Positions 1 through 64,000 are shown, counted from the stretch's first letter. The stretch is 64,000 nucleotides of DNA from Octopus sinensis (GCF_006345805.1 NC_043005.1:27838001-27902000); one strand, 5' to 3'. Translations and numbers: made by a program. Notes: generated by a model from the letters alone, not told the origin.

Positions 1-62
1 GAATCTATATATATATATTATATAGCAATCTATATTTCTTTTACATGAGAATATATGTATTT

Positions 63-118
<56 letters not shown>

Positions 119-565
119 TCATCATCATCATCATTATCATCGTTTAACGTCCGTTTTCCGCGTTAGCACGGGTTGGACGGTTTGTGTGTGAGCGTGCGTG
201 TTTGTGTGTCATTTGAAGAAGGATGCACTCTACTAAAATGGTTCCTTACTTTCTTAGGAATTCACTCCACTGAAGTAAAGTATTTAGTGGTGCCCACCAC
301 CACCAAACAGTTTACAAGGAAAGAAAATAGACATAATATAGAATGTTGTATGTCATATTTCCATCTTCAGGAAGATTGATGATAGATAGGGACCAAGAAG
401 TGGAATCGGTAGATGGAATAGAGTAGTGTTACAGGTAGTTTAGCTTAAGTAAACTGGAGGATGGGGCAGAGAGATGAGTGTTTGACATTAGTTAAGGGGA
501 GGACAGGTCAGAGGTTGATGGATTTGTCATTTTGGCTGATGACAATACCGTCCAATTGGCATTTG

Positions 566-1027
566 TGCCAGTGGCATGTAAAAAGCACTATTTGAGCGTG
601 ATCGTTGCCAGTGCCACCTGATTGGCTCCCATCCCAGTGGCACATAAAAAGCACCATTCCAATGTGGTCGATACCAGTGATAGCTGACTGGCTCTCATGC
701 CAACTGTACATAAAAAGTACCATTCGAGCGTGGTGGTTGCCAGTGCTGCCTGTCTGGCTCCTATGCTGGTGGCATGTAAAAAGCACCGTCCAAGCATGGC
801 TGATGCCAGTGCTGCCTGACTGGCCCTCGTTCCGGTGACATTTAAAAAGCACCCACTACATTCTTGGAGTGGTTAGCGTTAGGAAGGGCATCTAGCTGTA
901 GAAACTTTGCCAGATCAGATTGGAGCCTGATGCAACCTTCTGGCTCACCAGCCCTCAGTCAAACCGTCCAACCTATGCCAGGATGGGAAGCGGACGTTAA
1001 ACGATGATGATGATGATGATGATGATG
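566..1027 (+). mobile_element. SINE-like element with 66-bp tandem 5' units and (GAT)n tail
   Basis: TAAAAAGYAC recurs at 579, 645, 711, 777, 843 (period 66), followed by the common body AGGAAGGGCATC...CCAACCYATGCCAG and an ATG/GAT tail. Further copies near 8385-8685(-), 19220-19670, 28245-28480(-), 33140-33435, 37660-37905, 40955-41125, 47585-47900, 50165-50420, 51400-51680, 55535-55710, 62560-62900, 63420-63690. Confidence 0.8.
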
Positions 1028-1177
1028 AAAGAAGAGGGTGAGAGACAATTTAATAGTAAATTAACAGTGAGGGTGGTTAAGGTTGAGGTAAAGTAGAGAT
1101 GGTGAAGGTGATTAAGGTATAGATAATTGACAACTGTCAGATTTTAATCATTGAAAGTAATTGTAAAATGTACATAC

Positions 1178-10096
<8,919 letters not shown>

Positions 10097-10148
10097 TGTG
10101 ACGACCAGGGATGACCGGTGGACGTACCACAGTCTTGTTGCTGCAGGC

Positions 10149-10192
10149 TTTTATAGGTCTTGGTTAATGCTGTACATTTTGGTCACATGACT
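10149..10192 (-). promoter_or_regulatory. Core promoter of the vitellogenin-like gene: TATA box plus upstream GGTCACATGACT element
   Basis: Minus-strand CTATAAAAG (TATAAAA at 10149-10155) lies 53 nt upstream of the ATG. GGTCA-CA-TGACT at 10181-10192 contains E-box CACATG. Confidence 0.62.
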
Positions 10193-10859
10193 GACTATGC
10201 AGCAGGCAGCATGCAGCAAAAAAGCTTGCAGCAAAGTTTGCGAATTCCCAAAGAATTTGAACTGTCACAAAATATTGTCATTTGTCTACGAGGATTTAGT
10301 TTGTTAAACAAATGACAGATGTCAAATTATTTACAGGAATTTGTCAATTGAGGTGAAAGAAAAATTCCAATCAGAAAACAAGAAATGTTTTCATTCATGT
10401 AAGAATGGAATGCTTCCACAGCAAGATTTTTGTCCTTCCTCTAAAAATGTTTATGATTTCTCTCTTGTTTTTCCATTTTTTGGCAGTTATTATAAACAAA
10501 TTGCAACTGGTTACTTCCTTGAGCACAGAATTAAATTTAAACAAAAACAGAATATATAAAAATAACAAAAAAAAAAACTAATATAAATCACACAAACTGA
10601 TTGTTAACTTTTAAACAGAAGGTGAAATACTTCCCTCCCCCAAAAAATGATTTTAATCTGTAGAGATGAGAGGTTGCTATCAACTATGTGACAAATTTGA
10701 AAGGTCAAATGGTGAAGAAAAGAAATGGCTTTAACATAAAAGTTAACTTTTCACTTTGAATCATTTCAGACATGTTTCTTTCTAGATTTTTGAATTCTCA
10801 ACAAGTCATTAAATATTTTAATTAATCAACTAATTAGCTCTTATTCATATTCTTTTATT

Positions 10860-11233
10860 CTGTTATTTGTTTCAGTCATTTGACTGCAGCCATGCTGGAG
10901 CATAGCCTTTAGTTGAGGAAACTGACCCCGAGACTTATTCTTTGTAAGCCTAACTTATTCTATCGGTATCTCTTACCAAACCGCTAAGTAATGGGGATGT
11001 AAACACACCAGCATCGGTTGTCAAGTGATGGGGGGGGGGGACAAACATATACACACACACACATACACATATGATGAGCTTCTTTCAGTTTCTGTCTACC
11101 AAATCCACTCACAAGGCTTTAGTTGGCCCAAGGCTATAGTAGAAGACACTTGCCCAAGGTGCCATGCAGTGGGACTGAACCCAGAACCATGTAGTTGGTA
11201 AGCAAGCTACTTACCACACAGCCACTCCTGCAC
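10860..11233 (-). mobile_element. tRNA-derived SINE (abundant family)
   Basis: Head GGAGTGGCTGTGTGGTAAGTAGCTTG...GGTTCAGTCCC, internal CA/TA microsatellite, tail CCAGCATGGCTGCAGTCAAATGACTGAAAC. Other copies near 21370-21720, 25480-25810, 26710-26925 plus 28053-28225, 31545-31745, 32275-32430, 33490-33870, 41450-41710, 48935-49330, 62985-63385. Confidence 0.8.
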
Positions 11234-12049
11234 CTGTTAATGTGAACTTTATGACATGAAGTCATTAAGAGACAGCAAAGTTTGATTTACAAAAATCTTT
11301 ACAGAAGAATAAGATAAAAATCAGGAAACTTGGTATTTAATCTTTATATTGAAAGCATTTTTTCTACATTTTCCATTAAAAAATGAGATTGTTTTTTACA
11401 GCTGAATGATTTTTCTTGCTGTTAAGCATTCAGATGTGAAGTAAGAAGAAACTTACTGTCAGCCAGGTAAACTGAGGCATTCACAGTTACTTTCCTTTTC
11501 TCTAGAAATGCCACACAATATCTTTTTATGTAGGTGGGTTTGTTAAAAGCCCCAGGACTCAAAGGCCATAGTTTAACCTGCTTTCCATGGCATATAAGTA
11601 ACTGAGGCTACAACACTCTCCCCTGGGTGGGATGTCAGCCCATTGTAGGGTCAACTTCCTTGCTATTGCTTGAGCCTTTTTACAGCTGAATGGATTGAGC
11701 AACATGAAATAAAGTATTTTGCTGAGGGACACAATCCACTGCCCAGTCTGTGTTGATATAAAACCAGTGTTGATATAAAAAGGTGAATATTCCAGCGCCT
11801 TAACCTCACAACCCAGTGACTATATTTCTGAGACTGCAGACCCTAAACCTAACCCAAACCCTAACACCTTTCTCCTTGAATCAACTCTGAAATACACTGA
11901 AATCCTTTAAAACTAACAAATATTTTCAATGTTTAAAGTACAAATTCAATGGAATACTGCCAAATGTAATGTTAGAAGCTGGAATTTTCACAGGATCACA
12001 GATCTATAGTGTCAGCTGTGATTCACCATTTTCTCTAAAGTAAATGATA

Positions 12050-12360
12050 TGGAACATGGATATCTTTTGCTGAAGCTGTTAAAAATAGGATACCTCAATT
12101 CTGAAATCAACTGATAACTGGTTGATAACAAGCTGGAATCTTAAGAAAGAATGGGATGTAGAATGTTTATTAAAATTAAGTTTTTACCTAATCATTGTCG
12201 TTTGTCTACCGTTCTTGGGGTTGTAAGCAATGAACTTGGTGAGCATTTCCAGCAGCAGATTTCTGATGTGGAAATCAAATATCAAAGGATTTTCACCCAA
12301 AATATTTTGGCTGATTGTTATTGGTTCCTTCATAAAGAGAGGTCTCTGTTCCACAAATAA
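12050..12360 (+). pseudogene. DNA transposase remnant (probably CMC/Chapaev3-like)
   Basis: MGCRMFIKIKFL...LGVVSNELGEHFQQQISDVEIKYQ...ILADCYW resembles the recalled motif GCNMSLKIHFL..LGAVSDEHGERFHQDI..MEKRYQ..MLADYCW. Superfamily name is from memory. Confidence 0.5.
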
Positions 12361-13199
12361 TGAAAGTAGAGACTACAGCAAGGTTTTACTTCACAATAAC
12401 AATTTGTCTCTTAGTTGCGATAACTTAACGTTATCTTTGAGGATGGTTAAACACTGGATGGATAACTCTATGAGTGAAACTCTACTGTTTGCTCTATGCC
12501 AAAACAAATGAGAAAAGGTTGCGTTAATATTATTTAATCATAACTAACATAGAACTTGGAGCAAAGAGGTAACATGGTATGTCTACTCAATGGAAGCCAA
12601 AAATGGGAAAGGAAAAAGAAGAGTGACTTTGGTTACACAAAATCCGGACATATTAGAGACATTTAACTATCAGATATGAATTCAATAGGAAATGGTAATT
12701 CTCATTTCTGTAACAGAAGAAAACTTAAATTTGTTGTCTTGTATAATTAATCTGCTATAATCACTTTTGTCACGGAGAGTAATTAAATAATATGAGGTTT
12801 ATTATAAGCTATCAAGTGGTATGTTTGGTAAAATCCATGGTATTTTCACCTTTGAAACAAATAGAGACTTCAAATAGAGCATCAAAGAGCATTTCCTTGA
12901 AGTGGTTGGGATTTGGTGGCTAGACAGATGTAAAGGAACATTATTTACATTATTTACATTTGATGGATATTTGTCCTCATCTTTGTTGTTAACACAACGT
13001 TTCGGCTGATATACCCACCATGTAAAACCTTGTGTTAACAACAAACAAGATGAGGACAAATATCCATCAAATGTAAATAAGGTAAATAATGTACATAATT
13101 CCTCATCTCTTAACTATAGAGCTATATTATCTAATTGGTACGGAGCTGACATTAGTCTTCAATGGAGACATATAGAGAAACTCCATCAAAAACTAGCCC

Positions 13200-13468
13200 A
13201 CAGGCATATGGTGTAGTGGTTAAGAGCACGGGCCACTAACGCCAAGATTCCGATTTCGATTCCAAGCAGTAACCTGAATAATAATAATACTAATGATAAT
13301 AACATTGAAAAATACCTTAGGAATGAGAACCCAGGTTCGAAATTTCCCCAAGACACCCGATGAAGGCTGGAGTGCATATCAGCCGAAACGTGCTAACAAC
13401 AAACAAGATGAGGACAAATATCCGTCAAATGTAAATAATGTACATAATTAATCTCTTAAATTTAGAAC
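13200..13468 (+). mobile_element. tRNA-headed SINE-like element with hammerhead-like motif
   Basis: A-box TGGTGTAGTGG 13209-13219, B-box-like GATTTCGATTCC 13252-13263, then CCGATGA-A-GGCTG...CAGCC-GAAAC at 13357-13389. Inverted partial copies lie at 12935-13120. Confidence 0.62.
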
Positions 13469-14164
13469 TGTAGACATAAAGAAAGTTTACTACATTACTG
13501 AGCCTCCAATAATTTTAGGTATCCTGAGAGTCTGTGATAAACTGTCCCTCAAAATGCTCCATACAGGTGATATTTATTACTTATACTGAATAAATTATTG
13601 GTATACCTTACAATATTTCTAGCAGTGATGTCTTGTTCCTGTATCACCAACCTTGTCACTTCTGTTACTCCATTCAAGCTAGATATGTGTATTCAGACCA
13701 AAGATATATGTGAGAAACCCAATTCATGAAAATGTTGGCCACATAAAGGCAGACTTCTATGGTTTTTTATTATAATTGATTAATATGCCATCAGTATGTC
13801 TGTTTTTACTGACATACTAAATTGTTAGCATATCAGGTGAAATGCTTTGCAGCTTTTGTCCATCTATACATTCTGAGTTCAAATTCTGCTGATATCAGCT
13901 TGGTCTTTCATCCTTTCAGGGTTAATAAAATTAGTACGAGTTATGCACTGAGGTTGATATAATCAACTTACCCCTTCACCTGAATTTGCTGGTCTTGAGC
14001 TAAAATTTGAAACCATTGTTATTATTTTGATTTGGCTCAGGTTTGGTCTTATTCCTGGTAGGATTTGTGTTTAGAACCCTCCTGGTAATCCTTACTATTA
14101 TTACTCCTTCATAACACAGTGTAGGTAAAAATGCACCAGAGTCTTTAGTCATCAGTCAAATCAC

Positions 14165-15000
14165 AACAAGGACCTCAGACAGATAATACTTTCCTCAAGA
14201 TGTGCGCTGTGCCCAATAAGGCTGCTTTTTGCAAGACATCAATCTTGCATGGGATTTCCAGTTGCCTTAAGAAATCTTGAATTTTCAATGGGATTGAACC
14301 CAACAATCTGATCACCACTGTTATCACTTTTACATTACCCTCACGCTCTCCATACAGTCTTGCCACATTCACTTTCAATTTGGAATAATTGGTGATTTTT
14401 TTCAACCTCTTTACTCACAACAATCATGTCATTTGGTATGGCTACATCAATAATCTGACAGTATTTGCCTCTCTTATTCAATATGACACTATCCGGCTGA
14501 CGGTGTTCGATTACATGATCCATTTGAAAATCATAGTCCCAGAGTATCGTTACCTTTCTATCCTCCTGCATAACTTTACTTGGTACATGGTCATACCAGT
14601 TCTCTGTTATTTCATATTGATATTTATGGCATAAGAACCAATGAAGATACACACAGACTTTATTGTGGTGACGTTCATAATCTTTTTGTGCAAGGCTCTC
14701 ACATCCACTTACCCAGTGGGCCACATTTTCCACACTCTTTCCACAGAGTCTGCATTTCTGGGTGTCAGAAGTTTTATAGATGTTTTACTTCACTGAATTG
14801 GTAGCAAGAGCCTGATCTTGTGCAGCAATGATCAGTGGTACACTTCAAATCACTTTGTTCAAGCCATGCCCACGATGCTGTATTAACCTTAACATCTGGT
14901 GTACTCCTTTTAAACTGTTCATGTATTCTCATTTCAAGAAGATTTTATTTTCTCTTCTCCTCAGCTCTTTCGTTAAACTCTTCCTTGCTCATCATTTCAT
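14165..15000 (-). mobile_element. R4/Dong-clade non-LTR retrotransposon C-terminal (CCHC + restriction-like endonuclease) fragment
   Basis: ENVAHWVSGC...YERHHNKV...ILWDYDFQMD..IEHRQPD...CQIIDVAIPND and LQKAALLGTAHILRKVL, frameshifted. Similar fragments at about 15480-15845(-), 38990-39300(+) and RT piece 50690-51100(+). Confidence 0.8.
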
Positions 15001-15004
15001 CTGC

Positions 15005-15035
<31 letters not shown>

Positions 15036-15848
15036 TATTATTATTTACTTTTAATCAGCACAATCTTTTGGATTTCTCTGAGGCATGGTTCTCCTGGGAT
15101 ATTATCTAGATATTTCTGACATCCCTTTCTTATCATACCTAGGGCACCCTCAATAACAGGAACAACTCTTGCTTTAAGATGACACATCTTTTATATTTCA
15201 ATTTCCAGGTCCTTATATTTACTTGATATGTAAAATTCCTTTACAGATATATTTTTTATCAGTGGGAACACTTACATCTATTGGTCTGCAAGTATTTTCT
15301 TCTCTGTCTTTAATGACTATGTCTGGTCGATTATTATTATTATTATTTTCCAATGGATTTGTAATGTATTACATTTTCCAACCAGATCTGAACTAGAGAC
15401 TTAATGCAGGTATATATAAGATGAATATGGCCAGTTGATGTCGACAATTTTTTGAGTCTCATAGATTGTTGGTTCCCCAGGGATTTGGTCAAAATATTTG
15501 CTGTTACCTTTTTTGATCATTCACAGGGCACCTACAACAACGGGGATAGTTTTGGTTTTTAATTGCCATGCCCTAGATATCTCACTCTAAAGGTCCTTAT
15601 ATTTCGGCAATTTTTCAATTTCTTTTGCTGAGATATTTCTTTCAGTAGCCACTGTCATGTCAATTAACAGTCATGTTTTTTGTTTTAAGTCTTTGATGAC
15701 GATGTCTGTTCTGTTATCATTTATTTGCCAGTCTGTATTGCCCATGCAACGGTTTTTCTTGCCACAGTCTTGATATTTCCTTCATGCTTTCCTGTTTGGC
15801 TTTTGTTTTACACTTTTTTGCTGCCTTAGTGAGTGGTATGTACTCCTT

Positions 15849-15896
<48 letters not shown>

Positions 15897-15982
15897 TTAA
15901 TCAGGGAAGTTAAGTTTTATATGCCTCCTTTCAGACTGAGTGCAGCCTGTGCATTATTATTATTATTATCATTATTAAGAAA

Positions 15983-16059
<77 letters not shown>

Positions 16060-18746
16060 CAAAATATATTTTAAATTGTATGGTGCCTCAACTTAAGTAC
16101 CTTATTCATCTGAATCTAAGTTTTTACTGAACTCTTACATATATATATATATATATATATATAGTTGAAATTTACAGAAAAACAAAAGACAAAAACAGAT
16201 GTATCAGTTTGACACTCAGGAAGGTGAGAAAGTCTTTTGCATTTCGAACCTATGCTCTTCAACAGAAAGGCGCGTAAAGAAATAAACAGAAAGAGAATAA
16301 AAAACTTTTGGAGATAGCAGTCAATCATGATGTGTGTGTGTATACATACATACATACATGTGTGTGTGTCTGGGTGTCTAAACAAATTACTTTTTTATTT
16401 AATTCAGGGGATGATAGGTTCAAACAAGCTGTGTCCAATCACTTTGAATAAAGTACTCAACGAGATAAGTAAGGATTAATAAACATTTAATCCATAACCA
16501 TTAGTTTAACAAAATATATTTTGTTTCACCTATGGCTAGCTAAGCTTGAACTTGTCTCCAAGCTGTAATCAGTCAACTTAATTATAGTCGTCTGAATTAG
16601 CTTAAATGTTAATGAAGGTAGCAATCCATCTGAACATTTCTGCCCAAGAAGTATTACTATCCTATCCCAGAAAATGATATTTCACTCATCCGCCTCATAT
16701 CATCAGTATGGCAAAACTGCTGTGTCCTGTACCATATCAGATTTTCAGACGTATAACTAAGCAAAAAGCTAGAGTCTCAATTCAATAGAAACTTGATGAC
16801 AAGTTAACACAATTCAGTTTTGCTTGTTCTGCAGTAATTAATAGAATTTGAATGCATTAATTAGCTATAGGACCAATTAAAGCTCATACTGATCAGTGTT
16901 CCCAGACTATAATAATTTTGAGAAGGAAACAAATAATGGAAATATTTGATGTGTTGAGCATAGTGCAATGGAAATATTCGCATTTTGAAGAAGGAGTTTT
17001 TCGCCCACGATGACTTGTTTCAAACTACATTAAAAGATAGTCGTTTTCAGGTTTAGAATGAGTAAATTAAAGCTTTCCTTCAAGGGAAATAACTCATAAT
17101 AGACCAGATACTTACGGTTCAAGGGATTTAATTCTTATTGCTAAATCGATTAATTGAAGTTGATTTGATATGTAGAAACGATTCGGTGATATCTATAGTA
17201 CATGCATTGTATGTATGTATGTATGTATGTGTGTATTTCGCCAGACGAAATGCCGCTAAGTATTTCGCCCGGCGCGCTAACGTTTCTGCCAGCTAATTAA
17301 TAAATCACTCACACAGTATTAAAGGGAGGTAACTAACATAAGCCACTCTCCAATGTTGTGAGGTTCCAGGTTTGTGTTTGTTTAAATTATTTCTGTATTT
17401 ATTTCTCTGTTTTTGTTTTCCGAAGTAAATTTACGCAAAAGCAGTGAATATTGTTTATTGAACATGGCAGTAGATTTAAAGACATATTTCTAAACATTTC
17501 TAGCCATGAATATCTGAAATTAACCAAGTTGTTAATGTAAGCATTTCTTCCAGTTCCTGTAATTTTCTGTTTTTCTTTTGTTCGAATGAATGAAACAAGA
17601 TTTTTCTTTACATCGACCCAGTATCTCAGATGGAGAATTATTGTTAGACTGTGTGATGTTCATGCCTTTCTCAACGACGATACAAATTAGACATAAATGA
17701 AGTAAAGGGATTCCAACGGAGGAACTGAAATAATATCAGACTCAACACTTTCTCTCAAACTTCGATCAGTCTCATAAAATTTCCAATAATTGATATTTAT
17801 ATAAAGTGATTTAAAACTCTTCATAAGCTTTTTACCCATTGACTTCGTGCATTTCGCCTTTTTACCTCCTTACGTACTAAAATACAGAAATAGTAGATCT
17901 TCATATATATTTCCACCATATTTACTCGTTTATAAGTCACGCCTCTAATTAAGTGTTAAATATTTATTTGTTTATAAATTTTGTATATTTTATAATAAGC
18001 TGCGATCAGGAATAAATTATTTATTCCATGGCATGGAAACCTTCACCTCTAGAGAGTATATTAACCCTAGTTGAGAGTTACCGATATTAAGGAATTACAT
18101 CATAAATAAATATTGGAGGCTGGTTTTAAGATTCCACCATAGTTTAATTTGCTTAAATGTGTTAATTGAAAGCTATATCAGTTAAGAGAAAGCTATGAAT
18201 CTGGTCAAGTGTTAAGCTGAGACCAAGTTTTAAACAGAGGTCTTAGGTTTACATGTATTTCCTTTCTACTTGTGTATCTGTTCTTTCTCTAAATATAATC
18301 TACCTCGCCTTGAACTTTCTTTTTCTCTCTCTCTTGTGTGTGTGTATATATATATATGAGAGTGTGTGAGTATAACACATGGCTTTAATATTCAAAATAT
18401 GTTTCATGAAATGTTATATTTGACAATAACATATTTGTTCATTCTTAATATATTATTCTGACAGATGAGAGCATGGATATTTCATTGATGTGATTTTATG
18501 TTCTTGGAGGACATATCCTCCCATTAGACTACAGGAGTTCATAACACATCACATAAAGAGCAAAGTTGTTTTCCAATGAAGGAAAGCAAAAATGATGAGA
18601 TATTCATGCAGAACATCTTAATACATTATTGTGTGGACTCTTGCTGTTCTGGCTGTTTATTCAACTGTACCCCATGAATTTATATCGTATTTAACGACTT
18701 GTTGCACATATTTTTTTTCTTCTTACAGAAATCTGTGATTGTTAGA

Positions 18747-21700
18747 ATGGTACAAAAAAACACCGTTGCCTGTTTGTTCTTGATCATCACACTTCTACAA
18801 CTCATTCTTCAGACTTCTTCAAAAGAATATGTCTTCAGACAGTATAAATTCAGGAAAAAGCGAGATGTATGTATTTAAAATAAACCATTGCCTTTCTAAC
18901 TTTGGGTGAGCAACAGTAAAATGTAGGGGGAACAGCAGATTATAGGAATGGTGTACATCATAACAAACCAGATACTGTATGGTTTTGCATGTTTGTGAAG
19001 CTGGCCAATGAGGAAATAAATACCAGTAATATAACAAGGGTTTTTCAATTTACTGAAGTTCTTGCTTTCTACTAACTTGCTGTGCTGCACTTAAATCTAT
19101 CAAAGGGTACATATTTTGTCAACCTTGGTAGGACAAAAGGCAAAGATCATCTCAGATTTAAACTTGGGACATAAACAAATCCAAACAGTTTATCTGATTT
19201 TCTACTAACAATAAATGAAATCGAAATCAAATTCGATTACTAGAATCCGTGCTAGTGGAGCACTAAGAGTACCATCCGAGCGTGATTGTTGCCAGAGGAA
19301 CAAGCTGGCCTCCATGCCGATGGCACGTAAAAAGCACCATTCGAGCGTGATCATTACCTGCGTCGCCTTACTGGCACATGAAAAGAACATTCAAGCAAGG
19401 TCGTTGCCAGTGCTGTGGGACTAGTTCCTGTGCAGGTTACACATAAAAAGCATCATTTGAGCATGGCCTTCACCAGTACCGTCTGACTGGCCCTCGTGCC
19501 TGTGGCATGTAAAAGCACCCACTACACTCTAAAAGTGGTTGGCATTAGGAAGGGCATCCAGCTGTAGAAACTCTGCCAGATCAGATTGGAGTCTGGTGCA
19601 GCCATCTGGTTCGCCAGACCTCGGTCAAATCGTCCAACCCATGCTAGCATGGAAAGCGGACATCCTAAAGTCCCAATAGACATCCCTCTCTTTTGCCAAA
19701 AACTTCTCACACATCTGCTTTACTGCAAATATTTGATCTGCTCACTCCCTTCCACTCTTAAAACCACACTGTTCCCCTCCTAGTACACTCTCTGTCTGGT
19801 TCCTTACCTGAACAACCAGAATTCTCCCATACAGTTTACCAACCACACACAAAAGACTTAGACTCCTAAAATTTCCACACTCACATTTATCCCCTTTTCT
19901 CTTGTACAGTGGCACTATACAGGCACTGCACCAGTCCTTTGGTACTCCTCTAGCCATATAACAAACATTCATGGGCATCACAAACCATTCAATCACTGTC
20001 ACTCCTTTCTTTAGGCATTCCACTGTACACCCATCTGTATCTGGTGCTTTCCAGTTTGCCATCTTCTGCAAGGATTCCCTTACCTCCTCCCTTCCAATTG
20101 CACCATAGTTCCATTCCCCAGTAACAGGCATTCTCTTCTCTCCTCCTACAGCCACTATACTTGCCTCCCTAGACAACTCCACATTTATTAAATCACTAAA
20201 ATACTCTGCCCATCTCCTTTGTAATATCTTCACTTCCTTTCAACAAATTTCTATTTACATCCTTCGCCTTTTCTTCAACCATCTTCCTTACCCTCTGTAC
20301 CTCTTTCCAAAACATCTTTTCATTTCTTACAAAATGTTCACTCAACTTTTTTCTGAACCTTTCATTTGCCTCCCCTTTCACTACCCTCACCACTCCCTTT
20401 ACTCTCCTCCTCACTTCTCAGTAGCAATCATAAGCCCCTCTATCCCTCTTCTGCAACCACTCTTCAAAGGTCCTTTTCTTCCTTGCCACCGCTTCCCTTA
20501 TCTGCTCATTCCACCACTCACTACCTTTCCTCACACCCATTCCAACCACTCTTGTGCCACATGCCTCAGAGGCACATCTCATTACTGCCTCTCTAAAGGC
20601 TTCCCACTCCTCCTCCACATCTCCCATCTCTTAACCTGTTCATATTCACCTCTCAGTTCCTCTACATACTCCTGCTCCTTCTCTCTCCTATCCAGTTCAC
20701 ACACCTTCACGACCTCGCTCCTCCTTGTCACTCATCTAGCATTCCATTTTGAGCATACTTTTAACTTACCCTGTACTAAGAAGTGATCTGAAACTCCTCC
20801 ACCTCTCTTTACATGTACATCCACCAACCTTCCTACCACTCTCTTATCAATTAATACACAATCCATCAAGGCCCTATCCACTACTGTTCCTCCCTCCACC
20901 CTCTGAACTTATTCTCCCACTTTTTGAAAAGACTATTCCCCACCACCAACTCCTGCTCCATACACATTTGCAACAACCTCCTTCCACTCTCATTCCAACC
21001 AAGAACTCCCCTATTTTCCTCCTACATTTCCTACTTCCTCATTTCCCACTCGTTCATTCAAATCACCCAACACCCCCGCATAGCCACTTTTCCCCACCCT
21101 ATCAACGCTTTAATGTTGTTTTTGTTGTTGTTTTGTCAGGACAAACACTATCGACATGCTAAAAGTCAGTGTGAGACGTCATCTCATTGCCAGAAGTTGC
21201 TTACACGTCCCTTGGATCACACCCGCTGTGTACGACTGTGTATTTCTGAGAAATGTTACAATGAATTGTATGGCCATGATGAAGTGAGTAGTTTTAAGTT
21301 TTGCTTTTGTTAAATTTGTACCTTGTGGAATTAATAGCATCATTCATCATCATCATCATCATCACTGAAAAAGTTTGATTGAGAAACTCGCTTCCCAACC
21401 ATGCTGTTTCGGGGTCAGTCCTACTGTGTGGCACATTGGACATGTGTCTTCTCCTATGGTCCTGGTCAAACCAAAACCTTGTGAGTGGATTTAATAGAAA
21501 GAAACTGAAAGAAGCTCATTGTATGTGTGTGTGTGTGTGTGTGTATCCTTGTTTTGATGCCCCATGAAGGTTGTGAGTGAGTGTCATTGTCATTCGTTTC
21601 CATCTGCCATGGGGAAATATTAGTTTGCTTGGAAACAGGTGAAGATTGGCAACAGGAAAGGCATCCAGCCATAGAGAATCTGCCTCAGTGAATTCTATCT

Positions 21701-23529
21701 GACCCATGCAGGCATAGATGACTGGACGTTAGAACAATGATAATGAGAACACTCCCAGCAGTAGATCCCTATCCGTTGTTAGGAAATTGTTCTTTAGCTC
21801 CAGACCAATCCTGATGCTGCAGACTTATGATCAAAACATTCAATTCCAGGATTTTATATGAAGATTTAGCTGCTTTTTTTAACAGGTCAAATGATCATAT
21901 TCAATGGCGTTTGAAAGATTTACTGTATTTGACGGTCTGAAAGGCTCAAGAGTATATTAAACATACTCCAACTTTGGCAGCACATAATCAAGGAACAAAG
22001 CGTTTTTAGTGCCTTAAATTGTATAATATGAGCCCAACTTCACATATAGGACCCAGGATATTCTAAATATTCTCTGTTTAATACTCATATGTAAGGAAGT
22101 AAGACAGGCTTCTTTCTTTTTACATCATTTTTACCCATAATTACGCAGAGAAGGTTCTATCTCAGCTGATAGGGATCCTTCTTACTGTTCGCTTCTAAAC
22201 TGTAGAAGTAATTTATAATTTGTCAGACAAACTGAAACAGAGTTATGTCCCTTGCTCTGCTATACACTATAATGGCTGCCGTTTCAATTTATGATATCGA
22301 GGTTGGGTCGGTTTGGTACTTCAGGCTCAGCTTTTTAAAAATCGTCGTTACAACGTCTTTTTTCCATATTTGTGTGCGCCAGATGGAATTCGTTGAAACA
22401 AAATTTTTTGCGGTTGAATTGCCTGTCCTGTGGCCTCTCCTCACATGTTTCCAAGCCAAATAATACTTTCTCAAAATTGGACATATTTTCATGGAAAACT
22501 AAGAAAACAACATATACATACATATGACAGATTTCATTCTCTTATTGCTTACCAAATCCACTCACTAGGCACATCAGATGACACTTGCTGAAGGTGCTAA
22601 GCAGTGGAACTGAACCCATGTGGTTTGGAAGTGAAGTTCTTAAGCAGACAGCCATGGCTGCATCCATTTGTGTTTCTTTGGCAGCTTCTAAAAAATATTT
22701 AAGTATAATTGCTAGGGCAAGAAAAACGGTAGATTTTCCTTTAAATGACTAGAAGTGGCCAAATGTGAAGGGTTGTGGGTTTGAATGGCTACAATGCTAG
22801 GGTCACAGATTTGATTCTAGGATCAGATGACACACTGTATCTTTGAGCAAGATATTTCATGTTGCTCTATTACATTTAGCTGATAATGAGTACCAGTGGC
22901 ATGTGGAAGTTAACCCTGTAAAGGACTGGTACCCTGTTCAGTGGGGTTATGTATTGTCAGCCTAAACCGTTTGAAAAAAAAAACATAAGCTTTGACCCCC
23001 ATGTACTTGTAGACTTGAGGAAAAGAAGAGAGAATGACAGTCAGAGAAGAGAAACTGTCTGGACGAAACCCATGTCCAACATTGGAGAACTATTGACATC
23101 TCACTTTGTAATTCATGAAATAATGAGATTTTAATCTCTTCAACCTTATTTAACATCCACAATCCTTGCTGGCAGGGATTGAAAACAGTTTGACAGGGGG
23201 TCGTGGGTCCAAAGATCACATCATATCCAGCATCTACTTTGGCAATTTTTCTACTCTGCCAAAGGGTTGGGTGCCCTTCCTGAAGTTAACTGCTTTGTAA
23301 CAAATCTTTAAATTCTTGATTTTAATGAAAACAATTTTGGACAAGTGATATTGCATATATTTATGGATATAAACAGGATTACTGTTTAATTTAGCATTTC
23401 TTGAAAGTAATTCTTGTTATAATCTTAATTATTTTCTTTCTGTTCCAGTTGGAAGAAGGTGAAATTGATGTTCGATTGAATTCCTTCAAAGGTTGTTACT
23501 TCTTAGATTTACGAAGTAGAGAGATGTGA
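18747..23529 (+). CDS. Small secreted peptide precursor of unknown family (66 aa), two coding exons
   Basis: Acceptor ttttttttcttcttacAG before 18729, ATG at 18747, exon to 18866 = MVQKNTVACLFLIITLLQLILQTSSKEYVFRQYKFRKKRD, donor GTATGT. Acceptor attttctttctgttccAG then 23449-23529 = LEEGEIDVRLNSFKGCYFLDLRSREM*. Phase 0/0 join; AATAAA at 23560-23565. Confidence 0.68.
19720..21090 (-). mobile_element. Degenerate RTE-clade LINE ORF2 fragment
   Basis: SEWWNEQIREAVARKK, FWKEVQRVRK, RWAEYFSDLIN, GKAP-like WKAPDTDG, VPKDWCSACIVPLYKRKGDKCECGNFRSLSLL, GEQCGF; frameshifts and stops. Confidence 0.85.
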
Positions 23530-23559
23530 ACATTCCTTTTTAATGATTTCTAGTTTTGT

Positions 23560-23565
23560 AATAAA
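23560..23565 (+). terminator. Polyadenylation signal of the peptide-precursor gene
   Basis: AATAAA 30 nt after the TGA, followed by a GT-rich downstream tract. Confidence 0.5.
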
Positions 23566-24392
23566 GCTGAATCAAGCATTTAAACATTGGTGAGTATGAA
23601 GTTGTTATTTTAAGGAGATTTAGGGGTTGGCATTTTTTCTTTTGCTTTGTCAGGGGGAAGGCTGTACCCATGGTTTTTTACACAGCCTATAATATTGACA
23701 GGAGCAGGGCTGGAAGACATTGGTCAAACTGAAAACCTGGCTGAAATTCTTGCAACAGAATAGACTTCATTAAAGGCAACCAAAGATGATGTGGTGTTAA
23801 ATCCAGGAGGACAGAGTTAATGAGGATCAGGGTGTCATCATAAACACATAAAAGCAGAGTTTATGAATTAAGATATTTATTCAATTAAAAGAAAGAAATA
23901 TTTAAACCATCACAGATATTCAAGGAAAGTTTAGGTCAGTGTTTCTATATTGGGGTCCACATAAGATTTTGGTATTAAAATTTATCTACAATACATTGCT
24001 ATTTCTATAATACACAAAATATTTTTAATTTTGTCAACAATTCCTAATGTTATAAAAAAAATGCATTAGGGTTTTTTTTTTTATACATCAAATGTTTATT
24101 AGGGTCTAATAGAGTAAAATAGGAATAAAAGGGGATCCAAAGATGTTTTGAGGACCCTGATTTAGATATAACAGAGTAAAGAAATCAGGACATGATCATT
24201 GAGGCCAGTTCTTTCATGCCTTTAGAATAAATTAAACTTTTTCTTATTTTTCATGGGCTTTGGTTTAAGCATTAGACAGGGGTGGACTGAGCCATCAATC
24301 AATTGGGCAAGGCCCGAAGTCCCACAGTCTACATGTTAACTCTGTTGATATCAGTGCTAAGGGACCTGGTAAACAGTTATGCCAGAGAGCCC

Positions 24393-24620
24393 TTAACCCT
24401 GTCGTTACTGTATCTATTTTGAGATACTCTGTTTCTTTCAATTACTTTAAATATAACAAAGAATTTAGTAAATTAACTTAAGTTATCATTCAGCTAGTGT
24501 TAGGAACATAAGTTGTGACTAAGATTTGGTGGAAGATTTTAATTCAAAACTTATGAAAACAAGACATTTATACTACAGAGCTAGAGGCAGTTTCAGCTGG
24601 GTTGGTAACGAAAGGGTTAA
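24393..24620. mobile_element. piggyBac-like MITE, second copy
   Basis: TTAA-flanked CCCT...AGGG termini; internal sequence similar to 1829-2061. Confidence 0.6.
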
Positions 24621-25899
24621 CACTCTCAGTCTGCCCCTGGCATTAGACATTGAGCCACAAAGTCTGCAAGTTCAAACCTTACTAGTGGTGTAAAATAACT
24701 TGTTGTCAGTTTACATGACTGCAAACGGGTATCGCTTCAATGGAAGGTGAAAACAAACAGCTTCAGTAATTCCACAGAGCAGCCGTGATAAATAATGGAG
24801 TGAATTTGTTGGTCTCAGAGAAATCCAAAGTTATCATTTCACCAATGATTATGTTGTGTGATGAATTCTAAGACGGGTGGCATTTCAGTGAGTTTATTCT
24901 GTTCATTTGTGATGATAATTTAATTTTAGCACAAGGCCAGCAATTTTAGTAGGATTGGTTTTAGTCAACTTCATTGATTGCAGTACTTGATTGGTTCTTA
25001 CTTCATCCCTGAAAGGATGAAGGCTAAGTCAACCATGGCAGCATTTGAACTCAAAATTCACACAGCCAAAAGACATGTCAAGTTTTTTGTCTAATATGCT
25101 AAAGATTCTGCCAGCTCGCCTTGATGGGTCTTCTCAAACACGACATTATGCCAAAGGTCTCCGTCATTGCCTCTGTGAGGCCCAACACTTGAAAGGAACT
25201 CAGCCACTTTGGTTCTGTGAGGCCCAACGCTTGACAGGTCCTCTCAAGCATAGCACATTGCCAAAGGTCTCATTTGATATTTTGTTATATAATCACAAGG
25301 CCTGAAATTTTGGAAGAGGAAGGAGTCAGTTATATTGACCCCATTACATAACTGTTACTTTATTTCATCAACCCGAAAAAGATAAAAGGCAGAGATTATA
25401 GTCAGGGTTGGAACTCAGAAACAGGAAAAATACTAAGAATTGTCTTATGCTCTGACAATTCTGCCACTCCTCTACTTTGTGGTAAGAAGATTGTATCCCA
25501 ACCACATGGTTCCAGGTTCAGGTCCAGTGCATGACACCAAAGCCTTGTGAGTGGGTCTGGTTGATGGAAACTGAAAGAAGCTCATATATATATATGTACA
25601 CACACACACACACGTGTCTTTGTGTTATTCCCCTCCATTGCTTGACAACCAGTATTGGTGTTTATGTTCCCATAACTTGGCAGTTTGGCAAAAGAAATTG
25701 ATAGAATAAATATACCAGGCTTAAAAAATAAAAAGTTCATTCATTTCACTGAAAATTCTTCAAGCCAGTGCCCCAGCATGGCTGCAGTCTAATGAGTGAA
25801 GCAAGTAAAAGATATAAGAGCTGTGTTCCTCCATCTTGTGCTGTCCTCAGATCATGATTTTCAAGTAATTCATCTAAAGAAACCAAATAACAGTGAATT

Positions 25900-26690
25900 C
25901 ATATGATTTATTCATAGAATGAAACAAGAGGGGCTCTCCCTGTTGAGTGAAGTGGTAAGCCAGGAGTTGGGGTTATGTCTTGAAGTCATGGCTGTCAGCA
26001 GAGGAGAAGGAACTGAGTGTAGGGGGGGAGGTGGAGTTTGGTGCAGGTAGGGTAGGATAGGAGAAGTTGAGACAGTGGTGTTTGTCTGTAGGTCTATAGT
26101 GGATGGAGGTAGTAAGAGAAGAGTGGTAGATAGTGACAGGAATGTCAAGAAACTTGATGAAGATACTGGAGACAGATCAGGAGGATTTGAAGACGAGACA
26201 AAAGAGAGGAAGACATCAAGATATTAGCAGGCAAGTGAGGGCCAGTACCATAGTCAGTGTAATGAGCATATAGCTCGGGACTGGGACCAGTAAGCTGTGA
26301 GAATATTTGTGCGTCAATATAACCAATGAACAGGTTTGCATAGTTGGGGCCAATTCTCTTTCCCATGGCCTCGCCTGAGACTTGATAAAATTCACCTGGA
26401 AATGAGAAGCAGTTAAGAACTGAGGAGGGTAGAGATGTTAGGTTGAGGATGAAGATCAAGAAAGTGTTTTAAAGGAATGAGGAGGGATGACAGTGTAGAT
26501 GAATTTAGGTCAAGGATGAACAGGAGTCTAGAGGGGCCAGGAAGAAAGGAGAAAGAATTGAATTGACAAAGAGGCATGGTTGGTGTTGTGACTGTGAAAG
26601 GAGGGAAGCCACTAGGGGTGTGAGGACAAGGCTGAGACATTTGGAGTTGAGATTGGTGGGGGGGAAATATGGTGTAGCCAGGGTTGTTGG
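25900..26690 (-). mobile_element. Penelope-like element reverse transcriptase fragment
   Basis: FYQVSGEAMGKRIGPNYANLFIGYIDAQIFSQLTGPSPELYAHYTD matches the PLE-type G.AMG...GP.YANLF.GY....YGRYIDD region. Confidence 0.7.
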
Positions 26691-26924
26691 GTTCAAGGAT
26701 TTACATATATATATCTTTTCTATTACTTGTTTCAGTCATTCGACTGTGGCTATGCTGGAGCACCACCTTTAATCGAGCAAATTGACCCCAGGACTTATTC
26801 TTTGTAAGCCTAGTACTTATTCTATCGGCCTCTTTTGCCGAAGCCACTAAGTTACGGGAACTTAAACACACCACCATCGGTTGTCAAGCGATGTTAGGGG
26901 ACAAACACAGACACACAAACATAT

Positions 26925-28052
26925 CATCATCATCATTGTTTGACCGTGGTCGAGACAATGGAATTTACCATGTTGCGCCAGACTTCACGGTCCATCATAG
27001 CATTACGGAGGTCCTGTTGCTGGATGCCTGTATCCCTGGAGATTACATCAGGGTAGGAGAGTGTGCGCCCTCTGGTGTTGAGTAGATGGCTTCCAGAGGA
27101 GAAGAGTAGAAATTACTTCTTTTTCAGCTCTACAACAATGTCCAGCAAACTAGACTCTCCTACCCTTCACAAGAGATGACACAGGTGGTAATTTCCCATA
27201 TATTTGCATTTTAGTTGGATGGCGCCTCCACGAGAGATTTTGAGCTCTCATAAGGAGGCGAGTGTAGGTTCCATCCAACCGCCTCTCAAGCTTCTTTGAT
27301 AACGTCCAGGTTTCTGAGCCATATAGTAGGATTGGTTCGACTGTGGCTTTGAATATTTCAAGTTTGAAGTCTCTACTTAGATTTGATGACCAGATCTTAT
27401 GCATGTCATTACAGGCTGACCAGGCCATACCCTTTCTAGTTAGAAAGTCTTTTCCAGATGATGATATGTATGACCCAAGATATTTATAATCAGAAACCAT
27501 ATTTAAAGGTGCACTGTTGAGAGTGTGGATGATGCAATCACTGTTGGACAGGCACTTGTTTATGTATTCAGTTTTGGTCTCATTAAGGTAAAGACCTACA
27601 CAATTTGAGGCTTGTTCAAGAGATTGTAAAAGAGACTGGGCATTGGAGAGAGAATCACTGATAAGAGCGATGTCGTCAGCAAAGTCAGTGTCTGTCAAGT
27701 ACTCAGCTGGGTGTCTGGAACTTCTTCTTGGTTTTATTTCAAAGCCCTTGCCAGAGATGGTATCAACTGACATACGTAGCACATAATCAACAACAATGAT
27801 GAAAAGAAATGGAGCGAGTGTGTCTCCCTGCAGTATTCCGGCCTCGATCGAGAAAGATGATGTTTCTCCATCAGGGGTTAAGATGGTTGAAGACGTATCT
27901 GTGTAGAGGACCTTGATGGCAGAAATAATTTTGTCTGGTATCCCATAGAGCTTAAGGATTTCAAACATCTTGCACCTATCCACAGAATCGAACGCTTTAG
28001 AAAAGTCTACAAATACCATTGCAAGATCGCGATTAAATGCTTTTGATTCTTC
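26925..28052 (-). mobile_element. Young 5'-truncated RTE-type LINE (RT + 3' end) inserted into a SINE
   Basis: About 300 open codons with VDFSKAFDSV, GILQGDTLAPFLF, DFADDI, YKYLGS, LLYGSETW; premature TAG near 27150; (GAT)n tail; AACATAT repeated at 26918-26924 and 28053-28059 as candidate target-site duplication. Confidence 0.88.
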
Positions 28053-29919
28053 AACATATATACGATGGGCTTCTTTCAGTTTCTGCCTACCAAATCTACT
28101 CACAAGGCTTTGGTCAGCCCAAGGCTATAGTAGAAGACACTTGCCCAAGGTGCCACACAGTGAGAATGAATCCGGAACTATGTGGTTGGTAAGCAAGCTA
28201 CTTACCACACAGCCACTCCTGTGCTTACATATATATATAGTCATGTAACATCCTTTGTCTATGCTGGCATGGGTTGGAAGGGTTTGACCAGCGATGGCAA
28301 GCTGGAAGGCTGCACCAGACTGTCTGATTTGGCATGATTTTCTACGGCTGGATGCCCTTCCTAACACCAACCACTCCAAGACTGTAATGGGTACTTTTAC
28401 ATGCCATCACCATGGGTGTCAATTTGTGTGACACCAGTATCTGTCACGACTGCGATTTTGTTCAGCTTGATGAGTCTTCTCCAATGCAACATTATGCCAA
28501 AGGTCTTGGTCATTGCCTCTGTGAAGCCCAACATTCGAAAGGAACTTGGCTAGATGGATCTTCTCAAGCACAGCACATCGCCACAGGTCACGGTCACTAA
28601 TCATTGCCTCTGTAGGCTCAAAGTTCAAAGCTCATGCTTCACCACTTCGTCCCATGTCTTTCTGGGTTTACTTCTACCACAGGTTCTCTCCATAATTAGA
28701 GATTGGCACTTCTTTACACAGCTGTCCTTGTCCTTACACATCACATAACCATATCAGCGCAGTGGTCTCTCTTGCAACACCACATTTGATGCCTCTTACG
28801 CTTAACTTTTCTCTGAAGATGCTTACACTCTGTCAAACATGCACACTGACACTGCACATCAAGCGAAGCACTCTGGCTTCATTTCTTTCAAAACCACAAA
28901 CCCAACAACCCTGGGTTGAATAGATGTGTGTAAAAGGCAGTACCTCTAGATGTGTAGCAGTTCTGTTTCATATAGGAATAACATAAAAGCGAGCACACAA
29001 GCAGTAAGATTGCAGGAGACAAAACAGGGATGCTTTATCACCTTGATTTATTGTCCAGCTTTTTATGAAGTAGAGGTATAAAAGAGAGAGAGAGAGAAAA
29101 GATATTTACATTAACAAACAATAAAATGACATTCAGTCGACACAAAGACTCACGCATGCACCTGCACAGTGATGCAACATTACAGAACAGAACCAAATAA
29201 TAAAATAAAATTAAATGCAGATAATCAGTTATAATGTAATAAAAATTTAGTATATTACATCTATCCTCATTTATTACTGACCTGGGATAACGACACAATT
29301 GTGAACCATGTTCCACATACCATGAATTGATCTATAATAACATGGATCAGTGGTCAAAGATTCTGCTTGGATCACAAAAGCAAGCCCCAGCAACCATACA
29401 CAATGTTTGGGATAACTAGGGATCCCAGAACAAAACCTATTTTCCTCATGTTCTATTATTCATTAATCGCTGATTCATTTAACTTTTTTTTTTAAACCGA
29501 AAACCTCTCATAAATGAGGATAAATATAAAATACGATATGATAAAATACATGGTTATTATAAATTCTGACCATCACTGACCACTGAAATTGTAACTTGTA
29601 TTTCATGACAGTTTCTGTGTTCTAAGGCAAAATGGAATATGACAAGTTACATTTTAAATGGGCATGATAGCCACTACTTCATTAAGTGCTTTCACCAAAT
29701 TGATACTTTGCCATTTGTGACCTCCCTGTTATTTTTTTAAAAACATGTTCTTCTCCAAGCTATAATTAGGCCTGGTATATGTGTGTGTGAGAGAAGTTTG
29801 TATGTTTGGGTTGTGTTTTTGTAATTAATGTCAGAATGTAACAAAGACGATGGAAGTGAGAAGAGTCTCTGTGTGAGTTGACTTAAAAGGAGAGAGAAAC
29901 GAGAAGCAGTTAAAATGTT

Positions 29920-32900
29920 TCAGGCAGATTGTTTCTTTCTTGACGATGATGATGATGATGATGATGATGAGTGGTCTTTACTGGTGTGTGAGGACTTTTG
30001 ACTCTGAGTGTGTCTGGTCACTGTTGACACGCCGTCAACAAATTTCGTCTTAAACAGGACATTGGCATTGTTAAACATTCCGTCTTTCAGAGAAACCACA
30101 ATGAACTGGAGAGAGAAAAAAAAAACACAAATACAGTGAGTGCCACAAAATCTCATTATCCTACACTTCTCTAAAGACAACTACAGGAGTGGGAGTTATG
30201 TATGAGTCTGTTTTAGTGTGACAGAATAAGTTGAAACTGGACAGTGGTGTGAGGGCTTTCATCCTCACCCAAGTCCATAGGAGGGCTAATTTAGCACATC
30301 ATTGTATCAGATTTAGCCTTTCTCTGAAAAGGCATGAGCATCACATAGGATTTGAAGCCAACGTCTCAAGCTAACAAAAAACACTTCCAATTTATAAACT
30401 GTATCCTTGCTATCTACACTAGCGAAATGTGCTTCAACATTCTTTCTAGTTAGAGTTCAGTGTGTTTTTATTTGCTAAAGATATCACTAAATAATTCGTA
30501 AATTTAGGCACAATACTGTCAATTTTGATAAGAGGGTTGGACAATAGCACCAGGACATCATGGCATTTGATTTTATCAACCTCAGAAGAATGTAAGGCAA
30601 AGATGAGCTCAGCAAGATTGGAACTCAGAATGTAAAGAGCTGGAACACAACATACTAAATAATCATTAAAAAATGATTTCCAAGATAGGCACAAGGCTAG
30701 ACATCATGATTAGGAGAGACTCTGAAGAGATCCTAATACAGGATTGAAATTAGTTGCTCCCCTGTGTCCAAGAAGATACTGTATATAGATGAGGTATTCA
30801 CAAACATCTTATGTGACTCTGCACAATGTTGGCTAAACACCTGTAGATATATTCTCCAGCAATGTAAAGCATTTTTCTGGTTTTAGTTGATTTTGAATAA
30901 AAATTGTAAATTGCAACTTCAAAATATTCGTAATTGCTATCCACATAAAGGCCAAAATAGTCTTCTGAGACAGAACTAGTAATTAAACGGTTAATAGCAA
31001 GAACACGTGATTACCTGTGAATGTTTGAAGTGGTTTTTAATCATATGTCCAATGTTTTGGGTGTGAGACAAGTCAAGTGCAGCATCAACTTCATCAAGAA
31101 TATAAATAGGAGCTGGTTTAAATAACAGCATGGCCAATATCAGAGAAAGAGCAACCAGGGACCTATAAGGAAAAATAATAGCAAAAAATTACATTGGTTT
31201 CTAGTTAAAAGAAATGAACAAAGCAGATATAAAAGAGTACATAAGAAAATATAAAATGTGGGGATTAAGGAGGATCAACCCTTAAAAGCTGCAGGTTTTA
31301 CTGTTTAACCTTTTAGTTATCATATTTCAGTTGAAATACTTTTGTTTCAATTAATGTTAAAAGTTACAAAGAATTTAGTAAAATAACTTGGGTCATTATT
31401 AACCTGGTGTAAGGAACCTAAATACAAAATTTTGCTGAAAAGTTTTAATTTAGATTACTTTAAAGCAGGACATTTCTATTATAGAACCAGTGGTGGTATC
31501 AGACAGGTTGCTGTTAAAAGGGTCAATACATATATTGACATATTCTGTTACTTGTCTCAGTCATTTGACTGCAGCCATGCTGGAGCACTGCCTTTAGTTG
31601 AACAAATCAACTCCAGAACTTATTCTTTGTAAGCCTAGTACTTATTCTATTGGTCTCTTTTGCCCAAAGTGCCATGCAGTGGGACTGAACTTGGAACCAT
31701 GTGGTTAGGAAGCAAGCTTCTTACCACACAGCCACACCTGCGCCTATGTTAGCAAAAGATTTACAAAATCTATTAATAAACATTTTATGAAAGATAAGTA
31801 GAATTGTTCAACTTACAGATCATATCTCCACATCTAATGGGTTCTTTTAAAATGTCTGAGAGAACTAGATGAGATTACAGCATTGATATATTGTATTGAT
31901 TTTTTAAAAAAGCCATTAAAGCTCTTAAAAATATATGTTAGAGAAAAGTTTCCATCATTTAATAGACAAGCCCGGTGCAGCCTTCTGGCTCAACAGTCCT
32001 CAGTCAAACCATCCAACCCATGCCAGCATGCAAAGCGGACGTTAAACAACAATGGTGATGATGATGATGAAAGTGAAACTAAAACACATGAAATCAGACA
32101 AGAATACGGTGAAGATGATCTAAATTTTGAAATTTGTTCATTTTTCCATCCATTTTTCAATCCTAGCATGGGTTAAACAAATGCATATTGTTGAAAGACT
32201 GCTTTACCGTTCTGCCTTTTAAGTAAGAGAGTTTACACTTCACTCACCACAAGTGTGTGTATGTACACATTACAGGCTTTGTAGTTTCTGTCTACCAGAT
32301 TCACTAACAAGACATTGGATGAAACAGGGCCATAGTAGAGAACACTTGCCCAAGGCATTGTGCAGTGAGATTGAACCCAGAACCACATGATTACTAAGCA
32401 AACTTCTTAACCCCACAACCATTTGTGCCAACTTTGATCTACCAGATCAAAAGGCTTGAAAGGCCTTTGAAATCAATTTTCATGTGTTGACATAAAGCTG
32501 TTAATATAGGTTTTAAGCAGGCTTGTGCTGCTTAGGGTAGGCAGTTGGTGACGTTTGTATAGTAAAACACAGGTGTGCGACTGAGTTGGAGACAGATTTA
32601 CTCCTGCCTTTATAGCACATAGAGAAAATGTTGTAGGAATGTACAAAGCATGTGTATCACAGTAGTTCTCTGTGTAGCTTTAATACCGGGATTGAAAAGC
32701 AGGGACGAATTATGCCAACCTAATCTACAAAAAATTAAAATATTTTGTATTTTACACATAATAATCAGTGTAACCTTCATGATTTTATTGAATTAGGTGC
32801 ATATTTTGCCATAAAAGGAAAATGTTACTATCAACCTATTTTATTCAGAGTAGGTACTGCCTGCCTTGCCTACCCAGGGGACACGTCCCTGGTTTTAAGT

Positions 32901-35207
32901 CACACTCATTCTCATTTGTACAAACTCATATTGCCAATATACCATTGTACCCCTTTGAAGAGAAATATTGCAGAAACAAAGGAATAAGGCTTTTCTGTAA
33001 ACATTCGCCATCAGTTTTTTACATTGTGTTGAGGACTCATGTCCTTTATTTCTGTCTTAGCCACCACCATCTGTCATTGGGGAATAAGGGTACAAGAGCT
33101 GATGTTAAGAAACTTTACAACTAGACAAATCCAACACATAAGCTGACTACATTCGAGCATGGTTGATGCCAGTGTCGCCTGACTGGTCTCATGCCAGTGG
33201 CATGTAAAAAGCACCATTCGAGTATAGTTGATGCCAGTACTGTCTGACTGGCCCTTGTGCCGTTGGCACATAAAAAGCACCCACTACATGCTCCGTGTTG
33301 ACATTAGGAAGAGCATCCAGCTGTAGAAACATTGCCAAATCAGACTGGAGCCTGGTGCAGCCTGCTGGCTTGCCAGTCCTCAGTCAAACCGTCCAACCCA
33401 TGCCAGCATGGAAAGCAGACGTTAGACGATGATGAAGCTGACATAAAAATCTTACTGGGTACAATGTACACACACACACACACACAGGTATGGCTGTCTG
33501 GATAAGTTTGCTTTCCAACTGCAAGGTTCCAGGTTCAGTCCTACGCTGTGTGGCACACTGAGCAAGTGTTTCCTATTAAAGCTGTAAGCCAACCAGAGTC
33601 TTGTGAGTGGATTTGGTGAGCAAAAACTGAAAGAAGCCTATCATGTGTGTCTTCACAGCACATGGTAGTTGTAAAGGAGTGTCACTAATACAGAAGTAGT
33701 GTTATTTGTTTCCAATCTTCTATGGAAACAATGTTTGGCCATGGGGAAATATTACCTTGCTTGGAGATAGATGAGTGTTGACAACAGGAAAGGCATCCAG
33801 CCATAAAAAAAAAAAAATCTGCTTCAACAAATCCCATCTGACTGATACAAACATGGGAAAGTGGACATTATATTGATGATGATGGTGGTAGGAGTGAAAC
33901 CTAGAAGTTTACCTCTGCCCTCCACTCAGTTCACCAAGCGATTCTTTCCAGACATCTCCAAATGCCACTTTCACCTCCAATCCATCAAGGACAGTCATTC
34001 CCTCTGGAGGACTTAGTTTAGCATCAGTACCAGGAAGCAGTGAGGAGAAAATGGAACCAAAATCCTAATGAAACAACAAAAAAGAATGGTAAAGGTTTAA
34101 AACAAAAAAAAAAAGAGTCTGGAACATAACACAAAATCATTAGTAAAGAATAAATATTGGTCATGAGGAGGAAGGAGTAACATGCAATACAATGGTGCTT
34201 GGTCTTTTATAGTTCAGTGTCACCTTTCATCGAATGATGTAAAACAAATGCTTCACTTCATGTTTAGTCCTTTAGCATTCTCACTACTCTCAAATATAAT
34301 GCTTATTTATTCACATTGTTTTAAATTAATCATAAATTATGTTGTAGCTTTGAGATTTCAATGATGTGACTGTTTAATTTTAGAATGACAGAGGAGAATA
34401 GATAAAAGGCTGGATTTGGGCATAAAAACAAGTAGAATATTTGGGTTGGGTATGGCTAGCTTAAATGCCATGTATTAGATATTTCTATAGACTGTTGCAT
34501 TCTATGTTAAATTTTTAAGGAAATGCCTAAAGATCAGTACTCATATTGGACCTTGCTGCATCATCAGTCATGTTTCTGCTCACTGTTAGCACAAGGCCCT
34601 GCTTTTATTTTAATCACACGAAACATGTTTTGGAAAATGCATTCAAAATATAACTACTATAGCTTGTTTAAATTTTATGCTTCTGAGAAAAATGACCAAT
34701 CTTAAAAACCCAGTGCATTTGTGCAAGTTCACAATGCTCCTATGGGATGTCTAGCACCAAAGTTAAGATATACTGGTCTAATATATAGTCAGACAGAAGT
34801 ATCAAGTTTTACCCACAAAGGGGCCAAACTAAGTAAAAGATCTTGGTGGGTAAGTTGATAAATTTTATTCAAGGCCACAAATAATTTAATCAATGATAAA
34901 GGTCAGGGTAGTATAATTGAATTTACCCCCAATATAGAGTGAAAGTAGAGGCTTGCTTCACACAATACACAATTCCACTTTACCAAAACATTGAGGGCTA
35001 CACAATATGTCTTACCTTATTGACCTGCTCCCAGGCTTTCTTCAGGGCTGCCTTCTTCATTTCATCCAACTCAGCAATGACTTGGGCAATTTTCATCTTG
35101 TCATTCAAAACTATTTTCCTTTTCGCCATCAGATCGTTACACTAGGGAAATTAATCAGAACATTACACAGATTTAATGAAGTGTATTACAATTCTCTCTC
35201 TTTTTTG

Positions 35208-35239
<32 letters not shown>

Positions 35240-38200
35240 ATGGCTGTTGATCTGAACAAAGAAAACTGTATTTCCATTGGTTTTTCAAATTGTTGATAAT
35301 ATGTATAGGTTGCAACTTGCAGCAGAATTTGGTGCCCAGGGCAGATGTTGAGGAACTGTCAAGAGACTCATCAACTTTGGTTCAGTAGGTACAGATATGG
35401 TTGAGTGGTTAAGAAGCTTTGTTTTGCAACCATGTAGTTTCAGGTTCAGTCCCACTGTGGAATACCTTGGACAATCTAGCCTTGAGTAGATTTGATAGAC
35501 AGAATGGTGTAAGTGCAGATGTTGAAATTATGTGTGTGGGAGTTTAAATTGTGTCATATACACAGCTCTGTAGATTAAGAGACAATATGAAACCTAATGG
35601 TGTAAAGTTTAAACAACATAACAAATGAGTTAAGTTTGTCAAATTATTTACCTCTTCCTCTGCCTTTTCCAACATATTCATGGCCCTCATGTTGATGTTG
35701 TGACCCAACTTATCCTTAATTTCCTGTAACTTATGAATGCGTTGTTCAGCAGCCACAGGATCATTAACAGTGAAATCATAGGCTGTGTTTGGTTTGCCAA
35801 AGAACTTTTTCTCATCAACAATCCACTCATATTTTTTCAGCCAGTTTTCAACCTGATTAATAAAGACATTTACATAAACAGTTAATTATTGATGTTTACA
35901 TTGGGATAAACAAGAAATTATTTTTTCATAAGGGAAAACGAAACTTTGACATAGTAACAAAATACAGAGAAATAGCTATAGTGAAAACATATTGATTCTT
36001 GCTGTTCCCCAACCATTTGATGATTATCAGCAGAGACCAGTCAACAGTTAAATTAAGACCAGTGGCTCTTGTTAGACACATTGGTCTTGGGGTGTTTCTG
36101 GCAGATGAAACACATGTCCAGAATCCCTTGCACTAAGAAATCAAGTGTGTTATGAACATAAATTCATCATAAAGAAGCTCTTCTATGATGAAACACAACA
36201 GCGACAACAATATTCACATCTGAATATTAAAAATTAATATGCAAGTCATCATTGTAAATATATTCCTTGGCTGACCAAAGCCTCTCAAATGAAATTTGAA
36301 GACAGAAACTGATTGGAAGCCTGCCTCAGGAACTGTTATTGTTGTTGTGTTTGGTAATAGACTTGACTTCTCATTCAGTTAAACACCAACACACGACAAC
36401 TGAACATGGTGAGTGGTTGACTTAATACAACTTAGTTTAACACCTGGTCTTTGGGGACCTGTTACAGGGTCCACTCTGTTGCATTTGGGCTAGATTTCCA
36501 GCTTGAGGCTTACTTACCTTCATCATTCAGAGGCTCTGAAAATGGTTGTGGTTACAAGTTTTCCCAACTGCAAAGTTGATCCAAAATGGCTTCAACAAGG
36601 AGTTGAAACCAAAATTGTTGACTTGATTTGTCATAAGTTTGCAGAAGTGTTGGATTATAAATATAGATAACATTATCAAGCATCCACAGTGATTATTGTG
36701 TATAACAGACACCACAGCATGTATTACAGTAATGGAAGATACGTGAATATATCGTAGATAATCAGATAGTAAGATAGATATACATTTGATGTCATAAATT
36801 ACTCATACATTCTGGAGTGCACACTTACCACACTAGATCCCATACAACAAACACTCACGTGTCGGGGTTTATTGTATACAGTATAACACAGCATCTGTGC
36901 GCTCCAGTATGTTGAAGTACAACCGCCATACTGTAGCCCATACAATAAGTCCCAACATACTGGAGTGCACAGCATGGTATTTCATTAGGGGCAAGGGGCT
37001 TCTGAAATTATATCAAATCATTTGAATAACTACCCTTGTGCCACTGATCTGCTCAACTGGAGCTGGCATAAGGCTAACAGGGGACTGTAATAGCAGCCAA
37101 ATCCCTCCAAAATTATACCATGCCATTTTAAAAGATAAAAGAGGTATTTTAGACAGCATAATCCTAGATGGGTAGTAATGGCTTTAATGTCTTTGATCGT
37201 AGTTTTGCTTTTTTAGTGTCAACAGTTAACCTGGGGAAACAACAACATAAAAAAAATGTTAAAACAACAACTTAACGATTTACCTGTGATGTTGTGTCTT
37301 TAGATTCCTTTTGCAACTTGCTACGCTTATGTTCCAATTCCTGATTCTCCAAGTCAATTTTTTTGGCTTTCTCCTGAAAAGCTTTTAGACTTTTGGTAGC
37401 ATTCCGGATCTCTGTGTTACAATCATTCAATAGCTCCTTCTGTTTGTTCACATTGTCCTGTGCCTCTTTTACAGTGGCCTGTCACAAACACAAAACAAAA
37501 AACATCTCAGTGTTAGTTCTGTTGATAGATACACATTCATCATTGTATGGTACATGTAAATGTACATTGTGTGTGTGTGTGTACATACACACACACATTA
37601 CTGTGCATGGGTATATAAGCATTAAAGCATACATATCAGTATGTGTGTATATTGTAAAGTGGTTGGCATTTGGAAGGGCATCCAGCTGTAGAAACTATAC
37701 CAAAATTTACCTCACCTGTTCTGGTGCCATGTAAAAAGCACTCAACCCAATCTGGAGGGGGGTTGGTGTTAGGAAGGGCATCCAGCCATAAAAACTGTGT
37801 TAAAACAGACTTAGAGGTAAGGTGCAGTCTTCTGCTTGGCCAGCTCCTGTCAAACCGTCCAACCCATGCTAGCATGGAAAGCAGACTTTAAATGATGACG
37901 ATGAGTATATACACATTAGAGTCTACATGTTGGGGTGTGTGTGTGTGAATGTATACAGGGTGTAGTTAGTGAGTGAGCATATGTATTCCTTTTCTTTCTC
38001 ACTACCACCACCATTAGGGACAAAAAAAAGAAAAAAGGACCCCCTTTGGTCATGAATGACCATGAAGTTGTACCAAGAAAGTTCTCACAGGAGCAAGTCT
38101 GAGCAAAGTTGTTTATGGAAGACCAGTAGTTGCCCATGCACACCAGCCTTCCCTCTCCATGCCACCAATGTTGTCCAAGGGAAAGGCACCAGTCATGTCG

Positions 38201-41200
38201 CAACTCATTTCTTCAGCTGAGTGAACTGGAGCAACGTGAAATAAAGAGTCTTGCTCAAGAACACAACACACAGCCTGGTCCAGAAATCGAACTCACTATC
38301 TCACGATTGTGAGCCTGACACTCTAACCAGTGAGCCGGATGCTTTCACCACCATTAGCACCATCCAATTTAATAGAAAGGAATCTCAGTAATAATTTTCT
38401 CATTATATGAATTGTGATTGATACAACCAAGGTATAAGCACAAGAGCAGAATTCATCATCATCTAATGTCAACTCTTCCATACTTGCATGGGTCAGATGG
38501 AATTTATTGAAGTAGATTTTCCATAGCCAAATGTCCTTCCTGTTATCAATCCTCACCTGTTTCAAGGCAAGCTAATATTTCCCCATGAACCAGAGATATT
38601 TTCTATGGATGACAGGAAACGAACAACATTGCTTGTACCACATTGATGTTCATTCACAACCGCCTTATGATATCAATACAAGGGTACGCACAAACACATG
38701 TACAATGGGCTTCTTTCAATTTCCATCTACCAAATCCACTCATGAGGCACAATGTGTCATCCAGTGAGTCAGAACCTGAGACCACATGGTTGAGAAGCTG
38801 TGCAAGGCTATGTTAGTTTAATATATCTTACCTGGCACACAGTTAATTTCTCTTCAATTTCTTTCAGCTCAGAACTGTAAGTGTCCAGAACTGTGGCAAC
38901 ACTTTTAAGTTGTTCTTCATATGAAGTCACTTCCTTCTGCAGCTCCACAATCTCAAGTTTCACAGTGTCAATATGCTACAATAATAATAATAATAATAAT
39001 AAAATATAAAGACCTGGAAGTAGAGGTAACTCGAATGTGGAGCCTAAAAACAGAAACAATTCTTATCATAAAAGGCACATTAGGTATAATAAAAAAAATA
39101 TTCAGAATAATACATAACAAAAACACCAGGACTAACAAATATATATAACATACAGAAAATAGCACTACTAGGCAGCACACACATCCTATGTAAAACACTT
39201 TCAATACAGTAGCCATAAGAGCATCACAACAAACCACAGCACATATCCAAGGCACACAGAGCTGCACTCAGTTGTGTAGTGAAAGCACAGGATAAAAATA
39301 AGACTACTGAATAATAATAATAATATTAATAACAATAACAATAACAATAATAATAATAATTCTGCCACAAGGGCAGCTTAGTGGAGGTGGGTATGAGTCG
39401 ATTACCTCAACCCCAGTGTTCAACTGGTACTTATTTTATCGACCCCGAAAGGATGAAAGGCAAAGTCGACTACAGCAGAATATGAACTCAGAACGTGGTG
39501 ACTGATGAAATATCACTAAGCATTTCATCCAGTGTGCTAACCATTCAGCCAGCTCACAGCCTTAATATATTAACAACAATAACAATAGTTTCTGATTTAG
39601 GCATAATGGAAATGCAACCTATGTTGCAAATAGGCATACAAGTGTATCAGACTGTGGACGAAATAAAATGGGCTTGCGGGCACAATTGCGCCCATGGGTG
39701 GGGGCTTTCCCAACCCTTCTCTAAATGGTCACCCAATTTGCAAAAAATAGCAACCAAATACCCATGAAGTAAGCCTGTCTTATAAAAGGGAAGAAAAGAA
39801 GCATACATTAGATTATGTAAGAGTTCTAGGTACACTATCCCTGAGTTGTGATGCTGGATGGAACACCTGTGATTATAGGACTGCTTTGCCAGAGCTAACC
39901 TGTAGATAAAAAGTAATTTTCTCCTACATGACACAGTTTAAACTAAACCTTAACCACTCAACTCAGTTTAAGAGTTCATTGGTCCTTTTGATACCAACCC
40001 ACCTGAGACTCACACTGGGTCTGTCACACAATTTCTTTGTTTTAAAATTATTTAAATTAAAACTTTTCATCAAAATTTCATGTTAATTTATGTTCCAAAT
40101 ACCAGCTTAATAATAGCAAAATTGCTTTATTAATTTTTTTCCATTATTTTCAAAAGTAATTGAGACAAAAGCAGTGTATTTTAACAGAAATGATAACAAA
40201 AAAATGCAAAGATTATGAGCAAGGTGCCCTTCAACCTCAACTGCACAAACAACAACACAGATGATAGAATTTTTTAAAAATTAATTAAACTAAGAGGAAA
40301 ACACCAACCTGTTGCTTTTCCTTCATCAATTTATTGGACTCTTGCATTTGTTTCTGTATTTTGTTAAGGTTAGCTTCAGCTTGCTTTAATTCATTTTCTC
40401 GGATTTTATCAGCATTCTTGATTTTAAATTCAAGATCTTTCACTTTTTGTTTGGCTTTCTTGTTTACTTCTCCAGCAGTTTGGACAATGGCTTTCTGTTC
40501 CTCTAAAATCAATAACCAGTCAATCAATCAATCTCTGATCATGTCTGTTTCTACTGGGACAAGCCAAGCTGTCCTCAGATTCAGAATGCAAATTATGTGG
40601 CCTCCTCATTTTAAAGACAATATCCTTATCATTTAGTGCCTACATTAAATGCTGGTATGGGTTGGGCATTTGACAGGACCTGATAGGGAATACTGTGTTG
40701 AGTACCCATAGCAGTTTTGGCATGGTTTCTTCCGAATGTCAACCACTTTACAGTGTGTACTGTGTGCTTTTTCATGTCACAAGATAAGACCCCTTGATTG
40801 AAGGCAGGTAGCAGTTCAAAACAAGGTTAAATGAATATTTATAAACATGAATGCTTTCTCACTAAAAGTTAAACCTCCACAATTATTCAAGCAAAATTAG
40901 TAGAGTGAACATTAATAAGCACTTTATAAAAAATTTGCCCAAAACTAACTTCGCTTGTGCCAGTACCACATAAAAAGCACTGAGTCCACACTGTGAATTG
41001 GCTGGAGTTAGGAAAGGCATCCAGTCGTAAAATTCCTGCTAAAACAGACACAGTAGCCTAAGGTAGTTTTTCTACCGGCCAGCTCCTGTCATCTGTCTTA
41101 CCCATGCATGCATGGAAGATGGACGTTAAACAATGATGATGATTGTGTAACAGCTTTTCTCAAACAATTCTTACTAAATCATAAGACATTTTTTGCCCAC

Positions 41201-44200
41201 AGCATGTATTGGACAAGAGTTATTGGAGGGATAGTATTCTATGGCTGGATGTCTTTCCCCCCACCAACCCTTGTTTTTTAAGTAAAGTATTTTTACTGCA
41301 CTGGTTTATATATATATATGGAAAATCCACAAAGCTGGGAGATATTGTTTACAAGTGACAATGTGAAGACATGTAGAAACACACACACATTATCATCATC
41401 ATTCTAATGTTTACTTCTACTTGCTTGTATGGATAGGACAGGACTCGATACTCTTTTACTTGTTTCAGTCATTTGACTATGGCCATGCTGGAGCACCGCC
41501 TTTAGTCAAGCAATGTTGGGGAGACAAACACAAAAACATATACATATATATGACGGGCTTCTTTCAGTTTCTGTCTACCAAATCCATTCACAAGTCTTTG
41601 GTTGGCCCGAGGCTATATTAGAAGACATTTGCCCAAGGTGCCACGCAGTGGAACTGAACACGGAACTATGTGGTTGGTAAGCAAGCTACTTACCACCCAC
41701 CCACTCCTATGCCTATAATGGAATTAATTCTGATTCTTTTGTGGTGTGTTTAATAATTTTCATAGAAATGTATCTATTGCTCCCCCTACCACATCTATTG
41801 TCCTCAGCACCAATAAAAAATTTTTCATATCCCTCATGGAACAGTACAGCCTACCTGAACAAGCACTAATTTAATGTTTTACTAAGTCCAGTGTTAACAT
41901 TGATGCTAGTGATAACAGAGAAAGATGTAGTGTACCCACCAATAGTCTTTTCCAAGGCATTGATTTCCTCCAGCTGCTGATGATGTGATGTCTGTTCAAG
42001 TCTAGTTTTCAATAATTCAGTTTCATGTTGTTTCAACTCAAATTCATTCTTCAGTTTATTATATCTAAAACATTGGCAACACAAATTCTTTATAAACTTT
42101 ACATTAAGGCCCTCATCATTGTCTTCATCATTATCTCATTTATTAAAGACATTTCAACAGAAAAGAACATCAACCCTTTCCTCCCAAACCACGTATTATG
42201 ATACAGTATCAACCATGAGTTAAAGACCGAGGTTCTGAGGTTTATATATATATACATACACACATAAAGAGGAATGACCACTAGGTGGATTCTTAATCTG
42301 CTAAAGGTAGACCCCATATGGTCTGACCACTAAGAAAAATTGTTCTAAAGAAAATTCAGGAAACGCCAGAACATAAAGTGAGCAAGATAAATGAAAAGAT
42401 ACGAAATATGGTGATTAGTCACATACTATGATTTCATTATTACCATTTACATTACGTAAATGTCTGCAAATCCTCAGTGTGACCGTCACAGAAAATATAA
42501 TTTGCAGAACTATACACGAGATGTCCTCCCGAGAGAGAACATGCATAGAGTTCTATCAATTATAATTAAGGTTATATTTCAAATGTCTTTGTTTTGGCAC
42601 ACCAAAGCCGGAAATGACTCTGCAGAAAATAATTTTCTGCATCGAAGCCTGCCGATTAGAGAACATTGTTATTTAAATTTATATATATCTTTTATGCTTT
42701 ACTTGTTTCAGTCATATTCATTTACCAAATATTAATCAACACAATGCTAATTTGCTAAATTACATAATACTGATTTTTTAATGCTGTCTGAAGGTCATAA
42801 ATTTAGATGTGGAGGTGAAGTCAAATAAATCAACCCCAGCAAGATTTGAACTCAGAATATGTATGGATGTAGCTGATGACAAGATGATTTGTCAGCCAGC
42901 ATGACAATTCTACCTTCCACTTAATGATAATAATTGACATCACCATTTCAAAAATATTCTCTGCTTTACAATCATTAAAACAACAACAAGGTACTCACGT
43001 CCCTGACATCTTCTGCAATGCATTCAGTTCAGCTTCTATTTTATTGAGAAGGTTTTTCTTCTCAACTAATTCCTTCTCAACTTCGGTTAGTTCTTGTAAT
43101 TTCACCAAGATTGAACTATTTTGTGGCCGAGAACCTGGATAAACATATAATATAAAGCATTAATTATCATCCTCAACATGGTTACAGACAAGCATATAAT
43201 GTGTGTGTGTCTATTACTGATGTGCCATTCCATCAATGTGATCTTCTATCTTCAAACCTAGTTTATTTCTTTCATCTACCACTACCAATATCACTGCTAC
43301 TTTGAACAATCACTCAGTCACGGTCACTTTTTATTCTGTCATCATTTAATGTCTGTCCTCCATGCTGGAACAGTTGAATATTTGACAGAATCCCAACATG
43401 CCAGAGAACTATGTTAAGCTCTTATGTTTCAGCAAGGTTTCTACAACCAGATGCTCATCCTAACAGCAAGTACTTTACAGAGTGTACTGGATGCTTTTTC
43501 TTGTGACACCACTACTAGTGGGGTAGCCAAGAAACCAGAAAGATGAAAAAAAAAAAAAGACCACTCGACTGAGTGGGGTCATAGTAGAAAGGGAGATGGT
43601 TCTATGTCAAGTGTTGCGAGGACAAGCATAGGTGTCTTGCTGTAGAAGCAAATCCATCATTACTCTTGAGATACAAGAAGGTTAGTATAAGAAAGAATAC
43701 AGCATATATCAAACATGTTAAGCCTTTTACTATCAAAGCACTCGTGGTCATAAGACACAAATTGCCCTTACCACCCAGATTCAACTATTCATATTTAAAC
43801 CAAAATATTGATCTCATCACTTTGAGATAATAATACAAGATTTCAAATCAGTCTAAATTGAAGATTATTTTAAGAAATATTGCAGCAAAATTATTAACTT
43901 GCAAACACATTAATGGCAGAAATGTTTTACATGTGTATATGTGTGTCTGTGTGTTTCTATCTAGCAATAATGGTTATGAGAGATGAAACAGAGTTGATAA
44001 AAAATATTGTAAGTATACACAATAAACTTGTAAAGTTGATGTTAGATATCTTACAAAATATTTTATCAGGATGGAGGATAAGAATAGACATGGTACAAAG
44101 ATATAATAAACATGTGGTGGAAAGAACTAGTATGATAAAGACAATATGATTTGGTAGCATACAGTTGAATAGCTGAGTGAACATATATTAACATTTAACA

Positions 44201-47200
44201 CCTTTTTTTCTATGCTGGCATGGGTGGAACAGGCTACGTAGATAATAACAATAATCATTCCTTCCACTTCTATCACTCTGAGGTAACTAACAAATCTTAA
44301 AAACGGAGAATACCTGACTGTGCTTTCTAACTGTAAGTTCGGTAAATTGGCAAGCTTTCTAAATAGAGCACAAAACAAAACAAAGAAAAAAGAAAAGCTA
44401 ATCCCTTACCCCCTGTAAGGGTTCCTGCAGGGTTAAATGACTCCCCATCTAGTGTTACACTTCTCTTCATGATGGCCTCATGAAAAGTGACTGTTTTAGC
44501 AACTCCCATATCTTTACAGACAAAGCTGGTGCCAAACACATATTCCATGGCAGCAGACAATTCTTTCTCATAACCAATCAATGAGAGAGCTGTGTGAACA
44601 TTCTCTTTTCCAACCTAAAACAAAATTAACAAAGGTTTTTAATTAATAAACAAGTCAATAATTACTAGGTTTGGTTGACGAAACATCCAAAACAACATTA
44701 AAATATATAATAATTAAACCTTGTGATTTATTGGTTATATCAAACAGATATTTCAGAGCACAATTTAGCAAAAAAAAAAAATGTTCTTACATCATGACAC
44801 AATAATGGAAGTTTTATAGATTGCAACCTCACATTAGTACTCATGTTAATAAGATTTTAGTTGAGATTTTAATTAAAATATCAGCAGATTGTATTGTAAA
44901 GTTTAATTTAATAAGAAAATTTTTAAAAAGTGTAACAGTAAATTAATCCTAATTATTATATTCTAAATCATCAGAATCCATAAAATTAATTATTATCTGG
45001 AGAGGGTGCAGGTTTGTGACATGTAGATTAGCATGTGGGATAAAATTCAGCTTTGCATGCTGGTGAATCATACCTCAATTTCACAGAGCCAGGACTGTTC
45101 ACAGTAAAGAGTTACACCTTGATTTGCCTACTAACACCTAGAATACCTGGGGTTATAGACAGGACAATACTAATCACAGGTCACAAACCTTCAATCACCC
45201 AGTTTGTTTGCCCGGTACAACACTCTCTGAAGCATCCTTACTCTCAAAATAATTAAGATGATATAGAATGAAGTGACATATTCCAGACTATGTACACGAG
45301 CCTCCACATCCTATTCATTAATAGTCCACTCCATCATTCACTGGACATCAGTAGAGACCCCTGTTTCTCTCCTACCATCAACCACAACATAACTACCAGT
45401 GATACATACCAACTTTTCAGCTTTCTTAACAGCATCAGGATGAATTTTAGATCTTACAATCTTGTCCAGTGGAATTATTGTATAACGCCGCTTCAGCTGA
45501 CCATTCTGAACCAATTTTTTGCCCACAATTTCATTGTCCACAACAATATTATACAGCTGTAAGATAGAATACAATAATAACAAATTAAAAACAAACAAAC
45601 AAAACAATAATATTTTATCTTTTTGACAGCAATCCACATAAGACCACCCTTGCTTCTATGATACATGCTTTCTAGTTTTAAGTAATCTAAATTAAAAGAC
45701 TTCCATCAAAATTTTCTGTCAGTTTATATTCCAAGCTCTATATTAATAATGGCAGATATTTTATTTAGTTTTTCGTCATTTTCAAGATTAATTGACACAA
45801 AGACTGTATTTTAATGTCCAAATATGATAGCAAAAGAATTAATATTTTAAGTGTTGTTCTAAAGTAATGAGATCAAGTTTCTATTTTGAAGCCACATCAC
45901 ATGTCTTACTTCTATTCTTGTACTGATAGCAATAGATCAAATAATAACATCATGTCTCCATTCATTCATTCATGTTTATCAACCCCCACAACCTCAAGAG
46001 CCAATCCCTATCACTTGTAATGATATAGTCATTTGGGAGCATGGGAGAGAAAGGGCAGTGACCCTGATCCTTTTCAGGACTTCCATGACTCTTGGGAGAA
46101 AGAGAGGAAGTTATCTCACTGGACACTGGACCTAAATCCTTACAACAGACTGGACTCCTTTAAAGGTACAAAAAGGCCAGCACAAGTTGTTAAACTGAGT
46201 AACAGATCAAGTCTACTACCAGAGGCTAGGAACAGTTCCTTCACTATCTTCTATAAGTTCCTTTATTGAAATTTCAATTCCCACCCTTTTCCTGTCTTGC
46301 AACTTACATGGCAACATTTACTGATTGAAAGGATTCAATATTGGTGATAGAGAATAATTGTATATAAACACAACTTGATTATAACTTCAAATTCCCTCTC
46401 TCACAATCATACACACACACAAAACATACATATATACTACAAAGAAATAACAAAGAACTCACCTTACTTCCTGCAACTACTTCCAGAGCTGTACCAGTCT
46501 CTGGAGAGTTCACCCTGACAAGTTTACACAGAAGACCATGGACAGTACTTCGATTAAAATTTCTCTCAGGATCTTTATACTCAAAGTTCAGCTGAGGAAA
46601 TCTGCAAGAGAGATTAGACATATTATACATGCACCCTCATGCACATGTATGTGTGTGTGTGATGTAACTAGGGGCAAGGAAATGAAAATAGATATGCTGT
46701 GTACAAATGGAGAACCCCAAGCAAAACATTATGTTCAAGCGTATAACCTGGCACATGTTTAAAATTTATATAAAATTGTCAATAAGTACACCAAACTATC
46801 CCTGCAACGTGTGGGATGTTGTATAGTTATGTGTAGACACTAGAAACTTGTTACTATGTGTAGTGTTATACACAACTGGCTAGAGTTTGTAGGGTTTTTT
46901 TTTCTTATATCAATGCGTTCAATTTTTGTTTCATGAACAAATATCTCTCTCCATATAAACGGCAGTTTGTGTGTCTGTGTGTCTGTTAGGTTGTACCCTC
47001 ACCCTGACCACAGCTTTCAACCGATTCTGATGAAACTTGACACACACATAGCCCAATGTCATAATTCAAAACTAACGCAGCGAAAATTTTGAAAAGTTCC
47101 CCCGGTTCTGAAAAAAGTCGATAAATTCGACATGGGGTCGAGAATCAGAAACACAAACCACAGACTGTCTAGGGGACGCAACTCGACCTTTTTAACTCTC

Positions 47201-49476
47201 AAAAAAAATTTACCATAATTTTTTTTCCATTTTTTTGCTATAACTCTCTAAAAATGCTTTATAGTTATTTCCCTTACAAACCTGAGCAACGCCGGGCGAT
47301 ACTGCTAGTAGAGATATAAAAAAAAACAGTTCAAACAAAGTAACAAATAATTTTCAAATCAAATACAGCTGAACTAGATCATCATCATTTAACATCCGTT
47401 TTCCATGGTGGCAAGGGTCAGACGGCTTCACAGGAACTGGTATGGCCAAGGGCTATGCCAGGTTCCAGAGTCTGTTCTGGCTTGGATACTTTCTATGTCG
47501 CACCATTACAGGTGCTTTTTAAGAGCAACAGCAAGAAAATGAAACATAAATGTAAGAAAGAAAACAGGAATAGAAACAGTTCTGTATCCAAAGATGGCAC
47601 ATAAAAAGTACCATTCAAGTGTGGTCGATGCCAGAGCCGCCTGACTGGCTCCTGTGCTGGTGGCATGTAAAAAGCACCGTTCGAGCATGGTCAATGCCAG
47701 TGCCACCTGACTGGCCCCTGTGCTGGTGACACATAAAAAGCACCCACTACACTCTCAGAGTTGTTGGCGTTAGGAAGGACATCAAGCTGTAGAAACGTTG
47801 TTAGATCAGATTGGAGCCTCATGCAGCCTCCTGGCTTGCCAGTCCTCAAACAGTCCAACCCATGCCAGCATGCAAAGTGGACGTTAAACGATGATGATAT
47901 GAGCATGGTAACATTAGAAATTGTGGACATACTTGGCTTCAAGTGTTTCTGTCTTTTCCTGAAGTTTCTGGACTTCTTGAAACAAGCGCTTTCTCTCAGC
48001 AGAGATAGTCTTCACTTTTTCTTCATCATAGTTCAGCTTCTTTAATTCCATCTAAAAATAATAATGATGAAAATAAAAATAATAATTCTTTCAAAATTTT
48101 GGCAAGAGATCAACAATTTTGAGGAGACTGGGTAAGTCAATTACTTGACTAATATTTTATCAATCCTGGAATGATGAAAGATAAAGTTAGCCTTGGTGGG
48201 ATTTGAATTCAGAATGTAAGGAGCCAGACAATACCACAAGGCATTTCTCCAACTCTCTAAAAGAGGCAAAAGTCAAACATTTTAAGGGCAGAGAGACAAT
48301 CAAATTGATCCTGGCAGAATGAGAAGCTTCCAGTGGGATTTGAAATCAAAATTTAAGAGGGTACGAATAATCATTTGCAGGACAATGATGAGGAGGAGAG
48401 AGGAAGATATCTAAGTGTCACTCACCTGAAGTTTATTAAGACTGTCCTGCATTTTATTGTATTCAATTTGGTCTTTCTTGTAACTCTGCTCTGTCTTTTT
48501 CAGTTCTGGTGATTTCTTTTTCAACACGTCCTGACTGTGTTTCAATCTGAGTAAGATGATAGAAGAGACTGGAGATAAGACAAATGACTAAAGAATGAAA
48601 ACTAAAGATGACGGATGACTGAAGACAGATGCCTAATGATAAGATAAAGGCAAACTGAAAGTAAATGACTAAAGATGGTGGACGTCTGAAGACTAATGGG
48701 ATAATTCTTTGTTTATCTAACAAAACAATACCTGTAAGGAGAGTAGAGTACTGAATTCACTACCACAACCATCGTGGGTTCAAAGTTTAGTAGAGCCATT
48801 TGTTGTAATTCTTAGCACATAATCATTCTGCCTGCCAACCTCAGGCACTCAACAGCACAAGAAACAACTGATTATGCTGATGCCCCCATTACATAACTGT
48901 TGTAACACAGTTAACTACAATATAATATTAAAGGTATGGCTGTGGTTGAGAAGCTTGCTTCCCAGCTATGTAGTCTCAGGTTCAGGCCCTCTGCATGACA
49001 CCTTGGGCAAGTGTCTTTACTACAGGCCCAGACCAACCAAAACCTTGAGTGGATTTGCTAGATGGAAACTGAAAGATGCTTACTGTGAGTGTGTGTGCGC
49101 GCGTGTGCCTTTATTTTGACATCATGTGGTAATTTTAAAAGCAAATCACCATCATACAAGCAATGTCATTTGTCTCCAGCCTCACATAAGAAACATATCT
49201 GGCCAAGGGGAAATATCAATCCATCTGGATACAAGTGAGGTTTGGTGACCGGAAGGGCATCAGGCTGTTGAAAATTTGCTTCAAAAAATTCTATCTGACC
49301 CATGCAAGTATAGAAGGAAAAGTGGAAGTTAAATGGTAATGATGGCAAATGGTGAGGAGTAACACACAAATAGGTGTAATAAAACTTTAGATTCCAAAGT
49401 GAATCTCTTTTCTTCCACCCCAGAAGATACTAAACTTACTTGGTAGCACAAAATATTGTCATTATATATATATACG

Positions 49477-49532
<56 letters not shown>

Positions 49533-52500
49533 TATATATACATACATACATATATATACACATACATATATATACATACATATATATACATAAATCGGCC
49601 TGCTCGCTTAGCCAGCGGGGTGGCATCATTCAAAGGCTAAAACAATGCGAACGCATTGTGACCAGTGATGTGTAACTACATCTGATGGACTGGTCGGTCA
49701 CGTGTGACGTGATATACATACATATATATATATATATACATGTATACATATATACATATACATATATATATATAATATGTGTGGAAACAACATGGCTGTG
49801 TAGTAGACAAGTTACTGGACAATCAAAGTGATCTGTTCATATCTGACAATGTTTTTAAATAAAGAATATTACTCTACCTCTGGTATTTGAGTACTCTTTT
49901 CCACCTTATTTAAAAGCAGCAGAAATATCACAAAAACTGTTACTTAGAGTTTCACTTTCCCATTTGTCGGAAAGTTTTCTGTCCAACAGCGAACAGGAAC
50001 GTGAAACTCTGAGTAACAGTTTTTGTGATATTTCTGCTGCTTTCAAATAAACTATATATATATAGGTAAAAAAATTAAGGAGTGCATGCATTATATAAAT
50101 AATAATTTTCATGATTAAATAAAAAAAATAACAAACGGAAAATTTTACATAGCTATATATATTTGCCGGTGGCACATAAAAAGCACCATCCAATCGTGGT
50201 CGTTTGCCGCCTCGTCTGGCACCTGTGCTGGTGGCACGTAAAAAGCACCCACTACACTCATGGAGTGGTTGGCGTTAGGAAGGGCATCCAGCCGTAGAAA
50301 CATTGCCAGATCAGACTGGGCCTGGTGCAGCCTTCTGGCTTCCCAGACCCCAGTTGCACCGTCCAACCCATGCCAGCATGGAAAGCAGATGCTAAACGAT
50401 GATGATGATGATGATGATGATGAAACAAAATAAACAAACAAACATATACTAAATGCACAGGCGAACAGAAAACACAGGTCATCAACTCCCCATCAGTTAA
50501 TAATTAGAGAGTCAAACACAATTTCAGCCATTATTGATACGATTGCTTCCACATAAATTTACTCATTTAGAAGACAAAGGAGAAGAACAACTTTTACTGA
50601 CCTCATTTCAGCCTGTTTTATTTCTGTTTCAGTATTACTGATTTCATTCTTTGCAGCTGGAAATAATAATAATAACAATAACTGAGTAGTGACATCCAAG
50701 TACTGGCCTGGGTGACAAAAGGAAGAACGGTACTATGCCCCAGGAGGACCCAAAGGGAATGTGGTTGAAAATTTTCGACCAATATCTTGTTAGCCATTGA
50801 TGTAGAAACTGATGATGGACATCATATCAAACAGCATCTATAAGTACCTAGATGAGAATGACCTATTACCAGTGGAACAAAAAAGGTGTAGACGTAAGCG
50901 CAGAGGAAGGGAGGATCAATTACTAATTGATAAGACTATCCTGGCTGACTGCATGAAAATACACAAAAATTTGGTGATGGCATGGGTGGGTACAGGAAGG
51001 CATATGACATGGTCCCACACTTGTGGATTATTGAATGCCTTAAACTGCTTAAGGTCTCCAACAATATTCTGAAGTTAATACAAAACTCAATGACAGCATG
51101 GCACTAATTGAAACCTTTGGTAAATTGTTAATGCCTGCTTCCAAGTAAAGAATAACCAGTAATTAAGAACTATCTGAGAGTCCATAAAAGGATGAAAGGC
51201 AAACACCGAGATGATGACAAGTGACCAAGACCTTTGGAGATATGCTGTACTTGAGAAGACCCGGCAAGCCAAGTGAGACCATAACAATGGCCTATGGCAG
51301 TGCAGCATAACCAGCCTATTTAAGAGCACCCTTCAATCATTGGGTAATAAACTGTGCTTGCAAAGACCTGTTGAGGTAAGTGAAGTCGTTGTCATGGCCG
51401 ATAACAGTACCACCTGATAGGCACCCATGCCGGTGGCATGTAAAAAACACCATTCAAGTGTGGCCGATGCCAGTGCCACCTGACTGGGCCTCGTGCAGGT
51501 GGCATGTAAAAGCACACATTACACTCTTGGAGTGGTTGGCATTAGGAAGGGAATCCAGCTGTAGAAACATTGCCAGATCAGATTGGAGCCTGGTGCAGCC
51601 ACTGGCTCTCCAGATCTCAGTCAAACCGTCCAACCAATGCCAGCATGGAAAACTGACGTTAATCGATGATGATGATGATGAAACGATTCTGCGAGCTTTC
51701 CACCCTAAATACTAACAGTAGTTTCTAATTTAGGTACAAGGTCAATAACAGTGAGGGGAGGGTGTTAGTTGATGTCACCAACCCCAATGCTTGACAGGTG
51801 CTTTATTTTATTGACCATAAAAGGACAAAAGGCAAAGTGGAATTAATCAAGATTATAATGTATACTTACTTAAGAGCTGGTCATTGAGAGTGGCAGCTTC
51901 TCCATCATCGTTACTAGAAAGACCAGCAGTGACAGCATGGAAGTGTTTTTGAGCAGCAGCAAAATCTTCAGCATCCTGAATACTCTGCTTTTGAAGTTTC
52001 TCAGTGGCAGACAGAATCTTCTCCAGATCTTTCTCTCGGGTAGCAATTGTTTTGGTGTTCTATGAGGACAGGATAAATAAGAAAAAAATAGCAGACAGAC
52101 AGACAATCACTTTGTATAGTTTTCTTCTCCGGAATTGCATCTAAATTTGATCTCTTCCTCACAGAAATACAAGCTCTGGCACAATTTAATGCTCACAGTG
52201 GAATCTGAACACATAGCCTATACATGTCAGCAATTTAATAACCCTTCCAAGGTGAGCCTTACTTTGATCATTTCCTCAGCAACTCCACCTAATAGAGCTG
52301 AGGTGACAACAGCCACACAAAAGTAGATTAACAGCCCACTCTGTTGCAATTATTCAGGTCTGGTTTCTGGTTTAAGGTGCTAAAAATCTAAAGCGTTGTG
52401 GCTACTGTCTTGCTCTCACTGCATAAATGGTTAAAGGAACATAAACTGCACCAAACTTGGAGGGATGCAAAATGAAATTAACCATAGTAGGACTTGAACT

Positions 52501-55500
52501 CATTACTACAAGGAATGAAACTGAATATTTTAAGGCATTCAATCTGTTACAAAACTACTTCTGGCTACCCCAGTCCTTAAAATCACAAATACTGGCCATC
52601 ATTTTGTTATTATATTTGTATATTAATGAAATTATCTGCTGCAGATAAGAAGAAAAAAAAAAGCTTTTAAATCTTAGTTTTGAGCTTTGGTTAGATTTTG
52701 TTAAAGAACTGGGAGATAAATCTCCCACTGGATAGGATTATTGCGGCAGAACCCATTCTTATAGACAGCTAGTTGAATTAAGCTCAAGTAGATTACAGTG
52801 TCCAGTTCGAGAAACACAACAGACTTGTAGGAGAATTGAACTCTCAACCTGATTGCTTTATCCACACAATGTGGTTCAAACAGAAACAGAAGATTTCAAA
52901 AACGAAAGGACCAGTGAACTGAAAGAAAGGCAAAGGTTTAAACTATGGATTAAAAGGTGCTTGTGCTGGTCTACGTAAGAAGCACTCATGCTAGTCCACG
53001 TTAAAATCACCCATGACAGCATGGGAAATGGATGTTAATTGATAATGATAATGAAGAAGATGACTTACATCATCCTTTTGTTTGACCAAAGATTTCTTCT
53101 TTTTCTCTTCAGCTTTCATACTTTCTTTCTTACTATCACAAGCACTAAGTATTTTGGCATGAACCACATTGGCATCAGACAGGTCTTTCTGAACTTTCGA
53201 TAAAGCCTCTCCACTTTCCTATAAATCAATTAAAAATATTATAAATCAAATGACCAAAATAAAAAAAATAAAAAAGCACAAGCAATAGCAGAGATGTGAT
53301 CTAGAATTTGGTCCAATTAAATTAAACTTGGTTGTAATGTTACTTTTCATAATTAAGAAACTGGTTGCCAAACCAGAGTCCTTCGCTTCATTATTTTTAT
53401 ATAAAAATATATATTTTTATATATTTCTTTGCTTCATTATTTTTATATAATGTTCTTCGCTTCATTATTTTTATATAAAAATATCAATGTCTCTTTTACA
53501 TTAATATTAATCCTAACACTGAAGCCGCAAGTTGGTGGAATCTTTAGCAGACCAGAGAAAATGCTTAGCAGCATTTCTACTGACTTTACATCCTCAGTTC
53601 AAATGCTGCCAGGGTCAACTCTGCCTGTCAGCCTTTCACAGTCAATAAAGTAAGTTCCAAGGGCAACGAGCTGGCAGAAATATTAGCACACCGGGCAAAA
53701 TGCTTAGTGGTATTTTGTCTGTCTTTACATTCTGAGTTCAAATTCCGCTGAAGTCGACTTTACATTTCGTCCTTTCAGGATCAATAAATTAAGTACCAGT
53801 TATGTACTGGGATCGATCTAATAGACTGGCTCCTTCCTCCAAAATTTCAGGCCTTGTGCCTACATACTAGAAAAGAATAAGATAAGTACCAGTTGAACAC
53901 AGGAGGTTGATGTAATTGACTTACCCCACCCCCACGAAATTGCTGGCCTTGTGTCAAAATATATTAATTCTAACACTGGTGCAGTATCACAAATCAATGC
54001 ATCTGTTAGCAGTGGTACACTGTCAAAATATTAATTCTAACACTGATGCCACATCACAAATCTATTCCTACTTGTATTATGTCATAAGTCAATTAATTCT
54101 AAGACAATATCACAAATTGATTAACACTGGCACATTTAATACAATATTAACACTGCCCATGCTCCAGGTAGAAACTGACCCAGTAAATTATGTTAAGGGA
54201 CCATGTTCAAAGCCATAAAGTCCTAATCAATAACTTTAACGATTACAATAATCAGTCTACTTTTGTGAGTATGTTAGTTTTAACTTCCAGTGTGGATACA
54301 CAACATAATGCTTACACTACTGATGCTCTTGTGAAATACAGAAATGTTACAACATCCAATTTGTGTACCATAAAACTTTGTTGTCAACAGCTTAGAAAGA
54401 TTTATGAGGCTGACTGGTCTATGACAAACTGTATCAGGAAGCTTTCAATGCTGCTTCAATTACCTATGAAAGATGATGTGGCATTATCTTTACACATTCA
54501 CACAAAGCAATTCTCTTTTTACCTTTTCTTTTTTAGCTTCTAATTCTTGAATCTGTTTGTTCACAACTTGTATAGATTCTTCTACCTAAGAAAAAAAGTG
54601 ACATGAAAAATATTCTTTGAAAATAATTACAAATTGAGAGAGAGAGAGAGAAAGAGAGAGGGGGGATGGAGCGGGGGAGGGAGAGAAGGGGGAGAGGGAG
54701 AGAGAGAGAGAGAGATGTGTTTAAGATGTTTGTTGGGAACAAGCTGAAGATTACCCTCATTAAAAAACAAAAATGCTGTAGATACAGAGAATCAAAGAAA
54801 TAAACAGAACACAACAGAAGGGGATTAATTGCCAAGGTGAGACGACACCCAAACCTTGCGTGCACATGTGAGTAACATGAAGAAAAGGATTCCTCTATCA
54901 GATAAATGTGGCCAGTCATCTGTGAACAGAAAAACAATCAGATATCAACAATATCACTTTGTGATGCTGTTTAGCCTCAAATCAGCTCAGACCAGACAGA
55001 ACTTTGATCAAAGATGTTCCAGTTGTGACCACCCTGTTTTTCTTTCAGACAGTGTATCTAGGATCAATGTGATCCAGCAAATCTCTCTTTTTCAAATGAT
55101 AGAGTTTGTGATTGAGGGAGAATTGACTGCTATTTGTAGCAAGTCGAATGACCATGAGAAGACTCTGATTCCTTTACTAAGATGTTTACTACATGCAGAT
55201 GTGACCTGATGACACAAAAATATCTATTCGATGACATTACATTTTATGCCACCACTCTTCAAACTCCATGCCAAGGCACTGAGACATGGTGCAGTGATGT
55301 GCCACAGCACCATGTCTCAGTAGTGATCTATGGCACAATGGTACACTCTGTATCGTCACTGTGCCAATATATGGTGAGGTAGCACTTAGACGTGTGTTGT
55401 GAATTTCTCCTTTATGTTTTAAACGTAATACATTTTTAAGAAAAGACAACTTTAACTACATCATCTCAATCATAAGATAAGATAAGAAAGAAAATGCTGA

Positions 55501-56301
55501 CAGCGAAAATGTTGGCCTATCACTTGAGTGACCCTTGTTCTGGTGGCACGTAAAAAGTACCCACTACACTCTCAGAGTGGTTGGCATTAGGAAGGGCATC
55601 AAGCTGTAGAAACTTTGCCATATAATAGAGCCTGATGCAGCCTCCTGACTTGCCAGTCCTCAACCCATGCCAGCATGGAATGCGGACATTAAGCAACAAT
55701 GATGATGATGAGAGGAAAAGGACATCAAAACCAAGGCAGAACAAGTATCTCAAGTCATTGATAATAATTTAATTAGGGTAAGGTTAATTAAATTGTTTTT
55801 CACGTGCCACCAGCACAAGTGCCAGTAAGGCGATGCTGGTAATGATCACATTCAAATGGTGCATTTTACGTGCCACCAGCGTGGAAGCCAATCAGCTGCT
55901 CTAGCAATGATCATGCTCGGATGGTGCTCTTAGCGCTCTACTAGCACGGATGCCAGTCATTGAATTTGATTTTGATTTCACTTGCCTCAACAGGTCTTCA
56001 CAAGCAGAGTTTAGTGTCCAATGAAGGAAAGATACGCATAAGTGGGCTGGTTACACCACTGACACAGGCCATGGGTTATGGTCTCACTTGGCCTGCCGGG
56101 TCTTCTCAAGCACAGCATATTTCCAAAGGTCTCGATCACTAGTCATTGCCTCAGTGAGGCCTAATGTTCGAAGGTCGTGCTTCGCCACCTCATTCCAGGT
56201 CTACCCCTTCCACAGGTTCCCTCAACCACTAGGGTGTGGCATTTTTTCACACAGCTATCCTTGTCCATTCTTGCCAAATGACCATACCAGCTCAGTAGCA
56301 G

Positions 56302-56348
<47 letters not shown>

Positions 56349-59013
56349 GCCAACAGTGGTGATAATAACAGCAACAGAAAGAAGACTCCAGCACTACTGC
56401 TGCTGTTACTGTGACCACTGCTCCTGGATTGGACAAAATAATAAAGTAAAAATACATGGTTCTTACCTCTTTTGACTTTTCCTCTAACTTTCCAATGGTT
56501 TCAGTTATTTCTACCACTTCATCAGCAGACTTCTTCTTTCGATCCTGAAGGACAAGAGGTAACATAAATGATGTGTACATGTTTTTATATGTGTATATGG
56601 CCAACTCAAATTACATTGTGGGCTTCTTTAATCAGAGAAAGTGTTTTGAGAGCCGCTTGCATACTTTATGCACTAATAGTCAAATAATCAAAAATTTTTC
56701 ATACTTTTCATTTGTTTAAAATTATAAAATTGTAGGCCGTTGCTTTATTGCCACTTATAAATTTAAAATTTATTTTGAAACAAATGCTTTACACAAACAA
56801 TTTTATTTTGAAACACAAATTAAACACAATACTTCAAGAAAGTATCAAGCAGGCTGCAAGACAAAAGTCTGCGGGCTGCAAGCCTCAGGTTGACCAGCCC
56901 TTGTATAGACACTCATGGTGCTTTTCATCATCATTTAGCGTCCGCTTTCCATGCTAGCATGGGTTGGATGGGTCAACTGGGGTCTGTGAAGCTGGAAGGC
57001 TTCGTCAGGTCCAGTCAGATCTGGCAGTGTTTCTACGGCTGGATGCCCTTCCTAACGCCAACCACTCCGCGAGTGTAGTGGGTGTTTTTTACGTGCCACC
57101 TGCACAGGTGCCAGACAGAGCTGGCAAACGGCCACGAGCGGATGGTGCTTTTACGTGTCACCGGCACGGGGCCAGGCGATGCTGGCTACAGACACGAACG
57201 GATGGTGCTTTTACGTGCCACCGACACGGGGCCAGACAGAGCTGGCAAACGGCCACGAACGGACGGTGCTTTTACGTGTCACCGGCACGGGGGCCAGCCG
57301 AGGCTGGCACACATAAATATATTATGATATACATAAGGTCTATTATGATATATAAGAAGTTTAAGAGGAAGGAGACAAGAGAAAATTTATATTTTAGTAG
57401 GTGCGATTATGGGTGTGTAGTTAAGGAAGTTCACTTCACAAGCATGTGTTTTTAGGTTCGGTCCTGTCAAAGAGAAGAAAAAGAGAAAACCTTACCTCAG
57501 CACACATAAACTGATAAGCAATGTAGAGTTTAGTTAAATGTTCCAGTTCTCTGGTGATCTTCTGAAATTCCAAGTATGAAGACCGTTCTTCCCTCAGCTT
57601 TGTTAGAGTTGGGTTAATGTCTTCTCGTAGAACCTAGCAACAAAAAACATCAAATATAAACATTAACAACTCATTCAGAACACTACCTTATTTTATAATT
57701 GGTTCACTATATTTTTATTATAATTTTTTGTTTTTAGAAGGTACAAAGCTAATATGATCAGCTGAATGATCCCCAATGTATTACTGGTACTGGTTTTATA
57801 ATGTCTAAGGAAATAAGTAGGGCTGTAATGCGATTTGAATCTATAAAGCTAAGTAACCTCTGTCTCAACCAACTCAGTTTCTGAAATGATGGTCAGGAGA
57901 TTGAAATGTTGAACTATTGGTAACATAGTGGGGAGTTCAAGCTTTACTAGAAGAATAAAAACAACAATATTAAAGAAACACTGCAAACCAAACACAAGAG
58001 ATTATGGTTTCAACTAGACTCAAACCTCAGATGGATAAAACACTTTGAAGTCATACACAGAAAGGAGGTAGTGGATGGTAGAATGGTTCACTAAACACTT
58101 GGCTTTTCGGTTCAATTCTTCCACATTTTGAGGTCAAATTATGTTGTGGTCAACTTTACATATCTGCAATATTGTTACTTAGCCCCAGATCAGGCATGAT
58201 TAAACAGATATAACCATCCTAATTTTTATTCAACCATAGCATACTATCAAAGACAACATAATCTAATGTCCAATGCTTGTTTCCTATTTTTAAGACTTTA
58301 ATTTGAGGGAGATATGGCTGTTATTTTCAGCAGGCCGAGTACTCATGTAGAAGTTCCTTTGTTAGTTTGCTTTTACAGACATAACAAATATCTCTAACAA
58401 TAATATTCCTAAGTTGGTTGATCACATCTTTCCTTGACTAAAATCAGTTCTGTTCCCAATCCAAATAGACTCAATAATTAAAAATACAAACAAGATATTT
58501 ACAGTTTCAATCTCAGCCAGTTTGGCATCTTTTTTCTCAATTGTCCGCTGGGCCGATTCCTTCTTGGTTTCATACAAACGTGTTCCTGCAGCTTCTTCAA
58601 TCATTGACAAAATCTAAAAACAGTGACAGAATAACATAAGATTGTTAAAAACAACATAAATACCTAACATTTGACACATAATAGGTTATGATAGAGTGTA
58701 ATGCCAGTATTCAATGACTCTACAACTGACATCAAGTAGTTGTGGATCTGATAATAAAGTCAAACTTTACATGACACCTAGACTAATGATGTGTTTGCCA
58801 CTTCATTACTGAATGAGATATAGCAGTGAAAGAAGAGGTTGAAGATATTCAGTGCATGATGTATCAATGCCAGTGAATAGAGAGAACCTTATATAGTGTA
58901 TGAAGGTGTATGGTGGTAAAACTGCATAGTAAATGTAGAGGAGTACATGTGGTACGTGTAAGATAAATGATAAAAGGGCTACATCTATCTATCTATCTAT
59001 CTATCTATCTATG

Positions 59014-59049
<36 letters not shown>

Positions 59050-59739
59050 TACCGGAGTAAGCACATAAATATGAAACAAGGTGGTAAAAAAAGAGTACTC
59101 AAATACCAGAGGTCAAGTAATACGCTTTATTTAAAAGCAGCAGAAATATCACAAAAACTGTTACTCAGAGTTTCACGTTCCCTTGGAATCTGTCCTTCGA
59201 TTTAAGGTTTTCTTCAATTTTACAATAGGATGAATTTATACTGAATTTATTTTGTTCATTGCATGATTAAGACCGTTAGTTGAAAGGACCAATGAAACAA
59301 AACCATTTTCAAAGGTGTAGCCTTTAAACTAGATTTTTTGTTCTTGTTTGATTATATCATCATTTCTGTTCCATTCTAATAAAACTGTCCAACAAATGGG
59401 AAGGTGAAACTCTGAGTAACATTTTCTGTGATATTTCTGCTGCTTTTAAATAAAGTATATATATATCCATTTTCTCTTTTTTCTTAAGTTCATGTTGTCG
59501 CACATATTCGCTCTTTCTTCCAAAAATTAATGCCCTTCGCTTAGGTTTTTGGGGCCTACCAATTTTGAACAGTCTCAAATATAACAGGCCAAAACTGGAG
59601 TGAAAATTAGAAGCTTGACTGATGAATAGAAAGCCATGAATGTTCCATCCTGGTTTTCCTATGGCCGTTTTTGTATCATCCATCTGCCCATATGTTTCAT
59701 TGTCAACCATTATGTTCTTGTTCCATTTTTTTGGATTAT

Positions 59740-59771
<32 letters not shown>

Positions 59772-62700
59772 AAGAGTGTAAGGTGTGTGATGGTGCATGG
59801 TAGTAAAAAGATTGGTTGGAAAGCTATGGAACCAAATTGGCTTTGTGTATTTGCAGTGTTTATTTACAAGATTGAGAACAAGTGAAAACAATTATACTTG
59901 ACATTTTATATACATCCAAACATTAATAACGAACTCTGGTATTACAGCTTCAGAAGTGGACTAAAGGACAGAGTTTGATGAACACCTACTTCTACAATAA
60001 ATTCTTCATTGAATTCACTGTTAGTATTGACCTTTATATGGTCTGAACTGCTCTCCTGGACCATTTGGTGAATACATCATCTTCCAGACTGTAGTACTTG
60101 AGACTCTATAAAAGGCTGTTTTATTCTAAGATAAGAGTTGTAAAAGAGTTGTTTGTTCTTAGGTACAAGCAGCTTCAGTTGCAGTTGTCTCATCTGAAAA
60201 ATGATATCCTGAATTCTATGTCCTGGTATGAAACCAAAATACATCTTATCTGGCAATGACAACAGTGAAAGGAAATTGTATTTACCTCTGGTGGTTTCAT
60301 GTTCAGAACTTTGGTAATACGACCCTGCATGATAAGAAAATGAGGATTGTTGACATTGAGTTGGACAGACTGGAATAAATCTTGGACACGTTTATGTTGA
60401 GCTGACATTCCATTGATCATGTATTTATTACGGCCACCAATAACAACCTGCATAATAAAAAGAAATACACTAATATATGGCAGAGTAGCAGTACAATACA
60501 GGGGAACTTAATAATTCAAAACGGAACTATTTATAAAGTACAAGGAATATTAATTAGGGCTTGAGTGTACATATTGGGCTGTGTTAGCCTTTTTTTTTTC
60601 TGTTTGCTTATAAATGTGTGTCTGACTTTTTCAAAAAGAGATCAACATTAGGAAAGACATCCAGCTGCAGAAACCATACTAAAGCAGATATTCAAGCTTG
60701 ACTCAATCCTCTGACCTGCTGGATTTTGTTAAACTGTCCAACTGATGACAACATGGAAGATGGATGTTAAATGATGAGGAACATAAAGTAACCAAGGAGT
60801 AAATAAATAACTGAAGAATTTCATAAGTGCAATCTGGATGAAAATACTGATTCATAGCACCACACTAACAAGAGATATATTAATATATACACATAGATCT
60901 ATGTGTATATGTACACATATACATGTTTGTGTGTGTGTGAATATATATATATATATATATATATATCACCATAGTCAACTGCTACAAAGGTAAAGGTGAC
61001 GCATTAGATACAAATAATTACAGAGGTATCAAGTTGTTGGATCAGGTAATGAAGATCACGGAGAGGGTCATAGCCCAACTAATTAGAAGATAGTCAGATT
61101 AGATGAGATGCAGTTTGGGTTTGTGCCAGGGAAAAGCACCACTGATGCTATATTTCTGGTAAGACAGCTGCATGAGAAATACCTAGCCAAAGATAAGCCC
61201 CTGTACCTGGCTTTCATTGACATGGAGAAAGCCTTGACAGGGTCCCCCGATCCCTTATCTGGTGGTCAATGAGTAAACTAAGGATAGATGAATGGTTAAC
61301 GAGACCTGTGCAAGCTATGTACAGAGACGCTGTCAGTAAGGTGAGGGTTGGCAACGAGTACAGTGAAAAATTCTGGGTAGAGGTAGGGGTCCACCAAGGT
61401 TCAGTCCTCAGACCACTCCTATTTATCATAGGCCTCCAGGCAATAACAGAGGCATTCAAGACAGGATGCCCCTGGGAGCTCCTCTATGCTGATCACCTTA
61501 CTCTAATTGCTGAGTTACTATCAGAACTAGAGGAAAAGTTTCAGGTGTGGAAGCAAGGATTAGAATCGAAGGGCCTTAGAGTCAACCTAGCTAAAACCAA
61601 AGTCCTAATAAGTAAGAAGGCAGACAAACCACAAATCCTTTCAGGTAGATGGCCCTGCTCAATCTGTAGAAAAGGCATAGGTAGAAACTCTATAAGATGT
61701 ACCCAGTGTAAGCTATGGGCACATAAGAGGTGAAGCAATATCAAAGGAAGGCTAACTGGGAAGATAGTTTTTGTATGTGGCAGATGCTCAGGAGCAATAA
61801 ACATTGAAAATGTGCAAAGAACAACTTCTGCCACATTCCAGGGAGAAAACTAGAAGTAGTTGATAGCTTCCGTTACTTAGGTGACCAAGTCAGTAGTGTG
61901 GGTGGGTGCTCTGAAAGTGTAGCTGCTAGAATAAGAATAGCCTGGGTAAATTTCAGAGAGCTCCTACCTCTACTGGTGACAAAGGGCCTCTCACTCAGAA
62001 TAAAAGGTAGACTGTATGACACGAACAGCCATGCTACATGGCAGTGAAATATGGGCCGTGACTGCTGAGGACATGCGTAAGCTCACAAGGAATGAAGCCA
62101 GTATGCTCCGCTGAATGTGTAATGTTAGTGTGCATACTCAACAGAGTGTAAGTGCCTTGAGAGAAAAGTTGGACTTAAGAAGCATCTGATGTGGTGTACA
62201 AAAGAGACAACTGCGCTAGTATGGTCACATGGTGAGAATGGAGGAGGATAGCTGTGTGAAAAAACGTCACACCCTAGCAGTTGAGGGAACCTGTGGAAGA
62301 GATAGACACAGGAAGATCTGGGATGAGGTGGTGAAGCACAACCATCGAACATTAGGCCTCACCAAAGCAATGACTAGTGACTGAGACCTTTGAAAATATG
62401 CTGTCTTTGAGAAGACCCGGCAAGCCAAGTGAGACCATAACCCATGGCCTATGCCATTGGTGTAGCCTGCCCACTTATGCATACCTTTCCTTCATTGGAC
62501 ACTAAACTCTTCTTGCAAAGACACGTTGAGGCAAGTGAAATCAAAATCTAATTCGATGACAGCACAGCATGACTGACATCCATGATAGTGGAGCGCTAAG
62601 AGCACCATCCAAGCGTGATCGTTGCCAGGGCTGCTGACTGGCTCCCGTGCCAGTGGCACATAAAACACACAGTGTTGCCTTACTGGCACGTGAAAAACAA

Positions 62701-62907
62701 CATTCGAGTGAGCTCATTGCCAGTGTTGCTGGACTGGCTCCTGTGCAGGTGACACATAAAAACACCATTTGAGCATGCAGCTGTAGAAACTCTTCCAGAT
62801 CAGATTGGAGCCTAGTGCAGCCTTCTGGCTCACCAGTCCTCAGTCTAACCGTCCAGCCCATGCCAGCATGGAAAGCAGATGTTAAACGATGATGATGATA
62901 AGTGTGC

Positions 62908-62981
<74 letters not shown>

Positions 62982-63868
62982 ATATTCTTTTACTTGTTTA
63001 AATCATTTGACTGCAGCTATGGTGGAGCACTGCCTTGAAGTATTTTAGTCAAACAAATCAACCCCAAGACATTTTTTTCTTAACCTAGTGCTCATTCTAT
63101 CGGCCTCTTTTGCTGAATCACTAGGTTATGAGGACATAAACACAGCAACACTCGTTGTCAAGCGGTGATGGAGTGGGGCGGGGACACAAACAAAACACAT
63201 AGCTATATATATATATAATATATATATATATACGACAGACTTTTTTCAGTTTCTGTCTACCAAATCCACTCACAAGGCTTTGGTCAGCCCAAGAAGACAC
63301 TTGCCCAAGGTGCCACACATTAGGACTGAATCCGGAACCATGTGGTTGGGAAGCAAGCTTCTTACCACACAGCCATGCCTGCACCTTATATATATATGCA
63401 CATACACATGCTGGTGAAAAATGTAAGACACCTGTGCCAGCGGCACATAAAAGGCACTTGTGCAAGTGACATGTAAAGGGCACCCGTGCCGGTGATACAT
63501 GTAAGGTACGTGTGTCAGTGGCATGTAAAAGGCACCTACTACACTCTTGGAATGGTTGGCTTTAGGAAGGGCATCAAGTCATAGAAATCAAACAAAACCA
63601 GACTGGAGCCTGATACAACTCTGGTTTACCAGTTCTAGTCAAACTGTCCAACCCATGCCAGCATGGAAAATGGATACTAAAAGATGATGATGATATATAT
63701 ATATTAACCAATACTAACCTGTCTAGTAACAGTAATTTCATCATATTGTTCATAGCCTAAAGGACCATGCTTCTTGTCTAAATTGTCAAACACAATACTG
63801 ACGGTAGCTTTTGTAACTCCAGCTTGGCCACTCTTGTATACAAGGTCCTGAAGGTTGGTAGCACGAAC
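29920..63868 (-). CDS. SMC2: Structural maintenance of chromosomes protein 2 (condensin subunit), 24 coding exons in window, 5'-incomplete
   Basis: Exons in transcription order: 63719-63868, 60286-60447, 58503-58613, 57496-57633, 56467-56544, 54523-54585, 53069-53218, 51870-52059, 50602-50656, 48426-48546, 47933-48051, 46463-46601, 45410-45556, 44410-44614, 42999-43134, 41940-42064, 40309-40502, 38832-38975, 37284-37478, 35652-35852, 35016-35141, 33913-34064, 31015-31162, 29920-30105. All introns are GT-AG with compatible phases; total 3435 nt = 1144 aa + TGA. SMC2 motifs: [54 protein letters not shown], hinge [17 protein letters not shown], signature LSGGQR, Walker [40 protein letters not shown]. 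The Walker A exon is not in the window. Confidence 0.97.
46943..47309 (+). mobile_element. Non-autonomous Helitron-like element
   Basis: 5' TC start with a TGTC/TG microsatellite; 3' GC-rich hairpin CCTGAGCAACGCCGGG followed by CTAG-T at 47305-47309. Confidence 0.62.
49906..50050. repeat. Head-to-head inverted copies of a repeat with decayed hammerhead-like motifs
   Basis: Plus: CTGT-CCAACAGCGA-ACAGGAACGT-GAAAC-TCTGA-GTA-ACAG. Minus: CTTT-CCGACAA-ATGGGAAAGT-GAAAC-TCTAA-GTA-ACAG. Confidence 0.65.
56925..57310 (-). mobile_element. Young CpG-rich copy of the tandem-unit SINE with 60-61 bp units
   Basis: GGTGCTTTTACGTG recurs at 57144, 57204, 57265; body shared with the 566-1027 family. Confidence 0.78.
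61000..62450 (+). mobile_element. RTE-clade LINE, RT and C-terminal region, degenerate
   Basis: [53 protein letters not shown], a Cys-rich segment, F.YLGD, then the 3' end shared with many short fragments (25120-25270, 28480-28920, 51200-51300, 56080-56300). Confidence 0.88.
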
Positions 63869-64000
63869 CTAAAGAGAACAGTAATTACATATATTAATAA
63901 TAATCATTGAACTGAGTGGATTAAATATATCATAGAATATCAGGTAAGGTGTTCTTATAACATTTTCAATATTGACAATAGTAATTTCTTTGATTAGGGG

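What the first reader, a model, noticed from the sequence alone, without database searches (positions are those of the whole stretch)
18729..23565. Unrecognised 66-aa secreted peptide precursor gene between the vitellogenin-like gene and SMC2
Seen: the spliced ORF MVQKNTVACLFLIITLLQLILQTSS-KEYVFRQYKF-RKKR-DLEEGEIDVRLNSFKGCYFLDLRSREM* has canonical splice sites, a phase 0/0 join and AATAAA 30 nt after the stop. Both exons are below the ORF-track size cutoff. Established: signal peptide plus R-x-K-R is prohormone/furin precursor architecture. Inference: processing gives a basic 10-mer and an acidic 27-mer with a single Cys (possible disulfide dimer). I do not recognise it as a known molluscan neuropeptide, venom or pheromone peptide. 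The acceptor before the ATG implies an unlocated non-coding first exon. Extra internal exons cannot be excluded.
Basis: partly seen in the sequence, partly recalled or inferred. Interest (0 to 1): 0.76.

Follow-up and report, generated by a model that had tools for sequence, protein, structure and literature searches.

The report
Annotated octopus DUF4787 gene, mis-modelled
The two exons are real, but a 144-base middle exon was missed: the gene is the already annotated Octopus sinensis LOC115215874, which encodes a 114-residue secreted cysteine-rich protein of an old, uncharacterised animal family (Pfam DUF4787), not a new 66-residue peptide precursor.

Summary
The direct 18866→23449 join is wrong, though. 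A 144-nt phase-0 exon at 21140-21283 lies between them. With it the product is 114 aa, an exact match to RefSeq XP_036361742.1/XP_036361743.1, "uncharacterized protein LOC115215874 [Octopus sinensis]". It scores 77.9 bits on Pfam PF16029 (DUF4787; cutoff 27).

The same three exons, with the same junctions, occur in O. bimaculoides and Argonauta. dN/dS is 0.16 overall and 0.06 for the mature part. A cephalopod cDNA contig carries the uninterrupted ORF.

The family has six invariant Cys and a near-invariant D-x-LEEGEIDVRLNSFKGC motif. Named members include a sponge, a jellyfish, insects, a hemichordate and a crinoid, all "uncharacterized". AlphaFold gives a confident all-helical model with no match in PDB.

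The RKKR site holds in all 47 gastropod, bivalve and cephalopod sequences. It is RKKK in a chiton, a non-consensus basic patch in a sponge and a crinoid, and absent in insects. Prohormone processing is therefore possible but not supported as the family's mechanism.

Verdict: a real gene, already known, wrongly modelled; the function of the family remains open.

The parts
12676..12694 (+). Candidate far-upstream exon end with an in-frame ATG (ATGAATTCAATAGGAAATG|gtaatt = MNSIGN + first base of the Val codon), used by the 129-aa O. vulgaris isoform. The exon's 5' limit and the transcription start are unknown.
   Evidence: O. vulgaris CAI9728866.1 begins MNSIGNVVNKSVIVRMVQ.... There is an exact 6-aa match with a GT donor in the right phase. 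It was not found within 10 kb upstream in O. bimaculoides. The mapping is an inference from another species' annotation.
17529..17536 (+). 8-nt micro-exon TTGTTAAT (ag|TTGTTAAT|gtaagc), which completes 'VVN' in the 129-aa isoform.
   Evidence: This is the only match to the required pattern in 12.6-18.76 kb; I estimate about 0.01 expected by chance. The sequence and both splice sites are identical in O. bimaculoides. No RNA evidence could be checked here.
18729..18866 (+). ATG exon: 18 nt of 5' leader plus CDS 18747-18866 (residues 1-40: signal peptide 1-25, KEYVFRQYKF, RKKR, D).
   Evidence: The acceptor TACAG| and donor |GTATGT/GTAAGT are conserved in O. bimaculoides and Argonauta.
18747..18821 (+). 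Signal-peptide coding segment (MVQKNTVACLFLIITLLQLILQTSS).
   Evidence: Hydropathy. An N-terminal hydrophobic segment is visible in every row displayed from alignment A1. AF2 gives helix 2-22. SignalP was not available.
18852..18863 (+). Codons for R36-K37-K38-R39 (proprotein-convertase-type motif).
   Evidence: [KR]KKRDD occurs in 47/47 gastropod, bivalve and cephalopod sequences and in none of 25 insect-type sequences. The chiton has RKKK, the sponge KRKPK, the crinoid KKKPK.
18867..21139 (+). Intron 1 (2273 nt). It is enlarged by an insertion of about 2 kb (19036-21108) relative to O. bimaculoides.
   Evidence: blastn collinearity. Minus-strand ORFs at 19742-20899 look retrotransposon-like to me, but they have no Pfam hit.
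21140..21283 (+). Missed internal coding exon (residues 41-88; five of the six conserved Cys).
   Evidence: It is homologous to residues 41-88 of all family members. There are identical junctions in O. bimaculoides (L010 10662-10805) and Argonauta (L011 10940-11083). The cDNA L002 alignment block starts exactly at 21140.
21284..23448 (+). Intron 2 (2165 nt). 21354-23334 is an insertion relative to O. bimaculoides. Retaining it reads ...DEVSSFKFCFC*, as in the 97-aa O. vulgaris isoform.
23449..23529 (+). Last coding exon (residues 89-114, LEEGEIDVRLNSFKGCYFLDLRSREM, plus TGA).
23561..23566 (+). AATAAA polyadenylation signal, 31 nt after the stop.
   Evidence: It is conserved in O. bimaculoides; Argonauta has a TA repeat there instead.

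Best explanation
The locus is the Octopus sinensis gene LOC115215874. It has three coding exons, 18747-18866, 21140-21283 and 23449-23529, preceded by at least one upstream exon. It encodes a 114-residue pre-protein of the DUF4787 family (Pfam PF16029).

Shown here: the gene structure, its identity with the RefSeq protein, family membership, conservation under purifying selection, and the wide animal distribution of the family.

Inferred:
1. Residues 1-25 act as a cleaved ER signal peptide, so the 89-residue mature protein enters the secretory pathway and is probably secreted. No KDEL-like tail or second hydrophobic segment is present.
2. The mature protein folds into a compact bundle of short helices. 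Three disulfides formed by the six invariant cysteines would lock it.
3. It acts as a folded protein (a ligand or binding factor) rather than as a source of small peptides. The near-invariant acidic loop and helix D-x-LEEGEIDVRLNSFKGC would be its conserved interaction surface.
4. The RKKR motif is the local form of an old basic patch that follows a conserved aromatic stretch ([FY]x[FY]xx[FY]x[FY]). In gastropods, bivalves and cephalopods it happens to fit the convertase consensus and might be cut. Cutting is not required by the family as a whole.
For: - Exact match of the three-exon translation to XP_036361742.1/XP_036361743.1. The locus maps to O. sinensis CM016867.1, between a PF01347 gene and an SMC gene.
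- Pfam DUF4787: 77.9 bits against a cutoff of 27. The 66-aa model reaches only 24.9 bits and matches only profile positions 44-63.
- In the 72-sequence alignment, C51, C57, C70, C74, C79, C104, Y84, D87, L89, E90, G92, E93, D95, S100, K102 and G103 are invariant.
- The same three exons with canonical sites occur in O. bimaculoides and Argonauta. dN/dS is 0.16 overall and 0.06 for the mature part. Against Argonauta, dN is 0.106 and dS is saturated.
- In Argonauta only the three exons align by blastn.
- The cephalopod cDNA contig L002 has an uninterrupted 115-aa ORF. Its alignment to the window falls in three blocks on the three exons, and the block starts match the acceptors of exons B and C.
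- AF2: mean pLDDT 88.5, all-helical, helices 37-52, 55-58, 64-75, 77-83, 93-96 and 98-113.
- Single N-terminal hydrophobic segment.
- The family has 841 representatives at 50% identity with E<=1e-3. Named members include a sponge, a jellyfish, an acoel, a priapulid, crustaceans, insects, a hemichordate and a crinoid.
- Basic-patch comparison.
Against: - No direct RNA-seq or peptide evidence from O. sinensis could be examined.
- The signal peptide was judged by hydropathy and the -3/-1 rule, not by SignalP.
- The function is unknown for every member: no paper, no solved structure and no fold match. The 'folded ligand or binding protein' mechanism is therefore inference only.
- Invariance of [KR]KKRDD across 47 mollusc sequences is stronger than a mere basic patch needs. 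This keeps convertase processing alive as an option.
Confidence: 0.9

Rival explanations
1. The corrected 114-aa protein is a true prohormone. After signal-peptide removal, a furin/PC-type convertase cuts after R36-K-K-R39, and carboxypeptidase trims the basic residues. This releases a conserved aromatic decapeptide (KEYVFRQYKF) and a 75-residue, six-Cys chain (DDKHYRH...). One or both of these would be the active hormone.
For: - The RKKR↓D fits the R-x-K/R-R consensus.
- [KR]KKRDD is kept in all 47 gastropod, bivalve and cephalopod sequences examined, across deep divergences.
- The motif lies just after a signal peptide and before the Pfam domain, which starts at residue 41.
- The N-terminal stretch EY.F[KR].Y.[FY] is itself conserved.
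Against: - The site is not ancestral. The chiton has RKKK, the sponge KRKPK, the crinoid KKKPK and insects K[DE][ST]xKNE. Yet the aromatic stretch before it is conserved in all of them, as expected for part of the mature fold.
- AF2 places the motif at the start of a confident helix: block pLDDT is 91 for residues 31-40, and the helix begins at residue 37. It is not in a disordered linker.
- There is no amidation Gly, no repeated peptide copies and no peptidomic record found.
Confidence: 0.25
2. One reading: the main product is the 66-aa, two-exon protein (exon 21140-21283 skipped). It would yield a basic 10-mer and an acidic 27-mer with one Cys.
For: Skipping the 144-nt exon keeps the frame, so such an isoform is formally possible.
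Against: - None of the five annotated octopus isoforms retrieved here (RefSeq O. sinensis x2, O. vulgaris x3), nor either Argonauta model, lacks the exon.
- The exon is the best-conserved block against Argonauta (82.7% over 162 nt), and it carries five of the six invariant Cys.
- The 66-aa product falls below the Pfam threshold (24.9 bits against a cutoff of 27).
- The cDNA L002 contains the exon.
Confidence: 0.03
3. The ORF is the upstream cistron of a bicistronic or read-through transcript. Its main role would be regulatory, controlling translation of a downstream gene, rather than making a secreted protein.
For: In other molluscs a second same-strand ORF follows closely:
- L002: a 93-aa ORF with a hydrophobic, possibly membrane-spanning stretch, 60 nt after the stop.
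- L008/L009: an AlkB-like ORF, 65 nt after.
- L005: a uracil-DNA glycosylase ORF, 430 nt after.
- Gigantopelta genome: a RIO-kinase-like gene, 151 nt after.
In the window a GTGAGT donor-like site follows the AATAAA at 23591.
Against: - In the three octopods the downstream neighbour is SMC2 on the opposite strand, only 1.9 kb away in O. bimaculoides.
- No homologue of the L002 second ORF is in the window.
- The donor-like site is GTGAAT in O. bimaculoides and absent in Argonauta.
- Strong purifying selection on the amino-acid sequence across animals argues for a functional protein.
Confidence: 0.03

Closest known systems
Pfam PF16029 (DUF4787), e.g. O. bimaculoides LOC106876277 and Argonauta hians GAB1609786.1
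   Same: The corrected product is full length and collinear with them: 95% identical to O. bimaculoides and 83% to Argonauta. It shares the six invariant Cys, the D-x-LEEGEIDVRLNSFKGC motif, the N-terminal signal peptide and the three-exon structure.
   Different: Nothing of substance. The O. sinensis introns are about 2 kb longer each because of insertions, and there is an extra, non-conserved Cys9 in the signal peptide.
Insect DUF4787 proteins, e.g. Aedes aegypti AAEL005183 and the Gryllus entry that UniRef names 'Accessory gland protein'
   Same: About 33-40% identity, the same length, the same Cys pattern and the same C-terminal motif.
   Different: Insects lack the RKKR/KKKR motif (K[DE][ST]xKNE instead) and end in a basic tail (...GRTRN...RQRP).
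Convertase-processed neuropeptide or prohormone precursors (general architecture)
   Same: A signal peptide followed by an R-x-K-R motif, and a short conserved peptide before the site.
   Different: The site is not conserved outside gastropods, bivalves and cephalopods. There is no amidation signal and there are no peptide repeats. The bulk of the protein is a conserved, folded six-Cys domain.
Six-Cys helical arthropod neurohormones (CHH/ITP/MIH family, eclosion hormone); a resemblance recalled from memory
   Same: Small, secreted, helical, with three presumed disulfides. In CHH a short precursor-related peptide and a dibasic site precede the hormone.
   Different: No Pfam hit other than DUF4787, no PDB sequence hit and no Foldseek hit with E<1. 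The Cys spacing and motifs differ. I do not file it as a member.

Membership tests
Pfam PF16029 (DUF4787) | Score above the curated gathering threshold over the whole domain | tested here: met
77.9 bits against a cutoff of 27; residues 41-104 match profile positions 1-63 of 63.
Pfam PF16029 (DUF4787) | Six conserved Cys and the D-x-LEEGEID...SFKGC motif | tested here: met
   C51, C57, C70, C74, C79, C104, D87, L89, E90, G92, E93, D95, S100, K102 and G103 are invariant in 72 sequences, including the window protein.
Pfam PF16029 (DUF4787) | Roughly 100-125 aa pre-protein with an N-terminal hydrophobic signal segment | tested here: met
   114 aa. The only hydrophobic stretch is residues 7-17 (KD 3.16). 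The alignment shows the same layout in the rows displayed.
Pfam PF16029 (DUF4787) | Orthology with annotated members at a syntenic locus | tested here: met
   Exact match to O. sinensis XP_036361742.1. The same SMC2-convergent position is seen in O. bimaculoides and Argonauta.
Convertase-processed prohormone or neuropeptide precursor | Cleavable N-terminal signal peptide | tested here: met
   Hydropathy and small residues at -1/-3 (T-S-S|K). SignalP was not available, so this is a rule-based judgement.
Convertase-processed prohormone or neuropeptide precursor | Dibasic or R-x-K/R-R site conserved among orthologues | tested here: inconclusive
   Kept in 47/47 gastropod, bivalve and cephalopod sequences. 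It is RKKK in a chiton, KRKPK in a sponge, KKKPK in a crinoid, and absent in 25 insect-type sequences.
Convertase-processed prohormone or neuropeptide precursor | Site in an exposed, flexible linker between products | tested here: inconclusive
   AF2 puts residues 37-52 in a helix, and block pLDDT for residues 31-40 is 91. The model gives no solvent-exposure data.
Convertase-processed prohormone or neuropeptide precursor | Processed peptides detected; neuroendocrine or glandular expression | not testable with these tools
   No peptidomic or expression data are accessible. Literature searches for the sequences found nothing.
CHH/ITP/MIH neurohormones (Pfam PF01147) and eclosion hormone | Profile or structural match to the family | tested here: not met
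   hmmscan at E<=10 lists only DUF4787 and a chance Nodulin_late hit. Foldseek against PDB gives a best E of 3.5.

The most novel reading that the evidence does not exclude
DUF4787 is an ancient secreted animal signalling protein that has never been studied. In gastropods, bivalves and cephalopods its old basic patch has become a true convertase site. Octopus would then release a conserved aromatic decapeptide (KEYVFRQYKF) plus a 75-residue, three-disulfide helical chain, which would be a previously undescribed hormone or ligand pair.
Probability: 0.15. Interest if true: 0.6.

Novelty: already known. Interest (0 to 1): 0.2.

Why it matters
For the scan, this is a correction. The "unrecognised peptide gene" is an annotated RefSeq gene, and its true product is nearly twice as long. 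It shows that in-frame exon skipping can make an incomplete model look complete.

Biologically, what remains of interest is the family. DUF4787 is small and secreted, and its C-terminal motif barely changes across the animals compared here (IDIRLSSF in the sponge, LEEGEVDVRVTSF in the crinoid). No vertebrate appeared among the names I saw. No publication, solved structure or fold match was found. Any functional assignment for it would be new, but nothing in this window gives a special handle on that question.

Tried and rejected
- PDB sequence search with the family profile: best E 0.61, not meaningful.
- Foldseek of the AF2 model against PDB (best E 3.5) and BFVD (best E 1.9): no fold match.
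- Literature searches found nothing: DUF4787, PF16029, IPR031985, the LOC and XP identifiers, AAEL005183, and sequence strings.
- Conserved synteny with SMC2 as an explanation for two sea-slug proteins named "structural maintenance of chromosomes protein": rejected. No SMC gene lies within 10 kb in Plakobranchus, Physella, Pecten or Gigantopelta. The adjacency holds only in octopods.
- A downstream second cistron in octopus: no homologue of the L002 second ORF in the window, and the post-AATAAA donor-like site is not conserved.
- Intronic snoRNA, tRNA or other RNA: none found between 12 and 30 kb.
- Pfam on the retrotransposon-like minus-strand ORFs in intron 1: no hit.
- An EF-hand reading of DELEEGEIDVRL: positions 3 and 12 do not fit the canonical loop (my own comparison from memory), and Pfam gives no EF-hand hit.
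Full report
**1. What is in the sequence**

- a polypyrimidine tract and CAG acceptor ending at 18728;
- an ATG at 18747;
- an open frame to ...AAG CGA GAT followed by gtatgt, so the exon ends at 18866;
- an acceptor ...ctgttccag ending at 23448;
- an open frame TTG GAA GAA ... ATG TGA ending at 23529;
- AATAAA at 23561-23566.

Joining the two pieces gives exactly the quoted 66-aa ORF.

**2. The join is wrong**

A protein search with the 66-aa ORF returned about 80 proteins of roughly 110-116 aa. Nearly all carry Pfam PF16029. The best was O. bimaculoides LOC106876277 at E=1e-25, but with only 54% identity over the full query. The hits have 48 extra residues between ...RKKRD and LEEGEID....

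Those residues are encoded in the window at 21140-21283. The exon is flanked by ttgttttgtcag| and |gtgagt, is 144 nt long, and is phase 0 at both ends. It lies inside a longer mechanical ORF, 20924-21313.

The three-exon CDS is 345 nt and translates to 114 aa. That sequence is an exact match to XP_036361742.1/XP_036361743.1, "uncharacterized protein LOC115215874 [Octopus sinensis]". The same CDS span (4783 nt) is annotated on O. sinensis chromosome CM016867.1. It sits between a PF01347 (vitellogenin-type) gene on the minus strand upstream and an SMC gene on the minus strand downstream. The gene is therefore neither unannotated nor 66 aa.

**3. Independent support for the three-exon model**

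- O. bimaculoides (L010) and Argonauta hians (L011) have the same three exons, with the same phase-0 junctions and canonical splice sites.
- Against Argonauta, blastn aligns only the three exons within the gene, plus SMC2 exons downstream. The middle exon is the strongest block.
- Nei-Gojobori estimates give dN/dS = 0.16 against O. bimaculoides (0.06 for the mature part). Against Argonauta, dN = 0.106 with saturated dS.
- A Logan contig from run SRR19578108 (L002, 1411 nt) carries an uninterrupted 115-aa orthologue (74% identity), as a spliced mRNA would. It aligns to the window in three blocks on the three exons, and the second and third start at or next to the acceptors of exons B and C (21140; 23447 against 23449).
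- O. vulgaris annotation has three isoforms: a 114-aa form; a 129-aa form with an N-terminal extension from upstream exons; and a 97-aa form that reads into intron 2 (...DEVSSFKFCFC*), exactly as the window does. None of them skips the middle exon.

**4. Upstream exons**

The TACAG acceptor before the ATG is conserved in all three octopods. The O. vulgaris 129-aa and Argonauta 129-aa models both read through it.

The O. vulgaris extension MNSIGNVVNKSVIVR can be mapped onto the window in three pieces:
- ATGAATTCAATAGGAAATG|gtaatt at 12676-12694;
- an 8-nt micro-exon, ag|TTGTTAAT|gtaagc, at 17529-17536;
- the exon starting at 18729.

The micro-exon and its splice sites are identical in O. bimaculoides. 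This mapping is an inference from another species' annotation. I could not check RNA reads.

**5. What the protein is**

- It scores 77.9 bits on Pfam DUF4787 against a cutoff of 27.
- In a 72-sequence alignment, six Cys (51, 57, 70, 74, 79, 104) and Y84, D87, L89, E90, G92, E93, D95, S100, K102 and G103 are invariant.
- The only hydrophobic stretch is N-terminal, with T-S-S before the predicted cut. This fits a cleaved signal peptide.
- There is no second hydrophobic segment, and the C-terminal tails vary without a KDEL-like pattern. Secretion is the likeliest fate; this is inference.
- AlphaFold2 with the alignment gives mean pLDDT 88.5 and pTM 0.71. The model is all-helical: helices 37-52, 55-58, 64-75, 77-83, 93-96 and 98-113. 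The acidic DELEEGE segment forms a loop of somewhat lower confidence.
- Nothing in PDB or BFVD resembles the model, and no PDB sequence is related.

**6. Distribution of the family**

An exhaustive profile search found 841 representatives (50% identity clusters) at E<=1e-3, and 213 at E<=1e-10. Named members include molluscs, many insects, crustaceans, a priapulid, a flatworm, an acoel, a jellyfish, the sponge Corticium, the hemichordate Ptychodera and the crinoid Antedon. All are labelled uncharacterised, except for one UniRef name, "Accessory gland protein" (Gryllus), and two evident misnamings. No vertebrate name appeared in the lists I could see, but I did not test that systematically. Full-text searches found no paper on the family.

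**7. The prohormone idea**

With the corrected model the RKKR motif (residues 36-39) remains. Cleavage there would give KEYVFRQYKF plus a 75-residue chain with six Cys, not a 27-mer with one Cys.

In favour: [KR]KKRDD is present in all 47 gastropod, bivalve and cephalopod sequences in the alignment.

Against:
- A chiton has RKKK-DD, the sponge KRKPK, the crinoid KKKPK, and the 25 insect-type sequences have K[DE][ST]xKNE.
- The aromatic stretch before the motif ([FY]x[FY]xx[FY]x[FY]) is conserved in all of these, which suggests it belongs to the mature fold.
- AF2 places the motif at the N-terminus of a confident helix.

I therefore read the motif as the local version of an ancestral basic patch that may or may not be cut. 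I put the true-prohormone reading at about 0.25.

**8. Mechanism**

I commit to the following, with shown and inferred steps kept apart.

Shown: the gene model, family membership, purifying selection and wide conservation.

Inferred: co-translational entry into the ER; signal-peptide removal after S25; formation of three disulfides in a small helical bundle; secretion; and action as a folded protein whose near-invariant acidic loop-helix (D87-C104) contacts a conserved partner.

The partner and the physiological role are unknown.

**9. Verdict**

It is wrong on product size, on Cys content, and on the gene being unrecognised. In terms of novelty it is already known: an annotated member of a Pfam family, albeit one with no known function.

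Noticed in passing
window 17529-17536: An 8-nt micro-exon (ag|TTGTTAAT|gtaagc) is needed to reproduce the N-terminal extension of the O. vulgaris 129-aa isoform. It is identical, with both splice sites, in O. bimaculoides.
   Followed up: partly
window 12676-12694: A candidate far-upstream exon, 6 kb before the main ATG, has an in-frame ATG (MNSIGN). It lies about 2.6 kb from the start of the divergently transcribed vitellogenin-like gene. It would put 15 residues in front of the signal peptide. It was not found within 10 kb upstream in O. bimaculoides.
   Followed up: partly
window 19036-21108, 21354-23334 and 24536-29017: Three blocks are absent from the collinear O. bimaculoides locus. They enlarge both introns (CDS span 4783 nt against 1101 nt) and the gap to SMC2 (6.4 kb against 1.9 kb). 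Minus-strand ORFs at 19742-20899 look like a decayed non-LTR retrotransposon to me, but they gave no Pfam hit.
   Followed up: partly
window 23586-23596: A strong donor-like site (TTG|GTGAGT) lies 25 nt after the AATAAA. It is GTGAAT in O. bimaculoides and is replaced by a TA microsatellite in Argonauta, so it is probably not used.
   Followed up: yes
L002 461-742; L008 562-1449; L009 481-1368; L005 1578-2414; L013 12393-13064: In other molluscs the DUF4787 ORF is followed closely, on the same strand, by a second and different ORF. These are a 93-aa ORF with a hydrophobic stretch (+60 nt), an AlkB-like dioxygenase (+65 nt), a uracil-DNA glycosylase (+430 nt) and a RIO-kinase-like gene (+151 nt, genome annotation). 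They could be bicistronic or read-through transcripts, or very tight gene packing. Physella has an AlkB-like gene divergent upstream. From memory, ALKBH2 and UNG are neighbours in human, which may hint at an old linkage group.
   Followed up: partly
L004 10001-10336; L012 10001-10345: In Physella and Plakobranchus the DUF4787 coding sequence is intronless. In the octopods, Pecten (3.8 kb span) and Gigantopelta (2.2 kb span) it is split.
   Followed up: no
proteins P0013 (Plakobranchus ocellatus) and P0036 (Elysia marginata): Two 114-aa DUF4787 proteins are named 'structural maintenance of chromosomes protein' in public records. No SMC gene lies within 10 kb in Plakobranchus, so this looks like an annotation-transfer error.
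   Followed up: yes
A PF01347 vitellogenin-type gene (1307 aa) is divergent from the DUF4787 gene, and an SMC gene (1200 aa; SMC_N and hinge domains) is convergent with it. The SMC adjacency is shared by O. bimaculoides and Argonauta.
   Followed up: partly
protein family (P0151 sponge, P0205 jellyfish, P0168 acoel, P0152 hemichordate, P0166 crinoid): DUF4787 is found across animals, with a C-terminal motif that changes very little from sponge to octopus. It has no literature, no solved structure and no fold match. No vertebrate member appeared in the lists seen.
   Followed up: partly
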